Positions 1 to 64,000 of a stretch of 64,000 bases of DNA are shown here, piece by piece. Under the pieces are notes generated by a model. The model saw nothing but the letters and a program-made list of their open reading frames with translations. It was not told the DNA's origin and ran no database searches. Numbering within the stretch: position 1 is the stretch's first letter; each line of letters begins with the position of its first letter. The position numbers were made by a program, and so were the translations under genes. Source of the stretch: Clostridia bacterium (GTDB lineage Bacteria; Bacillota; Clostridia; Christensenellales; UBA3700); contig JAIDUV010000049.1 of the NCBI GenBank assembly GCA_029060025.1, positions 8,904 to 72,903 on the forward strand. The letters run 5' to 3'.

Positions 1-1
1 G

Positions 2-469
2 TTTAACGAAGGCTGGGGACAATTCGATTCCCTCAAAGTATGCGAATATCTCAGGAGTCTTGACAATACAAGACTGATAGACCACGCAAGCGGTTGGAGT
101 GACCAAGGCGGAGAGATAAGAAGTATACACAAATACTTCGTCAAATTCAAGATGCCGCGCAGAGAAAAACGCCCTGTATCATTGAGCGAATACGGCGGCT
201 ACGCTATGAAAGTCGACGGACATACATTTGTCGACAAAGCCTTTGGATATGCAACGTATGAAGATCAAAAGGCACTTGACGAAGCACTGAAAAATCTTTG
301 GAAGAATGAAATCATTCCCGCAAAAGAACAGGGACTGTGCGCTGCTATCTATACGCAAATGAGCGACGTACAAAGCGAAGTCAACGGCATAGTCACCTAT
401 GACCGCCAAGTAGTAAAAGTCGACGTCAAGGCGCTTAAAGCCCTCAACGACGAATTAGTTGGCAAATAA
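2..469 (+). CDS. Glycoside hydrolase family 2-like enzyme, C-terminal part (5' end outside window)
   Basis: Frame is open from the window edge (FNEGWGQFDSLKV...HASGWSDQGG) and runs into the listed 152-469 ORF (...IYTQMSDVQSEVNGIVTYDRQVVK). NEGWGQ and YTQxSDVxxEVNG strings are typical of GH2 beta-galactosidase/glucuronidase. Confidence 0.7.
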   Translation, partial: FNEGWGQFDSLKVCEYLRSLDNTRLIDHASGWSDQGGEIRSIHKYFVKFKMPRREKRPVSLSEYGGYAMKVDGHTFVDKAFGYATYEDQKALDEALKNLWKNEIIPAKEQGLCAAIYTQMSDVQSEVNGIVTYDRQVVKVDVKALKALNDELVGK

Positions 470-481
470 ATTCTCTCTTTA

Positions 482-1156
482 TTAAGTTCGGCAGTGCGTA
501 TCTTGCTCGTCTACAAACTTTATCTTGCCCTTTACCGATCTGCCGACGGCAAACGTAAGGGGCATATAAAATGCCGACATTCTTCCCCACTTGATAGACT
601 CTATCTTACCGTATGAATTGATACATACGCCGCTGTCAATAAACTTGCAAAGCACGTACTTACCGGACGCGTTGGCAAGAGTTTTTGCGCAAGATATCTT
701 TTCATTATCCGCGCCTGTGGAATTGATATTAAAAATATATCGGCACCCATTAAGCGCGCTTTGCCAAAGAGTTGGATAACAAATATCGCTGTCGACAAAT
801 ATACAAATCTTGCCCCTTGACGTACAGTACGATCTCACAGTAGACGAACCTACGTAGCCCTTTTGCGGCACGACTTCGTCACTCACGCCCAAGATGCGTC
901 CGTTGTCAATCACCATAACGCTGTTGAAAATCTTTTCGCCTATCTTGGCTCGCATAGCAACGACGACTATTACTTCCTTATCCCTGCTATACTCTATTAT
1001 ACCTTTAAAAACACTTGTCTTGCCGCTCAATTCGGCAGGCATATCAACAAGTCCTACGACCTCTCTCGTAAACAATAAAATATCGTTGGGAGAAATCATT
1101 GCGCCGTATTCTTCCATCACTTTGTCAAAATCAATATCGGAAAAGCAAAAAATCAT
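482..1156 (-). CDS. Carbon-nitrogen hydrolase (nitrilase superfamily)-like protein
   Basis: 224-aa ORF. GKICIFVDSDICYP resembles the Cys-containing active-site strand of nitrilase-superfamily enzymes. The rest is weakly diagnostic. Confidence 0.4.
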   Translation of the reverse strand: MIFCFSDIDFDKVMEEYGAMISPNDILLFTREVVGLVDMPAELSGKTSVFKGIIEYSRDKEVIVVVAMRAKIGEKIFNSVMVIDNGRILGVSDEVVPQKGYVGSSTVRSYCTSRGKICIFVDSDICYPTLWQSALNGCRYIFNINSTGADNEKISCAKTLANASGKYVLCKFIDSGVCINSYGKIESIKWGRMSAFYMPLTFAVGRSVKGKIKFVDEQDTHCRT

Positions 1157-1248
1157 ACTGCATTTTATGACGGCAATATTAAAATGGTGCTTAAATACTT
1201 ATTCACTATTCACTTTACATTTCCTTGCCGTCTTCTTGAAGATAAGGC

Positions 1249-1533
1249 TTACTCCTCTGCCCTTTCAAAACCGCAAATCTCAAGTGCTAGCCTTGCTCCG
1301 CACAAAAAGCCTTCTCTAAAGTATTGCCTGCTTATTACATCTCCAAGACACCCCTCTTCAATAGTATAGTTAAGGAATATCTCATTAAAATTTTTATCGT
1401 CACCTATATACTCCATAAGTATTCTTTCCCATTTTCCTAACTCGTCAAATTGCTTCGTATATTCGACTTCCTCAACCATTTTTTTCTCGTTTACTGAATC
1501 ATATAGACTTTGTATTATTTTTGATTGTAACAT
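1249..1533 (-). CDS. Small hypothetical protein, divergent partner of tandem-HTH XRE regulator
   Basis: 94-aa ORF with RBS aaaggag 7 nt before ATG. Acidic helical sequence ending YFREGFLCGARLALEI. No family I can name confidently. Confidence 0.5.
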   Translation of the reverse strand: MLQSKIIQSLYDSVNEKKMVEEVEYTKQFDELGKWERILMEYIGDDKNFNEIFLNYTIEEGCLGDVISRQYFREGFLCGARLALEICGFERAEE

Positions 1534-1546
1534 AATGTAACTCCTT

Positions 1547-1620
1547 TACTATTTGCACCGATTGGTAATATTATACGGTGCAAATAGTAAAATGTCAATT
1601 GTTTATTGGTGCAAATAGTG
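1547..1620. promoter_or_regulatory. Operator candidate: three copies of 13-mer GGTGCAAATAGT(A/G)
   Basis: TACTATTTGCACC (1547-1559) and GGTGCAAATAGTA (1577-1589) form a perfect 13-bp inverted repeat with a 17-bp spacer. A third copy, GGTGCAAATAGTG, lies at 1608-1620. All sit in the divergent promoter gap. Confidence 0.6.
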
Positions 1621-1633
1621 AGAAAATTTATAT

Positions 1634-2083
1634 ATGGAAGCAAAATTTACGTCAAATATTAAAAAAATACGAAAAGATTTCAACGTATCTCAAACACAAC
1701 TCGCTAAAGAGATTGGTTTTAGTCACGGTATAATAAGTTTATGGGAAAGCGGATTACGTATTCCAAGCGCTGACGCAATTATAATACTATCTCGTTATTT
1801 TCAAGTAAGCGCTGACTATTTATTAAAAGTTACCGAAGATAGTACTATGTTGCATCGCGCAGACGATTTTGTCATTGACGTGACAATATTTAATAAAAGA
1901 CTAAAAGAATTGAGGACAAATAAGAATCTATCTCAAGAACAACTTGCTAAAAGAGCAGGTCTAACCAAAACTTCTATCAACCACTGGGAAAACGGTAAGT
2001 GTCAACCCAATGCAAATGCAATAGTCGCTCTCGCCCGCTACTTTGACGTTTCGACCGATTATCTTTTAGGCGAAACGGACTAG
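1634..2083 (+). CDS. XRE-family transcriptional regulator with two tandem HTH domains
   Basis: 149 aa with two Cro/C1-type HTH units (SQTQLAKEIGFSHGIISLWESG...YFQVSADYLL and SQEQLAKRAGLTKTSINHWENG...YFDVSTDYLLG). Ends with TAG. Confidence 0.85.
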   Translation: MEAKFTSNIKKIRKDFNVSQTQLAKEIGFSHGIISLWESGLRIPSADAIIILSRYFQVSADYLLKVTEDSTMLHRADDFVIDVTIFNKRLKELRTNKNLSQEQLAKRAGLTKTSINHWENGKCQPNANAIVALARYFDVSTDYLLGETD

Positions 2084-2114
2084 ACGTTTTTACAATCTCA
2101 ACCAACCTTTTAAC

Positions 2115-2152
2115 GTCATTTCGACTGAAGCGAAGCGCAATGGAGAAATCTC
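2115..2152 (+). repeat. REP-like unit, long form (type A)
   Basis: gtcatttcgactgaagcgaagcgcaatggagaaatctc. Same 37-38-nt unit at 7182, 26954, 30712, 33614, 38590, 57366. Confidence 0.85.
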
Positions 2153-2174
2153 AAACCTTATATTAAATAAAACT

Positions 2175-2208
2175 AAAAGATGCTGTCACTTTTATGACAG
2201 CATCTTTT
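2175..2208. terminator. Bidirectional rho-independent terminator between convergent XRE gene and metA
   Basis: Perfect 14-bp stem AAAAGATGCTGTCA / TGACAGCATCTTTT with 6-nt loop. A/T runs are built into both arms. Confidence 0.8.
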
Positions 2209-2221
2209 GCATATTTACTAA

Positions 2222-3133
2222 TTATTCCTCGTCAAAAGAGTACGGCGTAACTTGATATACGTAATAGTTGAGCCAATTGTTGAAAAGCAAATAAGCCGTA
2301 CTTCTCCAAGATAAATTTATATTATACAGTCCGTCGTCCTCAAAATAGTTGGCAGGTTTTTGAATATCCAGCCCCTTGTCCACGTCGCGCAGATATTCTT
2401 TCTTCAAAGTCGTACGGTCGTATTCGCTATGTCCCATAAAGAAAAATCTCTTATTGTCCAGGCTTTTTATTATGGCAATGCCGCACTCTTTGCCGCTTGC
2501 AAGTACCTTTAAGTTGGAGATACTCCTCAACTTATCTTCGTCAATATCAGTATGACGCGACATAGGAATAAACATACTGTCATTCATACCTTTGAGCAAC
2601 AAGTCGTACTTATCCTCCGCTCTAACTTCATAGATACCAAAGAGTTTAGAATCACGAGCGCGTTTCGTCACGCCATAGTGGTGATACAATCCCGCTTGCG
2701 CTCCCCAACAGATATGTATCGTCGAAGTCACGTGCGAGTCTGACCAATCCATAATCTCGCTCAACTCTTTCCAGTACGCAACTTCTTCAAATCCCATCTG
2801 CTCAACCGGCGCGCCGGTGATAATCATACCGTCAAAATGCCTATCCTTAATCTCGTCAAAGACCTTATAAAATCTATGCATATGACTTTGAGGCGTATTC
2901 TTGGAGATATAAGTATCCATATTGACAAGCGTAACGTTGATTTGCAACGACGAATTGCCGAGCAATCGCATAAGTTGCGTCTCCGTGTCAATTTTTGTAG
3001 GCATAAGATTGACGATCGCAATCTCAATCGGTCTTATATCTTGGCTTACCGCCCTTTCGCTCGGCATAACAAAAATTTTCTCTTTGGTAAGCACGTCAAA
3101 AGCCGGTAGGTCTTTTGGTATTACTATTGGCAT
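2222..3133 (-). CDS. metA: Homoserine O-acyltransferase (MetA family)
   Basis: 303 aa. MPIVIPKDLPAFDVLTKEKIFVM N-terminus and IHICWGAQAGLYHHYG catalytic-Cys region are typical of MetA. Lies directly downstream of metY. Confidence 0.9.
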   Translation of the reverse strand: MPIVIPKDLPAFDVLTKEKIFVMPSERAVSQDIRPIEIAIVNLMPTKIDTETQLMRLLGNSSLQINVTLVNMDTYISKNTPQSHMHRFYKVFDEIKDRHFDGMIITGAPVEQMGFEEVAYWKELSEIMDWSDSHVTSTIHICWGAQAGLYHHYGVTKRARDSKLFGIYEVRAEDKYDLLLKGMNDSMFIPMSRHTDIDEDKLRSISNLKVLASGKECGIAIIKSLDNKRFFFMGHSEYDRTTLKKEYLRDVDKGLDIQKPANYFEDDGLYNINLSWRSTAYLLFNNWLNYYVYQVTPYSFDEE

Positions 3134-3170
3134 ATTAACTCCTTTTGCAGACTTGCAAAATTTTTCCTTA

Positions 3171-4454
3171 TTATTTATCTAAACTGTCCAACGCCTGTTT
3201 TACGTCAGCAATCAAATCGTCGGCGTTTTCTATTCCCACCGAAAGTCTTATGAGTTCCGGAGATACTCCTGCGCTCTCAAGTTCTTTATCATTCATTTGG
3301 CGATGCGTTGCGCTTGCAGGGTGCAGACAACAACTGCGCGCGTCTGCTACGTGCGTCTCTATTGCGATAACCTTGAGACGTTTCATAACCTCTTCTGCGG
3401 CTTTTCTGCCGCCCTTAACGCCAAAACTCAACACTCCGCAAGAGCCGTTGGGCAAATACTTCTTAGCAAGTTGATAGTCTTTATCCCCCTCGAGATTGGG
3501 ATACTTGACCCACTCGACATTCTTGTGGCTTTGCAAAAACTGCGCTATTTTCAAAGCATTGGAGCAATGTCTCTCCATTCTTACGGCAAGGCTTTCAAGT
3601 CCGAGATTGAGTATGTAAGCGTTTTGCGGAGACTGAATAGACCCAAAGTCTCTCATAAGTTGAGCGGTTGCTTTGGTAATAAAGGCTCCGGCAAGTCCAA
3701 ACCTCTCGGTATATGTCACTCCGTGATAACTCTCGTCGGGAGTGCAAAGTCCCGGGAATTTATCCGGATATTTCGTCCAGTCGAATTTGCCGCTGTCCAC
3801 GATTGCTCCGCCAACGCCAGCGCCGTGTCCGTCCATATACTTTGTCGTGGAGTGCGTGACTATGTCTGCGCCCCATTCAAAAGGTCTGCAATTTATCGGC
3901 GTGGCAAAAGTATTGTCCACGACGAGCGGTACGCCGTGCGCGTGCGCCGCCTTTGCAAATCTCTCTATATCAAATACCACTATTGCAGGATTTGCGATTG
4001 TCTCGCCAAATACCGCCTTGGTGTTGGGTCTGAAAGCCTTTTGGAGTTCTTCATCCGTACAGTCGGGTTTAACAAACGTAAATTCAACACCCATTCTCTT
4101 CATAGTGACGGCAAAAAGATTGTACGTTCCGCCGTATATCGTCGACGACGCGACTACGTGGTCTCCGCAACCTGCGATATTGAATATTGCATAAAAGTTG
4201 GCTGCTTGTCCGGAAGAAGTCAACATTGCTGCGCTTCCGCCCTCGAGTTCGCATATCTTTTGCGCAACGTAGTCGTTGGTTGGATTTTGAAGACGGGTAT
4301 AAAAATATCCGCTTGCCTCAAGGTCAAACAACTTTGCCATTGCTTCGCTTGTGTCGTATTTAAATGTCGTGCTTTGAATTATTGGCACCTGTCTAGGTTC
4401 GCCGTTGCCGGGTCTATATCCGCCCTGTACGCATATTGTTTCGATTTTGCTCAT
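3171..4454 (-). CDS. metY: O-acetylhomoserine sulfhydrylase (PLP-dependent Cys/Met metabolism family)
   Basis: 427 aa. QSTTFKYD, SSGQAA and HSTTKYMDGHG (PLP-lysine motif). RBS aaaggag. Confidence 0.9.
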   Translation of the reverse strand: MSKIETICVQGGYRPGNGEPRQVPIIQSTTFKYDTSEAMAKLFDLEASGYFYTRLQNPTNDYVAQKICELEGGSAAMLTSSGQAANFYAIFNIAGCGDHVVASSTIYGGTYNLFAVTMKRMGVEFTFVKPDCTDEELQKAFRPNTKAVFGETIANPAIVVFDIERFAKAAHAHGVPLVVDNTFATPINCRPFEWGADIVTHSTTKYMDGHGAGVGGAIVDSGKFDWTKYPDKFPGLCTPDESYHGVTYTERFGLAGAFITKATAQLMRDFGSIQSPQNAYILNLGLESLAVRMERHCSNALKIAQFLQSHKNVEWVKYPNLEGDKDYQLAKKYLPNGSCGVLSFGVKGGRKAAEEVMKRLKVIAIETHVADARSCCLHPASATHRQMNDKELESAGVSPELIRLSVGIENADDLIADVKQALDSLDK

Positions 4455-4489
4455 ATTGCAACTCCTTTGGTAAGTTAAACTTTATATCT

Positions 4490-4520
4490 AGATTTCTCAA
4501 CCTTGCGTAAGTATCGTCAC
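4490..4520 (-). repeat. REP-like unit, degenerate, reverse orientation
   Basis: Reverse complement gtgacgatacttacgcaaggttgagaaatct matches the family tail, and its head resembles the gtcac...cttacgagc variant. Confidence 0.55.
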
Positions 4521-4571
4521 ATTGTTGATTATTATCTCAAGTGTGAGCATTACATTGCGAACGTGAATATC

Positions 4572-4598
4572 GTCATTCCGAGCGCAGTCGAGAAATCT
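4572..4598 (+). repeat. REP-like unit, short form (type A)
   Basis: gtcattccgagcgcagtcgagaaatct. The 27-nt form recurs at 9948, 12185, 26904 and at the end of the composites at 9172 and 23265. Confidence 0.85.
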
Positions 4599-4604
4599 AA
4601 TAAA

Positions 4605-5063
4605 TTATCTATATTCTTTGACGGCTCTGTCAATCTGTCTTTTCGCCTCTCTGTCTGCGATAGACTTTCGTTTGTCGTGCAACTCCTTGCCTTTTGCAAG
4701 TCCAACTTCCACCTTGACAAGTCCTTGACGGAAATAAATCTTGGTAGGCACGATAGTATACGACTTTTGCGTAACTGCGCCGCGCAGTTTGTCTATCTCT
4801 TTTTTGTGCAAAAGCAACTTGCGAGGACGCTTGGCGTCGACGTTGAAATAACTGCCTTTCTCATAAGGCTTTATATGCGCATTCATTAAGAAAACTTCTC
4901 CGCCTTTGACAATGCAAAAACTGTCTTTGAGATTGACTTGTCCCGCCCTTATTGACTTGACTTCGCAGCCGACCAAAGCAATACCCGCCTCATAGGTATC
5001 TTCTATGAAGTAATCAAAATAGGCTTTCTTGTTATTGTCGATTATCTTTATTCCGTCAGCCAT
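4605..5063 (-). CDS. smpB: SsrA-binding protein SmpB
   Basis: 152 aa. [38 protein letters not shown] is the canonical SmpB core. Confidence 0.95.
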
Positions 5064-5146
5064 AAAGTTCTCCTTTTGCTATTATATCATATAATGAATA
5101 AATTGTTTATTATTTTTATATATTTTGTATTCGACGCTTTATTTAA

Positions 5147-5259
5147 CCCTAAAATAGCGAATTTTGATGATATTTTTATCGACGGTTGAGTGATAGCGTA
5201 CTTGCCGTACGCGCGCGAGACCGCTCGATAACAAATAGCGCAAAAGGCGCATTTTAGGC
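5147..5259 (-). repeat. Possible diverged third copy of the ~215-nt hairpin-rich element
   Basis: 5150-5165 is the same 16-mer (minus strand AAAATTCGCTATTTTA) as 35741-35756. 5196-5212 carries GCGTAC[ggcaa]GTACGC, like the CGTAC-loop-GTACG hairpin of the element, at similar spacing. The outer arms CCTAAAAT(A)GCG / CGCATTTTAGG can pair. Confidence 0.35.
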
Positions 5260-5262
5260 AAT

Positions 5263-5304
5263 AAAAAAATCGCCTTTGACTTTTTTCATCAATGTCTCAG
5301 GCGA
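5263..5304 (-). terminator. Putative terminator of secG
   Basis: Minus strand: TCGCCTgaGAC...GTCaaAGGCGA followed by TTTTTTT. Confidence 0.45.
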
Positions 5305-5328
5305 AAACTTTATCTTTTTAGATGCGAC

Positions 5329-5625
5329 TTATCTTTGAATAAACGTAATGAAGAAGAAAATCGCAAGCACTGCTAAAATTACTGCAAACGCAACCGTCAA
5401 CTTCTTCAAGATACTCTCTTTTGATTTCGCCTTATTCTTTTTGGAATAAGAGTCCATCTCTTGACCGCCGAGGACACCGATATTTTCATTTTGTGGCTTT
5501 TGCATCATTACGACAACCACTTCGGCAATTCCCAATACGAGACACAATGCCATTATAAGCGGTCTAAGCCAACTTGTTATATTAGGTTGGAAGATAGCCT
5601 CTCCCAGCAACATTATATAGTTCAT
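5329..5625 (-). CDS. secG: Preprotein translocase subunit SecG (probable)
   Basis: 98 aa with two TM segments. VVVVMMQKPQNENIGVLGG resembles the SecG LLQxGKGxGxxxxFGG loop. GGAGG RBS. Neighbours smpB, as in many Firmicutes. Confidence 0.6.
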   Translation of the reverse strand: MNYIMLLGEAIFQPNITSWLRPLIMALCLVLGIAEVVVVMMQKPQNENIGVLGGQEMDSYSKKNKAKSKESILKKLTVAFAVILAVLAIFFFITFIQR

Positions 5626-5808
5626 TTTTTACCTCCGTCGATATGACTGCCATATTATAATAACATATCAATTTAAAAAACACAACGATTTTTAACAAAA
5701 ATTTCTCACACAAAAATAACGCCCCTCATAGTATGAAATATAAACGTAACATACTCAATGCCGCTCCAGGCAAATTACGATTTTGTAAAACAAAAAGGAG
5801 ATACATAA

Positions 5809-6300
5809 ATGAACGGTAATTATGCTGTAGACACCCCGTACCCGCCGGTGCGAGGCACGTGCAATCACTGCGAAATGAAAATGCTTATGGATCTATATTC
5901 CGGGCGTACCGGCGAACTGACGTCCACCACTCAATATCTTTACGAACATTACGTAATTGACGGAATCGACGAAGATATTGCAAAATGCGTGTTGGGAATT
6001 GCCAAAGTCGAGATGATACACCACGCCTTGCTTGGCGAAGCAATAGTAAAGATGGGCGGAGACCCCATTATGGGCGGTAGCACCTGCTTTTGGTCGGGCT
6101 CTAATCTAAAATATACGCAAAATCCTATTTGCTTTTTGCAAAACTCCCTCGCGTCCGAACAACTTGCGGTGAGCAACTATAGACGCGCTGCCGCCTGCAT
6201 AAACAACGCGTCGCTGAGCGAACTTTGTCTACGTATTGCTCAAGACGAAGAATTGCATATAGAGATACTCGACGAATTGCTGGAAAAACTCAACTGCTAA
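5809..6300 (+). CDS. Ferritin-like / manganese-catalase-family protein (CotJC-like)
   Basis: 163 aa. GELTSTTQYLYEHY...AKVEMIHHALLG...EQLAVSNYRR...DEELHIE follows the four-helix-bundle metal-ligand pattern of CotJC/Mn-catalase-like proteins. Confidence 0.6.
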   Translation: MNGNYAVDTPYPPVRGTCNHCEMKMLMDLYSGRTGELTSTTQYLYEHYVIDGIDEDIAKCVLGIAKVEMIHHALLGEAIVKMGGDPIMGGSTCFWSGSNLKYTQNPICFLQNSLASEQLAVSNYRRAAACINNASLSELCLRIAQDEELHIEILDELLEKLNC

Positions 6301-6315
6301 TATCCCACGCGATAA

Positions 6316-7113
6316 TTACGTCTTGTCGGTATGCGTATTCTTAAGACGCTGTTGCCTAAGCCAGATACCCATCATACACCTTTGCGGCAACATCTTAGCA
6401 ACCAAATGCGAAACCTTGGTGTAAAGTCCGTATACCGATATATCTTTTGACTTCTTCGCGTCCTTGACAGCCTTCTTAGCAACGACGTCGGGATAGACTA
6501 TATGCGGAAAGACTCTCGTCCCCTTTTCGCCCTTAACGATTGCTCTCTCAATAAGCCTCGTCTGCATCCAACCGGGACACACAGCCGTCGCGACTATGCC
6601 CTTGCTCTTCAATTCCACGTTGAGCGCTCTCGTATAATTGCGAACAAAGGCTTTTGTAGAACTGTATATATTCTGATACGGCAAGGGTTGAAAGGACGCT
6701 TGCGACGCCATATTGATTATATGTCCGCCCTTTTGCATATACGGCAGACATATAAGTCCCATTGCGACGAGAGCGCTTATATTGAGATCTATCATATTTA
6801 TCGAAGTATATCTGTCTATTCCGCCGTAATCGCAGAACTTGGCGAAACCTGCGCAATTGACGAGCCATTTGACGTCGACGTCTTCGCTGATAATGAGCGC
6901 CTCGATAATGTCAAGATTTTTCCTGTCGGTCAAGTCCATTGCAAACACGCGCACTCGCCCTTTGTCGGCTTCTTTGACGTCTTTGAGCCTCTCCTCGTTG
7001 CGGCCGATTGCCCATAATTCGTCAAGTCCTTGTTCTTTCAACATCAATTTCAAAAACTCATAACCTATACCGCTGCTTGCTCCGGTAATGATTGCTATAT
7101 TCTTTTTGTCCAT
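6316..7113 (-). CDS. Short-chain dehydrogenase/reductase (SDR) family oxidoreductase
   Basis: 265 aa. TGASSGIG cofactor motif and YSSTK (YxxxK) catalytic motif. Confidence 0.85.
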   Translation of the reverse strand: MDKKNIAIITGASSGIGYEFLKLMLKEQGLDELWAIGRNEERLKDVKEADKGRVRVFAMDLTDRKNLDIIEALIISEDVDVKWLVNCAGFAKFCDYGGIDRYTSINMIDLNISALVAMGLICLPYMQKGGHIINMASQASFQPLPYQNIYSSTKAFVRNYTRALNVELKSKGIVATAVCPGWMQTRLIERAIVKGEKGTRVFPHIVYPDVVAKKAVKDAKKSKDISVYGLYTKVSHLVAKMLPQRCMMGIWLRQQRLKNTHTDKT

Positions 7114-7181
7114 ATATCACCTTTTTGTTTTTCTCTCACAATTATTGCCATATTGCAAAAATTATATCCTTTTATACCGTA

Positions 7182-7219
7182 GAGATTTCTCCATTACGCT
7201 TTGCTGCAGCCGATATGAC
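7182..7219 (-). repeat. REP-like unit, long form, reverse orientation
   Basis: Reverse complement is gtcatatcggctgcagcaaagcgtaatggagaaatctc. Confidence 0.8.
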
Positions 7220-7230
7220 AAGATAAAAAA

Positions 7231-7285
7231 ATAGATAATAGAATAATGAATATTGTCGGTAATTCATCTACATTCTATTATCTAT
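7231..7285. terminator. Long AT-rich hairpin (possible bidirectional terminator)
   Basis: Perfect 14-bp arms ATAGATAATAGAAT / ATTCTATTATCTAT with an inner ATGAAT / ATTCAT pair. Lies between the SDR start region and the phosphoglucomutase 3' end. Confidence 0.4.
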
Positions 7286-7313
7286 TACTTTTATCTATTA
7301 TTTATTATTTATT

Positions 7314-9056
7314 TTACACCATACTCTCTATTGCGCTTTGCAACTTCTTATTGCGCTCCACGCTCTTTTGCTTTGTTTCGGCTTTTGTCGACACGTAAAT
7401 CTTAAGTTTAGGTTCTGTACCGCTCGGACGTATGCAAAGCCATTCGTCGTCACCGAACTCATACTTGATTACGTTGGCAGACGGCAAATCCGTCGTCTCA
7501 ATCCTGCAGTCTTCAAAGTATTTGACCATACCTGCTTCCAAGTCAAGTTTGCTTATCATAGGCACGCCCGCGACTTCGCTCAAGTCTGTGTCTTTGAATT
7601 TCTTCATAATATTTGCCATCTGCTCCATACCGTCCAAGCCCTTGAAAGCAATGGACTTACTGCTCTCGACGAAATATCCAAACCTTTCAAACAATGAGTT
7701 GAGTTTGTCAAAAAGCGAAATGTTTTTGAAAGTATAATAGCAAGCCATCTCTGCAAAAAGCATACTTGCGACGACAGCGTCCTTGTCTCTTGCGTGAGTA
7801 CCAGAAAGATATCCGTAACTCTCTTCATATCCAAACATAAAGGTATGTTTGCCGTTTTGCTCCCATTCTTTTATCTTTTCGCCTATAAACTTAAAGCCTG
7901 TCAGCACGTCGAATACAGTTGCGCCGTAACTCTTGGCAATCTTGTCTGCAAGACGCGTCGTAACTATCGTCTTTACGACTGCGCTATTTTTAGGCAAAGT
8001 ACCCATTTCCTTATGGCGGGCAAGTATGTAGTCCATAAGCATTGCGCCAATCTGATTGCCGTTGAGGAGGATAAATTCGCCCTTGTCGTCTCTTATTGCA
8101 ATACCCATTCTGTCGCAGTCCGGGTCAGTGCCTATGACTATATCACTACCCAATTTATTTGCAAGGTCAATACCCATCTTGAGCGCGTCGGGCTGTTCGG
8201 GATTGGGCATAACGACGGTGGAAAACTCCGTATCAGGATATTTCTGCTCTTCTACCACTGACACGTTTATCCCCATTCTCGCAAGCATAGTAGTCACAGG
8301 TACGAATCCCGAGCCGTGTATCGGCGAATAAACTATCTTGATATCCTTGCCTACTTTCTCCACAGCCTCTTTGGACAGAGACAACCTGGAAATCGTGTCA
8401 TAATATTTATCGTCAAGGCTCTTGCCAATGACTGTGATATGCTCGCTCAAAGCAAAGTTGTCTTTGCCTTCTATATCTTTGTGGCAGGTCGTCTTGACGT
8501 CCTCTTGCGCCAATCCGAAATACGGCGTCTTTTGAATAAACTCGACCACGCCTGCGGTAGCCTCGGGAGACATCTGCGCTCCGTCCTCTCCGTATACTTT
8601 ATATCCGTTGTACTCCTTTGGATTGTGACTTGCGGTAATCATAATACCTGCGATACAATTCAATTCTCTCACGGCAAAAGAACACATAGGCACCGGCCTT
8701 ACGTTTTCAAACAACGAAACCTTGATACCGTTTGCGCCCAATATTTTTGCCGACGTCAACGCAAATTCAAATGACATACGCCTGGTGTCGTAAGAAATGA
8801 CAACGCCTCTTTTTGCCTCGTCACCACCAAGCGAATTTATGTAATCACTCAAGCCCTTGGTTGCTCTTGCGACAGTATATTCGTTCATATTGGAGATACC
8901 CATACAAATAGTACCTCTCATTCCTGCCGTACCAAACGCCAACGGCAACGTAAATCTCTCTTTGATTTCCTTTTCGTCGGAAGATATTGCTAAAAGTTCC
9001 TGCTTTTGCTCTTGGCTGACGTTGTCCAACCATTCTTTGTAATTGTCTTGATACAT
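7314..9056 (-). CDS. Phosphoglucomutase / phosphomannomutase family protein
   Basis: 580 aa. TASHNPKEYNGYKVY (phosphoserine loop), GTDPDCDR (metal loop), GYEESYGY. Confidence 0.9.
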   Translation of the reverse strand: MYQDNYKEWLDNVSQEQKQELLAISSDEKEIKERFTLPLAFGTAGMRGTICMGISNMNEYTVARATKGLSDYINSLGGDEAKRGVVISYDTRRMSFEFALTSAKILGANGIKVSLFENVRPVPMCSFAVRELNCIAGIMITASHNPKEYNGYKVYGEDGAQMSPEATAGVVEFIQKTPYFGLAQEDVKTTCHKDIEGKDNFALSEHITVIGKSLDDKYYDTISRLSLSKEAVEKVGKDIKIVYSPIHGSGFVPVTTMLARMGINVSVVEEQKYPDTEFSTVVMPNPEQPDALKMGIDLANKLGSDIVIGTDPDCDRMGIAIRDDKGEFILLNGNQIGAMLMDYILARHKEMGTLPKNSAVVKTIVTTRLADKIAKSYGATVFDVLTGFKFIGEKIKEWEQNGKHTFMFGYEESYGYLSGTHARDKDAVVASMLFAEMACYYTFKNISLFDKLNSLFERFGYFVESSKSIAFKGLDGMEQMANIMKKFKDTDLSEVAGVPMISKLDLEAGMVKYFEDCRIETTDLPSANVIKYEFGDDEWLCIRPSGTEPKLKIYVSTKAETKQKSVERNKKLQSAIESMV

Positions 9057-9126
9057 ATATACCTCTTATTGCCGTCTTGTCGGCTTAATTTTATATTTGT
9101 GATTTTGACTTATTCTATGTTCTATT

Positions 9127-9156
9127 ATCATCTCGACCGTAGTGGAGATTTATCTC
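9127..9156 (+). repeat. REP-like unit, middle form
   Basis: atcatctcgaccgtagtggagatttatctc. Compare gtcatctcgaccgtagtggagagatct at 23355. Confidence 0.75.
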
Positions 9157-9171
9157 TATCCTTTTTATTCT

Positions 9172-9253
9172 GCCATTGACGCTCGCACAAGACGCAACAT
9201 TGCTTGCTCGCTATGCCGTCACTACGTTCCTTACGAGCGCAGTCGAGAAATCT
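9172..9253 (+). repeat. Composite ~80-nt repeat (type B head + spacer + type A short form)
   Basis: gccattgacgctcgcacaagacgc...cttgctcgctatgccgtcactacgttccttacgagcgcagtcgagaaatct. Nearly identical to 23265-23344. Confidence 0.85.
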
Positions 9254-9273
9254 AATCAGTAGTTTAAAACGCT

Positions 9274-9876
9274 TTAATCTCTGTCTTCGTCAAAGTACGT
9301 TGCCATAATATCTGCAATATGTACCAGTGTAGCAAATGGAAATTGCGAAAATGCTTTGCTTATAGAAAAGTCTCCGCCCACTACGCGCTTGTCAAAGCCG
9401 CCCATATGCCAATTGATAGCCATTGCCTCTTCTCTTGTAAGACGCATAAATCCGCTTATCATATACACCGACTTTTCGCCGTGTCCGTACGGCAACTTTT
9501 CGTCGACGGTATAATAAGGCACTTGCTCCCAAGTCCCAAACTCGTTCTTGACGTTGCGAAGCGAAACCTTATAATAATCTACTTTGCACAAGTCGTGCAA
9601 CAACGTGGAAATTGCGATACTCTCCGCCGACACGTTCTTAAAAAGCGAATCTTCTTTCTTATTTTCGTTTTCAATAAGTTCGACTGCTCTGTCATAGACG
9701 TTGAGGGAGTGGTCGCACAGACCTCCCAAGACAGCATTGTGGAATTTAGAACTTGCAGGCGCAACAAAAAAATCACTGTCGCACAGCCATTTAAGAAGTT
9801 TGTCACTGCCTTCTCTTTTGATGTTTTCTTCATAAATCTGCAGAAATCTTGCCTTGTTGAGTTCTACGTCTACCAT
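9274..9876 (-). CDS. HD-domain phosphohydrolase
   Basis: 200 aa. FHNAVLGGLCDHSL and LLHDLCKV match the H...HD metal-binding pattern. Confidence 0.7.
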   Translation of the reverse strand: MVDVELNKARFLQIYEENIKREGSDKLLKWLCDSDFFVAPASSKFHNAVLGGLCDHSLNVYDRAVELIENENKKEDSLFKNVSAESIAISTLLHDLCKVDYYKVSLRNVKNEFGTWEQVPYYTVDEKLPYGHGEKSVYMISGFMRLTREEAMAINWHMGGFDKRVVGGDFSISKAFSQFPFATLVHIADIMATYFDEDRD

Positions 9877-9947
9877 AATTGCCTCGCCAAAAAATACTAT
9901 GCTTTAATTATATGTTTTTAAATATTAAATGTCAACCAAGCGCCGAC

Positions 9948-9974
9948 GTCATTTTGAACGCAGTCGAGAAATCT
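9948..9974 (+). repeat. REP-like unit, short form
   Basis: gtcattttgaacgcagtcgagaaatct. Confidence 0.8.
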
Positions 9975-10087
9975 ACTTCTTTTACTTGTCGTCCCAATAG
10001 TAGCAAACATTTGTTATACTTGATTCTGACTTGCATTGTCGACGCAAATATAATATAATATTTGAAAAATTAAGGAGAATAAAAATA

Positions 10088-10456
10088 ATGAAGATAGAAA
10101 AAATAAATCAAAATAATATCAACGTGGCAAATATTATTGCTGACGAAATTGTAATAAATGACTTACAAAGCGCCATTGATCTAATGATGACAGTAAAATA
10201 TGAAACAGGCATTAAAAATATTGCCATTTCAAAAGATTTAATCACAGATAAATTTTTTATATTAAGTAGCGGAATTGCAGGAGAAATTTTGCAAAAATTT
10301 ATCAATTATCAGTTCCGTATTGCAATCTTTGGAGATTATACAAAATACACTAGCAAACCGTTAAAAGATTTTATATACGAAAGCAATAATGGACAAGACG
10401 TATTTTTTGTCGACAATTTAGAAGACGCAATAAATAAATTGACCGTGACAAACTAA
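10088..10456 (+). CDS. DUF4180-like protein
   Basis: Start moved to ATG 10088 (RBS aaggag 8 nt upstream). FFILSSGIAGEILQKFINY...KDFIYESNNGQDVFFV resembles the DUF4180 family. Confidence 0.55.
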   Translation: MKIEKINQNNINVANIIADEIVINDLQSAIDLMMTVKYETGIKNIAISKDLITDKFFILSSGIAGEILQKFINYQFRIAIFGDYTKYTSKPLKDFIYESNNGQDVFFVDNLEDAINKLTVTN

Positions 10457-10472
10457 CTTGATAAATAAAAGT

Positions 10473-11492
10473 TTACGCTACCCCACGTATAAAGTCTATC
10501 CAAGGAAAATCTTCTTTTGACGGGACTTTAGGCGTGTCGTCTTGAGCAGGCTTTTTGCGAGTAATTTTGCCTTGCACAGGCAAGTAGTTATCCTTTCGCA
10601 ATTCTTTTTGGAAAATGATTTTGCCGTCCTGCACGTACTCAATTATTGCTCTCGACTTATAGCCGACACTGCTCTTTTTCGTCTCGACGTATTCGCCGTC
10701 ACTATCTTGCTTGATTTCCCCGGAAAGTTCTTCCGACCATTCTATAATCGGCTCTGGAGGCTGCAAAACCTCGGTAATCTCACTGCGTAAATTTATCTTA
10801 TACGGCAACGGATGTCCGTATATGTCAAAATATACTTTTTTATCCTTAGTATATCCGTTGACTATTACGTCGTAATTGCTGTCATTGAGCAATACTAAGT
10901 CAATAAATTCGCTTACGGTAGCGTCTTGCGAAAGTCCGCAATAAGAAGACGGCAAAGAGTGCGACTGTACGGATTGAGCGGACATACCTGCCCTTATCCA
11001 AGCATTATACAGCGTAGTCGACACTTGACAAACTCCGCCACCTACGCCCTCGGTGTATTCGCCGTTGAGAATAACTTTCGCGTTTTTGTATCCCCTCTCT
11101 TCGCTCCTCAAACCTACCACGGTATTGAAAGACAGTGTCTCTCCTTTCTTTACGACGAGCCAGCAAAAATTACTGCTTGCCAACGCCACGTTGTGAGCGC
11201 GTTCTTCCTTAGACGTAGAATAATCTGTGTTAAAAGAACTGACAAGTTGCATTTTTGGCGAAAAGCCGTAGGGATTTGGACTGCTCATTGCAGCAATTGC
11301 CTGCATTTTTTGCCCTGCGTATAACAATACTCCGCCGACTGTAATCATAATTAAAGCGACGCAAATGAAAATTAAAAATATGCAGATATATATTTTCCTA
11401 CGACTTTTCACACTAATATTTTGTGAATGAGGAATAATTATATTCTGCATAATTTTGGCAAACTTAGGGTTGCAATTCTTTGATTTTATCAA
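10473..11492 (-). CDS. VanW-family protein
   Basis: N-terminal TM segment, then GGGVCQVSTTLYNA, the VanW-domain signature. The true start may be the internal Met at 11450. Confidence 0.8.
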   Translation of the reverse strand: MIKSKNCNPKFAKIMQNIIIPHSQNISVKSRRKIYICIFLIFICVALIMITVGGVLLYAGQKMQAIAAMSSPNPYGFSPKMQLVSSFNTDYSTSKEERAHNVALASSNFCWLVVKKGETLSFNTVVGLRSEERGYKNAKVILNGEYTEGVGGGVCQVSTTLYNAWIRAGMSAQSVQSHSLPSSYCGLSQDATVSEFIDLVLLNDSNYDVIVNGYTKDKKVYFDIYGHPLPYKINLRSEITEVLQPPEPIIEWSEELSGEIKQDSDGEYVETKKSSVGYKSRAIIEYVQDGKIIFQKELRKDNYLPVQGKITRKKPAQDDTPKVPSKEDFPWIDFIRGVA

Positions 11493-12117
11493 ACAATTCT
11501 TTCGGTGTATGAACTATAATATTTGCTCCCGCATCGACTAGTTGAGCGTGGGTTCTAAATCCCCAATCTACCGCAATCAAGGTCATACCGCAGTTGCCTG
11601 CAAACTCGCAATCTACTTCGCTGTCTCCCACGTATATTATTCCGTCACAGGAAAGTCCATTCTCCTTGCAAGCAAGGTCAAACAAATCTGAGTTGGGCTT
11701 TGCAGGAATATCGTCGCGAGAGCCGTACGCCGCGTCGAATATATCACCAAAAAAGCGCTTTGCCAAGTCCTTGGTTGCACCGTCGTATTTGTTGGAAATC
11801 AACACAAGTTTGAATCCGTCGGCTTTGAGCATTTGCAATGTATCGACAATGCCGTCAAACGGCTTCGTCGTGTCGGTTTTGTGAGCGTCGTAATAATCTT
11901 TGAATATCTCTCTGCACTTCTCCAACTCGACTTCGTCTTTGCAATTCATAAGGTCGCGCAATAAGTTGCGTATTCCGTGACCTATTGCCGCTCTCACTGT
12001 CTCCACGCACTGCTTGGGATATCCCAACTTAGCAAGCGCGTAATTTGCCGACTTGGCAAGGTCGGGCAGAGTATCAAGCACTGTGCCATCTAAATCAAAA
12101 AAAACTATCTTTTGCAT
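11464..12117 (-). CDS. HAD-superfamily hydrolase (phosphoglycolate phosphatase-like)
   Basis: 217 aa. FFDLDGTVLDT (motif I), ISNK (motif II), YVGDSEVD (motif IV). Confidence 0.8.
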   Translation of the reverse strand: MQKIVFFDLDGTVLDTLPDLAKSANYALAKLGYPKQCVETVRAAIGHGIRNLLRDLMNCKDEVELEKCREIFKDYYDAHKTDTTKPFDGIVDTLQMLKADGFKLVLISNKYDGATKDLAKRFFGDIFDAAYGSRDDIPAKPNSDLFDLACKENGLSCDGIIYVGDSEVDCEFAGNCGMTLIAVDWGFRTHAQLVDAGANIIVHTPKELFDKIKELQP

Positions 12118-12146
12118 AAATCCTTAAAATATTTATCCTATTTTAT

Positions 12147-12211
12147 GTCACTGCAACAATATTTTGTCACTGCGACTATATTATGTCATTTCGAGCGTAG
12201 TCGAGAAATCT
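12147..12211 (+). repeat. REP-like array: two head-only copies plus one complete short unit at 19-nt spacing
   Basis: gtcactgcaac (12147), gtcactgcgac (12166), then gtcatttcgagcgtagtcgagaaatct (12185-12211). Confidence 0.7.
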
Positions 12212-12218
12212 AATCCGC

Positions 12219-12821
12219 TTATTCCGCGTTGATTATCAACAATACGTATCCCTCTTTGACTTCTATCTCGCAGTCGCCGTCCAACAATTCGTTGCTCACG
12301 CCGAGAGGAAAAGTATTTGTCAAAGTCGCATCAGTCAAAGGGTATTTGCCATTTTTAATATACACTCCCTTTGCCGCATCAAAAGCAAACAGCGAAAAGG
12401 TCTGCCCTTTTCTTCCGCAGATAGTGCTTTTGCCTGTCACGACTTGCGCAATACAGTCTTTGCCTATCAAAGTGACTTTTACGCCTTTTTTTGCAAACTC
12501 GTAAGCGCATTGCAAATTGGCAAGCGTATGATCCAGTCTACCGCCCAACGCTCCATACACTTCAAATTCGTCGCAGCCTCTTCTGCGCGCCTCGTCAAAG
12601 GCGAGATACATATCGGTATAATCCTTGATAGGGTCGTGTCGCAGCGTAGCAATTCCCTCGGGAATATACCCAAGGGAATCAAAATCTCCTACTGCCAAGT
12701 CCACTCGGCATAAATCTTTGATATGAGCGTAACCGCCGTCTACGGCAATCACGATGTCTTGCTCTCCGACGCAAAATTGCTCGGCGCAAAACTCGCCGTT
12801 ACCCACAAACACGCATTTCAT
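12219..12821 (-). CDS. thiN: Thiamine pyrophosphokinase
   Basis: 200 aa. AVDGG...GDFDS...DHTLANL pattern of TPK. Confidence 0.8.
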   Translation of the reverse strand: MKCVFVGNGEFCAEQFCVGEQDIVIAVDGGYAHIKDLCRVDLAVGDFDSLGYIPEGIATLRHDPIKDYTDMYLAFDEARRRGCDEFEVYGALGGRLDHTLANLQCAYEFAKKGVKVTLIGKDCIAQVVTGKSTICGRKGQTFSLFAFDAAKGVYIKNGKYPLTDATLTNTFPLGVSNELLDGDCEIEVKEGYVLLIINAE

Positions 12822-12824
12822 AGA

Positions 12825-14066
12825 TTACTCTTGCTCGCTCTTGTTTGCGCTTTCGCTCTTAGGCGGACACACCTGTCTGAACATATTCTCAAGGTCTTTT
12901 TTGTTCATAAACTTAGGCACCGGATAAAGCGGATGCGCTTCTGCATACGCTCTATCGACCATTGTAGGCAGGTCTTTTTCTTCCACTACGTTCTCTATCT
13001 TTTCGGGAATATCCATAGCCTTATTCATATCTTTAATAGCCTGAATAAACTTCTTTGCCTTGACTTCTGCGCTGTCTCCGTCAATGCCGACAATATCTGC
13101 GAGTTTAGCAAGTTTTTTATAGATACTGCTGCCAAACCAATCGAGTATATGCGGAAGTATCACAGAATTTGCAAGTCCGTGCGGGGTGTGATAAAAACCG
13201 CCCATCGTATGCGCCATTGCGTGAACGTAACCTACATACGCTCTCGTAAACGCAGCGCCTGCATAAAAAGCGCCTTTGAGCATATTTTCTCTCGCTTCTA
13301 GGTTTTGACCGTCGTTGTACGCCGTGACGAGGTTGTCGAAAATAAGTTTAACAGCCTTCTCCGCATCCGCCTTAGTCTGCTTAGTGTTGCCCTTTCCGAT
13401 ATACGCCTCGACAGCGTGCGTCAAAGCGTCCATACCGGTCGTCGACGTGATATGCTTGGGAAGCCCGGTCGTCAAAGTAGCGTCAAGCAAAGCATACTCG
13501 GGAATAAGCGCGTGATCGTTGATAGCATACTTCTCGTGCGTTTGAGAATTGGTAATTACCGCCGCCAAAGTCGTTTCGCTTCCCGTACCTGCCGTCGTAG
13601 GTATTGCGACGAGCGTAGGAAGTTTTTTACCGACTTTGAGTATTCCCTTCATTTGCGGAATCTGCTTGTTTGGCTTTGCCACTCTTGCGCCCACTGCTTT
13701 TGCGCAGTCCATAGACGAGCCGCCGCCAAGAGCAATAATACACTGACACTTCTCGTCTTTATACATCTGCAAAGCCTGCTCGACAATATCTATCGTAGGA
13801 TTGGGACATACCTCGCTGAACAGCGCGCAATGCAATCCAACTTTCTCGCAACCGTCGATAATTGGCTGCGGCATACCCAACTTCATAAGCATAGGGTCTG
13901 TGACGAGCAAGACGCTGTCAAATCCCTTGTCCTTAATAAACTTGGGCAAATCTGCAATGCCGCCTTCTAAATTGAGAAGTTGAGGTTGACGCCATTTTAA
14001 AAACGGCGAAACGATATATATCGTCTTTTGATAAGTTCTGTACCAGGCTTTTTGGAAAATATTCAT
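12825..14066 (-). CDS. Iron-containing alcohol dehydrogenase
   Basis: 413 aa. GGGSSMDCAK and HAMAHTMGGFYHTPHG metal-binding His cluster. Confidence 0.85.
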   Translation of the reverse strand: MNIFQKAWYRTYQKTIYIVSPFLKWRQPQLLNLEGGIADLPKFIKDKGFDSVLLVTDPMLMKLGMPQPIIDGCEKVGLHCALFSEVCPNPTIDIVEQALQMYKDEKCQCIIALGGGSSMDCAKAVGARVAKPNKQIPQMKGILKVGKKLPTLVAIPTTAGTGSETTLAAVITNSQTHEKYAINDHALIPEYALLDATLTTGLPKHITSTTGMDALTHAVEAYIGKGNTKQTKADAEKAVKLIFDNLVTAYNDGQNLEARENMLKGAFYAGAAFTRAYVGYVHAMAHTMGGFYHTPHGLANSVILPHILDWFGSSIYKKLAKLADIVGIDGDSAEVKAKKFIQAIKDMNKAMDIPEKIENVVEEKDLPTMVDRAYAEAHPLYPVPKFMNKKDLENMFRQVCPPKSESANKSEQE

Positions 14067-14208
14067 AAAATGCTCCTTGAATTGCTTTATGTAAAATCTG
14101 TATTTAAATTATACGTCTTAGCGACGCAAAAAGTCAAACGATATACCCATAATCAAAAGCGCGCAATACGTTTTTTTATTTTTAATAAATTTTTCTATTT
14201 ATTTTTAC

Positions 14209-14227
14209 AAATTCAGTTAAAATTCAG
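14209..14227 (+). promoter_or_regulatory. 11-bp-phased direct repeat AAATTCAG x2 (candidate OmpR-type response-regulator site)
   Basis: AAATTCAGtta AAATTCAGcgc sits about 15 nt upstream of a weak -10-like TGATAGT (14242-14248) and about 50 nt upstream of the 1269-aa lipoprotein ATG. Confidence 0.3.
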
Positions 14228-14275
14228 CGCCGCAATCAAAAATGATAGTGAACCAAATTATAAAGGAGGCATATT

Positions 14276-17200
14276 ATGAAAAAATCAAAACTGACGCTAT
14301 TGTGCATAATGCTGATTATGGCAATTACTTTTGCCAGCGTATTCCTTGTAAGTTGTAACGACGACAACGGCAATGACCCCGCTAAGCAAGAAGCAATAAT
14401 TACCGCAAGTCTAATACAACAATATAAATACGACGGCAACGTGCACAACGTACAGGCAAAACTTAACCACGATGAGGCAACTTTGACTTATTCGCCCCAA
14501 CAAGGTTATACGGAAGTTGGCAATTACGAAATTACCATTTCTGCGCCTGAAACAAAAAATTATAACGCGGCTTCGCTCAAAGTCTTATTGAAGATAGTAA
14601 GCAACGAGGAGAAACCCGTCGACTCTGTTATGACTCGCTGGCAAGACTTATTGAGTGACGTCAAGGAGGTCTTCTCCGTCGATAAAGGAGACGTCAAGGT
14701 CAATATCAAAACCGAAGCCAATTTGACACCAAATAAAGGTGACGTAAGCAAATTCAAATTCGACGCCGTAGGCAATCTCGACTTGGCAAACAACACCGAC
14801 AACAAGACGAATTTCCACGTAAATTTTGCAATTGACGAAAATCAATACGGCTTATATATCCAAAACGGCGGTACGTATCTCAAACTTAACGACGATATAT
14901 TCTATCTAAATAATGCCGATATTATGTCACTTTTGACTCAAAATTCCTCAACGACGACTCCTGAAGACAGCGATTCGTCTTTGGTAGACGCAATAATCGA
15001 TCTTTTGCCGCTGGCGCTCTTCTCCAAATTGGACGACATAACCAATACGGACGGCGTATGGACCGTGTCTCTTGACTTAACGAGTATATGGGCTAAAGTT
15101 GAATTGTTAGTGTTGCCAATAGTCGGAAAAGACGTCTTGAGCCAAGAGAATATCAAATTTTTGGACGACTTTTTCAACGCAAACCAAATGACGTTTAAAT
15201 TGGAACTTGATTTCAATACTGTAAATTCCTTAACTGCAAAAGCCCAACTTAATATTGCTACATATGGCGCTTTCAAAGCCAACGTAACTGCAATGGAAAT
15301 TGCAAACGGCTCTTTTGACAACGTAGAAGGCGCGCTTACGCAGTCTCAAATGGAGAGCGCAAAGGCAATCAACGCCGCCAACGCGCAAATTCAAGGCACG
15401 CTCGCACTTGTAAACAAAAGCGGAGAGACTTACGAGCATCTCAATTGGAAGTTAGTAGCGGATATAGATCCTTTTGCATTGGCGCAAGCAATCAAAGCGG
15501 CGTCTGAAAGCCAAGACACTATGAGTTGGCTCAACGACGAAAACGTGCGCAATATGAAGGTATATTTCTCTTTGTATCACGAGCACCAAGCAGGAGACAG
15601 TGTAGCGTGCACGGATGTTATGTGCCCCACAAGAGCAGGCGGTATGGAAGATACGACTATTCTTGACGTCGCGTTCGACCCGCAAAATTTCGGTGACAGC
15701 AAAATTTATCTCGCGGCAAATTTGAGCAGAATTTTCTCGCAAAAATCTTTTACTACAACTTTGCAAAATCTCAACAGCCTTATCAACACTATGGCAGGCT
15801 CAAAATTGACCGGACTTCTCAACGAGAACTTCTTTACGGCAATTGATTTAACAAAGACGATAGTAAGTTCTGACAGCGAGCCCGATGAACCAAGCAATCC
15901 CGACGACGACAAATTGGATATCAAGGCTCTTATCAATCCTATAGTTGATTTATTGACAAAGGGACTCCAAATTCAAAACAACGCTATTACTCTTGATATG
16001 GAGCAGACTTACGCTTTGCTCGACAGTATATTGGATTTAAATACTTTGATAAATATCAATATAGAGAATATGATCAAAATCAATGCGACCAACGTAAAAG
16101 ACGCATTGTTCAAAGGCATTCTCTCGCCTGACGACGAAAGCGAAACAGACAAGGCATTCAATTCTATATCTTTGGGCATAACGTCGATTGAATACGGCAA
16201 TGCCGAGAATTTCAACTGCAAAGAAGCAATTACTCACGACCCGATCGACGCGTCAAAAGAGCGTGCTTTCGGAGGAAGCAAGCCGCTTTCGCTTGACAAT
16301 GCCAACGCAAAGACCACCGGCAGAGTCTTCAACACCAAGCAGACTTACGACGACTATACCGCAGCAGGCGGCATACACGTAACTTTGGAAGAACTCAACG
16401 CAGACGTCGTAGGCAAACTTATCGAATATACTTATACCGCAATGGACGGTCAAACCTATACAGCGTATACTCAAATCATCGCTTATGAGGGTCTTGACAC
16501 GACAAAACTCGACGTTCCGCAGACCATCAAGGCAATCGTATTGCCTCTTGACGGCAAAGGCGGTCTGTTTAGCGACCTCTTGTGGTCAATACTCCACTCT
16601 CTCGGATCGGGCGGTCTTATCGCGGGCTTCTTGCCAAGCAATATAACCATACCTTTCAGAGCCGACGTAATAGATATGCAAATCACGTTGACCGAAGTGG
16701 AAAGCGCAGAGTTTAATCTCAATATCCCGCTTGAAGACGAGTTCTTGCTCACTCCGTACGAATACGACAATACGGCGAAGTTGGATATGAGCAAATACCT
16801 CGGCGGAACTATTGATCTCGTATACACCGACGGCTTCAAGCGCACAATTACGGCAAGTTGCTCAAATGACTTAGTTAGCGATAAATTCCTCGTCAACGAC
16901 GGCAACGAATACACTATCACATTGAGCCACTACTCTATGCCTGACATCAAGCAAGACTTCAAAGTTCAAGCCAAGTCTCCCGAAAAGCCTTCTTTGATCA
17001 TCAACAGCGACGGCGGCATATCCGTATTGACTTACGGAGTTACGCAAGACCTTACGCTTGAAGTAGTAGTCAAAGCAAGTTCTTTATCTTCCGCAAAAGA
17101 AGTACCGTCGACGGATTACATAATAACTATTGGCGGAAAATCTCTTGACGAAATTGTTATCAATTCCGACGGCGTAGAGTTCTTTGAACTTGCGAAGAAT

Positions 17201-18085
17201 TCTGACGACGTGAAGATCAACTTCAAGCAAAGCGTAGCAAAGATGACGTCTGCCACCGCATACTTCTCGCTGAAATACAGCGACGGAACGACAAGCGCAG
17301 AGACGAGATATACCAAGTACTTTACCAAAGTAGCGCAAGAGGCAATTTGGGCAAGTATGAGCGGCATCAGCGACCTTGGCGCAAACCTCAACGGCAAACT
17401 CACCTACACTTATTGGACGGAAGAAGACGACGAATTTGCAGACGCAAGATTGCTCTCGTTGCTCTTTGAAGACGGCAAATACTATATGGTGGACAACGCC
17501 GAAAATCCGACGGTCAAAGTCGAAGTTGATCTCATTGCTTACGACAAAAACGACAAGTCAAAGACGAATATATTGGTAGACGGACTTATCCCGTTTGAAA
17601 AACTCCAAGAAATGTCTTACGACTCGGCAAAGAAAACAAGCAAGACTCCGTCAATAAACATCAGCGCTACCTTCACGGTAGATGGAGCAAAAGTGACGAA
17701 AGAAAAGACTTCGCAAAGTCTTAGCGCGGCGTACAATCTCACCTACATCTACGTTTCCAAAATAGAGTCGGATAAGACGTTTGACGACCTTATGAAATTC
17801 GTAGTGTTGACGCCAAACGGCGAATCTCACGATATGCGTCTTGCTTACAAGAATGGCAAGTACGTATTCTCCGATACGTTTGAGGGTACAAAACTCGGCG
17901 ATATCGAAGTGGAAGTTGTGGCAAATATTGCGCTCACCTCCTCTACGTTAGGAGATGAAATAACCTTGACTGACGGAAAGTTGGGCGCAGATCAAATCGG
18001 CAACAAAGTAACGCTGAGCGTCAAGTTTACTTACGGCGGACGCGAATTCTCGACAGCCGTGGTAACAAACAAAACAGTAGCATAA
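14276..18085 (+). CDS. Giant lipoprotein (1269 aa) with N-terminal MBG-like domain, function unknown
   Basis: RBS aaaggagg. Signal peptide with lipobox FLVSC. YKYDGNVHNVQA...GNYEITISA...NYNAASLKVLLKIV resembles an MBG domain. Central region is paralogous to the 18196-21222 product. The C-terminus holds about two ~120-aa internal repeats (…DGKYYMVDN…VEVDL / …NGKYVFSDT…VEVVA). Confidence 0.8.
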   Translation: MKKSKLTLLCIMLIMAITFASVFLVSCNDDNGNDPAKQEAIITASLIQQYKYDGNVHNVQAKLNHDEATLTYSPQQGYTEVGNYEITISAPETKNYNAASLKVLLKIVSNEEKPVDSVMTRWQDLLSDVKEVFSVDKGDVKVNIKTEANLTPNKGDVSKFKFDAVGNLDLANNTDNKTNFHVNFAIDENQYGLYIQNGGTYLKLNDDIFYLNNADIMSLLTQNSSTTTPEDSDSSLVDAIIDLLPLALFSKLDDITNTDGVWTVSLDLTSIWAKVELLVLPIVGKDVLSQENIKFLDDFFNANQMTFKLELDFNTVNSLTAKAQLNIATYGAFKANVTAMEIANGSFDNVEGALTQSQMESAKAINAANAQIQGTLALVNKSGETYEHLNWKLVADIDPFALAQAIKAASESQDTMSWLNDENVRNMKVYFSLYHEHQAGDSVACTDVMCPTRAGGMEDTTILDVAFDPQNFGDSKIYLAANLSRIFSQKSFTTTLQNLNSLINTMAGSKLTGLLNENFFTAIDLTKTIVSSDSEPDEPSNPDDDKLDIKALINPIVDLLTKGLQIQNNAITLDMEQTYALLDSILDLNTLININIENMIKINATNVKDALFKGILSPDDESETDKAFNSISLGITSIEYGNAENFNCKEAITHDPIDASKERAFGGSKPLSLDNANAKTTGRVFNTKQTYDDYTAAGGIHVTLEELNADVVGKLIEYTYTAMDGQTYTAYTQIIAYEGLDTTKLDVPQTIKAIVLPLDGKGGLFSDLLWSILHSLGSGGLIAGFLPSNITIPFRADVIDMQITLTEVESAEFNLNIPLEDEFLLTPYEYDNTAKLDMSKYLGGTIDLVYTDGFKRTITASCSNDLVSDKFLVNDGNEYTITLSHYSMPDIKQDFKVQAKSPEKPSLIINSDGGISVLTYGVTQDLTLEVVVKASSLSSAKEVPSTDYIITIGGKSLDEIVINSDGVEFFELAKNSDDVKINFKQSVAKMTSATAYFSLKYSDGTTSAETRYTKYFTKVAQEAIWASMSGISDLGANLNGKLTYTYWTEEDDEFADARLLSLLFEDGKYYMVDNAENPTVKVEVDLIAYDKNDKSKTNILVDGLIPFEKLQEMSYDSAKKTSKTPSINISATFTVDGAKVTKEKTSQSLSAAYNLTYIYVSKIESDKTFDDLMKFVVLTPNGESHDMRLAYKNGKYVFSDTFEGTKLGDIEVEVVANIALTSSTLGDEITLTDGKLGADQIGNKVTLSVKFTYGGREFSTAVVTNKTVA

Positions 18086-18152
18086 TTCTTCGCAATGGGG
18101 AATATTTCAAGCATTTCCCTCCGTATTCCCCTTGCAGCAATTCCCACAAAAA

Positions 18153-18178
18153 ACGGCGCGGTCTCACGACTGCGCCGT
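18153..18178. terminator. Bidirectional terminator between the two convergent giant lipoprotein genes
   Basis: ACGGCGC ggtctcacgact GCGCCGT, flanked by an A-run upstream and TTT downstream. Confidence 0.6.
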
Positions 18179-18195
18179 TTATCATTAAACAGTTT

Positions 18196-21100
18196 TTATT
18201 CAAAAGTTTTTTCTATGATTATTTCCTGCTCGCAATAAGAAGAACCAAGTTTAATACGCACCTTATAATATCCGCTCTTAAGGAACAGTATTCTTGTTCT
18301 CACCGCAATTGCCTCATAAAGCGTGGGCGGAAGATCTATGGCAAAGTTATTGTCGACGATATTGTTGTCAACTTTTATCTCCGATATATCAAAATACTGC
18401 TCTGCGTCCGTCGGCTCTTGATAATAGAGCGTTCCGTAAGCACTGATATATCCTCTCAGCACCTGTACGGAAATCGTAGAAGACACGCCCCACTCGCCGT
18501 GATAAGTATTGGAGATACCCGCCGAGAAAGCGTAGGTATAGCCCTCAAAATAATGCGAATTTACGCTGGTGGTATTCTCTATCTTATATTTGCTCTCGTC
18601 TCTTTTTTCCGACTTGGGCAAAATATAAAGCGGTATTGACTTCTCAAGGTCTGCATAACAGAACGTCAATGTATACCTGCCTATCTTATTTATTATGATG
18701 CTCTTCGTCAAAGAAGTTGGATTGACGTAAAAATATTCGTTGTCCTCGTCTATTGAATATCCGTTTATCTTCAAATAATCTACCGTCAAAGTCAATTCGA
18801 CGACGCTGCCGTCGGCAAGCGTAAATTGCAGTATGCCAACGCGCAATTGAGAAGAATATCCTACGTTGCTCTGCTCAAGCGAAAGTTCTTGCGCGGAAGT
18901 CTTCAATACTATATCCTTTGCAGGCTTTATTCTCACCATCTCGCCGTAATATTTTCCAAAAAGATAAAACTGCAATACGGTATCCTTATCTGCGCCGATA
19001 TATCTATTGCCGACGTGATCCGTCAATAAAAGTTCCTTGGCATTGGCGGCGCTCAAGTAAATGCTCTTACTCTTTCCGCCTTGATAATTTATTATCGCGG
19101 TAATCTTCTCTGGAGTATCGTCACCGCTCAATTTTTCTCCCTGCATATATTCCGACTTTTCCAAATGCTTGTAATCTACGTCCTCGACATTATCCAACTT
19201 GACGTAAGACACGACAGTTTTGCAAAGCCATCTGCTCCAACTGAATTTTCTCAACGCTTCCCATACTTTGCCGTCGAAATATCCTCTACCGGTCGGTATG
19301 CAGTAAAGTTCGATTTTCTGCCACCCTGCGTATTGCAAGTCGATGGGAGAATGATCCACGACGTACAACTGCGCGTCAAACTGCTCTCCGTAAATATCCT
19401 CTGCCTGTGCGTAAACGTAAGAGCCCGCAATCCTTTCTATCTCGTCGGCACTGATAGGAGTACCCGCTCCGTACAGCACGCCGTCTACGTATATTTCGTC
19501 GTAAAGACTGACGACGTCGTAGGTCTTGTCTCCGTCGACAGCCTTTTGACTTTGACAGAGATAATTTAATGCGGGCGGTCTGCTTATAAATCCTTTTGTA
19601 TATTGTTTAGTACCTTCCACGTCGTTGCCGTATAGGTGTATTGCGCTGCGCTTAATATCATACGGCGAGACGTTTTGCCTATAATAAGTCTGCTCCACCG
19701 TCATAGTATCAATTTGATAATTATCGCATTTGAACACGCTCATAATCGAACTTGCCGCTTCGCCGGACATTCCCAAGACCTGCAAAACCTTTTCGATAGG
19801 CGCGCTTAGACCGTTGTCTTTATAAATCAATGCCAACAGCAATTCTTCGCCTATCGTATTCCCTTCCTCTTCGGTCCCCTCAAGTGACCCCGAGATCTGC
19901 CTAGTAAGTGTCTCTGCCGATATGACAGTCAACCAATACTCGGGTATCTGCGTATTGAGCAAAGATTCTGAGATATTGAAGAACTGCGTCGTTACCCTGC
20001 TGCCTATTAAGGCTCGCAAACCGATGCTGATATATATGTCGTAATTGCCAAAGTCCTTAGGCGAAAACGCAACGTCAAAAATCGCGCCTTTCGCGGGGTC
20101 GTATTTATCCTTACAGAACGCGCCGCACTGCGAATTACATATATGCGTCACTCTTATATGAAAAAAGTTGTCTTCGTCGAGTTTTGTCAAATCCCAGTCT
20201 TCGGCTATCAATTCTAACAAGTCCAACTTGGCTCTAAATTCATAATCGTATTGCATCTCAACGCGATTTGAAGATGTATTTTCAAGTTTGACGACTCCCA
20301 CCGTAGTGGCTTCAAAAAGCCTCTTGTCCTCATATTCTCCGTCATCAGGATAGTACTCGATTATAGATTCGTCTTTTCCGTTGGAAATAGATATACGCGA
20401 CATATTGAATTTGAATTTTTTATTCCCATCCACGTCTTGCAAGGCAAGTTCTTCGCTACTAATCTCGCTCAACTTGCCGTCGGATATACTAATATTTATT
20501 TTTCCTTTGAGCGGCGGAGTCTTAGAAAGCAAATCCTCATAATTCTCCACTTTTGCAATTGAGAAAAACAACTTTTGCAACAACTCAGGCAACTTTGAAA
20601 AAGTCTCTCTTGCAATCGCGCTGTCAAGTCCCTTTTTTAAATCAAAATCAAATGTATAGACGCTGTGGTCGGCGTTTGCCGTAGCGTCGGTAAAAAACAC
20701 TCTTCCAAACAATATAAAAGCCACGCCCATAGTAGAATAATTGATGTCTTCGCCAAAAAGTCCGACTACTTTGGTCAAAGAGTACAAAAGCGGCGCATTG
20801 TCATAACGGTTGCGGACGTATTGACCTGTATCTTCGTCGTATATCTGCCAATACAACAAGTCTGAGTCGTTGTACAACTGCAAAAATATCTGTCTATCCT
20901 CTCCGACGACTTTTTCTATATTCAACACGCCTTGTTGAGAATTTTTGTTTTGAAAGTCAAGATTGAGTTTGAGCGTGCAATCGTATTTATCACCGTTATC
21001 TACATCGGTTATGTCTATATTGAAATCGCAAGTAACCGCTTCTTTTGTATCGACCTTTAAAAACTGTGCGTCAATAGCCGACGCAACGTCATAAAGATAA

Positions 21101-21222
21101 TCTCGCCAATCAGTGACGGGAATATTCTCTTTGTTGGGCGTGCCTTTGCAAGCGCAGACAGATAAGCATACGCCTGCCAGCAATAATACCGCAACAGAAA
21201 TTATCACCCATTTTTTACGCAT
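18196..21222 (-). CDS. Giant lipoprotein (1008 aa), paralogue of the 14276-18085 product, co-operonic with a two-component system
   Basis: Start moved to ATG 21222 (RBS aagagg; the listed start is TTG). Signal plus lipobox SVCAC. IFDVAFSPKDFGNYDIYISIGL matches ILDVAFDPQNFGDSKIYLAANL in the paralogue. The HK stop TGA (21225-21227) lies 2 nt from the ATG. Confidence 0.8.
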   Translation of the reverse strand: MRKKWVIISVAVLLLAGVCLSVCACKGTPNKENIPVTDWRDYLYDVASAIDAQFLKVDTKEAVTCDFNIDITDVDNGDKYDCTLKLNLDFQNKNSQQGVLNIEKVVGEDRQIFLQLYNDSDLLYWQIYDEDTGQYVRNRYDNAPLLYSLTKVVGLFGEDINYSTMGVAFILFGRVFFTDATANADHSVYTFDFDLKKGLDSAIARETFSKLPELLQKLFFSIAKVENYEDLLSKTPPLKGKINISISDGKLSEISSEELALQDVDGNKKFKFNMSRISISNGKDESIIEYYPDDGEYEDKRLFEATTVGVVKLENTSSNRVEMQYDYEFRAKLDLLELIAEDWDLTKLDEDNFFHIRVTHICNSQCGAFCKDKYDPAKGAIFDVAFSPKDFGNYDIYISIGLRALIGSRVTTQFFNISESLLNTQIPEYWLTVISAETLTRQISGSLEGTEEEGNTIGEELLLALIYKDNGLSAPIEKVLQVLGMSGEAASSIMSVFKCDNYQIDTMTVEQTYYRQNVSPYDIKRSAIHLYGNDVEGTKQYTKGFISRPPALNYLCQSQKAVDGDKTYDVVSLYDEIYVDGVLYGAGTPISADEIERIAGSYVYAQAEDIYGEQFDAQLYVVDHSPIDLQYAGWQKIELYCIPTGRGYFDGKVWEALRKFSWSRWLCKTVVSYVKLDNVEDVDYKHLEKSEYMQGEKLSGDDTPEKITAIINYQGGKSKSIYLSAANAKELLLTDHVGNRYIGADKDTVLQFYLFGKYYGEMVRIKPAKDIVLKTSAQELSLEQSNVGYSSQLRVGILQFTLADGSVVELTLTVDYLKINGYSIDEDNEYFYVNPTSLTKSIIINKIGRYTLTFCYADLEKSIPLYILPKSEKRDESKYKIENTTSVNSHYFEGYTYAFSAGISNTYHGEWGVSSTISVQVLRGYISAYGTLYYQEPTDAEQYFDISEIKVDNNIVDNNFAIDLPPTLYEAIAVRTRILFLKSGYYKVRIKLGSSYCEQEIIIEKTFE

Positions 21223-21224
21223 AC

Positions 21225-22457
21225 TCAACCTCTTTCGGGAAGAAACGCCGTCACGATAAGTCCGCTCGGGATATTGGAAGTCGCGTAAATTTTACCGCCA
21301 ATCTCCTCTACCATACTGCGCGCAATTGCAAGTCCCAGACCGGTGCCGGGCTTGCTTGTCTTGACGTTGTCTCCTCTGTAAAATCTCTGGAATATCTTTT
21401 CTTCGTCACCGTCGGCAATACCTACGCCGGTGTCTGCGACACTCAATACGCAACCGCCGTCGGCGCTCTTCAAAGTGACTTTGATTTTATCTTTGTCACT
21501 CGTATACTTGACTGCGTTTTCCAAGAGTATTATCGCAAGTTGCTTGACCTTTTCTCCTTCCATAACGGTGCTTGCCGACTGCACGTTGGCAATAAGAGTA
21601 CGGTTGGACTCGCCTATAATTTCGGCGTATACCTCAAGTACGCCCAATACTATTTCGCTTACGTCCGAACTGCTCTTGGGGGTTGCCGCAGGCGAAGATA
21701 CGCTGCGCATCAAATCTTGCGACAGCGTGGTGATATGCTGAACTTCTTCGAGAGTATTCTCCACAAGATCACTCACTTGCAACACCGTAGAATCTGGAGA
21801 AGCAAGCATATTTTCCATATTACCTCTTATGACAGTCAGCGGCGTACGAATTTCGTGCGTCATATCGTGGATAAATTCTTTTTGCTGACGTATTGCATTT
21901 ACGACAGGCTTGCCCATCAAAAAAGCAAAAGCCGTGTATATCGCAAGCACTAAAATAACCGTAATGGGAACAAACCAAATAAAGGTGTCGACGTTCTCGT
22001 ACTTTTCAAGCAAATCTGCCTGCATAAGCAACTTGACGTAGACTCCATCTCTATATACGAAAGTATAAGTCTTGTATTTATAATTTCCGATTTTCTCGTC
22101 CACCGTAGTGTCGAATCTATCGGGAATCGCGCTGGTATGCGACTTGAGATACGCCACGGCGGTATAGTCTCCCGCAGTGTTGTCGGGGCGGCGAATATAC
22201 ACGATTACGTCGATATTCTCGCGATATAAATATCCGCTTTCATAGTCCTCCTCGACGAGTTCAAACAGCGAACTCTCTCCGCTATCCTTTATCAACTGCG
22301 CGTATTGGCTCATAGTCTTTTGCGCAATGTCGTCGCCGCTTGTGCGTATCTGCACGACGATGCCTACGCAAAGCGCCAAAATAACGACAAGCGTAACCAA
22401 TCCCGCTATCCAAGCCCTGTATTGCCAACTCTTGGTGGTGATCAAAGTGTTCTTCAT
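21225..22457 (-). CDS. Sensor histidine kinase (HisKA/HATPase_c)
   Basis: 410 aa. Two TM segments flank a ~130-aa extracytoplasmic domain. H-box HDMTHEIRTPLT and G-box GTGLGLAI. The ATG abuts the RR stop (TAAATG). Confidence 0.9.
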   Translation of the reverse strand: MKNTLITTKSWQYRAWIAGLVTLVVILALCVGIVVQIRTSGDDIAQKTMSQYAQLIKDSGESSLFELVEEDYESGYLYRENIDVIVYIRRPDNTAGDYTAVAYLKSHTSAIPDRFDTTVDEKIGNYKYKTYTFVYRDGVYVKLLMQADLLEKYENVDTFIWFVPITVILVLAIYTAFAFLMGKPVVNAIRQQKEFIHDMTHEIRTPLTVIRGNMENMLASPDSTVLQVSDLVENTLEEVQHITTLSQDLMRSVSSPAATPKSSSDVSEIVLGVLEVYAEIIGESNRTLIANVQSASTVMEGEKVKQLAIILLENAVKYTSDKDKIKVTLKSADGGCVLSVADTGVGIADGDEEKIFQRFYRGDNVKTSKPGTGLGLAIARSMVEEIGGKIYATSNIPSGLIVTAFLPERG

Positions 22458-23150
22458 TTAGCGCACCCCCTCGAGATTGTAGCCTGTCTCACTCCATCTG
22501 TAGCCTATTGTCTTGACGGTTTGCAGACATTCGCTCAGCCCTATGTTTGAGAGTATCTTGCGCAATCTATAGATATACACCTCGATTACACTCTGCAACG
22601 TATCACTGTAAAATCCGCATACGCTGTCAAACAACTGTTGTTTTGTGACGATTATTTCTTTGTTTTTGACGAGGGTCTCAAGCACTTCGTACGCCTTACC
22701 GTTGATAGGCAGCATTTCGCCGTTGTACTCAACCATTTTGCTGGTATAGTCTATCGTAAATTCTCCCAATTTATATTTCAAAGCGCCAAAATCTCTGTGG
22801 TATCTGCGCATAGTCGCCTGCACTCTCGCAAGCAACTCTTCTCTAGAGAAAGGCTTGACCATATAATCGTCCGCGCCGAGATTGAGAAATTCCACTTTTC
22901 GCTCCAACATACCTATCGCAGAGAGAATAATTATCGGCGTAAGTTTGTGACGGCGCACGCCCCTCAAGACTTCTTCGCCGTTCATTTTTGGCAACATAAT
23001 GTCAAGAATTACGATATCGTAATCGTTGGTGAGTATTTTATGAAGACCGGTTTCGCCGTCGTACGCCGCTTCGGTTTCGCCTATCGAACTCAACATTCTG
23101 CAAAGCATATCCGACAATGCTTTATCGTCTTCAACTACTAATGCTTTCAT
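22458..23150 (-). CDS. OmpR-family response regulator
   Basis: Start at ATG 23150 (MKALVVEDD, RBS gagggaag). Receiver DIVILDIMLP plus a winged-helix C-terminus. Confidence 0.9.
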   Translation of the reverse strand: MKALVVEDDKALSDMLCRMLSSIGETEAAYDGETGLHKILTNDYDIVILDIMLPKMNGEEVLRGVRRHKLTPIIILSAIGMLERKVEFLNLGADDYMVKPFSREELLARVQATMRRYHRDFGALKYKLGEFTIDYTSKMVEYNGEMLPINGKAYEVLETLVKNKEIIVTKQQLFDSVCGFYSDTLQSVIEVYIYRLRKILSNIGLSECLQTVKTIGYRWSETGYNLEGVR

Positions 23151-23202
23151 ACTTCTTCCCTCGCCTTTATTATTCGTTGCGCATACGCGCCGACGCATTT
23201 AT

Positions 23203-23230
23203 ATTATAGCATATCGACCACGATTGTCAA
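23203..23230 (-). promoter_or_regulatory. Sigma-A-type promoter of the two-component/lipoprotein operon
   Basis: Minus strand: TTGACA, 16 nt, (TGc)TATAAT. Consensus -35 and an extended -10. Confidence 0.6.
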
Positions 23231-23264
23231 TTCCCATTATTTTGTAATCTCGACCGACATTATT

Positions 23265-23344
23265 GTCATTGACGCTCGCACAAGACGCATCTGCTTGCTC
23301 GCTATGCCGTCACTTCGTTCCTTACGAGCATAGTCGAGAAATCT
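23265..23344 (+). repeat. Composite ~80-nt repeat (type B head + type A short form)
   Basis: gtcattgacgctcgcacaagacgcatctgcttgctcgctatgccgtcacttcgttccttacgagcatagtcgagaaatct. Preceded by a head-only fragment gtaatctcgaccg at 23244. Confidence 0.85.
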
Positions 23345-23354
23345 CCTTCCTATT

Positions 23355-23381
23355 GTCATCTCGACCGTAGTGGAGAGATCT
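23355..23381 (+). repeat. REP-like unit, middle form
   Basis: gtcatctcgaccgtagtggagagatct. Confidence 0.8.
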
Positions 23382-23386
23382 AATCC

Positions 23387-23427
23387 TTTTTAATAAGTAC
23401 CGACAAAATGGAGCCTTGCAATATTTT
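23387..23427 (+). repeat. Type C repeat (TTTTAATAAGTACCGACAAAATGGAGCCTTGC...)
   Basis: 33 nt identical to 27017-27049 and about 41 nt similar. A partial third copy is at 30757-30776. It always lies next to a type A unit. Confidence 0.75.
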
Positions 23428-23433
23428 AAAAAA

Positions 23434-24315
23434 TCATAAAAATTCCGCTTGCGACTTAAAGTCCAATTGCTTTCCGCTGATTGGGTGCGTAAACTTCAAT
23501 TTGCAAGAATGTAAAGCCTGTCTGTCCAAGGTCTTGCCATTGGGACAAATGATATTATGGGGATTTGGATTATAAAGTTTGTCGCAACATAGCGGATAAC
23601 CCATATATGAAGAATGTACTCTGATTTGATGCGTTCTGCCAGTTCCGAGAACAAATCTCGCAGAAAAATAAGCGTCGTATTGCTCCAATATCTCAAAGCG
23701 CGTGATTGCCTCGTCTCCGCTTGGGTCGACTTGACGGCGAATATCCTCGCCTACACGCTTTATCGGCAGATTTATCTCACCGCGCATTTCTCCTACGTAA
23801 ACTCCGCTGCAAAGCGCGACGTACTCTCTGTGAATATGCTCTGCCGTCAGCGCGCTGTGCGCAAGTTGATTTTTTGCCACTATCATAAGCCCCGACGTAT
23901 CTCTATCCAGTCTGTTGACAGGACGGTATACAAAGTCTCCCCATATATTTGCCAAAGCGTTGGCAAGACTTTTGCCGTAATGTCCTCTTACAGGTATCAC
24001 AGCAATTCCCGCCTGCTTGTCTATTACGGCAATATCTTCGTCCTCGTACACTATATTCACAGGTATATCCGACTTGGGTATCGGCTTGACATATTCGTCG
24101 ACGAGATATATACAAAAGCGCTCGCCTTGCGACAGTCCGTCAATCAATCTGATTGGTATTTCGACGCCGTCGGCAATTTTGCATACCAGCCCCAAAGACT
24201 TCCTCAACGCCGTGCATATCGAAGACGAAATGCCTTTGGATTTCAATATATCTTCCGCCTTTCCGTCAAAGGGCGCAACGTATTCTATCCGTCTTTTCAT
24301 CAATTCTCTGTCCAT
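23434..24315 (-). CDS. RluA-family pseudouridine synthase
   Basis: 293 aa. RLDRDTSGLM (catalytic Asp) and THQIRVH. Confidence 0.85.
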   Translation of the reverse strand: MDRELMKRRIEYVAPFDGKAEDILKSKGISSSICTALRKSLGLVCKIADGVEIPIRLIDGLSQGERFCIYLVDEYVKPIPKSDIPVNIVYEDEDIAVIDKQAGIAVIPVRGHYGKSLANALANIWGDFVYRPVNRLDRDTSGLMIVAKNQLAHSALTAEHIHREYVALCSGVYVGEMRGEINLPIKRVGEDIRRQVDPSGDEAITRFEILEQYDAYFSARFVLGTGRTHQIRVHSSYMGYPLCCDKLYNPNPHNIICPNGKTLDRQALHSCKLKFTHPISGKQLDFKSQAEFL

Positions 24316-24614
24316 TGATACTTGGTAAGATCGACTGTAAAATTGTTATCGCAAACCACGCCTTCTTTAGCAAGCAACTCCGCCTGAACCTCTCTGCCGC
24401 CGAATGCAAACGCAGGCGCCAACTGCCCGAATCTGTTGACAACTCTGTGACAGGGAATTACTCCCGGCAACGGATTTGCGTGCAAAGCGTAGCCCACCGC
24501 TCTCGACGCTCTGGGCGCATTGAGCAGTCTTGCAATCTGTCCGTACGTCGCGACTTTGCCCTTGGGAATTGCCTTGACGACTTCGTATACTTCTTCAAAA
24601 AAACTCATATCCAC
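24300..24614 (-). CDS. MGMT-family (methylated-DNA-protein-cysteine methyltransferase DNA-binding domain) protein
   Basis: 104 aa. VPKGKVATYGQIA...IPCHRVV. Confidence 0.8.
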   Translation of the reverse strand: MDMSFFEEVYEVVKAIPKGKVATYGQIARLLNAPRASRAVGYALHANPLPGVIPCHRVVNRFGQLAPAFAFGGREVQAELLAKEGVVCDNNFTVDLTKYQWTEN

Positions 24615-24718
24615 CTCTTTTTCATATTATACAATAATCAATGTCGTAAGTAAAGCAGATATAAATTGACAAACTCGACGCAATTTTGATATTATATATA
24701 GGTATTAACGGAGAGCAA

Positions 24719-25516
24719 ATGATAGCGTTACTGTATTTTTTTATAGCCTTGATATGCACTTTTGCAGGCGCGATAACAGGTATGGGCGGCGGAGTCGTAA
24801 TCAAGCCTGTACTCGACTTGTTGGGAGATTTTGACAGTGCCTCAATTGGCGCGCTTTCGTCTATCACGGTGCTGGCTATGTCTTTGACGACGTTTGCAAG
24901 ACAGGTAGGCAAAAAACGCAACACTTCCATAGTAAAACTTCTTGTGCTCGGCATCTCTTCCGCAGGCGGCGGAGTGCTCGGTCAATACCTCTTTGAGATA
25001 ATGACCAAAGGCGCAGCCAACGCCGCTACCGTCAAAATAATTCAAAATTCAATCTTGCTCTTTCTCATAGTCTGCATATTCTTCTATATGCTCTTCAGAG
25101 AGAAAATCAAACCTTTGCATCTTCAAAACATCGTATTTTATATATTGGTAGGCTTACTGCTTGGCATACTGTCCTCATTCTTGGGAATAGGCGGAGGTCC
25201 GCTCAACGTGGCTATACTAATGCTGCTCTTTGCGATGGAGATAAAAGAAGCAACGTTTGCGTCAATAGTGACGATAATGTTTGCGCAAATTGCCAAGGTC
25301 GTGACGATATTTGCAAGCGGCGGCTTTGGCGGGTACGATTTGTCAATGTTGCCGTATATGGTGGTGGCAGGAGTTCTCGGCGGACTTATAGGCAGTATAG
25401 TCGGCAAAAAGATATCGGGCAAAATCACCGCCGTGGCATTCAACATAATGCAACTTGCCGTAATGGTAATATGTATAATCAATATAGTGACGAGTATAAT
25501 AACGCTAAAAGCATAA
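24719..25516 (+). CDS. TauE/SafE-family sulfite/anion exporter
   Basis: Start moved to ATG 24719 (the listed TTG lies inside the predicted promoter TTGACA-N18-TATTAT). Polytopic, with GMGGGVVIKP and GIGGGPLNV duplicated motifs. Confidence 0.75.
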   Translation: MIALLYFFIALICTFAGAITGMGGGVVIKPVLDLLGDFDSASIGALSSITVLAMSLTTFARQVGKKRNTSIVKLLVLGISSAGGGVLGQYLFEIMTKGAANAATVKIIQNSILLFLIVCIFFYMLFREKIKPLHLQNIVFYILVGLLLGILSSFLGIGGGPLNVAILMLLFAMEIKEATFASIVTIMFAQIAKVVTIFASGGFGGYDLSMLPYMVVAGVLGGLIGSIVGKKISGKITAVAFNIMQLAVMVICIINIVTSIITLKA

Positions 25517-25579
25517 AACTGTTGAATAGCCGCAACAAATGTGATACAATAAATACGATTAACCGACTTGGGGGATATT

Positions 25580-26902
25580 ATGAACGTAATTTTATATTTC
25601 AGTGACCAGCAGCGGTACGACACAATCAACGAGACTGTCACGCCCAACATTGAAGCAATGGCAGATGACAGCATCTTTTTTGACAACGCTTTTACCTGTC
25701 AACCTGTGTGCGGACCGGCAAGAGCCTGCATACAGACGGGCGTCTACGCCTCTGAAAACAAGTGCTATATCAACGGTATATCAATGGACAAGGACGACGA
25801 CAATACCCTTGCAAAAATTCTTAACCGCCAAGGTTACAACACTTCGTATATAGGCAAATGGCATCTTGCGTCGGATACTAATGGATTTAAGCCAAAATTC
25901 AACGTACAAAAGACTGCGATACCCGAATACTTGCGCGGCGGTTACAACGATTATTGGCTCTCTGCCGACTGCTTGGAATTTACTTCCGACGTACACGGCG
26001 GATATATGTTTGACAAAGACAACAACAAAGTTACCTTTGAGGGCGTACGCAGCGACTGTATCAACGACTACGCTATAGACTATATCGACAAGTACGACCA
26101 AGACAAACCCTTCTTTCTTATGATATCCCAACTTGAGCCGCACCACCAAAACACTGCAAATATGTTCCAGTGCGCAGAGGGTGACGAAAAGCAATTTGAG
26201 AACGCCCCCTACCCCGACGACCTTGTGGGACTAAAGGGCAACTACAAGTCGGAATACGCGCGCTATCTTGCGTGCTGTAAGCGTCTTGACCAAAACTTTG
26301 CCGACCTCATCCAAAAAGTAAAAGACAAAGGCATTTGGGACGATACTATATTGATATACACGTCAGACCACGGTTGCCACTTCAAGACGAGAAACTTTGA
26401 ATACAAGCGCAGCGCGCACGACGCAAGCACGCATTTGCCATTTGTAATGACAGGCGGCGGACTTGCCAAGTTAAACGCCACGCAAAAGTATATAGGCAAA
26501 CGCTTCGGCGGCTTTGTCAGTCTGCTTGACCTCACGGCTACGATTCTCGATATAGCAGGCGCACAAATACCTCAAGAGTACCAAAGCCAAAGTATACTGT
26601 CAATGCTAGAGACCCAAAAAGGCAGAGACCATATATTTATGCAGATAAGCGAATCGCAGTTGGGACGCGCTATTATCACAGATAAATATACCTACAGCGT
26701 CAAAAAGCCATTCTCTCTCGGCATTGAAAAAGCCACTAGCAAACTCTATAAAGAAGATTTGCTCTACGACAACACCGCCGACCCTGCACAACATAAAAAC
26801 CTTGTGAGAAACAAAAAATACAAAGAAGTAAAAAAAGAACTCAAAAAGATTTTGCTTGAAGATATAGAAAAAATAGAAAACGTCAAAGCAAAGATATTAT
26901 AA
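25580..26902 (+). CDS. Cys-type sulfatase, no signal peptide
   Basis: ATG 25580 (RBS ggggga). CxPxR formylglycine site in QPVCGPARACIQTG. YTSDHGCHF. Confidence 0.85.
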   Translation: MNVILYFSDQQRYDTINETVTPNIEAMADDSIFFDNAFTCQPVCGPARACIQTGVYASENKCYINGISMDKDDDNTLAKILNRQGYNTSYIGKWHLASDTNGFKPKFNVQKTAIPEYLRGGYNDYWLSADCLEFTSDVHGGYMFDKDNNKVTFEGVRSDCINDYAIDYIDKYDQDKPFFLMISQLEPHHQNTANMFQCAEGDEKQFENAPYPDDLVGLKGNYKSEYARYLACCKRLDQNFADLIQKVKDKGIWDDTILIYTSDHGCHFKTRNFEYKRSAHDASTHLPFVMTGGGLAKLNATQKYIGKRFGGFVSLLDLTATILDIAGAQIPQEYQSQSILSMLETQKGRDHIFMQISESQLGRAIITDKYTYSVKKPFSLGIEKATSKLYKEDLLYDNTADPAQHKNLVRNKKYKEVKKELKKILLEDIEKIENVKAKIL

Positions 26903-26903
26903 T

Positions 26904-26930
26904 GTCACCTCGAGCACAGTCGAAAAATCT
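26904..26930 (+). repeat. REP-like unit, short form
   Basis: gtcacctcgagcacagtcgaaaaatct, starting 2 nt after the sulfatase stop. Confidence 0.75.
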
Positions 26931-26953
26931 CATCCGATTTTATTATACTGTTT

Positions 26954-26990
26954 AGATTTCTCCATTTCGCTTCGCTTCAGTCGAAATGAC
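26954..26990 (-). repeat. REP-like unit, long form, reverse orientation
   Basis: Reverse complement is gtcatttcgactgaagcgaagcgaaatggagaaatct. Tail-to-tail with the 26904 unit. Confidence 0.85.
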
Positions 26991-27016
26991 AAGATAATAG
27001 TGACGAATAAATTATC

Positions 27017-27057
27017 ATTTTAATAAGTACCGACAAAATGGAGCCTTGCGACATTTT
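27017..27057 (+). repeat. Type C repeat
   Basis: ttttaataagtaccgacaaaatggagccttgcgacatttt. See 23387-23427. Confidence 0.75.
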
Positions 27058-27150
27058 CGTTTGGTCGGTAGGGCGAAGTCCAACCGTATGTCTAGCAATT
27101 ACTTTGTTTATCAAAGTTATTGCGTATTATTAGGTTGTGACGCACGCCCC

Positions 27151-27173
27151 GTCATTGACGCTCGCACAAGACG
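27151..27173 (+). repeat. Type B head-only repeat
   Basis: gtcattgacgctcgcacaagacg, identical to the start of the 23265 composite. Confidence 0.75.
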
Positions 27174-27212
27174 TACACACTTAGTTAATACAACTCCACC
27201 GAAGGCGGAAAA

Positions 27213-28112
27213 TTATGCCCCATACTTACTCAACACTTCCCCAAGCGAACTCTTCGTTGCGTCTCTATTTATTCTTTTGAGAAGATAAAGACTGCGTCTG
27301 CCGTAGATATGATTTATACCCTCATTGCAAGTCAAAGTCATTACTATTCCCTTGTCTTTGAGCACGCTCTCGCTTATTTTCGTATACTTGCCGTAGGGAT
27401 AAGCGTAGATATTGGATGTCACTCCCAATTCACCAAGTTTATCAACTAGTTTTTGCGTATCACTCGAAAATGCCTGCTTATACGCTTCATCACTCTCGCT
27501 ATTAAGTTGAGATACGCCAAGTCTTGGACGAGTGTTGTGCATAGAATATGAGTGAAGACCTATCTCTACGTTAGCATTTTTAGATACTTGCGCAATGTCG
27601 TTCCAACCAAAGTATATAAAGTCTCCTCCGCCCTTTCCGTTTTTATCAAACAAGGTATAATCGCCCACTACGGAAAACAGCCCGCTGTAGCCAAATTCTT
27701 CAAGTAGCGGCAACGCATAAGTCATATTGTTGAGATACCCATCGTCGAAAGTCAAAATCACTGCTTTATCAGGAAGCGCCGTTCCGTTGTCAACGTACTT
27801 GATAAGACTTTGACAACTAATTACGTTATATCCATTATTCTTGAGATACTCAAAGTCTTTTCGCAAACTATCTTGATTGATGCAATACACGCTTTGTTTT
27901 TTTCCTTTTGCCAAAGTGTTGTGATACATCAAAATCGTCAAGTCACCTAGACAAGTCTGCGAAACCTCGCCTGTACTTGCCGTTGTTTGCTCTTGACTTT
28001 CCACGCTCAATAGCGTCGTTGCGGTATTCTCGCCGCCTTTGCTAAAAATACCAAATCCAAGCGCCGTCAGCGCCAAAAACAAACATATAATACTCAAAGC
28101 AACTCTTTTCAT
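27213..28112 (-). CDS. Polysaccharide deacetylase family protein (secreted)
   Basis: Start at ATG 28112 (MKRVALSIICLFLALTALG signal, RBS ggagag). LTFDDGY NodB motif. Confidence 0.8.
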   Translation of the reverse strand: MKRVALSIICLFLALTALGFGIFSKGGENTATTLLSVESQEQTTASTGEVSQTCLGDLTILMYHNTLAKGKKQSVYCINQDSLRKDFEYLKNNGYNVISCQSLIKYVDNGTALPDKAVILTFDDGYLNNMTYALPLLEEFGYSGLFSVVGDYTLFDKNGKGGGDFIYFGWNDIAQVSKNANVEIGLHSYSMHNTRPRLGVSQLNSESDEAYKQAFSSDTQKLVDKLGELGVTSNIYAYPYGKYTKISESVLKDKGIVMTLTCNEGINHIYGRRSLYLLKRINRDATKSSLGEVLSKYGA

Positions 28113-28207
28113 ACGTATCTCTCCGCTGTCTTTTACCTGCTTTCGCAACAACTTCTGGAAATCAAAGGCAAAAGGCATTATTCCTATATTGTGAAACTAT
28201 ATCGGTT

Positions 28208-28906
28208 TTATACAGTCAAAGCGTCGGATAATACGCCTGCAATTACGCCGCAAAGTTCCCTACAGTATTCTTGCGATAAAAGCAATCTTTCGTCTTCGGC
28301 GTTGGATATAAAACCGCACTCGATTATTATCGACGGAACTTTTACGCACTTGGTAATAAAGAGGTCTCCGCCAATTGCCTCATAATCGTCTCTGCCGCTG
28401 TATTTTGCGTTGATATTTTGATTTATACTGCGCTGCATACTCTCCGCAAAGTCTTTGCCCACGCCGGTGTCGTCATAAAAGACTTGGGCTCCTCTGCGCG
28501 ACGAATCGGAAAATCTATTGACGTGAAGACTTATAACTGCGCTTGGCGCCGTCTTGACTATAATATCCTTGCGCGCCTGCATATCCAGTCTTTTAATATT
28601 GTTGAGGGCGTCCTTAGTTGTTCTCGTCATAACTACGCCTATTCCACTACTCTCAAGTATATTTTGCAATATCCCCGCCATTTTGAGATTTATATCGCTC
28701 TCTTTGACGCCTTGACTGCCCACGACTCCGCCGTCAATACCGCCGTGACCTGCGTCTATCACGACGGTATGCTCATAGATTTTCCCAACCGGCTGCGATT
28801 TTTGCGCAAAAATACACACTCCGCAGATACTTGCCGTAACCGCGATAATAGCAATAATTACAACCGCGACAATATACTTCTTTTTTGTTATAAATACCAT
28901 AATCAA
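28208..28906 (-). CDS. N-acetylmuramoyl-L-alanine amidase (Amidase_3, CwlD-like)
   Basis: 232 aa with an N-terminal TM segment. VVIDAGHGGIDGG, ISLHVN, ECGFISN. Confidence 0.85.
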   Translation of the reverse strand: MIMVFITKKKYIVAVVIIAIIAVTASICGVCIFAQKSQPVGKIYEHTVVIDAGHGGIDGGVVGSQGVKESDINLKMAGILQNILESSGIGVVMTRTTKDALNNIKRLDMQARKDIIVKTAPSAVISLHVNRFSDSSRRGAQVFYDDTGVGKDFAESMQRSINQNINAKYSGRDDYEAIGGDLFITKCVKVPSIIIECGFISNAEDERLLLSQEYCRELCGVIAGVLSDALTV

Positions 28907-29117
28907 CCTACCTAATATTCAGTTTATTAAAAATCTTTTTATCTATGCAGAAAATATTAAGATTTTTGCGACAAAACAGCAATTTTTTTATATGTATTTT
29001 TGCGGAAAGAGCCATCGCAAGTTTGCACAATTTAGGAATGGATATGGAATTTTTCAAAATGAGTAATTTTGCACTCCAAAACGGCTTTTTTCAAAAATTT
29101 TCCCCCAAAATGCCGAC

Positions 29118-29161
29118 TTATCCACATACTTATCCACAAAAACAAGTGTTCGTGTGGATAA
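29118..29161. promoter_or_regulatory. Cluster of three perfect DnaA boxes
   Basis: TTATCCACA at 29118-29126 and 29130-29138, and TGTGGATAA (inverted) at 29153-29161. Lies in the 570-bp divergent gap between the amidase and the WYL regulator. Confidence 0.7.
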
Positions 29162-29425
29162 CTCGCCCATTTCCCCACCCTATTACATTATTATGTATAT
29201 GTGTCGAAATTTGTAGATTTTCGTCAAGTTTTGTCTCAACGATTACTCAATTTTTGTTTAAAAAATCATATATGGATTTTTGCGGAAAACAAGCATAATT
29301 AGACTAACACCAAGCGGAAAAACCAAAACAATTCTTTATAATTTTACTTTGATTTTTTAAAAATATCCGTCTTAGATTTTTTTTGAATTTGACTTCTACT
29401 GTCCAAAAAAAGTTACATCTTGCTC

Positions 29426-29454
29426 TTGTAAATATATAGAAAATCTGCTACAAT
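29426..29454 (+). promoter_or_regulatory. Candidate promoter of the WYL regulator gene
   Basis: TTGTAA, 17 nt, TACAAT, 25 nt upstream of the ATG. Confidence 0.4.
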
Positions 29455-29478
29455 TATAGAAAAACCTGCGAGGACAAT

Positions 29479-30459
29479 ATGGCTGGGCTAAAACAAAAGA
29501 TTAAGATACTAAAATTGCACGAAATTCTCTCCAATAAGAGTGACGAGGCAAATCCCCTGTCCACACAGGATCTGATAGAACTGCTAAAAGCCGAAGGCAT
29601 AAGCGTAGAGCGCAAGACGCTCTATGACGACATTGACCTGCTTAACAAATGCGGATATGAAGTTATGCAAATACGTAAAAAACAAAATATGTATTACGTC
29701 AGCGATAGAAATTTTGACACGGCGGAAGTGCGTATTCTCATTGATGCAGTGGAGGCGGCAAGTTTTATCACCAAAGAGAAAACCGACAGACTGACTGACA
29801 AAATTGCTTCGCTCGCAGGCTCGCACAAAGGCGAAGTTATCAAAAATAATATCGTCGTATTTGACACGACCAAGCGCGACAACGAACAAATCTATTACAA
29901 CGTATTCAATATAAACGAAGCAATAATAGCCAAGAAAAAAATCAGTTTTAAGTACTATAAATTCAACGCTAAAGGCGAAAAGATAGCGATGCACGGAGAC
30001 AAGCCGTATGTCGTCAATCCCATTGCTACTATGGTGAGCAACGACAACTACTATCTCATTTGCGAAAGTGACAAATACAGGAACATAGCGCATTACCGTA
30101 TCGACAGAATGGAAAACGTCAAAATTACCCGAGATGATTTAGTCCTTCCTGACGAACTCAAAGATTTTGACCCGCGCAAAAATAAAAAACAAATCTTTTC
30201 GATGTTCCTTGGCAAAACGCAAAATATCACCTTTGAAATCGAGCCCGACATAGTAGAAGTTATATTCGACAAGTTCGGTAAAACTACCAAACTCTCCCCT
30301 TACGGTGATAAGTATCGTTTTACGACAGAAATTCAAATAAGTGACGCTTTCTTCGGTTGGTGCTTGGGACTAGGCACAAAGATAGAAATCATCTCCCCAC
30401 GAGACGTCAAAGCGCAATATCTGCAACTGCTGCACAACGTAATCTGCAAATATAAATAA
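29479..30459 (+). CDS. HTH-WYL-WCX transcriptional regulator
   Basis: 326 aa. N-terminal wHTH (LSTQDLIELLKAEGISVERKTLYDDIDLL) and central WYL-type domain ending NIAHYRIDRMENVKI. Confidence 0.7.
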   Translation: MAGLKQKIKILKLHEILSNKSDEANPLSTQDLIELLKAEGISVERKTLYDDIDLLNKCGYEVMQIRKKQNMYYVSDRNFDTAEVRILIDAVEAASFITKEKTDRLTDKIASLAGSHKGEVIKNNIVVFDTTKRDNEQIYYNVFNINEAIIAKKKISFKYYKFNAKGEKIAMHGDKPYVVNPIATMVSNDNYYLICESDKYRNIAHYRIDRMENVKITRDDLVLPDELKDFDPRKNKKQIFSMFLGKTQNITFEIEPDIVEVIFDKFGKTTKLSPYGDKYRFTTEIQISDAFFGWCLGLGTKIEIISPRDVKAQYLQLLHNVICKYK

Positions 30460-30460
30460 C

Positions 30461-30675
30461 AGTTTGGCAAAAAGGGAGGCTAGTCAAATCCAAAATACGT
30501 CTTTTCCGCCAATACAGCATTTGGCTCACGCCGACGTACGGCTAGTACGACGACGCTCGTCAAAGACTATCTTGACATAAAATCCGTTATTTTATTCTTT
30601 GCCTATCTCCCTTCTCGCCAAACGAGATAGGGCTCATTCTTTTGAAACTGCCAACTAAACAATATTTTAATATAT
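30461..30675 (+). repeat. ~215-nt hairpin-rich element, copy L (candidate structured RNA or MITE)
   Basis: Begins 2 nt after the WYL stop. Aligns end to end with the reverse complement of 35657-35875 (roughly 85-90 % identical by eye). Several hairpins have conserved stems and variable loops. Confidence 0.8.
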
Positions 30676-30711
30676 AATAAGAAAATAAGAAATCAATATT
30701 TTTTACATTTT

Positions 30712-30749
30712 GTCATTTCGACTGTAGCGAAGCGTAATGGAGAAATCTC
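30712..30749 (+). repeat. REP-like unit, long form
   Basis: gtcatttcgactgtagcgaagcgtaatggagaaatctc, followed by a partial type C copy (30757-30776). Confidence 0.85.
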
Positions 30750-30837
30750 TATCCGCTTAATAAGTACCAATAAAATACGCTATTGCTCCCGACACCATCA
30801 AATTAAATGCAAAATTCATTGCCGAAACAGCCAAATA

Positions 30838-32331
30838 TTATTCCGATTGAGATTCCTCTACTTCACTTGTAATGCTGTCGGATTTTTCCGCCGTATCTTC
30901 TTGATTTTCGCTCTCCTCGCTAAAAGTGAGTGATAAATTCTCTTTCGGATATGCCGAAAGCATAGGCATAATACTCTCGTCCTTTTGCCTTGCAAAATAA
31001 TTGCGTGTAATTCTTGTTATCGTACCTCCGAGGAGCAACAAGGCAATGAGGTTGGGAATTGCCATAAGTCCGTTGAAAAGATCTGCCATATCCCACACAA
31101 GAGACACGCTCGTCAATGCGCCGACTATCACTAGTGCAACGTAAATTATCTTGAATATTATCGAATATTTTTTGCCAAAAATAAATTCAAAAGATTTCTC
31201 GCCGTAATATACCCACGAAAGTATCGTAGTAAAGGCAAACAGCGGAAGCATAATGCTGAATACCACCGTGCCAAACTGTCCAAACGATTGCGTAAACGCC
31301 GACTGCGACAGCATTGCTCCGCTTACATCAGCGCCCTGCGTATAAACCCCGCTAGTCAATATGACGAGAGCCGTCAAAGTGCAAATCACTATCGTGTCCA
31401 AGAATACCCCGAAGATACCCCACAAGCCCTGCTGAACAGGCTCTTTTACTGAAGACGCGCTGTGCGCAATGACAGAACTGCCAAGTCCCGCTTCGTTGGA
31501 GAAGATACCTCTTGCCAAACCGTAGCGCATAGACCGCATTATCGCATAGCCAAGCACTCCCCCTCCCACGGCTTGAAAACTAAACGCGTTTTTGAAAATC
31601 TGTCCAAATGCCGAGGGTATTGCCTTTACGTTCATAAAGATTATTATCAAGGCAAGCAATATAAAGCCAAGGCACATAAAGGGAATTATATACGACGTAA
31701 TCTTGCCAATGCGCTTGATACCGCCTATTATTATCAACGCAATCATTATTGCCACTACAACGCCGCTCACCCATTTGGGTATGCTAAAACCTCCATTCAG
31801 GGTATCGGCAATGGTATTGATTTGCACCATATTCATACCAAAAGCCGCAAACATACAAAAAATCGAGAATAGTATTGCCAGCCATTTCCAGCCCAAGCCC
31901 TCGGATATGTAATACATCGGACCGCCTCTGTATTCGCCGTCCTTGCCCTTCTTGCGATAATACACGCCGAGCACGTTTTCGGCAAAATTAGTAAACATAC
32001 CCACAAATGCCGAAAGCCACATCCAGAACACGGCTCCCGGACCGCCTGACAGTATTGCCGTCGCGACGCCTACTATATTGCCGGTGCCTACCGTACCTGC
32101 AATCGCAGTGGAAAACGCCTCAAATTGCGAAATTCCGTCACCCTTTTTCTTGTTTTTCCTACCTATACCCGACAAAGTCTTGCCTATCGTATTCTTGACC
32201 GCATAAGGAAACTTCGTGACTTGCGTAAAACGGTTGCGTACGGTAAGATAAATACCCACACCCAATATGAGTATTATCATCGGTACGCCCCAAAGAATAT
32301 TGTCATTGATAAACTGTATGACTTTCTGCAA
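30838..32331 (-). CDS. Alanine/glycine:cation symporter (AGCS family)
   Basis: 497 aa, polytopic. N-terminus FINDNILWGVPMIILILGVGIYLTVRNRFTQV and ISQFEAFSTAIAGTVGTGNIVGVATAI are typical of AGCS. Confidence 0.85.
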   Translation of the reverse strand: MQKVIQFINDNILWGVPMIILILGVGIYLTVRNRFTQVTKFPYAVKNTIGKTLSGIGRKNKKKGDGISQFEAFSTAIAGTVGTGNIVGVATAILSGGPGAVFWMWLSAFVGMFTNFAENVLGVYYRKKGKDGEYRGGPMYYISEGLGWKWLAILFSIFCMFAAFGMNMVQINTIADTLNGGFSIPKWVSGVVVAIMIALIIIGGIKRIGKITSYIIPFMCLGFILLALIIIFMNVKAIPSAFGQIFKNAFSFQAVGGGVLGYAIMRSMRYGLARGIFSNEAGLGSSVIAHSASSVKEPVQQGLWGIFGVFLDTIVICTLTALVILTSGVYTQGADVSGAMLSQSAFTQSFGQFGTVVFSIMLPLFAFTTILSWVYYGEKSFEFIFGKKYSIIFKIIYVALVIVGALTSVSLVWDMADLFNGLMAIPNLIALLLLGGTITRITRNYFARQKDESIMPMLSAYPKENLSLTFSEESENQEDTAEKSDSITSEVEESQSE

Positions 32332-32621
32332 AATTTACTCCAATCTCAATTGTATACATTATAGCATATAATTCATATAAAAACAATCTAATATAGTAAT
32401 TAGCAACGATAATTATAATCTTGAAATAATAAAAATAATTCGTTATTTTTTTAACATATATTTTGCACAAATATGTCGATTAAACTACAGACTTAACAAA
32501 ATATGTTTGCATAAATTTTACAGATTTACAAAAAAATAATCAAATTTTAAATAAATATTTACATTCGCGCTATTCAATGATACAATAAGAGTATCAAAAA
32601 TATTATAGGAGGCAAACAACT

Positions 32622-32942
32622 ATGAAAAAGAAAGTCGTTCTTTCTGTTGCCGTTGTACTTTTGGTAGTTATGGTAGCAGTTATGTGCGTTGCTTGTACGC
32701 CAAGCCAAAAGAGTGTAATCGACAAGTTTAAAGGTGAAGAGTACCTTGTTGTAGGTGGTGAAACCGCTAAGGTAATTACTGCAACTAAAGTAGGCAGAAA
32801 AATCGTTATTACTTGGTTTGACAACGAAGATGACGCAAAAGAGGCTTACGATGCTGCTCTTAAACTCGGCACAAAAGAGACAGTTAAAAGAAAGGGCAAT
32901 GCAGTAGCAGTTGGCGATGCTGATTCTATCAAGATTTTTTAA
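32622..32942 (+). CDS. Small lipoprotein, family unknown (paralogue 1)
   Basis: 106 aa. RBS aggagg, lipobox CVAC. ITWFDNEDDAKEAYDAA...VKRKGNAVAVGDADSIKIF. Confidence 0.7.
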   Translation: MKKKVVLSVAVVLLVVMVAVMCVACTPSQKSVIDKFKGEEYLVVGGETAKVITATKVGRKIVITWFDNEDDAKEAYDAALKLGTKETVKRKGNAVAVGDADSIKIF

Positions 32943-33132
32943 TTAAATCTTATCAGTTAATCCCCGCAAGTCGCAAACTGCGACAATGTGATTAGGTTAA
33001 AATATGGAATGTTGAGGCGTAACGAAAGTTGCGCCTTTGCTTTTAATTATAATAGACTTTTAACAACGTTGCCTCTTTACATTCTTAAAAAACTGATGTA
33101 TAATATCAATAAAGAATTATCGCGAGGTAAAA

Positions 33133-33480
33133 ATGAACAGAAAAGGCGTAATAATCCTGTCTTCCCTATTGATATGTTTTTTGATTGTACTTACCTGCGG
33201 ACTTGCCTTTACGTCAGTGACTCCAAGTAAAGAAAGAGTCACCAACAAATACATAAAGGCTGGCTATACTCACGCTTATTTTGATTTTGGAGACTATTCA
33301 ATACGCAACTATACCAAGGACGATAAAAGCGTACTTATTATTTGGTACGGTGACGAAAAATTAGCGGAGAAAAGTCTCTATACGGCAAATAAAGTAAAGG
33401 ACGATAAATTTGTAGTGAAGCGAGGCAATGCTCTTGCAATAGGCTATGAGGACGATATAAAAATTTTTCAATTTGCTTAA
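33133..33480 (+). CDS. Small exported/membrane-anchored protein (paralogue 2)
   Basis: 115 aa. IIWYGDEKLAEKSLYTA...VVKRGNALAIGYEDDIKIF parallels the 32622 product. Confidence 0.65.
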   Translation: MNRKGVIILSSLLICFLIVLTCGLAFTSVTPSKERVTNKYIKAGYTHAYFDFGDYSIRNYTKDDKSVLIIWYGDEKLAEKSLYTANKVKDDKFVVKRGNALAIGYEDDIKIFQFA

Positions 33481-33497
33481 CGTATATAAAAAGTGTC

Positions 33498-33547
33498 GTC
33501 ATTGACGCTCGCACGAGATGTCATTTCGACCGCAGTGGAGAAATCTC
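33498..33547 (+). repeat. Type B head fused to a type A middle-form unit
   Basis: gtcattgacgctcgcacgag + at + gtcatttcgaccgcagtggagaaatctc. Confidence 0.8.
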
Positions 33548-33556
33548 ATACGGATT

Positions 33557-33583
33557 AGACCTCTCGACTACGCTCGAGGTGAC
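33557..33583 (-). repeat. REP-like unit, reverse orientation
   Basis: Reverse complement is gtcacctcgagcgtagtcgagaggtct. Confidence 0.75.
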
Positions 33584-33613
33584 ATAGAAAATAAGTGAAG
33601 TGACAAATCTTTT

Positions 33614-33651
33614 GTCATTTCGACCGAAACGAAGCGTAATGGAGAAATCTC
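33614..33651 (+). repeat. REP-like unit, long form
   Basis: gtcatttcgaccgaaacgaagcgtaatggagaaatctc. Confidence 0.85.
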
Positions 33652-33700
33652 TATCAGTAAAAAAATATAAAATAATATAGACCATAAAAAGGGGTTAATT

Positions 33701-35326
33701 ATGAAACGAAACGGTATGTGTCCCGCGTGTTATCTCAAAATGCTGCTGACGCCTGGCAAAAGAGAAGCAAAACTTGATATTGGAGAAAAGTACGACAACG
33801 GCGTTGCGCTCACTCCCCCAATGGGTTGGGCAAGTTGGAATACATTCAAAAATAATATCGACGAAGACTTGATTTACGACACCGGCAAGGCTATGGTGGA
33901 AAAAGGCTTGCTTGACGCAGGATATAAATTTATAAATCTTGACGACAACTGGCACTCAAATATGCGCGACGAAAACGGCAATTTACAAGGCGACTTAGTA
34001 CGTTTTAAAAACGGTATTCCCTCTCTCGTTGCAAAACTCAACGACTTGGGGCTCAAAGTCGGTATATATTCGTCCAACGGAACTTTGACCTGCGAAAACT
34101 TGCCTGCGTCTCTCCATAACGAAGAAAAAGACGCTCTCAACTTCGCTCGTTGGGGTATCGAATATTTCAAGTACGACTTTTGCCACAACGAGCAATATAG
34201 CAAATACGCTCCGCTCGTCTACGCCTTAGAAATAGTAAAGGTGGGCGAAAGACAAGGTATCGTCGTCAATTGCAAAGAAGCAAAACTTGACGGACTTGCC
34301 AAGTTTATGCCGGAAAACAGACTTGAAGGCGGATATTATATCTCGGGTCTTGACAAGGCAAGAGGCGTTGCGACTTTTAACAATGTGGTCGTTGACGAAG
34401 AAGGAGATTACGTCTTGACGATATGTACCAAAAAATTCGGTTGGTACAACAAGACTCTCGTCGCAAAAGTCAACGGCGTAAATCATATCTATGAATTCCC
34501 CCACCAAAAATTCTGGAACTTGACCGCAAGATTTCAGCAAATCGTACATCTAAATAAAGGCACCAACGTCATTGAGATTTTCAATCCGGTGACTTGCCGC
34601 GCAGACTCCGCAGCCCTTCAATATTACAAAATGGGTCAAGCGCTCAAAAAAGCCACTAAGAGAGTTGCTCTTGAGCGTGGCGAAGAGGAAAAACCAATCA
34701 CATTTTCTATCTGCGAATGGGGACTCAACAAGCCGTATAAATGGGGCGCAAAAGCCGGCAATCTGTGGCGCACCACCCCCGACATCAACCCAAATTGGAA
34801 TTGGATAGTATTGCTATACAAACACACATCTAAGTTGTATCAATACTCTGGCGTAGGCGGTTGGAACGACCCCGATATGCTTGAAGTAGGCAACGGCAAA
34901 TTGACGTACGACCAAAACAAATCTCACTTCAGCGTTTGGTGTATGCTCAACGCTCCTCTAATACTCGGCAATGACTTAAGAAGCGTAAAGCAAGACGTAA
35001 TCGACATAGTCACCAACAAGAATATGATTGCCATAAATCAAGACCCGCTAGGCAAACAAGCCAAGGTAATCAAACGAAGCGGCGGCGTAGATATTCTTGC
35101 AAAACCGCTCTCAAACGACAGGACGGCAATATGTGTTTTCAATATGCGTGGTGGCAACAAAAAAGTATCTGTCGACCTGCAAAAAATCGTCGACGACGAA
35201 TACGTCAAAATGAATCACAAAAACCAATATACACTCACCGAGCAATGGAACGGCGAAACAATCAAAACTGACAGAAAGTTTACGGTAAATCTAAACTCCT
35301 ACGAAGTAAAAGTATATATCGTGTGA
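33701..35326 (+). CDS. Alpha-galactosidase (GH27)
   Basis: 541 aa. PPMGWASWNTF, YFKYDFC (nucleophile region), CEWG, WNDPDMLEVG. Confidence 0.85.
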   Translation: MKRNGMCPACYLKMLLTPGKREAKLDIGEKYDNGVALTPPMGWASWNTFKNNIDEDLIYDTGKAMVEKGLLDAGYKFINLDDNWHSNMRDENGNLQGDLVRFKNGIPSLVAKLNDLGLKVGIYSSNGTLTCENLPASLHNEEKDALNFARWGIEYFKYDFCHNEQYSKYAPLVYALEIVKVGERQGIVVNCKEAKLDGLAKFMPENRLEGGYYISGLDKARGVATFNNVVVDEEGDYVLTICTKKFGWYNKTLVAKVNGVNHIYEFPHQKFWNLTARFQQIVHLNKGTNVIEIFNPVTCRADSAALQYYKMGQALKKATKRVALERGEEEKPITFSICEWGLNKPYKWGAKAGNLWRTTPDINPNWNWIVLLYKHTSKLYQYSGVGGWNDPDMLEVGNGKLTYDQNKSHFSVWCMLNAPLILGNDLRSVKQDVIDIVTNKNMIAINQDPLGKQAKVIKRSGGVDILAKPLSNDRTAICVFNMRGGNKKVSVDLQKIVDDEYVKMNHKNQYTLTEQWNGETIKTDRKFTVNLNSYEVKVYIV

Positions 35327-35377
35327 ATTGCGCTTTGTTATTTTAAGTAACACAATTATTTATGATATATTATTTTA

Positions 35378-35404
35378 GTCACTCGACTGTAGCGGAGAGG
35401 TCTC
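35378..35404 (+). repeat. REP-like unit, degenerate middle form
   Basis: gtcactcgactgtagcggagaggtctc. Confidence 0.65.
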
Positions 35405-35454
35405 TATCCGATTATTTAAAAATAAATAATAAAGAACTGTCGAATATGCAAAAC

Positions 35455-35485
35455 AAAAAAGCGCATCTCTGATACGCTTTTTAAT
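35455..35485 (+). terminator. Terminator downstream of GH27 gene
   Basis: AGCGCATC tct GATACGCT (7 of 8 bp) followed by TTTTT, with an A-run upstream. Confidence 0.5.
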
Positions 35486-35656
35486 TTAATCGTTGCGATA
35501 GCAACATATAACTTATCTAGATTAAATTTAATTGCCTGTACCTATCCCCATTTCACGTTTGGCGAGAAAGGAGCGGCGTAAGTTTTTAACGCGCAGGAAT
35601 GTTTTCTATACAATGAAAACGAACGCGGGCTTAACCTTTCTGTACACAACTCCTTA

Positions 35657-35875
35657 ATATATTTTAAATCTTGTTTAGTTGGCAACCTCGAAAGAATAAG
35701 TTTCCCCTCTCGTTTGGCGAGAAGGGAGATAGGCAAAGAATAAAATAGCGAATTTTTTGTCAAGATGGTCTTCGGCGAGCGTCGTCGTACTTGCTGTACG
35801 TCGGCGTGAGCCAAAGGCTAGATTGGCGGAAAAGACGCATTTTAGTTTTGACTAGCCTCACTTCGAGGCAAACGC
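35657..35875 (-). repeat. ~215-nt hairpin-rich element, copy R (inverted relative to copy L)
   Basis: Its first ~18 nt overlap the last codons and TGA of the aspartate kinase gene. A partial extra copy of the CTCGCCAAACG hairpin lies at 35541-35575. Confidence 0.8.
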
Positions 35876-37180
35876 CTGATATATTGCGTTTATTGCTCTT
35901 TCATAATCATTCGTCGCAATACCCACAATAATGTTCATTTCGCTTGAACCTTGATCTATCATTCTGATGTTGATTTTTTCTTTAGCAAGCGCGCCTATAA
36001 GCGTTGCTGCGCTGCCCGGCTTAAAGGACATACCTTGACCGACTGTCGCAATCAAAGATATACCGCTCTTGATCTCGATATGGTCGGGATTGACGACTTT
36101 CTTTATACGCTCTATGACGACGTCTTCTTTGCCGGCAAGTTCGCTGTCGGCAATTACGATACTCATAGTGTCGATACCAGAAGGCATATGTTCAAAAGAA
36201 ATATTGTAATACTCAAGTACGGCAAGCACTTTGCGGACAAAGCCAAGTTCGCTATTCATCATAGACTTTTCGATATAGACTATGCTATAGCCCTTTTTGC
36301 CGGCAATACCAGTGATAACTCTCTTGCCAAGTTCTTTTTCGTCAAGATCGGCTACTATCATAGTGCCGTCTGCCGCCGGACAGAAAGTATTGCGAATATT
36401 GATTGGAATTTTGCTTATTCTTACAGGGAAAATCGACTCGGGGTGAAGCACGTTGGCGCCCATATAAGCCAGTTCTCTAAGTTCTTTATACGAAAGCGTG
36501 GCTATCGGCTTTGGATTTTCGACAATACGCGGGTCTGCCGACATAAATCCGTTGACGTCCGTCCAGTTTTCATATAGGCTTGCGCCTACTGCTCTTGCTA
36601 TTACAGCACCCGATACGTCAGAGCCTCCTCTGCTGAATGTGTGTACGATACCTGCCTCGTCTCCGCCGTAGAAACCCGGCACAACTGCTCTTTCGACATT
36701 AGCAAGCGCGCTCTTTACCTTCTCGTTGGTAAGTTCTGCTTGGAAATCTCCGTTTTCGTTGAAGACCATAATATCCTTGGCGTCAATAAAGGTATATCCC
36801 AGCACCTTTGCCATAATCACGGCAGAAAGGTACTCACCTCTCGACGCGCAAAACTCTGCCGAATCGTATTTATTCATCTCTTCTTCGACTTTGTCGAGAT
36901 AACTGTCAATATCAAGGTCTATTGCAAGGTCTGCGACAATACCTTTAAATCTATCTCTTATCTTATCAAAAGTATCTTTGCACTCGCCGTTGATTTGCAA
37001 GTCGTGATAACAAGCGTATAACATATCCGTGACCTTGTGGTCTTGCGAAAATCTCTTGCCCGGAGCCGACACTACGACGTATCTGCGTTTTGCGTCTTGC
37101 TTAATAATTTCGGCTACTTGAGTGATTGCCTTGGCGTCTGCCATTGACGTACCGCCGAATTTTGCCACTGTGATTGACAT
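35858..37180 (-). CDS. Aspartate kinase
   Basis: 440 aa. VAKFGGTSMADA, VVSAPGK, and ACT-type C-terminal repeats. Confidence 0.9.
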   Translation of the reverse strand: MSITVAKFGGTSMADAKAITQVAEIIKQDAKRRYVVVSAPGKRFSQDHKVTDMLYACYHDLQINGECKDTFDKIRDRFKGIVADLAIDLDIDSYLDKVEEEMNKYDSAEFCASRGEYLSAVIMAKVLGYTFIDAKDIMVFNENGDFQAELTNEKVKSALANVERAVVPGFYGGDEAGIVHTFSRGGSDVSGAVIARAVGASLYENWTDVNGFMSADPRIVENPKPIATLSYKELRELAYMGANVLHPESIFPVRISKIPINIRNTFCPAADGTMIVADLDEKELGKRVITGIAGKKGYSIVYIEKSMMNSELGFVRKVLAVLEYYNISFEHMPSGIDTMSIVIADSELAGKEDVVIERIKKVVNPDHIEIKSGISLIATVGQGMSFKPGSAATLIGALAKEKINIRMIDQGSSEMNIIVGIATNDYERAINAIYQAFASK

Positions 37181-37328
37181 AATGTACCTCTAACCTTTTT
37201 CTTACCCAATTCCATTGCTATCAATTAGCAGCAGCATTAGGTATATTTTATAATATAATAAATTTTACCAATTTATATAACATATTTTACATTGCCTTTA
37301 AGTTTTTGGCAAGTAAATAACCGAGCAA

Positions 37329-38567
37329 TTACAAAATTACTCTGCACTCGAGATAATATCTCTTGTCCTCTGCGTGTCCCATCGAGAAAGATTTGCGAGG
37401 CAACACGCCGCGTCTTACGACGTAATCAAAAAGTCCGTTCTTTTCAAGGCAAGGCATAAAGACTGCGACTGCATTCTTTTCTTTAGCCACGTTTAGCAAA
37501 TGCTCGTCTCCGTGGATATAGTCGATTACCATATCTCTATGCGACTTGTTATACTCATCCATAAGTTGCTGTATATCCGCAATAGCGTCGCTGGCATTGG
37601 CAGATACGTTCCAATAATGAGTATTTTCTCCGTATACGACCTTGACTTGACTCTCTCCGCCGGACTTTGCAAGTCCGCTCTTCATATATTGGACAAACTC
37701 CTCTCCTACGCCGAATACCGCTCTGTGAATTGGCTGAAACTCCAAAGACGCGTCGTGCAAGTTGACTAGTTCGCAAAGCGCGTATCTTGCAGGATGTTTG
37801 TCAAGATCGTCGCCGCTCAACGTCTTTTTGATATTATTCCAACACTCTTTTGCCGTTGCAAGAGAATGATTGCCATCACCGACTGCAAATAAAATAGGTC
37901 TATCACTGCCGTACTTCTCCGTCAAAGTATCTTTGTCCAAAAGATTATTTAGGGAGTCGATTATGTCTTTGCAATCTTTTATCTTATATCCTTTAATGCT
38001 TCCGCCGTCCATATTGAGGGCAAAATCGTAAGCCATTTCAAATTGGTCTTTGCGCGCGTATAGACTTTCGATAATCTTGTCCTTGCGATCGTCCATAAGC
38101 ATCATTATGTGCGGACTTTCAAGACACGCGCCTTTGCGCACTTCTATTCTTGCGGGCAATCTCTCGACGACGGTCTTTTCGGTGGCTTTGATAAGCGCAT
38201 CGTTTTGCGGAGTGTATTCATAATCTTCAAGGTCAACGGCTATGACAAGCCCCAACCTCTTCTGTCCGTCGGAAGTAATTCTCTCAACGAGTATAAATCC
38301 CTCAAACTCTTCAAATATACTCTCTTGCAAATACTTCTGCATATTTGCATTGATCGACTTTATTCTGTCTTGTTTGTCTGCACATTCCAAGTACACTTCA
38401 GGGAATATTATTCGCAAAGTCGACGGCGCGTCACCGACAAACTTATCGAGTTTTTCCCAATAATCGGCTTGCGAAGTAAATTGATCGCACGCTATCACGC
38501 TCCACTTGCTTTTGTCAACGCTTACTTTTGGTAAAAGTATTTTTGGAATTTTTATCGTATCTTTCAT
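37329..38567 (-). CDS. DUF1015-family protein
   Basis: Start moved to ATG 38567 (RBS aaaggaaag). The listed N-terminal extension reads through a REP unit. WSVIACDQFTSQ and FAVGDGNHS are typical of DUF1015. Confidence 0.7.
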   Translation of the reverse strand: MKDTIKIPKILLPKVSVDKSKWSVIACDQFTSQADYWEKLDKFVGDAPSTLRIIFPEVYLECADKQDRIKSINANMQKYLQESIFEEFEGFILVERITSDGQKRLGLVIAVDLEDYEYTPQNDALIKATEKTVVERLPARIEVRKGACLESPHIMMLMDDRKDKIIESLYARKDQFEMAYDFALNMDGGSIKGYKIKDCKDIIDSLNNLLDKDTLTEKYGSDRPILFAVGDGNHSLATAKECWNNIKKTLSGDDLDKHPARYALCELVNLHDASLEFQPIHRAVFGVGEEFVQYMKSGLAKSGGESQVKVVYGENTHYWNVSANASDAIADIQQLMDEYNKSHRDMVIDYIHGDEHLLNVAKEKNAVAVFMPCLEKNGLFDYVVRRGVLPRKSFSMGHAEDKRYYLECRVIL

Positions 38568-38589
38568 ATTCTTTCCTTTGTTTTTATAA

Positions 38590-38626
38590 AGATTTCTCCA
38601 CGACGCTTCGCTTTGGTCGAAATGAC
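38590..38626 (-). repeat. REP-like unit, long form, reverse orientation
   Basis: Reverse complement is gtcatttcgaccaaagcgaagcgtcgtggagaaatct. Confidence 0.85.
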
Positions 38627-38725
38627 ACAGCAAGATTGCCGCAGGAACTCAAGCCGAGACTCGCCCAACAAAAATGCCAGACTATAAATAGTTTGGCATT
38701 AAAAATCTTTTTTAGGGAGAAAGGT

Positions 38726-39565
38726 TTAATTTTTCTTATGCCCCTTTTTGTCGTGCTTCTTGACTGCCGATTGAGAACTTATTCTGTAGATAACTTTAAT
38801 CTCTTCGAGCAATTTCTCAGGAGTCATATATCTCTTGATAGTACCGCCCTGCACAACGCTGATAATACCGCTCTCTTCGCTGACTACGATAGCAAATACG
38901 TCGCTCTCCTCTGTGATACCTATTGCCGCTCTGTGACGAGTACCGAGGTCTTTTGCAAGTGTGACTTCTTGCGACAGCGGCAAGAAACAGCCTGCTGATA
39001 TTATTCTATTGCCAAGCACTACGACCGCGCCGTCGTGCAATGGTCCTTTGGTGCTGAAGATACTTTCCAAAAGTCCGCTGGATATAGTCGCGTCCAAAGC
39101 CGTACCGGTATCAAGGATATGAGGCGGTATCTCCGTCGGAGCAATAATAATCAATGCGCCCACGTCGTTCTTTGCCATATTCTGACAAGCCTTGACCATC
39201 TCGGTTGCAGAGATCAAAAGTTCTTCGTCGGTAGTATTATAATTATACTTGACTTTTTGACGTCTTGCCAACTTGCTCATAAAAATCTTGAGGTCGGATC
39301 TATAGACTTCTACCATTGCCACAATCCAGAAAATATTGAAATATCTCAACACGTCAATAGCAATCTTAGCCTGGTCGTAATAGATATTCAAAATCAAAAG
39401 AGCCAGATATACCACAGCGTATACTGATACGACTACCGCCATACGGTAACTGTTGCGTCTTGCAAAAAACACAAACATCATTATAGCGACTGCCAAAGTC
39501 ACCAATATATCAATTACCACCCACGCTTGAGATGCGTCCGCTGCCAATAAGGTGTTGAGCAACAT
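38726..39565 (-). CDS. cdaA: Diadenylate cyclase CdaA
   Basis: 279 aa. Three N-terminal TM segments plus a DAC domain (GALIII, HDGAVVV, GTRHRAAIGITEESD). Confidence 0.9.
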   Translation of the reverse strand: MLLNTLLAADASQAWVVIDILVTLAVAIMMFVFFARRNSYRMAVVVSVYAVVYLALLILNIYYDQAKIAIDVLRYFNIFWIVAMVEVYRSDLKIFMSKLARRQKVKYNYNTTDEELLISATEMVKACQNMAKNDVGALIIIAPTEIPPHILDTGTALDATISSGLLESIFSTKGPLHDGAVVVLGNRIISAGCFLPLSQEVTLAKDLGTRHRAAIGITEESDVFAIVVSEESGIISVVQGGTIKRYMTPEKLLEEIKVIYRISSQSAVKKHDKKGHKKN

Positions 39566-39655
39566 TATATCTTCTCCTTAAATTTTTACTTCTATATTAT
39601 AATATAATTTTTTTTTGCAAAAATAAAGTGTTTTTACTAAAGTTTTTGCAATATC

Positions 39656-41077
39656 TTACATAAATGGGTCATCTTCTTGATTATTTTCAGACTTTTTTGG
39701 AGTTTTTGGAGGCTCTTGAGTATTTGCGGCATCGACAGGAGCATCCTCAAAAGGCTTTGGCTCTTCTTTAACGTCTACGTTTTCGCCCTCTTTGGCTTTT
39801 TTGGCTTTGACGTATTTATCAAAGTTCTTAGTCAAGTTGGCTCTTATTGCAAAAGATATGGCAATCAAGATTGCGATCAATACAATTTTGATTATGATAT
39901 TTGCCAAAGTCGCGCTATTACCGCTCTGTGTTCCGCCGTCCGGCAACTCGCTTTTCGCCACGTCGAGAACCGTCTCAAACGTCTCTGCGTTGGAATCGTC
40001 AAGCGCCGTAAGCGCAGTCTTGACGACTTCAAAAAGTTGTGCTTTGATATTTTCTTCCCCTTTACGCTCTACCATATTTTTCAACGTATCGTTTCGGGTA
40101 TGATATACGTTGTCTTTGCCTTTCATTTCGCTAAATAGCGGATTGTCGTTTATCTCCCAGTTAAGCGACAAAAAGTTTGCCGTAGGCACTTGCTTGACGT
40201 CAAAGAAATATTGATTGGACAACATTCCTATATGCGCATAATTATATATCGCGTCTTCAGAGAGAGCAAACTGACCTATATTTCTATCCTTTGGTACGGC
40301 GGTAACGTAATTGCCTCCGCACGCATTGAGATAACTTCCGTAAGTATTCTTGCTTTCGCCTGAGTAGATATACCAATTATCCCCTCCGCCAAGCATTGCA
40401 AAGTTGACGACTAGCGCAATCTTGTCGAGTTGCGCTCTGTCGAGATTATCGACGTAATTCCTTGCGCCTTTCCAGCCGTAGCAACTGCCGGAGAAAAACG
40501 CAAATGTCAAATCATAATCGCAAACCTTATCTTTGAGCGCTTCGGCAAGTGTCAGCATTACCGCCACGGAACTGCCACTCTCATAACTGCCGTCTGCATT
40601 CCACAAGTTGCCGCTTACGTCAGCCTTTTCCGAATACAGGTTGTCATAGCCGCACGCAAATATGATTTCGCCCTTGCTCTTTTCCGCTCCCGACTTCTTT
40701 GAAAAAATCACGTTATGAGCAAGCGCGTCCTTTACTTCTTCGCCGCTGAGTCTTTTAAAGGTCGTCTTGAATTGCTGCAAGCCCAAACCTTCCTCTGTTG
40801 AATACTCGCTTTCGTATCCCCAATCTATCATTAAGCCTGCAATATATTTAGCGGCGTCAAGTTCGCCTTGCGTACCCACGGTTCTGTTTTGAAGCGCCTC
40901 GCCCGACAGAGTTTGCAAATATTCATACGCCCTGTCCCCAAGACTTGCGTCTATGCCGTCTACTTGCTTGACTTCAATTTGTTTAGAAGTACAACCGACA
41001 AAAAACAACGTGACAAGCACGCTCAACAGCGCTATTACAATTACGCATATCTTTTTTGAATTATATATCTTCTTCAT
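39656..41077 (-). CDS. M28-peptidase-like lipoprotein with C-terminal TM anchor (possibly inactive)
   Basis: Start ATG 41077 (RBS gaggtg). Lipobox FFVGC. ELDAAKYIAGLM...SGSSVAVMLTLAEAL resembles the M28 fold, but the GADDNASG metal motif is degenerate. Confidence 0.4.
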   Translation of the reverse strand: MKKIYNSKKICVIVIALLSVLVTLFFVGCTSKQIEVKQVDGIDASLGDRAYEYLQTLSGEALQNRTVGTQGELDAAKYIAGLMIDWGYESEYSTEEGLGLQQFKTTFKRLSGEEVKDALAHNVIFSKKSGAEKSKGEIIFACGYDNLYSEKADVSGNLWNADGSYESGSSVAVMLTLAEALKDKVCDYDLTFAFFSGSCYGWKGARNYVDNLDRAQLDKIALVVNFAMLGGGDNWYIYSGESKNTYGSYLNACGGNYVTAVPKDRNIGQFALSEDAIYNYAHIGMLSNQYFFDVKQVPTANFLSLNWEINDNPLFSEMKGKDNVYHTRNDTLKNMVERKGEENIKAQLFEVVKTALTALDDSNAETFETVLDVAKSELPDGGTQSGNSATLANIIIKIVLIAILIAISFAIRANLTKNFDKYVKAKKAKEGENVDVKEEPKPFEDAPVDAANTQEPPKTPKKSENNQEDDPFM

Positions 41078-41085
41078 ATCCCACC

Positions 41086-41694
41086 TCACGCAAACAAGAC
41101 CAACACTATCGTCGGCAACAACATTATGTTGAGAAGCAATGGGCGGTAAATCTTTTCCAAACCTTTTGAATAGGTAAAGTAAAAGATTGCCATTGAAATC
41201 AGCGCAAGCGCAGGCGGTATAAATACGTTTCCGAAGTTATCCAACGTCGGATAAAAATTAAATATCACTTGGAATATACCCAGCAATACGGTGAGTATTA
41301 TCATACTGCTGTCAAGACATATTCTAAACTTACGTATGTCAAAACCAACTCCGAATACCCTCATCTGATTGAATACCAGATTGGCAAAAAATTTTGCGTA
41401 TAAAAAATAAAATAAGAAAAACAACAACGCGCATATTGCCGGCAACATTATCTTCATCGTAAGCAGCATCGTATTGCCCATTGACGAAATATACTCGGCA
41501 AGAGATATTCCGAATAAGTCAGTATACGACGGATCGAGAACCGCGACAAAAAGCGAGTTGAAATTGCGCTTGCCAAAGAAAAAGAGCGAAAAAAACATTC
41601 CCGCATACAGCAAGACTTTTAATATTATTGTCACCCAATCGTTTTTTAATTTAGGCGTTCTTGGTGCGCCAAACGCCTGTCTTTCATTTTGCAT
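41086..41694 (-). CDS. Polytopic membrane protein, unknown function
   Basis: 202 aa with about 5 TM segments. Overlaps the holA stop and abuts the next gene. Confidence 0.6.
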   Translation of the reverse strand: MQNERQAFGAPRTPKLKNDWVTIILKVLLYAGMFFSLFFFGKRNFNSLFVAVLDPSYTDLFGISLAEYISSMGNTMLLTMKIMLPAICALLFFLFYFLYAKFFANLVFNQMRVFGVGFDIRKFRICLDSSMIILTVLLGIFQVIFNFYPTLDNFGNVFIPPALALISMAIFYFTYSKGLEKIYRPLLLNIMLLPTIVLVLFA

Positions 41695-42679
41695 AAGTCT
41701 TTCCCATAAGGTGTATTATTGCCAAATCAAGAGCGCTATCTTGCGAAATCTTTCCGCTCTTGAAGTCATATTCAAGTTGATATAGATAATATACCGCGTC
41801 TTTGAGTTTTGTCAAAAAGCCGCCTACTCTGCGCTTTGCCTCGTCAATTTTCTTTTTCGTCATAAAAAGCGCGCCCTTTTTCATTCCCAACCTTTCGCAC
41901 AAGAAGTCTTCGTCTCCTTCGTTGGTCATTATCGCAAACATACGCTTAAACGTCAGCGTGAGTGTCGCAAGTATCATAGACGGCTTATCACCTCTGCTCA
42001 AAAGCACGCCTATAATTCCCATAGCCTTGTCATACTGTCCGTCCTGTATTGCGTATATAAATTCAAATACTTGCGTCTCGGTATCAGTCGCGACGATATA
42101 GTCTATGACCTGTCTGTCAATCTCTATTTCGTTGCCCGCGTATATCATAAGTTTGTTGACTTCGTTGTTTATCTTACCGAAGTCCTTATTGCAGCGGTTG
42201 ACGATTTCCGACAACGCCGATTTGTCGTACTTGACCTTATAGAAATTGAACAGCGTCTGAATATAATTTACGTAGTCAATAAGCCCCATTCTATTGCAGT
42301 CTACGTCGACGACGTATTGATTTATCGCATTCTTTATTGTCGGACAGTTGACAAGTATGAGTATATTGCCCTCAATAGTATTGTCTACGTAATCCAACCA
42401 ATTCTCCGTCTCCGCCATAGTGAGTTTTTTGTTGAAGTCTTTGACTATGACAAGCCGTCTATCTCCAAACATAGACGGATATGACAACGACGCAATCACT
42501 TCGTCTTGACTAATATCGTTGCCCTCGAATTTCTGCACGCAATACTCTCTCGTGTCGGCAGGAATAAGCGCGTAGAACTTTTCCAAAGCAAACAAAATCA
42601 TACCCTCGTCGTCACCGCTAAGCGCATAGATGTCAGATATATTAGTCTTAAAAGTTTGCTTGAGTTGAAGAACCTGCAT
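41684..42679 (-). CDS. holA: DNA polymerase III delta subunit
   Basis: Start ATG 42679 (RBS ggagg) overlaps the comEC stop as TGATG. Size, the comEC-holA synteny typical of Firmicutes, and an N-terminal region (DRRLVIVKDF) resembling HolA. Confidence 0.75.
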   Translation of the reverse strand: MQVLQLKQTFKTNISDIYALSGDDEGMILFALEKFYALIPADTREYCVQKFEGNDISQDEVIASLSYPSMFGDRRLVIVKDFNKKLTMAETENWLDYVDNTIEGNILILVNCPTIKNAINQYVVDVDCNRMGLIDYVNYIQTLFNFYKVKYDKSALSEIVNRCNKDFGKINNEVNKLMIYAGNEIEIDRQVIDYIVATDTETQVFEFIYAIQDGQYDKAMGIIGVLLSRGDKPSMILATLTLTFKRMFAIMTNEGDEDFLCERLGMKKGALFMTKKKIDEAKRRVGGFLTKLKDAVYYLYQLEYDFKSGKISQDSALDLAIIHLMGKTYAK

Positions 42680-44817
42680 CACTGCCTCCAAGATCTTTCG
42701 ACTTTTATTCTATCATTATTTAATTCAAAAGTAAACGTACTAGGCACGTAATTTTTGACAGAATTATCAAAACCAATGTCGCAAACGATATATTTCCCCT
42801 CCGTATCTCCGCTGATGACGTTGTAAGTCACGAGTATTTGATAGTTTTCGTCACTTACGAAATAATCGTCCGCCATTACTCTCAATGTCGTTCCTCCCGA
42901 CACAATATCCAACGTTCCGTAATTAAGATAGCCTGTCGTCAATCCGTCCTCGACGACAGAAGTCCCTGCATAAATTCCGCTTGACGTATGCGCCACGCTG
43001 TAGACGTACGGACAGTTGGTCGCCATCTGCAACTTCTTGAGATAATAATCGTCGACGTCGCCCACGATTATTATTCCGTCGATTTTAGAGAATTTATTCT
43101 CGCTCATAGCGGTTTTTACACTTTCCACACTATCACCGCTCGTCTTATCGTTGATTATCAAATATTCTCCGCCAAACGCATTGTCAACTAGTATATATTG
43201 ACAGTCGTATTTGTCGGCAAAACAGTATACGTACAAATCGTTTGAGCCCCATATTCTAAATGCCGTAGACACTGTAAATACTAATGCGAATACAAAAAAT
43301 ACCGCGGCAATACGCTTGATATTTTTGTGTACGAATACGTATTCCGACAACAAGAGTGTGCTCAGTATGCTAATAAGAATAATAACTGCGTTGGTATCGA
43401 AGTTGATAATCAGCGCGGGTATTTTGCTTATCCACCCGATAAGCATTGACAAAAGCGTAAACGGAGCCGCCACCGCCGTCACAAGCCAACCCATAAACGG
43501 CGCAACCGACGCCAACGTAACGGCAAAAAGGTATATAGGAAATATTACTCCCATCACAGGCAAGAGCAAAAGATTGGCAATAATAAAAAGCAGCGTCTGC
43601 CCGCTGAAAAAATACATCATCAATGGCAAAAGCGCGACGTTGACGGCTATGGATACGGCAATCAAACTGCCAAGCCGTTTGGGCAACTTTTTAAATATCT
43701 TTTCAAGCGGTTTGCGCAACGTGAGTATGCCGAATACCGCAAAGAAACTCATCAAAAATCCTATGTCAAACAAATAGATCTGATCAACTGTTAATATACC
43801 GCTTGCCACCAACGACATACTTGAAATTCCGTCGTTGCGCATACCCAGCGCCTTGGCTAGCATAAGCATTACCGTCATTACGCTTGCCCGCACTGTGGAC
43901 GGTGAAAAACCGCACAGCGCAGTGAAAATAATCAAGACAACGCTCATTATCGCAAGTCTTATCACTCGGTTATTGAGTTTGATTCTCTTGAATATCCAAA
44001 GCAATCCGCCGGCAAGTATACCCACGTGCAAACCCGATACGGCAAAGACGTGCGCCGTGCCTGTATAACTGAAATTGCTTTTGATTTGCGTATCCAATCC
44101 GTTTTTGTCACCAAAAGTCATTGCGTACAAAAAGCCTGCCGTATCCGACCTTGTGTATGAATATAGCGTACTCTTTACTTTGATCTTTATTCTATCAAGC
44201 AACTTCAGCCCCGACGATACTTTGTAAAAACAAAAATTTTCGTCGTCGAAATTTACTTCGCAATAGACATAGTGATATTGTTTGTTACGGTAATTCTGAA
44301 CGCTATACGCATCTTCAACGACAAGATTTTGCGGAGCAATACTACCTCTGAATTTAATTCTGTCACCTATCTTAAATCCTTCAAAAATCTCGCCGTCTGA
44401 AAATATTGCAACCGCCTTACCCTCTATTTCTTCTCCGTCGACGAGTATATTACTCAAGCATACCTGTATTCCAAATACATCGTTAGAAGGTTGCAGCGCG
44501 CCGTTTTCGTCGCAATCGGTAAGCATATCTATATCGGCTTCGATAAGAGAATTTTCGCTGTAAATTTGTCTGTTTTCAACCCTTGTATACGTAAGCGAAG
44601 TCAATCCCAGAAAGAGAAAAAATACCAAAATACATATAATAAGTTTGGGTCTTGACTTTTTGAATTGCTTTATAAATATAATTGACAAAAGCGCAATTAC
44701 CGCAAGCGCAACAATAGCAATCACTGTCGTATTACTGCAAAAAGTAATAGACAAAATTGCCAAGACAATGCTCAACAAAATCAGTGGAGCAATCCTGAAA
44801 TTAAATATTCTTTTCAT
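42679..44817 (-). CDS. comEC: ComEC/Rec2-family DNA internalization protein
   Basis: 712 aa. An OB-like N-terminal region then a polytopic competence domain (TGTAHVFAVSGLHVGIL). I see no clear HxHxDH beta-lactamase motif in the C-terminus. Confidence 0.8.
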   Translation of the reverse strand: MKRIFNFRIAPLILLSIVLAILSITFCSNTTVIAIVALAVIALLSIIFIKQFKKSRPKLIICILVFFLFLGLTSLTYTRVENRQIYSENSLIEADIDMLTDCDENGALQPSNDVFGIQVCLSNILVDGEEIEGKAVAIFSDGEIFEGFKIGDRIKFRGSIAPQNLVVEDAYSVQNYRNKQYHYVYCEVNFDDENFCFYKVSSGLKLLDRIKIKVKSTLYSYTRSDTAGFLYAMTFGDKNGLDTQIKSNFSYTGTAHVFAVSGLHVGILAGGLLWIFKRIKLNNRVIRLAIMSVVLIIFTALCGFSPSTVRASVMTVMLMLAKALGMRNDGISSMSLVASGILTVDQIYLFDIGFLMSFFAVFGILTLRKPLEKIFKKLPKRLGSLIAVSIAVNVALLPLMMYFFSGQTLLFIIANLLLLPVMGVIFPIYLFAVTLASVAPFMGWLVTAVAAPFTLLSMLIGWISKIPALIINFDTNAVIILISILSTLLLSEYVFVHKNIKRIAAVFFVFALVFTVSTAFRIWGSNDLYVYCFADKYDCQYILVDNAFGGEYLIINDKTSGDSVESVKTAMSENKFSKIDGIIIVGDVDDYYLKKLQMATNCPYVYSVAHTSSGIYAGTSVVEDGLTTGYLNYGTLDIVSGGTTLRVMADDYFVSDENYQILVTYNVISGDTEGKYIVCDIGFDNSVKNYVPSTFTFELNNDRIKVERSWRQ

Positions 44818-44856
44818 TTATTTTATCTTTAGTAAAGTAAGTTTTATCTACAACCC

Positions 44857-45390
44857 TTAATCTTTTAAAAACACTTCATTGTATAGATCTATGGCTTTGC
44901 TTATGGACTCTATTGCCGTATCCCTGCCGGACAGTTCAAGCACTTCCATCTTCTTGCCCTCAAGTTGTTTATATACTCCAAAAAAGTGTTTCATTTCTTC
45001 AATAATATGCGGCGGGAGTTGACTTACGTCTTTATATCCATTCCAGTTGGGGTCTTTAAAAGGTACCGCCAAAATCTTGATATCTTCCCTACCGTCGTCG
45101 ATCATCGCGATCTGCCCTATCGGATAGCACTTGACAAGCGCAAGCGGAGCAATCTCTTCGCTGCATATCACAAGCACGTCCAATGGGTCTCCGTCGTCTG
45201 CATACGTACGCGGAATAAATCCGTAATTTGCAGGATAGTGCGTCGCAGTATAAAGTATTCTGTCCAAAATAAGCATACCAGTCTGCTTATCGACTTCGTA
45301 CTTGTTTTTGCACCCCTTTGGAATTTCTATACACGCTATAAAATCCTCGCTGGCAATTCTGTCCTTACTTATGTCGTGCCAAATATTCAT
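44857..45390 (-). CDS. ppa: Inorganic pyrophosphatase (family I)
   Basis: 177 aa. IEIPKGCKNKYEVD, YPANYGFIP, DGDPLDVLV. Confidence 0.95.
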   Translation of the reverse strand: MNIWHDISKDRIASEDFIACIEIPKGCKNKYEVDKQTGMLILDRILYTATHYPANYGFIPRTYADDGDPLDVLVICSEEIAPLALVKCYPIGQIAMIDDGREDIKILAVPFKDPNWNGYKDVSQLPPHIIEEMKHFFGVYKQLEGKKMEVLELSGRDTAIESISKAIDLYNEVFLKD

Positions 45391-45566
45391 ACCTTCCCCT
45401 CCTTATCTTATTTAGTTGCTTGTTGCCTCTGACAAATTTGCTCAAATCAATATCAAAATTGCCGCGCTGGCTTACGCAAAGGCTTTTAATAGATATATTG
45501 TACTATAACTTTTTTGATAAATCTATACTTTTTTAAATAATTCGCATTATTTTTTTATTTTTTTGA

Positions 45567-45595
45567 TTGCAAATGCAAAAATAGTATGCTAATAT
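45567..45595 (+). promoter_or_regulatory. Candidate promoter of tRNA-Leu
   Basis: TTGCAA, 17 nt, TAATAT, about 60 nt upstream of the tRNA. Confidence 0.4.
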
Positions 45596-45656
45596 AATAA
45601 AGCAATAGCCGAATGTGTAGCAATTTGCTCTGTCGACTACTTGCCCACCCAAATAT

Positions 45657-45743
45657 GCCGAAGTGGTGGAATTGGCAGACGCGCCGGACTCAAAATCCGG
45701 TGATGGCGACATCGTGCGGGTTCAAGTCCCGCCTTCGGCACCA
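45657..45743 (+). tRNA. tRNA-Leu (anticodon CAA), class II, CCA encoded
   Basis: Acceptor GCCGAAG/CTTCGGC. Anticodon arm CCGGA-CTCAAAA-TCCGG. Long variable arm. T-arm GCGGG-TTCAAGT-CCCGC. Ends ACCA. Confidence 0.95.
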
Positions 45744-45746
45744 AAA

Positions 45747-45775
45747 ATACAAGGCTTTTGAGCCTTGTATTTTTA
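45747..45775 (+). terminator. Terminator after tRNA-Leu
   Basis: ATACAAGGCT tttg AGCCTTGTAT followed by TTTT. Confidence 0.8.
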
Positions 45776-45851
45776 CTTCTTACTTCTTCATCAATTTTGC
45801 GCCCGTCTGCCAAGCCTGACCTACTTTTTCTCCTATCGCATAGTAGCCGCT

Positions 45852-46351
45852 TTAAAATTGGTTGAATACAAACGCCTTTAGTTTTACAGGATTGACCTTT
45901 CCTTTTTCGTCAAGCACTTTTTCATCTGCAAGTACGTTAAGTATTTCTCCAAGCACTCTAAAACCGTAAACGGTATTTTGACATTCAACGACCTTACATT
46001 CAAGCGTCAAAGTAAATTCTTGCACTATCGGTGCGTTTATCCTTGAACTCTTTATTGCATGCAGTCCCGAACGCTCAAACTTATCTTTCATTTTATTACC
46101 CGTTGCAATGCCAAAAAAGTCAGCCACCTCGTTATGATCTATATCGACAATGCTCAATGTGAACGCCCCGTTCGTTTGATATTTTCGGAAGTCTTGTGAT
46201 CTTCGTCAATATTAAGCGCAACCATATTTTCAGCGCAAACTCCGCCCCAAGCCATATTCATAACGTCAACGGTTCCGTCTTCGTTATAGGTTGAAATCAT
46301 AAGCACGGGCATAGGAAAAGTATAAGGTTTTACTCCTAAATCTTTTAACAT
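45852..46351 (-). pseudogene. Flavin reductase-like (flavoredoxin) gene with a -1 frameshift
   Basis: ORFs 46154-46351 and 45852-46157 join as ...ENIKRTG|AFTLSIVDIDHNEVADFFG only if the C4 run at 46166-46169 (G4 on the coding strand) were 5 nt long. Confidence 0.7.
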
Positions 46352-46470
46352 ATTTTATACTCCTTATTATTTAATAGTATCTGAATTTTGTTTATAGGCT
46401 TTGGCACGCCTTGAAAACATAAATTTTATAATGATATTATAATTATGTCAAGTACGCACATTTATGTTAG

Positions 46471-46578
46471 ATACTTACAAAAAGGCCAAAGGTCGAATAT
46501 AGTCTTTCCAAACGTGGAAAGTCGTTAATGCCCATTCTTGACAGAATGGGCGAATGGGGCTACAAAAATAGAATTTAA
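46471..46578 (+). pseudogene. HxlR-type regulator remnant (C-terminal ~35 codons only)
   Basis: Reads ILTKRPKVEYSLSKRGKSLMPILDRMGEWGYKNRI*, matching the wing and C-terminal helix of HxlR-family regulators. Preceded by stop codons. Confidence 0.5.
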
Positions 46579-46607
46579 TCTAAGCTTTTAGTTCATCATT
46601 GATAAAT

Positions 46608-46637
46608 CAAAAAGACCTGCAAATGCAGGTCTTTTGC
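46608..46637. terminator. Terminator hairpin AAAGACCTGC-aaat-GCAGGTCTTT
   Basis: 10-bp perfect stem with T-runs on both strands. A near-identical hairpin lies at 48101-48124. Confidence 0.75.
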
Positions 46638-46652
46638 TTTACTGATTAATTA

Positions 46653-47321
46653 TCAGTTGTTATTATCTTCTGCGACTGGAGGCAACGATATGCTCGTGCT
46701 ACCCACGCCGGAAATCGTCAAAGTAAATTTAGTCGTCATACCGTCGTCACTATTTGTAATGGTCTGTTCTGCATACACGAATTTTCCGCCTATAATTTTG
46801 ATCAATACATTGTATCCTTCTAAGTTACCTACATAACCATTCTTGTCTTTATCATAGGTGAATTTGGAGAAATTATCAGAAAGTTGGTCAAAGTTACCAA
46901 TACTCAAATCAACGTTGTAACTAAGCTCTTCGCGAGACCATGTCTTTTCTTCTTCATCGTAGCTATATCGATATACCTTATCTCCCTCTTTTGCTACGTA
47001 AGATTCATCCACCTCTTTTTGCAAACCGTCTTCCTCGTCGATATATTCCGTAGTTTTCTTCGTATGAATCTTGTCACCGTCATACTCCGTAACCTCGGTT
47101 ATCGTAAATTCAATACCGTCTTCTGTTCCGGTCGTTACCTGATTAATCGTAGCATTTTTTACATCACTGTAATCAAACGCTTTTACCCACTGCTCGGCGG
47201 TTACCTCTTCGCCTTTCATATTTGCCGGATTTTTATCGCCGTTGCAAGCTACGAAAGACACTGCCATAACGATTGCCAAAACCATTATGGTAATTGCTGC
47301 CCAAAAATGTCTTTTTTTCAT
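46653..47321 (-). CDS. Lipoprotein, unknown function
   Basis: 222 aa. RBS ggaggtg. Lipobox FVAC. Acidic, beta-rich sequence. Confidence 0.75.
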   Translation of the reverse strand: MKKRHFWAAITIMVLAIVMAVSFVACNGDKNPANMKGEEVTAEQWVKAFDYSDVKNATINQVTTGTEDGIEFTITEVTEYDGDKIHTKKTTEYIDEEDGLQKEVDESYVAKEGDKVYRYSYDEEEKTWSREELSYNVDLSIGNFDQLSDNFSKFTYDKDKNGYVGNLEGYNVLIKIIGGKFVYAEQTITNSDDGMTTKFTLTISGVGSTSISLPPVAEDNNN

Positions 47322-47349
47322 AAATACACCTCCAAAAAAGATTTATTAT

Positions 47350-47377
47350 ATTCTACCCCCCCCCCGCATTATGTCAA
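47350..47377 (-). promoter_or_regulatory. Promoter with a G10 homopolymer inside the -35/-10 spacer
   Basis: Minus strand: TTGACA (47377-47372), taatgc + G10 (poly-C at 47356-47365 on plus), TAGAAT (47355-47350). Spacer is 16 nt. About 25 nt from the RBS of the lipoprotein gene. Confidence 0.6.
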
Positions 47378-47428
47378 GCGGTTTTAAGAAAAAAATTCAA
47401 TTTCAGACAAATCATTCATTCCACCGTC

Positions 47429-48085
47429 TTACTCTTTACCAAACTTTACCGTAGATAAATCTTTGCCGGGTAATATAATGGGATAGACATTCTCTTCTTC
47501 TGTGATCATAAATTCAAGCAAAGTGGGCGTATCAGTTTGCTGCATCGCAAAGACAAAAGCGTCGTCTATATCTTCTTTATTCATGATTCTTTTATGCCTT
47601 ATATCATAACTATCTGCAAGTTTTTGAAAATCAGGAACGTAAGCAGGACAATCTTGCATAGTCGAGCATTGCTTAGGACACGTTGATCTCCGCCTTAAAC
47701 AAGTACTTTGGTATCTTTTCCCATAATACAACTCTTGCCATTGTCTGATGTTGCCGAGCCAACAGTTATTCAGCAAACAAATTATGATTGGCAAGCCGTT
47801 GATAACTGCCGTCGCAAGTTCTTGCACGTTCATTTGAAATCCGCCGTCGACTACTATTGCCACAACGGGAATTTGCGGATTTGCCAACTTTGCGCCTATC
47901 GCCGCAGGCAGACCAAATCCCATAGTGCCGAAACCGCCCGACGTCAATAATTTCCTACGTTCGTTTAGTTGCAAAAACTGCGTTGTCCATAGTTGGTTTT
48001 GTCCTACGTCGGTTGCGACAATAATCAAGACGCTATGCGCCTCCCTCGCTATTCCGTCGCTTTCGCTCCTTACAAGTCCCGCCGT
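47429..48085 (-). pseudogene. Acetolactate synthase large-subunit fragment (C-terminal ThDP domain only)
   Basis: ...EAHSVLIIVATDVGQNQLWTTQ...SGGFGTMGFGLPAAIGA... The frame opens only at 48085, right against the neighbouring terminator. The N-terminal ~2/3 of the gene is absent. Confidence 0.7.
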
Positions 48086-48098
48086 CTAGTACCACCTT

Positions 48099-48126
48099 AC
48101 AAAGACCTGCAAACGCAGGTCTTTCG
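48099..48126 (-). terminator. Terminator hairpin AAAGACCTGC-aaac-GCAGGTCTTT downstream of anSME
   Basis: Twin of the 46611-46634 hairpin (one loop difference). Confidence 0.6.
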
Positions 48127-48139
48127 ATTTGTTTTCTTA

Positions 48140-49231
48140 TTATTTTTTTTCGTTGATAAACACTCTAAACAACGGCAGACAAGCGCTAAAAAATTGTTTA
48201 TAGGCTTGGCAATAATCGCGATCTTCTTTTGACCTTTTGCAACCTCCGCCGCGGCATACGCGGAAGTAAGGACACTCTCGACATTGATTTGAAATATTAA
48301 AGGAACCGCGTGTAAATTCGTCGGCTTTTTTGCTGAATGCCAACTGTGTGAAATCTTCGTTATTGACGTTGCCTAGCAACCATTCGTCCAAGCAGTAAAA
48401 ATCGCAGGGATAGACGTTGCCGTTGCCCTCAACGACAAATTGGCGGGAACAAAAACCGTTCATACCGCATTGCTCTGCGTGTCCGCCCAAGAACAATCTA
48501 ACGTAATTGTCAAACTGTCGAATACTGACGTACTCTCCCTTAACGTAGTCTTTTACGTATAGATTGAATAATTTAATCAAAAACGACGAGTATTGCTCGA
48601 CGGTCATATATAAATTGCTTTCGCTCCTATCCCCAAAAGGGCGCAAACACGGAATGAATTGCAAGTATTTGATGTCTTGGCTCTTAAAATATTTGTATAC
48701 TGACTCGATATGATCCGCCGTATATCCGGTGGCAACAATCAAGACGTTGAAATCCACTTTGCGCGCTTTAAGCAAATCCATAGTTGCTTTAACTTTTGGA
48801 AAGGTATAATTCAGATTGCTATCTAATCTAAAGCGGTTGGCGTCTTGGTCTCCGTCAAGGCTCAATCCCAACAAAAATTTGTTTTCCACAAAAAAGTCTG
48901 CCCATTCCTCGTCAATCAACGTGCCGTTGGTCTGCATATTGTAATATACCTTGCAGCCTTGCGTATTATACTTATTTACCGTCGCAATAAAGTCTTTGAA
49001 GAACTCTTTGCCTGCAAACAACGGTTCGCCGCCTTGAAAGGCAAAATAAATGCTTCCGCCCTCGCAAAAAGCGAGGGCTTTTTTTATCAGATTTTCCGCC
49101 GTACTTGGCGTCATAATTCCATAAGACGAAGCCTCTCTAGACTGCGCCACGGAATGGTAGAAACAATATTTGCATCGCATATTACATATACTCGACGCAG
49201 GTTTTATCATAATGGATAAATCTTTTTTCAT
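48140..49231 (-). CDS. Anaerobic sulfatase-maturating enzyme (radical SAM/SPASM)
   Basis: 363 aa. CNMRCKYCFY (CxxxCxxC) and a C-terminal Cys-rich SPASM region (CRECPYFRVCRGGC). Adjacent to a sulfatase gene. Confidence 0.85.
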   Translation of the reverse strand: MKKDLSIMIKPASSICNMRCKYCFYHSVAQSREASSYGIMTPSTAENLIKKALAFCEGGSIYFAFQGGEPLFAGKEFFKDFIATVNKYNTQGCKVYYNMQTNGTLIDEEWADFFVENKFLLGLSLDGDQDANRFRLDSNLNYTFPKVKATMDLLKARKVDFNVLIVATGYTADHIESVYKYFKSQDIKYLQFIPCLRPFGDRSESNLYMTVEQYSSFLIKLFNLYVKDYVKGEYVSIRQFDNYVRLFLGGHAEQCGMNGFCSRQFVVEGNGNVYPCDFYCLDEWLLGNVNNEDFTQLAFSKKADEFTRGSFNISNQCRECPYFRVCRGGGCKRSKEDRDYCQAYKQFFSACLPLFRVFINEKK

Positions 49232-49238
49232 AAATCTA

Positions 49239-51554
49239 TCAACTACGCTTTTCGGCGTTCAACGTAGTGTAATACAACGCGTAATCTTTTGTGCCGTCGT
49301 TATAGTATGCGGCATTTATTCCTCTGCGATTTTTAGAGAGTTTTTTCTCCCACTGCGACAAAGTACTGTTCAAATCTTTTGCTATCAGCGGGAACATATC
49401 GGCGCGCTGATAATTCTCTCCCCAATCGTCACTCAAACAAATAAGCCAATTCTTCCTGCTCTTATCGGGGAATGCGGGATTGTCGTTTTGCATTTGTCTG
49501 AAATACTTCCACACAGTATAAGATTGCGATTGAATAAAATCATACTCTTCAGCCATCTCTTTTGTCACCGTATACGTCTGAGATACGCCCAAAGAATTGA
49601 TTATCTTGACTTCGCTGCCGATGATCATATCCAGCGCTTCGTTCTTTGGTATGGAGTACGATACCGACTTGATCTTCTCTCTCTTCATATAGAGTATAGG
49701 TCTGCTCTGTCCGTGTATATACTCCGTAAATTTGCCCTGTTCGTCGGGTAGGTATAGCGAATTCATAGACACGCCGTCTATCTCTCTGTCAAAAGGCATC
49801 ATAGCATCGTATACTTGCTCGCCTACTAAGCCCTTGATTCCGCACAGTTCGACCAAAGTCGGGAAAAGATCGACGTTGGTGGCTTGGGCAGAAACCTTCG
49901 TGCCCGAGTTCATATATTGATTATTTCCGTATCGAATATAATAAGGGACTTTTTGTCCGCCCTCATACGCGGTATATTTACCGCCTCGCAAATCGTCTGT
50001 CGAGCCTTGCAAAGCCGGTCCGTTGTCTGACGTAAACACAATGACTGTGTCGTCCAGCACGCCCAACTCCTGCATATTGTAGAAAAGTTCGCTGAGATAA
50101 TAATCAAATTCCGTTACGCAATCGGCATATATACCGGCGCCTGTCGCGCCTTGACCCACCGACACTTCTTTGCCTGTCTTTTCCCATCTGTGAGTATCGT
50201 AATTATAACCGTATTCCGGCTTTTGAGTCGGACTGCCGGCATAGATCGGAGCGTGCGGCCACGGCGTAGCGTAATAAGCAAAGAACGGAGTACCTTTGTC
50301 ATAAGTATCACTGCTCTTTGTCTCTTCGCCTTTGACGACGTCTCCTATCCATTCGTTGATAGACTCGTGACAGTATTGCGTCAACATAGTCTGGTCTATC
50401 TTGGTTCCACCGTTGACGATCTAGTATCTGCCGTCGCTTTCTTCGACGTAATAGAAAGGTGTCATATCGTTTACGTAGTGCGAGCCGTAGAAATAATCAA
50501 AGCCCTGATTGGTTGGGAGATACTCGCCGTAATCACCCAAATGCCACTTGCCAAATCCGCCGGTAGCATACCCCGCGTTTTTGAATACTTCAGCAAGCGT
50601 AATCTCGTCTCCAAGCATACCGTCTACGTTACCGCCCATCTCAATAGCGTTAAAAAGTCTTGTAAAGCATACCGGCATTGACGTCGTGACAGTCGGATAG
50701 ATTACGTTGTCGGCGTAACCTCTGTATGGGTATCTGCCTGTCAGCGTAGCAAATCTCGACGGCGAGCATACGGAATAACTTGCGTAGAAGTTATCAAACG
50801 CAACTCCTTCCTGTCCGACAAAATCCATAGCAGGCGTACTGTATACGGTATTTCCATTGTACGACGTATCACCGTAACCCATATCGTCCATCAAAATTAC
50901 CAACACGTTGGGTGATTGAGAATTTACGCCGTTCTTATTATAATAATCGTTAAGCGCTTTCAAATAATCGTCTTCTCCGCCTGACATATCTACGGCAACA
51001 GGCTTTGCGCGCAAATTGCACGTAAATATCAACGCTACGGACGCAAGTATAAGAGATACTGACAAGACGGATGCAATTGGACGCACAAACTTCTTATCGC
51101 ACAATTTTTTGCATATCAAAAACAATACCGATGCCAACGCAACGCACGGCGATACTATCAAGATATTGCCTGCAAGCCTTGTGAAGAAGTTGCCCTCACC
51201 TTGCCATAGATAGTGATCGACGTTGACGAAGCCGTCCTTACCGGTGGACAATGCTCCCCAACCGCTGTCCGCGCCTGCCACGATATAAAAACTCGCAATT
51301 GCGAATATCGGCAGCGCGTAAGCCAACAAAAGCCATTTGTTGAGTCTTGCCTTGAATACCACGTTGACGAAAATAACTACCGATACGATAAATAAAAATA
51401 TCAAATTTATCAGCGTAATTAAATTCAGACCTATAATCCATTGCGTCAAGGTCAGTGCCACTGCAATAAATACCAAAGCAATGGGAAATTTGTTCTTAGA
51501 ACTTTGAAATTCAAATTTGCGACTTTGCGTTTTATCTTTTTTCAATCCCGTCAC
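49239..51554 (-). pseudogene. Membrane-anchored Cys-type sulfatase interrupted by one in-frame TAG
   Basis: ORFs 50421-51554 (about 5 TM segments, then LMDDMGYGD, SVCSPSRFATLTGRYP) and 49239-50387 (FTSDNGPA) are in the same frame: ...ESDGRY-TAG(50421-50423)-IVNGGTKIDQTMLTQY... Confidence 0.75.
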
Positions 51555-51697
51555 CGTAAAAGCGACTTAGAACTTATTAGATAAATCTCCCGCCGCTACC
51601 TTTAAATGTTTATAAACAAATTATATCACACACAAAAAGCCGCGCGCAAGGACTTGCCTAAATATTTTTCGACAACAAAGTTATAATGCGCGATACG

Positions 51698-52384
51698 TCA
51701 GGCGCGCGTCGGCATCTTAAAATCTTTCAAAGCCTTATTGATATAATCGTTAAACGGCTTCATTGCTTTGAATATCTCCAACGCCTTTTTGACAAATCCC
51801 TCCGTGTCGCGCACTTCTTCGTCCGTCACAAAGCACTCCAAATACCAAGATTTATTTTTCAGGTACTGGGCTTGCGGATGCTCCTTGTCATATCCCGCAG
51901 GCACGTTTTTTAACGCCGTGCCTTTGACTTCAAAATATTTTTTAAATTCCGAATCGTTTATTATCTTCTCCCATTCGTCAGGATGCTCGGCTATATAGTT
52001 GCGTACCATTGTCGTTGCTTCGGAGAACATATCCGCAAACAATCCGCCGCCTAAAAACGTGCCGCCGTTGGGCTTTATCATTATATAATATCCGACCGGA
52101 ATAGGAAGTTTACCCATTGAAGATATATGCGCTCTAAAGGAGGCATTATACGGCGATTTGTCGTGACTGAATCTCGTGTCCCTCACGAGTTTGAAGGTCA
52201 ATTCTTTAGCAACGTTATTCAACACGCTCGGATCAAACTCTCCAATGCCGTAAATGAGTTCTTGAATCAACTCTTCAAACTGCGCCGTTGCCACTTGCCT
52301 TTCTTTCTTATGGTCGGCAAACCATTCGCGATTGTTGTTTTCACTCAAATTGCTTAAAAAATCCAACATTATTTTAGTGTCCAT
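51698..52384 (-). CDS. DUF2461 (TIGR02453) family protein
   Basis: 228 aa. FLSNLSENNNREWFADHK N-terminus and RDTRFSHDKSPY are typical. Confidence 0.7.
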   Translation of the reverse strand: MDTKIMLDFLSNLSENNNREWFADHKKERQVATAQFEELIQELIYGIGEFDPSVLNNVAKELTFKLVRDTRFSHDKSPYNASFRAHISSMGKLPIPVGYYIMIKPNGGTFLGGGLFADMFSEATTMVRNYIAEHPDEWEKIINDSEFKKYFEVKGTALKNVPAGYDKEHPQAQYLKNKSWYLECFVTDEEVRDTEGFVKKALEIFKAMKPFNDYINKALKDFKMPTRA

Positions 52385-52424
52385 AATTTTTCACTCCGTA
52401 AATTTAAATTTTTAGTTTTGTATT

Positions 52425-52973
52425 CTATGACTTAATAAAAGCCTTATACGCCTTGACAAGCAAATCGGCAATTTCCTCATCGGAAATATTTGCGCTGCTG
52501 GTAGCAGTCATTGACGCCACGCCGTGCGTAAATACGATAAGCATTATATACACTTCTTTTATTTTCTCTTCAGACAGTGACAGTCTGTCTGCAATTTGTT
52601 TGGTAGCCGATTTATCTCCCATCCACTCGTAAATATCGTCAAAACTGTTGAGACCGTTCAACTTTTGAAAGAATAGCATCTTGAATAAATTCGTTTCATA
52701 TTTTGCAAACGCCACGTTGGCTATTGCCATACTTTCTAATATTCGATCGTTATCTATGCGTGAATAAATAAACTCGTTGTAAAACTTCATTGCCGCGCCG
52801 TAAAGCGCCTCTTTGAGCGTATCCATATTATTGAAATAACTGTATATCGGTTGAACAGAACATCCCATACGTTGCGCTACGCTTCGGGCGTTTACGCTTT
52901 CAAAGCCCTCTTCTCTTGTCATTTGCAACGCTATCTTCAATAATTGCGCTTTGTCTACTGTCTGCTTAGGCAT
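52425..52973 (-). CDS. TetR/AcrR-family transcriptional regulator
   Basis: Start probably ATG 52973 (MPKQTVDK...). HTH FESVNARSVAQRMGCSVQPIYSYF. Confidence 0.8.
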   Translation of the reverse strand: MPKQTVDKAQLLKIALQMTREEGFESVNARSVAQRMGCSVQPIYSYFNNMDTLKEALYGAAMKFYNEFIYSRIDNDRILESMAIANVAFAKYETNLFKMLFFQKLNGLNSFDDIYEWMGDKSATKQIADRLSLSEEKIKEVYIMLIVFTHGVASMTATSSANISDEEIADLLVKAYKAFIKS

Positions 52974-52982
52974 ATATTCCTT

Positions 52983-53016
52983 ATAATTACATTTGTTATA
53001 TAACATTTGTAATTAT
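52983..53016. promoter_or_regulatory. Imperfect palindrome upstream of the TetR gene (operator candidate)
   Basis: ATAATTAC atttgttatataacattt GTAATTAT. 8-bp perfect outer arms around a TATATA centre. Confidence 0.35.
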
Positions 53017-53095
53017 ACATTGCAAACTTAATCAAGTCAAGCATTTTGACAAAACAAATACTGTATTTATGATTTTTATAAGGGATTAAATAAAT

Positions 53096-54469
53096 TTATT
53101 TTTTTACAAGCCCATAGATTATGCCTACCATATCTGCCAAAGCCCAACCTATCGGAATCGCCATCCATATCCCCACTTCTCCTATAGCGGTGCAATACGT
53201 CAGAATATATGCAAGCGCAACTCGCACCCCAAGAGATATCACCGTCAGCACGATGGACATTGCCGGCTTGTTGATAGCGCGATAATATCCGTACAGCATA
53301 AATAGCAGTCCTATCCCGACGTAACACGCGCCTTCGATACGAAGATATTTCACGCCTATTGCGATCACCTGTATTTCCTCTGCGTCGACGAATACCGTCA
53401 TAAGTTGCCTTGCCAAAAGACAGACCGCTAGGCTTATAATTGCGCAAAAACATATCACCATAAGCCCTGCCGTCTTGACGCCTTTTTTCACTCGCTCTCT
53501 CTTTTCCGCGCCGTAATTTTGCGCAACGAAAGAAGAAAAAGCATTGCCGAAATCTTGGACAGGCGAATACGCAAGCGTGTCTATCTTTACGCCTGCGGCA
53601 AACGCCGCCATAACTGCCGTGCCAAAACTGTTGACCAAGCCCTGCACCATCAAGATACCAAAGTTCATAATAGACTGCTGAATACAGGTCAAAGCAGACA
53701 GGCGCGAGATATTTTTGAATACGCCTTTATCCCACTTCATATCCGCCCTTCTTACCCGCAGATTTCCGCAACCGATAAAATAATACAACGCAATACCTAT
53801 TGCCGACAAATACTGCGCTATGACTGTTGCCGCCGCCACGCCTATGACTCCCCATTTGAAATAAAGAATAAAAAGCAAATCAAGCGCGACGTTAGTCACG
53901 GCAGACACCGCAAGAAATATCAAAGGTATCGTTGAATTACCGACCGCGCGAAGAAGATTGGCAAAGATATTATATAGAAAAGTCGCAAAAATACCTGCGA
54001 ATATCACAAGCATATATTGACAGAACGCCGACTGAATCTCGGCGGGTATATTGAGTAATTTAATCAACGCGCCAAGCAATGCGTAAGCAATAGCGTTGAG
54101 CGCAACCGTAACGACAAGAATACTTACAAAAGAGATAAAGAAAGACTGCCTTATTCCCTGATAATCTTTCTGCCCGAATTTCATTGAGAAAAACACGCTG
54201 CTTCCCATACACAGACCTATGATCACCGAGGTAATCAAGATCATTATCGTATACGCCGAGCCTACTGCCGCTAAGGCGTCCTTTCCAAGGTATTTGCCTA
54301 CGACAATGGTGTCTACGATATTATAAAATTGTTGAAGCAGATTGCCTATCATTACCGGCAAAGAAAACAGAATAAGTTTCTTGAGTATTGAGCCTTCTGT
54401 CAAATCTACCGTTTTCTTAACTTCAAATTTCTTATTGCGTCCGACAGCATCTGTCGATTTATCTTTCAT
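53096..54469 (-). CDS. MATE-family efflux transporter
   Basis: 457 aa, 12 TM segments. N-terminal LILFSLPVMIGNLLQQFYNIVDTIVVGKYLG is typical of MATE. Confidence 0.85.
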   Translation of the reverse strand: MKDKSTDAVGRNKKFEVKKTVDLTEGSILKKLILFSLPVMIGNLLQQFYNIVDTIVVGKYLGKDALAAVGSAYTIMILITSVIIGLCMGSSVFFSMKFGQKDYQGIRQSFFISFVSILVVTVALNAIAYALLGALIKLLNIPAEIQSAFCQYMLVIFAGIFATFLYNIFANLLRAVGNSTIPLIFLAVSAVTNVALDLLFILYFKWGVIGVAAATVIAQYLSAIGIALYYFIGCGNLRVRRADMKWDKGVFKNISRLSALTCIQQSIMNFGILMVQGLVNSFGTAVMAAFAAGVKIDTLAYSPVQDFGNAFSSFVAQNYGAEKRERVKKGVKTAGLMVICFCAIISLAVCLLARQLMTVFVDAEEIQVIAIGVKYLRIEGACYVGIGLLFMLYGYYRAINKPAMSIVLTVISLGVRVALAYILTYCTAIGEVGIWMAIPIGWALADMVGIIYGLVKK

Positions 54470-54503
54470 TTCTTTATCTCTACTATCTCACGCCGCAAAT
54501 TTA

Positions 54504-56162
54504 TTAGACGTATTGACCGTTGCGCACATTGAACTTCAAAGTGACAAGTTTGCCGTCCTCTTCAAATACCGCTTGCATAATATCGTCCTGCACAAACTCT
54601 GCAGAAATGATTTTGATATCCTTTTGTGCAAAAGTCTCTTTGAGCGCAGCCTTTTGCTCTTCTCCATAACTGCTTACGTCGTCGGATATAAACAGCAAAC
54701 TACCAAAAGTCGAGTTTATCTTTGCCACGAGTTTGCGCTGCTCAAAAGTCATATACATATTGTAATCTCTCAACATAAATACGTCGGGGTCGTTCATCCA
54801 AGCCCTGCCGTTGAGATGGCGGCGGAATATAGTATTGCAAATCGTATGCGGCGTAGACACGTCGTCTCTTATCTTATTCTTTTTGTGTTGCCAAGACAAT
54901 TCTACGTCAGAGCCTATACGGCAGTAATCCACCTTTCCGAATGCAGGCATAAGCGGAACGCCGCAACCGAGTATCAACTTATCTCCGCAACACTCTCTCA
55001 ACAAGTCCATAGCGTCGCACATAATCTCTCCGCGCGTCTTATTATGCATCGGCAAAACGCACGCGCCGTACAAAAAGTCAAGTTTGACAAGGTCATATCC
55101 CCATTCGTTGAGCACGACGTCAAAGACGTGTTTAATATACGCTCTCGCGCCTTCGTTGTAAATGTCGAGAGAATAAAATCCTCCCCAGTTGTGACCTGTG
55201 TTGTAAGACCTGCCGTGTTTGTCCTTTATAAACCAATCTGGGTGTTCTTTAAAAAGTCGTGACCTCTTTACTCCCGCAAACGGCGCAAGCCAAAGCCCTG
55301 CGAGCATACCCTTAGAATGAATGCTGTCTGCGACTACTTTCATACCGTCGGGGAACTTATTTTTGTCAGTAGTTAGCCAATCGCCTATATTCTCTTGATA
55401 TCCGTCGTCGATTTGAAAACAGTCAAACTTGGTATCTTGAGCGGCAATGCTCTCGAGATCTCGGTTGATAACATCTTGGCTTATGCGATTGTAATAGTTA
55501 TACCAAGAAGTATATCCGCAGCGTTTCTTCGTCTCGCGCGGTTTTACGCCCATTTTATCAAAATATCTGTCAAACGCCTCTTCGTATTTTCCTGATATAT
55601 GCGCAAGTTCCAACAACTTGTTTTCACCCATATATTCTACGCCTTGCAATTCTTTGGATATTACGACCTCGTTATTATTACAGTCAAAAGTCACGACAGT
55701 GTAGCCGTATCTCTCCGTCAATGACCCGAATATCTCCACATCCTCGCCGCGGCGGACGTAACCGTACGACCAGCCGTAAAATATCCCACTCTTTCTTGGA
55801 TAATCCCAAAAGAGAATATCTCCCGCCTTTGGAAGTCCTATTCTTCTCAACAAAGTCTTGGTGACGAGAAATTCCGTCAGTCTCGTCAACTCTTTCATTT
55901 GACCGCTCGGCTTATACTCCATACTGTCCGTCCAACTCTGATAGCCGTTGACAAAAATTCTATCGTTTGCATTATATTTATACGGAATTTTAATATCGAA
56001 TTTCAAAAATCTTACTTTGGCTTTTGCATTGAGCGCGACTTTCAATATGTCGTCTTCAACAACTGCGTCCAAAGAAAAATGCTGATTTCCGCCTGAATTG
56101 CAGACGTATTTCTTGCCGTCTACGACGTATTTTATGTCGTATTTAATTGTGTTCAAGTCCAT
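54504..56162 (-). CDS. Clan GH-D glycosidase, GH36-like alpha-galactosidase
   Basis: Start ATG 56162 (RBS ggagg). CFQIDDGYQENIGDW, WLAPF, LVKLDFLY. Confidence 0.6.
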   Translation of the reverse strand: MDLNTIKYDIKYVVDGKKYVCNSGGNQHFSLDAVVEDDILKVALNAKAKVRFLKFDIKIPYKYNANDRIFVNGYQSWTDSMEYKPSGQMKELTRLTEFLVTKTLLRRIGLPKAGDILFWDYPRKSGIFYGWSYGYVRRGEDVEIFGSLTERYGYTVVTFDCNNNEVVISKELQGVEYMGENKLLELAHISGKYEEAFDRYFDKMGVKPRETKKRCGYTSWYNYYNRISQDVINRDLESIAAQDTKFDCFQIDDGYQENIGDWLTTDKNKFPDGMKVVADSIHSKGMLAGLWLAPFAGVKRSRLFKEHPDWFIKDKHGRSYNTGHNWGGFYSLDIYNEGARAYIKHVFDVVLNEWGYDLVKLDFLYGACVLPMHNKTRGEIMCDAMDLLRECCGDKLILGCGVPLMPAFGKVDYCRIGSDVELSWQHKKNKIRDDVSTPHTICNTIFRRHLNGRAWMNDPDVFMLRDYNMYMTFEQRKLVAKINSTFGSLLFISDDVSSYGEEQKAALKETFAQKDIKIISAEFVQDDIMQAVFEEDGKLVTLKFNVRNGQYV

Positions 56163-56291
56163 AATATCCTCCAAAATATATAATGATTACCATAATATCT
56201 ATAAGTATATTATATAAAATCCCTCTATGTCAATACCGGCAAATTGAATTTAGCGCCTTTTGCCGTTTATTATCAATTTATTAAAAAAAGG

Positions 56292-56320
56292 TTGTATTTT
56301 GAGTCGCATTGTGCTAAAAT
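56292..56320 (+). promoter_or_regulatory. Promoter of fba
   Basis: TTGTAT, 17 nt, (TGc)TAAAAT extended -10. Confidence 0.5.
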
Positions 56321-56350
56321 TTATTTGATAAAAAAATTTGGAGGTAATTT

Positions 56351-57304
56351 ATGCCACTCGTAACATCAAAAGAAATGTTTAAGAAAGCGTATGCAGGTCA
56401 CTATGCTATCGGCGCTTTCAACGTAAACAATATGGAAATTATTCAAGGTATCGTAGAAGCCGCTACTGAAGAAAACGCTCCGCTTATTCTTCAAGTATCT
56501 TCCGGCGCAAGAAAATACGCTAACCCAACTTATCTTCGCAAAATGGTTGAGGCTGCTGAAGAAGTAAGCCATCTTCCTATCTGTCTCCACCTCGACCACG
56601 GCGACACTTTTGAACTTTGCAAAAGTTGTATCGACGGCGGATTTAATTCCGTAATGATCGACGGTAGCCACCACTCTTTCAAGGACAATATCGAATTGAC
56701 AAAGAGAGTTGTTGAGTACGCTCACGACCACGGCGTAACCGTAGAAGGCGAACTTGGACGTCTTGCAGGCGTTGAAGACGACGTAAAAGTATCGGCAGAA
56801 GACAGTTCTTATACCCGTCCAGAAGAAGTTGAAGAATTTGTAACCAAGACTGGCGTTGACTCCCTTGCAATTGCAATCGGAACTTCACACGGCGCATTCA
56901 AATTCAAGCCGGGCACTAAGCCACAACTTCGTTTTGACATTCTCGAAGAAGTAAGCAAGAGACTTCCCGAGTTCCCAATAGTTCTCCACGGCGCATCTTC
57001 CGTACCTCAAGAGTTCGTCAAGATTGTCAACGAAAACGGCGGCAAACTCAACGACGCTATCGGCGTACCTGAAGAAATGCTCCGTCAGGCTGCATCTATG
57101 GCAGTATGTAAGATCAACATCGACTCTGACCTCAGAATGGCTTGCACTGCAGGTATCCGCAAGCACTTCACAGAGCATCCGGATCACTTCGACCCAAGAC
57201 AATACCTCGGCGACGCAAGAGCCAACATCAAGTATATCGTTAAGCACAAACTTGTCAACGTACTCGGTTGCGCAGGCAAGGCTGACGAAATTCTCGGCAA
57301 ATAA
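56351..57304 (+). CDS. fba: Class II fructose-1,6-bisphosphate aldolase
   Basis: 317 aa. YAIGAFNVNNME, LHLDHG, GELG, GTSHGAFKF. Confidence 0.95.
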   Translation: MPLVTSKEMFKKAYAGHYAIGAFNVNNMEIIQGIVEAATEENAPLILQVSSGARKYANPTYLRKMVEAAEEVSHLPICLHLDHGDTFELCKSCIDGGFNSVMIDGSHHSFKDNIELTKRVVEYAHDHGVTVEGELGRLAGVEDDVKVSAEDSSYTRPEEVEEFVTKTGVDSLAIAIGTSHGAFKFKPGTKPQLRFDILEEVSKRLPEFPIVLHGASSVPQEFVKIVNENGGKLNDAIGVPEEMLRQAASMAVCKINIDSDLRMACTAGIRKHFTEHPDHFDPRQYLGDARANIKYIVKHKLVNVLGCAGKADEILGK

Positions 57305-57322
57305 TAACAGATTTACAAATAT

Positions 57323-57353
57323 AAAAGGTATAGACGGCTCGTCTATACCTTTT
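57323..57353 (+). terminator. Terminator of fba
   Basis: AAAAGGTATAGAC ggctc GTCTATACCTTTT, a perfect 13-bp stem. Confidence 0.85.
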
Positions 57354-57365
57354 ATTTATTACATT

Positions 57366-57402
57366 GTCATTTCGACCGAAACACAGTGAAGCGGAGAAAT
57401 CT
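57366..57402 (+). repeat. REP-like unit, long form (last copy in window)
   Basis: gtcatttcgaccgaaacacagtgaagcggagaaatct. Confidence 0.8.
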
Positions 57403-57463
57403 AATCCTTTATGTTAAATAAAAATAGATGGGCAATTGCCCATCTACTTTTGCCAAACAAATT

Positions 57464-57682
57464 TTAATTTACTATCTCCTCCACGTAAAGAGCAAACTTT
57501 TGATTGTTTAGCATTGCCATTTTTAAACATTCGTCTTTCATCTCAAAGTTTGAAATGAAATACTCTTCTAACAATGGCAAAATCTCAAATAATATATCTT
57601 TAGCATAAATTCTCTTTTCTTCTTTTGCACTTAAAATCGCTTGATTTTCTTCTTCTGTAATTTCTTTGTAGAATTTGTTCAT
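57464..57682 (-). CDS. Small hypothetical protein, divergent partner of second tandem-HTH XRE regulator
   Basis: Start moved to ATG 57682 (RBS aaggagag; the listed start is TTG inside the operator). 72 aa, acidic and helical. Confidence 0.5.
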   Translation of the reverse strand: MNKFYKEITEEENQAILSAKEEKRIYAKDILFEILPLLEEYFISNFEMKDECLKMAMLNNQKFALYVEEIVN

Positions 57683-57725
57683 AAGAATACTCTCCTTTAT
57701 TTGATCTAAATGTATTATATCATAC

Positions 57726-57762
57726 CGAATTGGCAAGATGCAACTAAAATCTTGCCAATTCG
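57726..57762. promoter_or_regulatory. Operator candidate: perfect 14-bp inverted repeat
   Basis: CGAATTGGCAAGAT gcaactaaa ATCTTGCCAATTCG in the divergent promoter gap. Confidence 0.6.
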
Positions 57763-57793
57763 ATACATAATATTTTGCAGAAGGATATCTAAT

Positions 57794-58237
57794 ATGGATA
57801 TAGAATTGAAATTTTCAGAAACTTTAAACGATTTACTTATTGAACACAACTTAAATGCAAGAACTCTTGCTAAAGTATTGGGTATGGAAAATTCTACAAT
57901 CACTCGCTATTTGAACGGAGAACGTTTGCCAACTATAGACAGTCTTGTAAGAATTGCTGATTACTTCAAATGTTCGACAGATTATTTATTATGTATGGAA
58001 GATGAAAGTTATCAGCGAGACTTTTCACCTTGTCCGCCTTTTGCTGAAAGACTTGCATTTTTATTGAATTATTACAAATGCTCTTCTTACCGTGTCTATC
58101 ACACCACAGGTATATCCCAAGGAAGATTTTATGATTGGAAGAATGGAATTAGCGTGCCTACAGTTGACAACGTAGTCAAACTTGCAAAACATTTTAATTG
58201 CTCCGTTGACTTTATCATTGGTCGCAGTAAAATATAA
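57794..58237 (+). CDS. XRE-family regulator with two tandem HTH domains
   Basis: ATG 57794. 147 aa. LNARTLAKVLGMENSTITRYLNG...YFKCSTDYLL and a second, degenerate HTH ...YFNCSVDFIIG. Confidence 0.8.
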   Translation: MDIELKFSETLNDLLIEHNLNARTLAKVLGMENSTITRYLNGERLPTIDSLVRIADYFKCSTDYLLCMEDESYQRDFSPCPPFAERLAFLLNYYKCSSYRVYHTTGISQGRFYDWKNGISVPTVDNVVKLAKHFNCSVDFIIGRSKI

Positions 58238-58372
58238 TATTATGGATATGTTATTTTCATTTGCTCAATCATAATAAATATAGACAAGTCAAGAGTATTT
58301 TTGGGAAATAAATTTAAATTCAGGGAAATTCCAATCTAAAAATATTTACCCTATTATATCAAAAAGTATGAT

Positions 58373-59113
58373 TTAATTATTATCCTTATCTCTTTTGTAA
58401 TGACTTGACAATCTTTCTTTGATTTTTTTGAGATGTCTTTCCAAAAATCTATTTGAGCGCTTGTTTTCCTTATATTCTTTGCGGAGAGAGCCGAGCAATT
58501 CTGTCTTGATATTTTTGTCAGCAAAAAACTCTTCCATATTGCTCATAACTCCGACATAGTAATTTGCAACGAATTTTACATATCCCAGTATGCCCTGCTG
58601 CACTTCGTTTTCGTCGGCGCCATTCTCTAATTTTGCATAATAATACAATAGATCTACCGTCTCGTCATTCAACTTAAAAAAATAATTCTTTCCGTCAAGA
58701 TACTCGGCGAGAGCAACGTACGTCACCATACGTCTTGTATAGTCTTTTGTCAACTCCTGTATCTTGCCGTCGATTTTTTCAAAAACTTCTTTTGGACAGT
58801 CAAAGATATTATTCCACTCCGCCTGTTCGATTGCTTGAGATTCGCCGTCGTTTACAAGTTGAGTCTTTGCAATATTCAAAATATCCGCCTTTTGAGCCAC
58901 TTGATCTATGAAATCCTGCTCTTTGGGATAGATAGCCTTATTGCTCTTGCTTTGATGAAAAAGCAACGATTGCAAAAGCATATCAAAGTTGAGCAAATAC
59001 TCGTCGGCATTCAACTCGCTGTCAACTCCTCTTGCCACGTCGCAAATCTGCGCCAAAAACTTTATCAACTTTGCGTATTTCTTATTAAGTTTTTCTTTAG
59101 TATCTGCGCTCAT
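58373..59113 (-). CDS. Hypothetical helical protein with basic C-terminal tail
   Basis: Start ATG 59113. About 246 aa. No motif recognised. Confidence 0.55.
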   Translation of the reverse strand: MSADTKEKLNKKYAKLIKFLAQICDVARGVDSELNADEYLLNFDMLLQSLLFHQSKSNKAIYPKEQDFIDQVAQKADILNIAKTQLVNDGESQAIEQAEWNNIFDCPKEVFEKIDGKIQELTKDYTRRMVTYVALAEYLDGKNYFFKLNDETVDLLYYYAKLENGADENEVQQGILGYVKFVANYYVGVMSNMEEFFADKNIKTELLGSLRKEYKENKRSNRFLERHLKKIKERLSSHYKRDKDNN

Positions 59114-59463
59114 TGCTTGTATTCTCTCCAAATAGATTTATCTACTTAATATTTTAATACTATTTAAGACGATAGTCAAGGCTACTGACACGGTTGGTTA
59201 TACAATTACCGCTGTTGATTTTACCGCCGCGAATTACGCAAAGAAATATTTTTATTATTTACTTACCAAGGTATTCTTCATATCAATAACGAAATTTGTC
59301 GATTTTATACGAAATTTAAAATTTTTTGTATTTTTGTACAAAAGTTATTCAAAAACGCTTGCTATTTAGCCACATTAACGCTATGATAGTATTATAGGAA
59401 TATAAAGCAATAAATTATTTTAGAATTCCCAACTAAATAAATACTATACACGGAGATGATAAT

Positions 59464-59841
59464 ATGCCAACGTCTTATGATATTGATTTGCATTATTTGG
59501 CTAAAAAAGCCAAAAGTCGACTTTCGAGTCACAATGAAGGAAACACAAACGAGTATAATAAATATATACAAAGAGCCAACGACACCTATCTTTTGATACT
59601 CAAAATGGTAACTGAAGAAGAGACCGTTTACAATCCCATATCACGATTTGTTGGAAAAGATCTCAAGAACGTCCCCGATTCAAGCGAGAAGATAAGGACT
59701 GTTTTGGAGACAAGCCGACACGTCAGTGAAATAAGACAAAGAGTGAGGACTGACCTTATCAAAAAGGCGCGAAACAACGAAAGCGTCAACGTTGAAGGCA
59801 AAGAATACGACCCATTGGATCTTTTGCGCAAACTACACTAA
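59464..59841 (+). CDS. Hypothetical protein
   Basis: 125-aa ORF with RBS acggagatg. No motif recognised. Confidence 0.45.
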   Translation: MPTSYDIDLHYLAKKAKSRLSSHNEGNTNEYNKYIQRANDTYLLILKMVTEEETVYNPISRFVGKDLKNVPDSSEKIRTVLETSRHVSEIRQRVRTDLIKKARNNESVNVEGKEYDPLDLLRKLH

Positions 59842-59889
59842 TAACACTAATACGCATTTATCAAAAACTTTTTACACTACATACATACA

Positions 59890-59923
59890 ACAAACGCCTT
59901 CGGATTGCTCCGAAGGCGTTTGT
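59890..59923. terminator. Bidirectional terminator between convergent genes
   Basis: ACAAACGCCTTCGG attgct CCGAAGGCGTTTGT, a perfect 14-bp stem. Confidence 0.8.
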
Positions 59924-59954
59924 CGTAAGTTGTGTGGGATTAGGTTATGGCAAA

Positions 59955-61361
59955 TTAAGATTGAGAAGCCAAACTTTCAAGACGAGAATTCTTGATTGTC
60001 TGCAAAGTCTCCTTTGCTTGTTGCTCGGCTTTGGCAAGCGCTTGATTGTATTGCGCCAGTGCTCCGTCAAGTTTTGCGACAGCCTGTTGTTGCGCTTCAA
60101 CGATACTTTGCTTCTGTTCGTCCGACAGACTTGCATCCATCTTCTCTTTCATCTCGGCTGCCTTCTTCTCAAGTTCTACGGCAAAATCTTTGAGATCCTC
60201 GACCGTAAAGTGTTCAAAATCTATATCTTTAATCTCTATTCCTGCAATCAATGCCTGTATTTGCGTTATGACGTCTTGCGAAAGCGGTTTATCCTGCAAC
60301 TGTTCTTTGCTTTCTTCGAGTTTTTCAACGGCGCCGTTGAGTTTGTCTCTCATATCCTGCGTCAAGCCGTCAGCGGTGTTTTTTGCGACCTTATCTACGT
60401 ATGCTCCGACGCTTTCCACCGTCACGTTGCCTTGGCTATCCTTAAGCGCTTCTACGTCAACGCCAAGTTGAGTAGCAATAGCGAGCACGTCGTCTTCAGC
60501 AAGCAATTTATCCGCAACGTCTTGCGCAAGCACTACGCTTTTTGCAATCAATTCGACGCTCTTTGCGGCTATAGAAAGTCCGCCGTACTGCGCGGCTGCG
60601 AGACCGCCCTCTATCACGCCTTTATATTCCATATATTTTGCAAGATATACAGCCTCTTGCGCCGTCATTACTGCCATCTGGTATACTTGTTCTGCGGCAA
60701 GTTTTGCCTCTTCAAACGCCTTGGTAGAAAAGTTTTCCAGTTTGTCGTACGCACCGTCGACGATCTCCAAAAGTTCTTGAGTGCTCATCTTTACGGCATC
60801 GTCCATCTTGAGAGACAAGTCAGCCGCCATTGCGCTGTTGATAAGTCTCAACTTACCTGCCGTCAAATTCTGATAATACTCGTTATTCGGATTGTTCTCT
60901 TTGAGTTTAGCGAGTTGATAGTTGAGCACGAAGGAGCCTTCTTTGTTATAATTGATGTCAAAAGAAAGTTTTTCGTCCGTATTGCTCACCGCAACTTCGA
61001 TTTTGTCCAAGATATTGCTCTCTACTTTAGAATCGTCACTTGAGACGGACACTTGCACGCCGCAATTATCCTGCGTAAGATATCCCATCTTTACGGCGAG
61101 ATCCATAATCTTTTGGCTTGCCTCTTGGATATCCATACCTATTATTACTTCTCCGTACATCAAGACGAGCGCGTCGTCGTTTTCGCAACTGTACGACATA
61201 ATCTTTTGGTCTTTATCCAGCACTATTCTTATAGACGGATTTATATCAATCGAGACGTAACTCGTAGCAACAGGCTCTTTTTCGACGTCGCAACCTGCAA
61301 AGCAAACCGTCGCTAAAATTGCCATAGTCAAAACTACTATTACTGCAACTGCTTTTTTCAT
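59955..61361 (-). CDS. Lipoprotein with Ala/Glu/Lys-rich coiled-coil C-terminal half
   Basis: 468 aa. RBS aaaggag. Lipobox FAGC. N-terminal YVSIDINPSIRIVLDKDQKI resembles the extracytoplasmic domain seen in RsgI-type anti-sigma proteins (uncertain). Confidence 0.7.
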   Translation of the reverse strand: MKKAVAVIVVLTMAILATVCFAGCDVEKEPVATSYVSIDINPSIRIVLDKDQKIMSYSCENDDALVLMYGEVIIGMDIQEASQKIMDLAVKMGYLTQDNCGVQVSVSSDDSKVESNILDKIEVAVSNTDEKLSFDINYNKEGSFVLNYQLAKLKENNPNNEYYQNLTAGKLRLINSAMAADLSLKMDDAVKMSTQELLEIVDGAYDKLENFSTKAFEEAKLAAEQVYQMAVMTAQEAVYLAKYMEYKGVIEGGLAAAQYGGLSIAAKSVELIAKSVVLAQDVADKLLAEDDVLAIATQLGVDVEALKDSQGNVTVESVGAYVDKVAKNTADGLTQDMRDKLNGAVEKLEESKEQLQDKPLSQDVITQIQALIAGIEIKDIDFEHFTVEDLKDFAVELEKKAAEMKEKMDASLSDEQKQSIVEAQQQAVAKLDGALAQYNQALAKAEQQAKETLQTIKNSRLESLASQS

Positions 61362-61453
61362 AATGGTTCTCCTTTTTGGTTAGTTTCGCTTAATAAACTA
61401 TTTGCAAATGCCTTTTATTGGCAATTTCAAAAAATTTTTTGTTTTTTCAACGC

Positions 61454-61483
61454 TTGACAAATATATATCCCCGCCTATACAAT
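61454..61483 (+). promoter_or_regulatory. Promoter of the cobalamin-riboswitch operon
   Basis: TTGACA, 16 nt, TATACA (or 18 nt, TACAAT). Confidence 0.5.
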
Positions 61484-61499
61484 ATTGAAAACGAATAAT

Positions 61500-61746
61500 A
61501 TTGCAAGGTTGCTTTAGGACGTATATCATAAACGTTCTATGCATTAAAAAGGGAACGGAGTGAAAATCTCCGACAGCCCCCGCTACTGTAACGGCTACGA
61601 ACGCTCAATAACACTGAAAAATCGGGAAGAGAGCGCTAGGTATGAAGCCGTAAGTCAGGAGACCTGCCTGTAATATAACAAGACGGATTTCGGTGGGAGA
61701 TCAAGTCGTGGCATTGCCATTCCCGCCCTACTCAGGGCGTTTTTTA
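61500..61746 (+). promoter_or_regulatory. Cobalamin (B12) riboswitch with intrinsic terminator
   Basis: AAAAGGGAACGGAGTGAAAATCTCCGACAGCCCCCGCTACTGTAA core. B12 box AAGTCAGGAGACCTGCC (61652-61668). Terminator CGCCCT actc AGGGCG + T6 (61724-61746). Confidence 0.9.
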
Positions 61747-61802
61747 TTCCACGCGATTTTCCGTTGACTCACTAATTGATCTTATAAAAGGAGTATACTC
61801 AA

Positions 61803-62267
61803 ATGAAAAAGTATGCAAAAATCATTACAGCAATCTTAATTATCTCAATGCTTTCACTGGCGCTCTTTGCCTGTGTCAATCCCGACAGTGACAAAGAAGG
61901 CAAAATGACCCTTGTTCTTCTCGACGGTGACAATGCCAAAGAATACGTCGTTGACCTCTCAAAACTTCCGTCCGGCAACTCTCAAACCGGATTGATATCA
62001 GTCCTTGAATATCTCCAAAACGACGGGCGACTCACCTACTCCATAGACGGCACGCTCTTGACCCAGGTAGGAGATCTTAAGAATGACGCCGGCGCAAATA
62101 AGTGGGTTTGGCTCTACACCGACGTAGAGAAGGATATAAACGTAACTGAATTTGCAACGCAGATTACCTACAAAGGCAAGACATATACCGACAGCGGTCT
62201 CGGCGCTAACCTAATGAGTATCAAAGACGGTTGCACTATCATTATTACGTATATGATATTCGGTTGA
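61803..62267 (+). CDS. DUF4430-type lipoprotein (transcobalamin-like B12-binding candidate)
   Basis: 154 aa. RBS aaaggag. Lipobox LFAC. ...NKWVWLYTDV...MSIKDGCTIIITY matches the DUF4430 pattern. Riboswitch-controlled. Confidence 0.65.
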   Translation: MKKYAKIITAILIISMLSLALFACVNPDSDKEGKMTLVLLDGDNAKEYVVDLSKLPSGNSQTGLISVLEYLQNDGRLTYSIDGTLLTQVGDLKNDAGANKWVWLYTDVEKDINVTEFATQITYKGKTYTDSGLGANLMSIKDGCTIIITYMIFG

Positions 62268-62268
62268 T

Positions 62269-62826
62269 ATGAAGGCTACTCCGCGACGCGACAGAGCGCT
62301 CAAACTTGCGCTAATTGCAATTATGGCAGCCACGTTAGAGGGCGGCAAGTTTGCGCTGTCGTTTATCCCCAACGTAGAGATAGTCACGCTTCTTTGCGCC
62401 GTATACGGCTACGTATTCGGCGTCTACGGAATTATAGCAACATATATTTTCGTTGGTATCGAAACGCTGATTTGGGGTGCAAATACCTGGGTCGTGACCT
62501 ATCTCATACATTGGGGGTGCGTATCGCTCGTCTTCGCGCTTTTTGGTAAGTTTAAGATCAAAAGCCGACTGATTGCCACCGCGACTGCGGTAATTTTGAC
62601 GGTGGCGTTCGGCGTACTAAGTTCGCTCGTCGACACAGGACTGCTCACAGGATTTTTCAACAACTTCTGGAAGAGATTTGCCATCATATACACCCGAGGC
62701 GTAGCCTTCTATATAACGCAGACTGTGTGCAACTTACTTCTCTTTCTTATAGTATTCAAACCTCTCGTCAATCGCATTGAAATGCTATTGCCCGAGAGAT
62801 TCAAAAGCGTAAGTTTACGCAAATAG
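62269..62826 (+). CDS. ECF-transporter S-component-like membrane protein (cobalamin-related by context)
   Basis: 185 aa, 5-6 TM segments. Start lies 1 nt after the upstream stop. No ECF A/T genes in the window. Confidence 0.5.
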   Translation: MKATPRRDRALKLALIAIMAATLEGGKFALSFIPNVEIVTLLCAVYGYVFGVYGIIATYIFVGIETLIWGANTWVVTYLIHWGCVSLVFALFGKFKIKSRLIATATAVILTVAFGVLSSLVDTGLLTGFFNNFWKRFAIIYTRGVAFYITQTVCNLLLFLIVFKPLVNRIEMLLPERFKSVSLRK

Positions 62827-62831
62827 GACAC

Positions 62832-63482
62832 TCACTTATCAGTAAGGTGACGTTTGATTATCTTAAACTCTTTTTCCGTAAGACCGTCTACAAAACTAAC
62901 CGCGTCACTGTAAATTTGGCTGGCTTTGGGTCTTTTTCTACATTGCAAACTACTTTGAAACAAACCGAATCTAGCGCTCTTTTTGCGCTCGGCAAACTTA
63001 ATTGCTATATTCACAAGTTGTTTTACGTTTGTAGTAAGATCTTCGTACTTCTTTGGCAACGCTTGGTCTTTTGACAACTCTTCTATAGGCTCTTCTCCGT
63101 AAGCGTGCAAATACAGGTTATCCATAATTCTAATGTATGATTTGATTGCAGATTCCTCTTTGCACAAGATATAAGGCTCTTCTTCTTTGATATAGAAAGT
63201 CTGTTCGGTTTCTTTATAGTTATTTTTGTAATTGGAGTAATAATTATAGATTTCTCTTTCAATTGCGTCGACTTTTTCTTCACGGACACGGACGTTGATT
63301 GCCTGATACACTATGCCTTTTTTGAATTTCAATTTCTTTTGTTCGACAAGCGCCTCTACTCCATCTCTTGCCTTGAAATAACTCCAACCAAAATCCTGTT
63401 GAATTTGAGGAATGGTGACCTTATCCTTCTTAGTGACATACTTCGTCAATACTAATATTTCTTCGTCGTTTATTTTGCTCAT
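62832..63482 (-). CDS. Hypothetical protein with N-terminal FtsK-gamma-like winged helix
   Basis: Start ATG 63482 (RBS gggaggag). KVTIPQIQQDFGWSYFKARDGVEALVEQKKL resembles the FtsK gamma / wHTH fold (weak). Confidence 0.45.
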   Translation of the reverse strand: MSKINDEEILVLTKYVTKKDKVTIPQIQQDFGWSYFKARDGVEALVEQKKLKFKKGIVYQAINVRVREEKVDAIEREIYNYYSNYKNNYKETEQTFYIKEEEPYILCKEESAIKSYIRIMDNLYLHAYGEEPIEELSKDQALPKKYEDLTTNVKQLVNIAIKFAERKKSARFGLFQSSLQCRKRPKASQIYSDAVSFVDGLTEKEFKIIKRHLTDK

Positions 63483-63546
63483 TTTTACTCCTCCCGAGTC
63501 GGCTCTGTCGACGGTATGTATTCCGGTTAAAAAAATATTTCGCATA

Positions 63547-64000
63547 TTAAAATCCGAATGGATTGCGCTTCATCGGCTTAGCAATATATTGATATGCGTA
63601 TTTTTTATCTGACGGATTTACTTTGACATCATACTCGTCTATGTTTGCCTGCGCCAAACTGTTGAATTCTTTGCACTTATAATACCTTTCCAATTTGGAT
63701 AACAACACGTACCCGCAGTTTGCTTCGGTGATAATACACTCGCCTTGGTCAAAATGCGTAAGTCTGCTCTTAGGAATGAGCGGTATTGTCTCCACAGAAT
63801 AGTGATTTATCTCTCTGCCGTCACCGTTGAGAGCGCTTAGCGGAGATACCCTCGTCATATTGCCGCATTCTCTGGAAATCTCCTCAAGCGTCGATGGGTT
63901 GTTGCTGCCAAAGAAGACGTGCATATTGAGATTGTCTCTTATTATCTTTGCATTTTCGCCGTATACGCTATCGAGTTGGGCATAGGACTGAATAATGAGT
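63547..64000 (-). CDS. Type IV secretion coupling protein (TraG/VirD4/TcpA-like), C-terminal part; 5' end outside window
   Basis: Frame is open to the window edge: ...IIQSYAQLDSVYGENAKIIRDNLNMHVFFGSNNPSTLEEISRECG..., typical of the region after Walker B in conjugative coupling ATPases. Confidence 0.6.
   Translation of the reverse strand, partial: LIIQSYAQLDSVYGENAKIIRDNLNMHVFFGSNNPSTLEEISRECGNMTRVSPLSALNGDGREINHYSVETIPLIPKSRLTHFDQGECIITEANCGYVLLSKLERYYKCKEFNSLAQANIDEYDVKVNPSDKKYAYQYIAKPMKRNPFGF

Follow-up and report, generated by a model that had tools for sequence, protein, structure and literature searches.

An OmpR/PhoB-type response regulator (RR), a sensor histidine kinase (HK) and a giant lipoprotein (LP1) are encoded on one strand of the 64,000-nucleotide stretch of DNA analysed here (the window) and face a second giant lipoprotein (LP2) encoded on the other strand (Table 1), which raises the question of what ties a sensor kinase to two such large lipoproteins. 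The module comes from uncultured, Christensenella-like gut Clostridia. All four open reading frames were borne out where the original prediction had placed them; a 246-aa reading frame for RR, beginning at 23198, is unlikely because the orthologues begin at MKALVV. RR, HK and LP1 had been described as a tightly coupled operon behind a consensus promoter, and this description holds: the TAA stop codon of RR directly adjoins the ATG of HK (0-nt gap), the TGA of HK and the ATG of LP1 are 2 nt apart, and the promoter, which is of the constitutive type and is kept in closer relatives, matches the consensus at 12 of 12 positions. LP2 had been described as convergent to this operon and as sharing one terminator with it. 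The layout was confirmed, and the hairpin at 18151–18180, whose A6 and T3 flanks mean that it could terminate both genes, is likely to be a bidirectional terminator; the TTTTTT run behind it on the minus strand fits the termination of LP1. However, the convergence itself is a lineage-specific inversion, since LP2 is convergent in close loci and co-directional downstream of LP1 in distant loci. In L002 and L006, two loci with a co-directional LP2, the DNA separating LP1 from LP2 contains terminator-like hairpins, and LP2 is read from the sequence as a transcription unit separate from RR-HK-LP1.

Table 1. Features of the RR-HK-LP1-LP2 locus; positions are counted from the first nucleotide of the window.
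Feature	Position	Strand	Description or basis
Candidate response-regulator box AATTCAGTTAAAATTCAG	14210–14227	+	Two 7-mers with an 11-bp period; second half-site at the −35 position
−10-like element TGATAGT (hexamer GATAGT, 14244–14249)	14243–14249	+	16 nt downstream of the box; conserved columns
LP2 ribosome-binding site AAGGAGG	14263–14269	+	Sequence
LP2	14276–18085	+	1269-aa lipoprotein; lipobox FLVS-C27
LP2 MBG-like/Ig-like N-terminal domain, residues 35–108	14378–14599	+	Weak MBG_2 match, below the Pfam cut-off
LP2 body, residues 115–994	14618–17257	+	Collinear with LP1 39–876 (hhalign)
LP2 top-conserved block: His/Cys cluster and D-AF-P--FG motif (H435, H437, C445, C450, D464–G473)	15578–15715	+	Invariant columns; conservation profile
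LP2 tandem C-terminal module, ~105 aa, residues ~1036–1140 and 1166–1257	17381–18046	+	hhalign
First intergenic hairpin	18092–18135		7 nt past the LP2 stop codon
Second intergenic hairpin	18151–18180		GC-rich, 13-bp; z = −6.7 (plus strand), −4.5 (minus strand)
LP1	18196–21222	−	1008-aa lipoprotein counted from the ATG; lipobox SVCA-C25
LP1 predicted string of Ig-like beta-sandwich domains, residues ~550–1008	18199–19575	−	AF2 model
LP1 predicted LolA/RseB-like open beta-barrel with helical inserts, residues ~36–400	20023–21117	−	AF2 domain model
LP1 top-conserved block: H355, H360, C362, C366, C370 and D383-A-F-S-P-x-D-F-G392 motif	20032–20160	−	Conservation profile
HK, sensor histidine kinase	21225–22457	−	410 aa
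RR, OmpR/PhoB-type response regulator	22458–23150	−	230 aa from the MKALVV start
Extended sigma-70 promoter of the RR-HK-LP1 operon	23203–23230	−	TTGACA-16-TATAAT with upstream TG

The assignments of RR and HK to the OmpR-type regulators and HisKA kinases were supported by Pfam searches, which identified Response_reg (E = 3e-23) and winged-helix Trans_reg_C (E = 7e-16) domains in RR, and HisKA (E = 4e-10) and HATPase_c (E = 5.5e-24) domains in HK. The kinase has two transmembrane segments and an ectodomain of ~118 aa (residues 41–158), followed by HisKA and HATPase_c, and contains no HAMP domain; it matches no NCBIfam equivalog at its cut-off, so that it cannot be identified with PhoR, WalK, MtrB or any other named system. 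The coupling of a kinase to a very large lipoprotein had been regarded as atypical, which is true of the size and family of the lipoprotein but not of the principle, as the actinobacterial kinase operon mtrA-mtrB-lpqB carries an accessory lipoprotein (PMC5845573), and the kinase KdpD interacts with the membrane lipoproteins LprF and LprJ, presumed ligand-binding sensors (PMC3610689). Like the MtrA-MtrB-LpqB “three-component system”, the operon described here encodes an OmpR-type regulator, a HisKA kinase and a lipoprotein in the same order, with the lipoprotein gene directly downstream of that of the kinase. Unlike LpqB, LP1 matches no Pfam or NCBIfam family at E ≤ 0.1, so that it is not a homologue by sequence and any likeness would be one of function; it is also about twice as long as LpqB and its paralogue appears to be the only member of the regulon, and the module, found here in Clostridia, is accessory rather than universal.

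The Gram-positive lipobox pattern (G+LPP) was matched by LP1, LP2 and all 23 aligned relatives, and the lipobox cysteine is invariant across the aligned members of the family. LP2, like LP1, matched no Pfam or NCBIfam family at the above threshold, and a profile search against PDB sequences returned no match for either protein; neither giant was thus placed in a described family, in agreement with the earlier statement that, apart from the MBG-like segment, no known domain could be recognised. The two had also been proposed to be distant paralogues on the basis of three short patches. A BLASTP comparison (E = 1e-6, 24% identity over 214 aa) and an hhalign comparison of the family profiles (probability 98.5%, E = 2.3e-15, 766 columns) confirmed the paralogy but extended it to most of LP1, and we regard LP1 and LP2, on this evidence, as ancient paralogues of a previously undescribed lipoprotein family. 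The block that combines the His/Cys cluster with the D-AF-P--FG motif is common to both. The MBG-like segment predicted for LP2, which lies N-terminal to the aligned region and has no counterpart in LP1, is weakly supported by a match to MBG_2 (E = 0.0066) that, at 17.5 bits, falls under the gathering cut-off of 25; matches of similar strength occur in 3 of the 24 family members. The predicted duplication of a C-terminal module in LP2 escaped detection by BLASTP and was recovered by profile comparison (hhalign probability 96.9%, E = 1.9e-10).

The AlphaFold and Foldseek analysis that had been proposed was carried out on LP1. A single AF2 model of the N-terminal domain, built from a 24-sequence alignment (pLDDT 78, pTM 0.71), gave 38 PDB matches at E ≤ 1e-3 (best 6e-6; probability ~1.0 for most), nearly all of which are LolA, LolB, RseB, MucB or LprF, including RseB (2v42), MucB (6jau) and LprF (4qa8), together with a few unrelated folds. 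The target-normalised TM scores against LolA-type structures are only 0.35–0.48, with 8–14% identity, for a query that is itself a prediction, and no LolA-type Pfam family was matched by any of the 24 family members even at E ≤ 10. The N-terminal half of LP1 is modelled as a LolA/RseB/LprF-like open beta-barrel, with similarity at the level of the fold only. RseB/MucB and LprF/LprJ are proteins of 200–320 aa with a single or double domain, whereas LP1 and LP2 are predicted to combine a barrel of ~370 aa bearing helical inserts and a conserved His/Cys cluster with a further 450–800 aa of Ig-like domains. For the C-terminal half of LP1, Foldseek retrieved the S-layer proteins SbsC and EA1, BbgIII and strings of Ig domains, all at low TM owing to the multi-domain query.

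Whether the triad is kept as a unit was another of the checks named beforehand, and the unit proved to be intact not only in every related locus but also in other genera and a second family. RR, HK, LP1 and LP2 are all present in every related locus that is long enough to show four genes, with orthologue identities of 77–97% for RR, 65–96% for HK, 39–91% for LP1 and 40–86% for LP2, and LP2 orthologues always accompany the RR-HK-LP1 triad. The gap between the stop codon of HK and the ATG of LP1 is 1–2 nt within the genus; in the other genera and the second family, LP1 still directly follows HK, with gaps of 9–126 nt. In the second family (L032, G069/L041), an RR-HK-LP1-like triad is followed by a second giant lipoprotein gene encoding a remote homologue of LP2 (E = 6.7e-6).

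A conserved direct repeat in the LP2 promoter appears to be the strongest link between the genes. This 18-bp box consists of two 7-bp AATTCAG half-sites separated by the 4-bp AT-rich spacer TTAA, and the −10-like element downstream of it reads GATAAT in most relatives. The box is invariant in six aligned LP2 upstream regions, in which the surrounding DNA is not conserved; it precedes LP2 in all loci, the copy in L026 being a one-base variant, and is unique in the 2-Mb genome to which the window belongs, even with up to 2 mismatches allowed. Among the genomes compared, it was identified in 11 of the 12 that bear the triad and in 0 of the 49 others, at one copy per genome (Fisher p = 2.9e-11); the divergent triad of G023, whose genome is only 78% complete, has no box. 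In G028, the LP2 orthologue is located on another contig and still has ATTTCAGTTTAATTTCAG at −68, and the box thus stays with LP2 through both inversion and unlinking. A conserved repeat with the same 11-bp phasing precedes the second giant lipoprotein gene in the second family, and no such repeat is found in the RR-HK-LP1 promoter region. Pho boxes, the sites of class II activation by PhoB/OmpR regulators, are likewise 7-bp direct repeats with an 11-bp period that overlap the −35 position. As in a pho box, the LP2 element stands in for the −35 hexamer ahead of a −10 element, and by this analogy it is a putative binding site for RR; unlike the pho box, it has a new half-site and occurs as a single site per genome rather than across a multi-operon regulon.

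Since LP1 is made together with the sensor and LP2 lies behind a regulator-type site that occurs once per genome, the four together give the impression of a single self-contained module. We lean, with modest confidence, towards a dedicated signalling module in which LP1 would be a ligand-binding co-sensor associated with the kinase and LP2 its only regulated output. LP1 would be made in fixed proportion to HK and, outside the membrane, may hold a hydrophobic or amphiphilic ligand in its predicted LolA-like barrel and modulate the ectodomain of HK. Phosphorylated RR would then bind the candidate box and activate LP2 as its only target, and LP2, as the induced effector paralogue, might bind, sequester or carry ligands of that class on the cell surface. 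RseB modulates RseA, and LprF and LpqB modulate their kinases, offering analogies for such a co-sensor. Binding-protein co-sensors that are paralogues of a regulated uptake component follow the same logic in Bacillus subtilis (DctB, with DctS/DctR) and Staphylococcus aureus (HptA, with HptS/HptR): a protein that binds its ligand outside the cytoplasm and is co-encoded with the two-component system passes the signal to the kinase, and a related or partner component of the surface is the output; these proteins are much smaller, have a solute-binding rather than a LolA-like and Ig-like fold, and have transporters as outputs.

A possible but less probable explanation is that LP1 and LP2 are surface adhesins or S-layer-like structural proteins, in which case the two-component system would sense through its own ectodomain, LP1 would be cargo without a sensing role, and LP2 would be a regulated variant that remodels the surface. 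The predicted C-terminal strings do resemble SbsC, EA1 and Ig adhesins, beta-sandwich strings giving the best full-length structural matches, and members of the broader family carry extra repeats of the Flg_new and Big_3 types, as surface proteins typically do. However, LP1 and LP2 are lipid-anchored, not SLH-anchored, their TM to SbsC and EA1 is < 0.2 and their N-terminal half is unrelated; no SLH, CWB2, LPXTG, sortase or other wall-anchoring motif was matched by Pfam in LP1, LP2 or 24 relatives, and conservation peaks close to the membrane, in the LolA-like part with the His/Cys cluster, rather than in the distal Ig domains. Sequence divergence is much faster in LP1 and LP2 than in RR and HK, a pattern usual for exposed surface proteins, and orphan paralogues without any two-component system occur in four genomes (G010, G031, G036 and G028), so that the basic function of the family needs no kinase and LP1 could be co-expressed cargo. 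Against this stand the position of LP1 directly after HK across genera and families and the presence of the box on the paralogue LP2, whereas the operon of LP1 has a constitutive-type promoter without it.

A machine for handling lipid or lipoglycan, assembled as a hetero-oligomer of LP1 and LP2, is improbable; its LolA-like barrels would shuttle lipid between membrane and wall or environment, and the two-component system, as a sensor of envelope stress, would tune its stoichiometry. The predicted LolA/LolB/LprF-type fold is typical of lipid and lipoprotein carriers, the paralogue pair has long been kept together, and the host genomes are small (1.3–2.1 Mb) and may therefore depend on scavenged lipids. 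However, the module is accessory, being present in only ~10 of the 23 genomes of the genus, which argues against a core role in the envelope; in the loci compared, its neighbours include no conserved gene for a transporter or for lipid metabolism, and LP1 and LP2 are unlinked in G028. That the 18-bp repeat serves a different regulator, or is a UP-like promoter element, with the two-component system controlling unrelated genes elsewhere, is very unlikely: the RR operon has no box, and hence no autoregulation signature tying RR to the motif, and further regulators of the OmpR type may exist in the genome, which counts against the pairing of RR with the box, but this single-copy box matches the triad almost perfectly in distribution, has the classic OmpR/PhoB architecture, and changes its half-site alongside the divergence of RR (AATTCAG at 77–97% RR identity, ATTTCAG at 62% and (A/T)ATTTAA at 49–51%).

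With a kinase-associated co-sensor and its regulated paralogue as the favoured reading, the module would belong to the already known theme of two-component systems with accessory lipoproteins, and what it adds is a new lipoprotein family of unusual size.

This region carries a conserved module of four genes, in which those for an OmpR/PhoB-type response regulator (RR), a HisKA histidine kinase (HK) and a 1008-aa lipoprotein (LP1) are translationally packed behind a constitutive-type promoter, with the gene for a second giant lipoprotein (LP2) facing them. The four ORFs, the packed operon and the facing giant paralogue were all found where the original prediction had placed them. The RR stop codon TAA abuts the HK ATG without a gap, and the LP1 ATG lies 2 nt past the HK stop codon TGA on the minus strand. 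The HK (410 aa, HisKA/HATPase_c) contains two transmembrane segments, between which lies an ectodomain of roughly 118 aa (residues 41–158), and no HAMP domain can be accommodated because the linker from the second transmembrane segment to the H-box is almost absent. RR translation likely begins at ATG 23150 (MKALVV), which follows a GGGAAGAAG ribosome-binding site and is the position at which orthologue alignments begin; automatic annotation may therefore over-extend the gene, the longest RR ORF (246 aa, 22458–23198) starting at ATG 23198, 5 nt 3′ of the promoter −10 hexamer. In closer relatives this promoter is conserved as a near-consensus sigma-70 type. The 110-nt gap between the convergent LP1 and LP2 genes can fold into two hairpins (z = −6.7), the second of which can serve both genes because of the A and T tracts that flank it. 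LP1, LP2 and 23 of 23 aligned relatives all match the lipobox pattern of Gram-positive bacteria, and its Cys is invariant.

Positions of the features discussed in the text (nucleotides of the window, or residues for the protein blocks)
Feature	Position	Strand	Description
Candidate RR operator (box)	14210–14227	plus	two 7-bp half-sites, 4-bp AT spacer, 11-bp period
LP2	14276–18085	plus	1269-aa ORF
First intergenic hairpin, 44 nt	18092–18135		starts 7 nt past LP2 stop, ahead of terminator hairpin
Second intergenic hairpin	18151–18180		flanked by A6 and T3
RR	22458–23150	minus	Response_reg and Trans_reg_C domains
RR-HK-LP1 promoter	23203–23230	minus	TTGACA-16-TATAAT with upstream TG, consensus match 12/12
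LP1 conserved block	H355, H360, C362, C366, C370, D383–G392		
LP2 conserved block	H435, H437, C445, C450, D464–G473		

All four genes are present in every related locus long enough to show them; the RR-HK-lipoprotein triad had been proposed as the unit, and it is indeed conserved as one, but the unit comprises four genes rather than three. Identity to the window proteins is 77–97% for RR, 65–96% for HK, 39–91% for LP1 and 40–86% for LP2, indicating far more rapid evolution of the lipoproteins than of the signalling proteins. LP2 is convergent in close relatives, as in the window, and co-directional directly 3′ of LP1 in distant ones, which argues that the facing layout arose when LP2 was inverted along with its promoter, and is not ancestral. 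The genes flanking the module vary between subclades. Genes for VanW-like, polysaccharide deacetylase and CwlD-like amidase proteins flank it in the window (10473–11492, 27213–28906) and in close relatives (loci L008 and L009); they are missing at distant loci, and thus reflect synteny of the insertion site rather than parts of the module. In L008, from a 90%-identical relative, the gene caller splits LP2 (11149–14967) into 962-aa and 292-aa products that align in one piece by tblastn, which suggests that this metagenome-assembled genome (MAG) has either an in-frame stop or a misassembly there. The triad is also present in genome G023 (genus g2) and is intact in G028 (genus g7), where the LP2 orthologue is found on a different contig. 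In a second family (locus L032, and L041 from genome G069), RR is 49–51% and HK 36–38% identical, and RR-HK precedes an LP1-like gene, behind which comes the gene for a second giant lipoprotein of 1125–1226 aa; this protein is remotely related to, and collinear with, LP2 (probability 84.7%, E 6.7e-6, 894 columns).

The window genome is a 2.04-Mb MAG. MAGs of uncultured Christensenella, Christensenellaceae and Clostridia supply the related loci, and mouse-gut catalogues are the source of many of these. LP1 is represented by 12 clusters among 5.8 billion 90%-identity clusters, and a search of 1.84 billion representatives with its profile retrieved 80 proteins. A full-length LP1 is encoded in 10 of the 61 genomes of relatives (about 10 of 23 within the genus), two further genera have diverged copies, and no copy was found in the 24 other families of the order; a class-wide sample of 300 genomes yielded LP1 in only one other genome. 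This sparse occurrence indicates an accessory, lineage-restricted family. Orphan paralogues without a two-component system were observed in G010, G031, G036 and G028; downstream of those of G036 and G031 (1205–1229 aa; L036 7268–12583 and L037 4018–9378), a conserved, uncharacterised protein of around 555 aa (MDENKQITPSEE...) is encoded in both cases, and this protein could be an alternative partner of the lipoprotein family.

By sequence comparison, LP1 and LP2 are paralogues within a new lipoprotein family. A BLASTP alignment links them over 214 aa (24% identity, E 1e-6), and comparison of family profiles bears out the predicted paralogy at greater depth, LP1 39–876 being collinear with LP2 115–994 over 766 columns (probability 98.5%, E 2.3e-15). 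LP2 therefore consists of an LP1-like body with N-terminal and C-terminal additions. Both additions had been proposed as specific to LP2: the C-terminal tandem duplication was recovered by profile comparison (E 1.9e-10) and was not detected by BLASTP, and the N-terminal MBG-like domain is weakly supported (MBG_2, E 0.0066, below the cut-off). Neither lipoprotein matches any Pfam or NCBIfam model; a Pfam search of 24 members at E ≤ 10 gave no recurring family save weak MBG_2 and PKD matches, and a profile search against PDB sequences returned nothing for LP1 and noise alone for LP2. In both families, conservation is highest in a block made up of a His/Cys cluster and, after it, the motif D-x-A-F-x-P-x-x-F-G.

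Structure prediction for full-length LP1 (11 sequences; pLDDT 75, pTM 0.45) matched only generic Ig-domain strings in PDB and BFVD (S-layer SbsC and EA1 among them; TM < 0.2), corresponding to residues of about 550–1008. A domain model of LP1 28–520, built from a 24-sequence alignment of LP1 plus LP2, reached pLDDT 78 and pTM 0.71, and the PDB structures that it matched with E values between 6e-6 and 1e-3 belong nearly all to one superfamily, comprising LolA, LolB, RseB, MucB, LprF and staphylococcal LolA-like lipoproteins (target-normalised TM 0.35–0.48). A LolA-like fold of the N-terminal part is thus predicted as a consistent fold-level assignment, made from the model and without sequence-profile support.

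LP2 appears to be transcribed separately, behind a conserved, single-copy, pho-box-like site. Alignment of six LP2 upstream regions showed little conservation save three elements, namely an 18-bp direct repeat (the box), a −10-like site and a ribosome-binding site. The invariant element in all six regions is AATTCAGTTA(A/G)AATTCAG; the −10-like TGATA(A/G)T lies 15 nt 3′ of the box, whose second half-site occupies the place of the −35 hexamer. PhoB/OmpR class II sites are direct-repeat half-sites with the same 11-bp architecture over the −35 position. The box lies 5′ of LP2 at all loci, in either orientation of the gene, with a one-base variant in L026. Where LP2 is co-directional, in L002 and L006, LP1 is parted from it by terminator-like hairpins carrying T-runs, which argues that LP2 is its own transcription unit. 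Allowing up to 2 mismatches, the window's own genome contains no further copy of the box. When a slightly degenerate pattern was scanned across the 61 genomes, exactly one copy was found in each of the 10 with full-length LP1, two in G028 and none in the 49 that lack the triad, and reversing the pattern as a control gave one match; G023 is the only triad genome without the box (Fisher p = 2.9e-11). The box was not found upstream of the RR operon. Repeat units 5′ of the RR promoter (GGTCGAGAT.ACAA and others, 23240–23430) are unrelated to it, and were rejected as RR autoregulation sites because the box is absent there.

The unlinked G028 orthologue of LP2 still has ATTTCAGTTTAATTTCAG, at position −68 relative to the ATG. 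This genome also encodes a third paralogue (905 aa), which is associated with three inverted half-sites (CTGAAT/CTGAAA, 11-bp period; L039 about 6716–6744, G028:C4:40709–40737) directly 3′ of a sigma-70-like TTGACG-17-TAAAAT, a geometry suggestive of repression and opposite to the activation-type arrangement at LP2. In the second family, the second lipoprotein gene is preceded by ATTTAATTTTAATTTAATTTGAATG (L032 6270–6300, L041 10362–10386), an AT-rich direct repeat with 11-bp phasing that is probably a diverged operator; beyond the RR gene the two loci share no blastn similarity at E ≤ 1e-20. The degenerate pattern misses G069, whose first half-site begins with T. With RR divergence the half-site passes from AATTCAG to ATTTCAG and then to (A/T)ATTTAA, suggesting that it drifts along with the RR.

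A circuit may be proposed in which phosphorylated RR would activate LP2 as its sole target, LP1 would serve as a kinase-associated co-sensor through a membrane-near, LolA-like barrel binding hydrophobic ligands, and LP2 would be the induced effector paralogue. RseB and MucB, both among the matches of the LP1 28–520 model, are LolA-fold sensors in sigma-E signalling. The original prediction did not regard a kinase tied to a very large surface lipoprotein as typical. The coupling of a two-component system to a lipoprotein has precedents in LpqB, which acts with MtrB and is encoded in the mtrA-mtrB-lpqB operon (PMC5845573), and in LprF and LprJ, which act with KdpD (PMC3610689); LprF is itself among the structural matches of LP1. 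The original reading is otherwise supported overall. In the chief alternative, LP1 would be no more than co-expressed surface cargo, LP1 and LP2 together being adhesin or S-layer-like proteins; the Ig-like strings, the fast evolution of both lipoproteins and the occurrence of orphan paralogues speak for this explanation, which we consider rather unlikely. An origin of the module from a mobile element, defence system or phage was rejected, as no integrase or phage genes flank it and it does not differ from its surroundings in GC content. The co-sensor circuit can be taken further, if only tentatively: LolA-fold LP1 could be the obligate ligand-binding antenna of HK and the entire regulon could be its ancient paralogue LP2, so that sensor and effector would have arisen by duplication of a single surface receptor and been retained together across two gut Christensenellales families, with ligands recognised through the conserved extracellular His/Cys cluster, acting as a metal or redox centre. 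As far as the libraries searched here show, the protein family, the operator and the design of a sensor with a paralogous output are undescribed.

Christensenellaceae-like bacteria are health-associated gut organisms, mostly uncultured, and to our knowledge almost nothing has been established about how they sense the gut. The module adds a new family of surface lipoproteins of about 1000–1300 aa without Pfam coverage, and a candidate LolA-fold co-sensor in Firmicutes that would extend the RseB/LprF logic past Proteobacteria and Actinobacteria. It is unusually well delimited for experiment, offering a rare, cleanly bounded, putative one-sensor, one-target circuit with a predicted operator that is testable in a heterologous reporter, and its fast-evolving, strain-variable pair of surface proteins may bear on niche or host interaction.

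Follow-up and report, generated by a model that had tools for sequence, protein, structure and literature searches.

A family of long hairpin repeats placed behind stop codons in uncultured gut Clostridia

The window, a 64,000-nt stretch of a Clostridia bacterium contig (JAIDUV010000049.1), carries two full copies (L and R) and a shortened third copy of a hairpin repeat, and these belong to a genuine, uncatalogued, multi-copy family. The three copies are best regarded, with a probability of roughly 0.55, as non-coding, non-autonomous mobile hairpin repeats, nearest to REPINs and to the miniature insertion sequences of the ERIC, EFAR, and bcr1 types. Structural constraint acts on the strand antisense to the upstream gene. 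The initial annotation had proposed a structured RNA or a MITE made of several small hairpins. The hairpin repeat at gene 3' ends stood, and both of these readings are viable, but the fold and the strand assigned to it were wrong.

Copies in the window and extent of the family

The 162-nt core of copy L occupies positions 30462..30623. Its structural (better-folding) strand is the minus strand, its gene sense is plus, and its ends read GTTTGGC...GCCAAAC. The core of copy R (35712..35873) has the opposite arrangement, with the structural strand on plus and the gene sense on minus. The inverted pair that had been noticed by eye is confirmed: an inverted-repeat search returns arms 30462-30627 and 35708-35873 (166 nt, 89% complementary) and a second inverted block, 30633-30670 with 35663-35700 (38 nt, 82%), while blastn aligns L and R over 212 nt at 86.3% (E = 3e-62). 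Each core is followed by a tail. In copy L (30624..30664, plus strand), this tail is composed of GAGATAGGG, then ATTCTTTT, then 8-9 nt, then GCCAAC TAAACAATA; in copy R (35669..35711, minus strand), it is composed of GAGAGGGGA, then TTATTCTTTC, then GCCAAC TAAACAAGA. The covariance model of the family (R1) scores copy L at 172.7 bits on the minus strand versus 73.2 on the plus strand, and copy R at 178.2 bits on the plus strand versus 72.0 on the minus strand. A weak match to the covariance model at 57292-57381 is an ordinary terminator and was discarded as a copy.

The host gene of copy L encodes a WYL/WCX-domain regulator (29479..30459, plus strand; Pfam WYL 6.7e-10, WCX 8.3e-5), for which an exact-sequence look-up returned no recorded entry. 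Its stop codon, TAA, lies at 30457-30459, and the element starts 2 nt later. The host gene of copy R encodes an aspartate kinase (35858..37180, minus strand; Pfam AA_kinase 1.9e-36, ACT_9 8.7e-22), and its frame ends within the element, with the TGA stop codon (35860-35858) inside R. Both copies had been described as sitting at the stop codons of co-oriented genes, with the opening of R supplying the final kinase codons. This proved correct, the shared stretch being the first 16 nt of R (35873-35858), which encode the last kinase residues ...F-A-S-K and the TGA. In the window the kinase protein terminates in AFASK, and most relatives have AFQK or AFQN at this end. Among named proteins, the nearest relative is an aspartate kinase from Christensenellales (76% identity). 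Downstream of copy R, the right half of an older B-type copy persists as a remnant (35557..35627, minus strand). At the same kinase site in a related contig (L075) stands a full B-type copy, to whose right half this remnant aligns, and nhmmer gives a partial match to this region at 35550-35573.

The third copy (5150..5259, structural strand plus, gene sense minus) retains the inner hairpin and lacks the outer arms. It is recovered by nhmmer at 5150-5257 on the minus strand (E = 1.5e-7) and by the covariance model R1 at 5150-5259 (38.8 bits, E = 1.2e-7). A diverged copy suspected 3' of secG is therefore real and co-oriented with that gene, but partial, covering model positions 30-136 only. It lies 4 nt past the secG terminator's T-run, with smpB downstream, the secG-like and smpB-like genes around it both being on the minus strand. 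A matching partial copy, likewise restricted to model positions 30-136, is found in locus L005.

Further copies were collected by a pattern scan of one genome per species, the alignment being picked with apex or A-type motifs and hence subject to ascertainment bias. The scan yielded 68 loci, a single MAG contributing as many as 13, and 66 of them fall in ~14 uncultured MAGs labelled Clostridia, Clostridiales, or Christensenella. Searching those loci with nhmmer, as the initial annotation had advised for collecting copies from other genomes, and with the covariance model yields ~85 distinct copies, nearly all 158-165 nt long, so that the pair in the window is beyond chance. The flanks are unrelated among the first 59 full copies. 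As had been anticipated, the element matches no known family: both regions, searched on both strands, give no Rfam hit at the gathering threshold (the best by E-value is MIR868, with 29.8 bits against a gathering score of 200), and no family match is found in the plasmid, phage, and IMG/VR collections. A metagenome scan with an ends-plus-apex pattern returned 11 loci, none of which matches the covariance model, and these were set aside as chance. The family seems restricted to a single lineage of gut Clostridia.

Placement, polarity, and turnover

Placement was counted with a crude ORF caller over copies some of which are orthologous, and thus not fully independent; on this basis, the upstream gene is co-oriented with the element in 59 of 63 full copies, and 42 of the 50 copies with both neighbours called start between -20 and +12 nt from the upstream stop, versus 4.9 expected under uniform placement. 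Most starts fall 0-8 nt past the stop codon. In tandem-gene contexts, the ratio of orientations is 36:1. A minority of copies are located 4-6 nt past a terminator T-run, with their polarity unchanged. The upstream genes, named by inspection of translated ORFs (by domain search for the kinase), include pfkA, ftsY, ffh, argS, ilvC, ilvD, secA, dnaJ, mnmE, glpK, pcrA, and the aspartate kinase gene. Copies are solitary behind these housekeeping genes and do not form arrays.

The polarity follows the gene and not the replication fork, since the GC skew of the window is negative throughout (45 of its 62 ORFs are on the minus strand) and yet L and R are opposed. An orientation linked to replication, through single-stranded DNA of the lagging strand, was rejected on this ground. 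Target-site duplications of 1-8 nt are not found above the level of shuffled flank pairings. The left flank is enriched in T and depleted in C, with no further motif, and a guide/target relation between flank and arm was rejected (top mutual information 0.354 versus a null 95th percentile of 0.333). The plain MITE envisaged by the initial annotation, with copies in random orientation and target-site duplications, is thus not what is observed. We know of no family that would account for this tight polarity, which persists even past terminators. The polarity is difficult to attribute to selection on the mRNA, which implies a targeting step; if this targeting is mechanistic rather than selected, it would point to a machinery recognising gene ends.

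The family is clearly mobile or turning over, as documented at orthologous sites. Where the kinase is 84-89% identical, its protein ends in AFQK* and an ordinary terminator comes next, with no element. Among kinases of 95-98% identity, the site is found in four states: a remnant of the right end alone, ~40 nt long, in L072-74; a full B-type copy in L075; in L085, an A-type copy with a B-type right end behind it; and, in the window, an A-type copy with its tail and a B-type right half. The WYL site harbours an A-type copy in the window, an A-type copy with its apex deleted in L091, a decayed relic in L087-89, and a B-type copy at the same position in L090. L090 and L075 come from one contig, and this genome therefore carries B-type copies at both the WYL and the kinase sites. 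At the IlvC and IlvD sites of one MAG, a full B-type copy is followed by a T or a C and then by the first 25-27 nt of an A-type 5' arm, and in the relatives of this MAG these sites hold a complete A-type copy. A full copy joined through a T to a 5'-arm remnant is also observed in L018, L012, L041, and L007, and L018 has a junction of the form ...GYCRAAC-N-GTTYGRC.... Such mixed-subfamily junctions indicate that new copies land gene-proximally and that old ones decay to single arms. At orthologous sites where the subfamily is retained, the identity of the element exceeds that of the upstream coding DNA (96/79%, 91/78%, 90/80%, and 98/90%). An element that outconserves adjacent coding DNA could have a host-level function, instead of reflecting selfish spread.

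The polarity might itself be sensed during placement. Such a process would read the end of translation or transcription and rely on a recombinase or HUH enzyme acting on the antisense fold, or on reverse transcription primed at T-rich ends; alternatively, each copy would be a scaffold-plus-antisense RNA aimed at the stop-codon region of the adjacent gene. We consider this set of possibilities unlikely, though not negligibly so. If polarity-sensing placement were true, the family would represent a new class of hairpin element homing to gene ends.

A single long hairpin and its structural strand

The core is one long imperfect palindrome (reverse-complement self-match, E = 1e-13). Among the first 59 full copies, most cores measure 162 nt and all fall between 158 and 164 nt; the ends, 5'-GTTYGRC...GYCRAAC-3', lie within arms of ~25 nt. 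The apex, CGTAC-N5-GTACG, is invariant, including in divergent B-type copies outside the selection of the search pattern. The interior covaries freely. RNAalifold returns a single hairpin of 53 pairs, of which 41 display compensatory double changes, versus 19.3 +/- 2.1 in shuffled alignments (0 of 500 reach 41) and 19-24 in slid registers. Paired cells amount to 95.3%, versus 85.6% in shuffles, and the covariation score is 0.332, versus 0.07-0.09 in controls. The evidence supports a single long hairpin as the conserved fold. The covariation that the initial annotation proposed to look for is thus present, but for this one hairpin: the small local hairpins it had delineated show 9 double-changed pairs versus 9-12 in slid controls, and the apex never varies. 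No small ORF is conserved, as had also been stated; the ATG present in R and in many copies is ATA in L, and every frame contains stops.

An optional tail of ~35-40 nt, located 3' of the core in the gene sense, comprises TTATTCT, 8-9 nt, and GCCAAC. It is carried by 8 copies from three subfamilies (A, B, and C), L and R included, and the tails of L and R are 82% alike. A pairing of the 5' arm with the tail, formerly interpreted as compensatory, is found in L and R only and is absent from the six other tail-bearing copies. A sense-strand three-way junction formed through the 5' arm and the tail was also considered and fails in L002, L007, L046, L062, and L064.

The structural strand folds as a near-perfect rod of ~75 bp, with conserved G:U wobbles (U:G pairs at columns 48:120, 50:118, and 59:109) and a tandem G.A internal loop (columns 41-42 with 126-127). 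With RNA parameters, the minimum free energy of the region of L (30457-30680) is -80.5 kcal/mol on the minus strand (z -7.3) versus -55.5 on the plus strand (z -4.3), and that of the region of R (35650-35878) is -88.5 kcal/mol on the plus strand (z -6.6) versus -64 on the minus strand (z -3.1). The gene-antisense strand folds better in all 59 cores analysed, with means of -79.5 versus -56.3 kcal/mol. Pairing cells reach 95.3% on the antisense strand versus 87.3% on the sense strand, and G:U cells on the antisense strand (9.7%) outnumber A:C cells (1.8%) by a factor of 5.5. The constraint therefore sits on the reverse complement of the strand that had first been put forward. The asymmetry holds with DNA parameters (-35.1 for the core of R on its structural plus strand versus -20.6 on the opposite one), and is therefore no guide to whether the folded molecule is RNA or single-stranded DNA. 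Deamination bias normally runs in a direction that, on the leading or non-template strand, would yield the opposite asymmetry; the pattern hence looks selected rather than mutational.

The element might act in cis from the 3' UTR on the sense strand, as a protector of the mRNA 3' end or as a translation-sensitive antiterminator/terminator switch controlling downstream read-through. The sense-oriented starts 0-8 nt past stop codons, the co-oriented gene found downstream of 36 of 50 copies, and the conservation, often better than that of neighbouring coding DNA, are all in favour of such a role. Furthermore, the first 10 nt of the R tail (the GAGAGGGGA region) pair with the 3' arm of the core in a terminator-like hairpin, TCCCTTCTCGCCAAACGAGAGGGGA (35727-35703, minus strand), of the kind formed by the 3' arm and a flanking GAGAGGGGAG with its U-run, and a similar arm-flank hairpin with copy-specific complementarity is found in ~15-20 copies. 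Family-wide, however, the arm-flank terminator is not convincing, with 21 copies versus a shuffled mean of 15.8 and a maximum of 22. The pairing is kept on the opposite strand, the sense strand having A.C where the antisense strand has G:U, and the free energy favours the antisense strand without exception. Several copies, moreover, lie past a complete terminator, and so outside the mRNA, and a regulator would not typically be gained, lost, and replaced so quickly among near-identical host genes. A sense-strand 3'-UTR element is accordingly improbable as the primary identity of the family.

A further reading is an RNA gene on the antisense strand. It would produce a structured scaffold with a 3' continuation complementary to the stop-codon region of the neighbouring gene, and the end of this strand indeed abuts the reverse complement of the stop codon. 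The U:G wobbles and the tandem G.A loop listed above are RNA-like, but single-stranded DNA likewise accommodates G:T pairs and tandem G.A, and the asymmetry is retained with DNA parameters. Promoter-like hexamers are present upstream in L (30696-30669) and R (35586-35614), although such matches are no more frequent than in the shuffled expectation, and the flanks at that side are unrelated between copies, so that no promoter is conserved. In addition, no U-run follows the hairpin on the antisense strand. Such an RNA gene is therefore highly doubtful.

Proposed mechanism and relation to known systems

As a mobile hairpin repeat, the element may be recognised through the hairpin of its structural strand, in single-stranded form (DNA or RNA), by a putative enzyme supplied in trans, which would copy or insert it. 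New copies arrive at the gene-proximal edge of occupied sites, with fixed polarity and no target duplication. Older copies are reduced to single arms, and subfamilies replace one another at a site. The host mRNA would presumably gain a long mismatched hairpin in its 3' UTR, and in some copies the 3' arm may pair with the following GAGAGGGGAG and T-run as an intrinsic terminator. The element is probably also a 3'-end stabiliser or terminator module, a role suggested by this arrangement. Using approximate queries for IS200 TnpA and RAYT/YafM, tblastn returned chance matches only (E >= 0.4) in the window and 91 loci (661 kb), and no longer element with the same ends was seen across the 661 kb of loci. 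We know of no REPIN or MITE family with such a tight stop-codon adjacency and polarity. This lack of precedent for the polarity keeps an attC-like site, an antisense scaffold RNA, and target-primed reverse transcription alive as alternatives.

The attC sites of integrons are a natural comparison, as a folded-strand recombination site could be used by a tyrosine recombinase to exchange or insert hairpin cassettes at gene ends. Like attC, the element is an imperfect palindrome directly past the stop of a co-oriented ORF, it folds on the ORF-antisense strand, the functional strand of attC, and its structure is conserved over its sequence. It also shows no target duplication, the newest copy is nearest the upstream gene, and a given site carries different subfamilies across genomes. 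Its ends are of the GTT/AAC type, and GTTGGGC, found in three copies, fits the GTTRRRY motif. The end boxes are, however, inverted. On its top strand, the attC consensus has RYYYAAC (R'') at the 5' side and GTTRRRY (R') at the 3' side, whereas the family, read on either strand, has GTTYGRC at the 5' side and GYCRAAC at the 3' side. The 162-nt element also exceeds the usual attC range, its copies are solitary behind essential housekeeping genes and do not form arrays, and no integrase was noticed in a non-systematic look near the copies. A site of this type is very improbable.

A SINE-like retroelement, in which the RNA of a master copy would be inserted by target-primed reverse transcription at a T-rich 3'-OH near gene ends, is the least probable reading: the T-rich, C-poor left flank without a fixed target motif, the native GCN TTT codons that merge with the GTTT of the element at the kinase site in a microhomology-like manner, the left-end-only remnants of 12-30 nt that resemble abortive 5'-truncated insertions, and the constraint on what would serve as the RNA template strand are all compatible with it, but no reverse transcriptase was identified, no A-tail is present, right-end-only remnants exist too, and terminal pairs covary inside single copies (ATGCGA...TCGCAT in L044), which target priming cannot explain.

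Interspersed palindromic repeats are known mainly from Proteobacteria, with few examples in Firmicutes, and their movement and site choice are poorly understood. The present family provides an unusually clean signal, with a fixed length, a covarying rod, an antisense constraint, a 36:1 polarity, and re-used sites. Selfish or not, the family rewrites 3' UTRs, and at times final codons, across many housekeeping genes of an abundant uncultured gut lineage, and it would confound terminator and sRNA prediction in these genomes.

Among known systems, REPINs are REP doublets that form hairpins and are mobilised by RAYT transposases, Y1 HUH enzymes encoded by a single-copy gene that the repeats flank. 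Their ends are conserved and their length is constrained, compensatory changes preserve the hairpin, and excision leaves asymmetric footprints (Bertels & Rainey 2011, PMC3116915). Their REP units are 20-40-nt palindromes with a GTAG or CGTC tag at one end; REPs are mostly located downstream of ORFs and are able to supply stop codons (PMC3733652). The same source lists EFAR (Enterococcus, ~170 bp), bcr1 (Bacillus cereus, ~155 bp), and ERIC/IRU (127 bp) (PMC3733652). The family resembles REPINs in being non-coding, extragenic, and multi-copy, with inverted conserved ends, an interior constrained in length and hairpin, and compensatory changes. The two also share the lack of a classical target duplication, asymmetric decay products, and vertically inherited, lineage-specific populations. 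In contrast, the unit of 162 nt is longer than a REP doublet and has no GTAG/CGTC tag, its placement at stop codons is tight and its polarity fixed, and no RAYT was found with approximate queries. A structural constraint on the gene-antisense strand has, to our knowledge, not been described for REPINs.

With EFAR, bcr1, and ERIC, compared here by description, the family shares the 130-170 bp class, long stem-loops, a position near ORF ends, presumably co-transcription, and sites that are filled or empty between strains. EFAR reportedly inserts into terminator-like stem-loops, 0-20 bp from ORF ends, and deletes part of them. bcr1 has a target duplication, whereas the family has none. We are aware of no report of near-absolute polarity or of strand-specific covariation for EFAR, bcr1, or ERIC. 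The family agrees with classical MITEs in being short, non-coding, and multi-copy with terminal inverted repeats, but lacks their target-site duplication; and it shows neither the conserved 4-5-nt target 5' of the left end nor the guide-target relation of an IS200/IS605-derived PATE. The family is best read as REPIN/MITE-like in kind, and what sets it apart is its placement at stop codons together with the constraint on the antisense strand.

Strand composition and known RNA features

All 4-kb bins of the window show negative GC skew, and of its 62 ORFs that span 90 aa or more, 45 lie on the minus strand. The window therefore falls within a single replichore in which the minus strand is leading. 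Known RNA features comprise a cobalamin riboswitch aptamer at 61488-61685 (+) (RF00174, 99 bits, E = 1.6e-23) and the sole tRNA of the window, a tRNA-Leu(CAA) at 45657-45743 (+). Two terminator-like hairpins (AAAGACCTGCAAAYGCAGGTCTTT) are located behind different genes, at 46611-46653 and 48101-48143, and share 79% identity over 43 nt.

The aspartate-kinase gene end and the element tails

Close relatives (loci L069, L070, and L071) harbor a tandem duplication at ~4260-4900, just 3' of the aspartate-kinase stop codon. The duplicated unit consists of the last ~50 nt of the gene and ~75 nt of downstream sequence. Units of ~128 nt are repeated two to four times (four in L070; L069 contains a run of N), and the terminal pseudo-copy ends in AFKK* in place of AFQN*. 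This duplication represents another form of instability, the second, for the end of the aspartate-kinase gene.

The optional tail of the 162-nt element contains an outward-facing promoter-like sequence, directed toward the convergent downstream gene. In the tail of copy R (35656-35685, -), it is composed of TTGCCA, an 18-nt spacer, and TATATT; in that of copy L (30640-30675, +), CTGCCA followed by TATAAT was recognized by eye and was unflagged in the promoter scan. The count of promoter-like matches is not above shuffled expectation. An ORF of 90 aa that starts with TTG (35542-35814, -) overlaps copy R and spans repeat sequence. An unsystematic look at the other element copies revealed no counterpart, and this ORF is very probably not a gene.

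A second, shorter repeat family

The window also harbors a repeat much shorter than the 162-nt element, GTCAYYTCGAC followed by 8-25 nt and GGAGARRTCT. Its copies number at least 15 and occur in both orientations. Window sites are found at 2115-2184, 4572-4608, 7172-7226, 9227-9263, 9948-9984, 12185-12221, 23318-23391, 26904-26997, 30712-30781, 33520-33683, 38579-38633, and 57366-57435. Its stem is ATTTC/GAAAT in some copies, whereas it is ACCTC/GAGGT in others, and judging from these sequences it appears to covary.

A further repeat, with the sequence TGCTTGCTCGCTATGCCGTCACT.CGTTCCTTACGAGC..., occurs at 9201-9253 and 23292-23344, and also at 4546-4598, with 94% identity between two window sites. 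The short GTCA...TCT repeat is joined directly to it, so that the two may form a composite repeat unit, and similar sequence is present in the loci L077, L080, and L090. The short repeat often directly adjoins the 162-nt element, in the window as in related loci, and appears to be a REP-type element from these same genomes.

Follow-up and report, generated by a model that had tools for sequence, protein, structure and literature searches.

A G10 tract in the promoter spacer of a Clostridia lipoprotein gene is a candidate slipped-strand expression switch

A run of ten G residues lies between the -35 and -10 hexamers of a lipoprotein gene in a Clostridia bacterium, and we read it, with a probability of about 0.68, as a slipped-strand promoter switch of the porA/fetA type. 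On this view the tract is a hypermutable simple-sequence repeat within the core sigma-A promoter, and the lipoprotein gene it serves is monocistronic. As the DNA is copied, slipped-strand mispairing would make the tract one G longer or shorter, which would alter both the distance and the rotational phasing between TTGACA and TAGAAT. Promoter strength would shift with spacing, and clonal descendants would come to differ in the amount of lipoprotein they make. The outcome would be transcriptional phase or 'volume' variation, as for Neisseria porA, fetA and opc. A spacer-length switch of this kind had been proposed in an earlier sequence-only reading of the region. The proposal gains support from tract lengths of G9 and G10 in two assemblies of one strain and from conservation of the tract in homologues of only 37-39% identity.

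The genome is a metagenome-assembled genome (MAG) of 2.04 Mb in 98 contigs with 41% G+C, and the window referred to below is the whole analysed stretch of 64,000 nucleotides, C44:8904-72903. Read directly on the minus strand, the promoter is cgcTTGACAtaatgcGGGGGGGGGGTAGAATataataaatcttttttGGAGGtgtatttATG. A -35 hexamer of perfect consensus, TTGACA (47372-47377), is followed by the six-nucleotide non-repeat part of the spacer, taatgc (47366-47371), by the G10 homopolymer that forms the candidate slippage tract (47356-47365, poly-C on the plus strand), and by the -10 hexamer TAGAAT (47350-47355), which matches the consensus at 5/6 positions and lies 16 nt from the -35 element. The hexamers, spacer and tract first described for this strand are correct to the base. 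In a consensus scan of the surrounding 4 kb, this arrangement is joint best, with 11/12 matches. As in promoters of the porA/fetA/opc type, an uninterrupted homopolymer of at least about 8 nt separates the two hexamers of the predicted promoter, TTGACA-taatgc-G10-TAGAAT. The prediction of this core promoter draws on consensus matches and on conservation among homologues, and we infer that TTGACA and TAGAAT are the promoter in use. A perfect TATAAT (47345-47350, minus strand) overlaps TAGAAT, lies 21 nt from TTGACA, and has no -35-like hexamer 17 nt upstream on direct reading of the sequence; it is probably not used with TTGACA at 47372-47377. A ribosome-binding site, GGAGG (47329-47333, minus strand), stands 7 nt before the ATG at 47321, and an Rfam search of the short 5'UTR returned no RNA element. 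Because a strong intrinsic terminator with 11 pairs and a T-run (46610-46635, minus strand, from a hairpin scan) follows the stop codon, the transcription unit is read as monocistronic.

Genome-wide, G/C runs number 337 at length 5, 51 at length 6, six at length 7 and one at length 8, a drop of ~6.5-fold per extra base. Against this background, three runs of at least 9 are seen in the 2.04 Mb where ~0.2 would be expected, an over-representation of about 15 times. The promoter G10, singled out earlier as the longest G/C homopolymer of the window, is in fact the only G/C run of at least 6 there. Its position is equally unusual. Strong promoter-like sites, defined as a perfect TTGACA with a -10 element of at least 5/6 matches at 15-18 nt, number 243 genome-wide, and the longest G run in every other spacer among them is at most 4. 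We roughly estimate at ~1e-3 the probability that chance alone would place one of the three long tracts entirely within such a spacer. A neutral homopolymer might have been expected in a gene that sits within a decaying patch, alongside a pseudogene and a gene fragment. The scarcity of runs of at least 9, the low probability of this placement, and the recurrence of the tract at homologous promoters and across the order (192 matches vs 2 for a control, described below) nevertheless exclude a chance origin for practical purposes, and we give it the lowest probability of any reading.

All three long G tracts lie at the 5' ends of envelope-protein genes, two of them within the coding regions of very large proteins, which is the usual signature of contingency loci. 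The second G10 (C33:28749-28758) occupies codons 26-29 (RGGGD) of a 2773-aa surface protein, in frame and just past the N-terminal signal anchor, and is a candidate translational phase-variation site. The third tract, a G9 (C67:44315-44323), falls near codon 50 in the gene for a 1304-aa membrane protein and adjoins a KKTxPAKSATAAKK tandem repeat. The copy number of this repeat varies between assemblies, and other contigs end inside it, so that comparison of the G9 is uninformative. Elsewhere in the genome, an intergenic repeat in at least three copies (C47:114, C69:5448 and C71:6453) carries the hairpin GGGGGG-TTGCGATT-CCCCCC followed by ACAAACGCTTTTGTCAAATTGATAT.

An identical lipoprotein is encoded in a second public assembly, ENA ERZ14208517 NODE_58 (L015). 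The 6,669 nt of that contig align to 43653-50322 of the window with 0 mismatches and one gap, which is the promoter tract: G9 there and G10 here. Tract length, which the sequence-only reading had expected to vary among strains, differs here between identical flanks, as in loci of the porA/fetA/opc type, although the comparison comprises two consensus assemblies (n=2) that possibly have reads in common and in which a technical miscall is possible. A miscall is conceivable because the same tract visibly yields Illumina phasing errors and contig breaks. The coding G10 at C33:28749-28758 provides a single control (n=1); it has the same length in both assemblies, within 10,437 nt that are 100% identical (L045, L064). 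Across the 17.1 kb compared between these two assemblies of one strain, the promoter tract is the sole difference. The main alternative to a slipped-strand switch, which we regard as unlikely though by no means negligible, is that the tract is a conserved but static G-rich promoter element, in a lineage that may favour G-rich spacers with GGG just before the -10, and that the G9/G10 difference and the contig breaks are homopolymer artefacts, with no meaningful switching. That the coding G10 of the same genome was assembled identically twice speaks against a purely artefactual origin of the difference.

Spacer length bears on the same choice. Among the 243 strong promoter-like sites, 149 have spacers of 17 nt, 49 of 18 nt, 26 of 16 nt and 19 of 15 nt; the 15- and 16-nt classes stand roughly at the level of random co-occurrence, and spacers of 17 or 18 nt overwhelmingly predominate among real promoters here. 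A tract of G9 gives a spacer of 15 nt, G10 one of 16 nt and G11 one of 17 nt. Since strong promoters in this genome mostly use 17 nt, G11 should be optimal, G10 sub-optimal and G9 poor. A static promoter, by comparison, would be expected at the 17-nt optimum and not at 15 or 16. Under the slipped-strand switch, changes in tract length would alter expression in a graded, 'volume'-like manner with a maximum near G11, and the assembled G10 and G9 states would probably be 'reduced' rather than 'full on'. No G11 (17-nt) allele is seen in the two assemblies, both of which are below the presumed optimum. Switching would be frequent and reversible. The genome encodes mutS, mutS2 and mutL, and because mutS and mutL are present, the slippage rate is expected to be lower than in phase-varying species deficient in repair.

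Of 22 other genomes in the genus, 4 encode a homologue of the lipoprotein, as do several metagenome assemblies. Three of the genomes (G007, G012 and G018) retain CTTGACA[T/C]AATGC, a G run and TAGAATATAAT, with a tract length of 9 or more. In G012 and G018, where lipoprotein identity is only 63-64%, the taatgc of the spacer has become caatgc and the G run is retained. At least four species retain the tract together with both hexamers. Interspecies DNA identity is 90-96% across the promoter, 5'UTR and signal peptide vs ~65-70% in the mature part. A scan of metagenome and genome contigs with GGGTAGAATATAATAAATC returned only chance matches plus MAGs already in the comparison.

The same tract defeats short-read assembly, while the coding G10 does not. 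Thirteen distinct contigs begin at the tract or no more than ~100 nt downstream from it, the most distant of them within the codons of the signal peptide. The first bases are G9-TAGAAT, GGG-TAGAAT or GG-TAGAAT in some; others, including the SPAdes contigs L002, L016, L019, L020, L026 and L027, open with a stretch of 37-52 C's joined to the -10 region, (T)AGAATATAAT. We interpret this stretch as a 'dark-cycle' poly-G artefact from two-colour Illumina chemistry, viewed on the opposite strand. The upstream halves of the broken loci also lie at contig ends. G018:C23 ends in CTTGACACAATGCGGGGG. The ends of G012:C28 and G007:C20 read CTTGACA[C/T]AATGC-G9-T and then run into a smeared version of the genuine downstream sequence, a pattern that phasing errors typically leave. 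Sequencing at this site does suffer from technical error, and the phasing-smeared ends and 37-52-nt poly-C artefacts are points in favour of a static element. When the tracts of G9 or longer in relatives were surveyed, genuine tracts were intermixed with adapter or poly-G artefacts from contig ends, and the survey carries no weight by itself here. The position of the thirteen contig ends is at the same time suggestive of longer or heterogeneous tracts in those samples. Adapter, poly-A and poly-G artefacts are also found at the contig ends of L052 and L055, from several MAGs of the genus; these public assemblies contain untrimmed artefacts of two-colour chemistry.

Contig breaks have another possible source, namely a promoter on an invertible or recombining segment, in which case either inversion or a 5' cassette in multiple copies would account for them. 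Invertons are typical places for an assembly to break, the gene is present twice in G018 with near-identical 5' ends, and G012 has a recombinase fragment downstream. Still, the breaks fall exactly on the G run with both halves ending in G's, the promoter and signal-peptide module is single copy in this genome, and the sole flanking inverted repeat is a 21-nt pair of A/T runs, 81% complementary, which includes the start codon. We consider this explanation very improbable. An inverton at the lipoprotein promoter was rejected in the window, where there are no credible flanking inverted repeats and no adjacent recombinase gene.

More distant homologues retain the promoter while the spacer drifts. 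A profile search gathered 239 representative relatives of the lipoprotein family, and a related-locus search with a 7-sequence alignment returned 7 loci. Homologue P0013, at 37% identity, reads TTGACA-aaatcc-G9-TATAAT, and P0014, at 39% identity, reads TTGACA-tccgc-G9-ta-TATAAT; a second contig of P0014 starts at G8-TATATAAT. Two further promoters have 17-nt spacers and no tract: TTGACA-caatgtagggcggaggg-TATAAT in L017/L018, at 56% identity, and TTGACA-aaagatgcgggaacggg-TATACT in gene 1 of L072, at 33% identity. TTGACA is retained in the distant homologues L066, L075, L017 and L072. By these sequences, the -35 and -10 elements are conserved as a promoter across the family, with 17 nt as the ancestral or untracted spacing. 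The short spacer part drifts, to aaatcc in L066 and to tccgc in L075, next to a G run that stays; by this comparison, pure G runs have either persisted or re-formed at one position as the spacer bases beside them changed. The tract-free promoters of L017 and L072 also have G-rich spacers that end in GGG before the -10 element, as a static G-rich element would predict. An uninterrupted G9-10 is intrinsically mutable, yet it is pure at three diverged homologous promoters whose neighbouring bases have changed, which argues for selection on the run itself and against a static element.

The locus L072:1430-1884, from MAG MGBC158472 (labelled Christensenellaceae), contains two adjacent, unrelated lipoprotein genes with nearly the same 5'UTR and signal peptide. 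Gene 1 has the interrupted G-rich 17-nt spacer, and gene 2, which encodes a small lipoprotein, reads TTGACA-aaaaatcac-G9-TATAAT. The pair suggests a portable module composed of a promoter and a signal peptide.

Similar tracts recur across the order. In 301 genomes sampled evenly from it, the pattern TTGACA-N3-9-G8 gives 192 matches in 48 genomes vs 2 for a reversed-pattern control; the 192 include overlapping matches and correspond to ~110 distinct tracts. Some genomes carry up to ~10 such loci. When 30 loci were fetched, ~10 of the 19 sampled sites with a callable downstream ORF preceded lipobox proteins, and some of the remaining sites precede secreted or membrane proteins. The lipoprotein-promoter G10 looks like one instance of a seemingly widespread design in the order. 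A broader interpretation, which we put forward tentatively and hold to be somewhat less than an even chance, is an order-wide 'phasome' in uncultured, probably animal-gut Clostridia, in which many genomes would have several core promoters with poly-G or, more rarely, poly-C spacers, these would preferentially serve lipoprotein genes, and a portable promoter-5'UTR-signal-peptide module would pass from one lipoprotein gene to another. By analogy, it may be a Gram-positive commensal counterpart of the contingency-locus strategy of Neisseria and Mycoplasma. The literature searched contained no description of such promoters in gut Clostridia, although its coverage is incomplete and this is weak evidence of novelty.

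The C-tract version of the pattern gives 29 matches in the same 48 genomes, so that G on the non-template strand is favoured ~6.6 to 1 over C, in genomes that had been preselected for G hits. This bias hints that sequence, and not length alone, is at stake, in keeping with a static element. It would also suit a tract that is a regulator site, or a G-rich RNA polymerase or DNA-structure element, whose effect depends on sequence rather than length; the conserved position immediately upstream of the -10 element points the same way. Such a role is improbable, given that no regulator gene is adjacent to the lipoprotein gene and that the tracts across the order begin at offsets of 3 to 9 nt from the -35 element with lengths of 8-14, unlike a fixed binding site.

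Several known systems resemble the proposed slipped-strand switch. In Neisseria meningitidis, slippage in the poly-G tract of the porA core promoter and the poly-C tract of the opc core promoter alters spacing and leads to graded expression. The poly-C tract in the fetA core promoter is phase variable at 8C or more and is not at 6C (PMC13293289). The lipoprotein promoter shares with these loci a G/C homopolymer of at least 8 within the -35/-10 spacer of a sigma-70-type promoter, in a host with mismatch-repair genes. It differs from them in belonging to uncultured Gram-positive-type Clostridia, probably a gut commensal, in driving a lipobox product of an uncharacterised family, and in having a switch that is so far a prediction. 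The vlp lipoprotein genes of Mycoplasma hyorhinis carry a poly-A tract in the promoter spacer. Like the present gene, they encode lipoproteins and join a conserved 5' module to divergent mature parts; here, the tract is G instead of A and the gene is single copy. We found no Vlp-type multigene family in this genome, and sharing of the module is seen only in relatives, with two copies in G018 and two adjacent genes in L072.

Two further comparisons concern G tracts in other bacteria. Poly-G tract length modulates transcription in Treponema pallidum, where not all of the tracts are known to lie inside the -35/-10 spacer. One report describes poly-G tracts upstream of genes for putative surface proteins of this species, tprL and tp0126 (PMC7864442). 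The organism and protein families are different from those considered here. The pilus switch of Bifidobacterium breve depends on a G-tract in the coding region and is translational. In a study of this gut commensal, replication slippage is described as an ON/OFF switch of a surface structure, the pilus cluster (PMC9187656). The Clostridia tract differs in lying in a promoter spacer, where its effect would be transcriptional.

Promoter-homopolymer switching of surface proteins is textbook knowledge for mucosal pathogens. For gut commensals, attention has mostly gone to invertible promoters and epigenetic switches. The mechanism at this single locus is not new; the lineage is one for which we found no published description, within incomplete coverage of the literature. 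The value of the locus lies in being a clean, well-controlled example. If poly-G promoters do set the level of lipoproteins across this order of uncultured gut Clostridia, clonal populations would be phenotypically mixed at the surface, with consequences for how they are recognised by the immune system, for phage receptors and for the capture of nutrients. Assembly of metagenomes would also break systematically at these regulatory sites and misreport tract lengths, as the thirteen contigs found here illustrate. Tract length, taken from metagenomic reads, could then document how surface proteins are selected in vivo.

The gene under this promoter (46653-47321, minus strand, called as an ORF) encodes 222 aa and starts MKKRHFWAAITIMVLAIVMAVSFVAC. 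Its N-terminus has a positively charged MKKRH region, a hydrophobic core and a lipobox, VSFVAC, with Cys26, in line with the earlier description of a lipobox lipoprotein. These features predict a membrane-anchored extracytoplasmic lipoprotein, which is presumably surface exposed. The ORF is intact wherever it is assembled at full length, and some contigs of relatives truncate its 5' end. The protein matches no Pfam family above cut-off. An AlphaFold2 model with a mean pLDDT of 75.5 shows, after the lipid anchor, a domain formed by a curved antiparallel beta-sheet, and Foldseek returns weak matches (TM 0.25-0.39) to LolA/LolB-like half-barrels, staphylococcal Csa1 and SAOUHSC_02783.

The surroundings of the gene are decayed, as had been noted from the sequence, with a fragment upstream and a disrupted gene downstream. 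Between an upstream hairpin and the promoter lies a fragment that Pfam assigns to TPP_enzyme_C only (47429-48028, minus strand), that is, the C-terminal TPP-binding domain of an acetolactate-synthase-type enzyme alone. The upstream hairpin, AAAGACCTGCGTTTGCAGGTCTTT (48101-48124, minus strand, found by repeat search), is near-identical to the stem of the lipoprotein terminator, and the two hairpins (46611-46634 and 48101-48124; AAAGACCTGCAAa/cGCAGGTCTTT) bracket the TPP fragment and the lipoprotein gene. G018 lacks the fragment and has the hairpin ~130 nt upstream of its -35 element; for this reason the fragment seems to have been inserted directly behind the hairpin. Downstream, Pfam and comparison with a relative identify a flavin reductase pseudogene (45852-46351, minus strand); against the intact 190-aa gene of L022 it shows one frameshift, past residue ~62, and one in-frame stop. 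A tRNA-Leu(CAA) found by tRNA search (45657-45743, plus strand) borders the patch. Directly upstream of the patch, at 48140-50387 on the minus strand, is a sulfatase gene that is apparently split (49239-50387 and 50421-51554); after it comes the gene of a radical-SAM/SPASM protein that is probably an anaerobic sulfatase-maturating enzyme.
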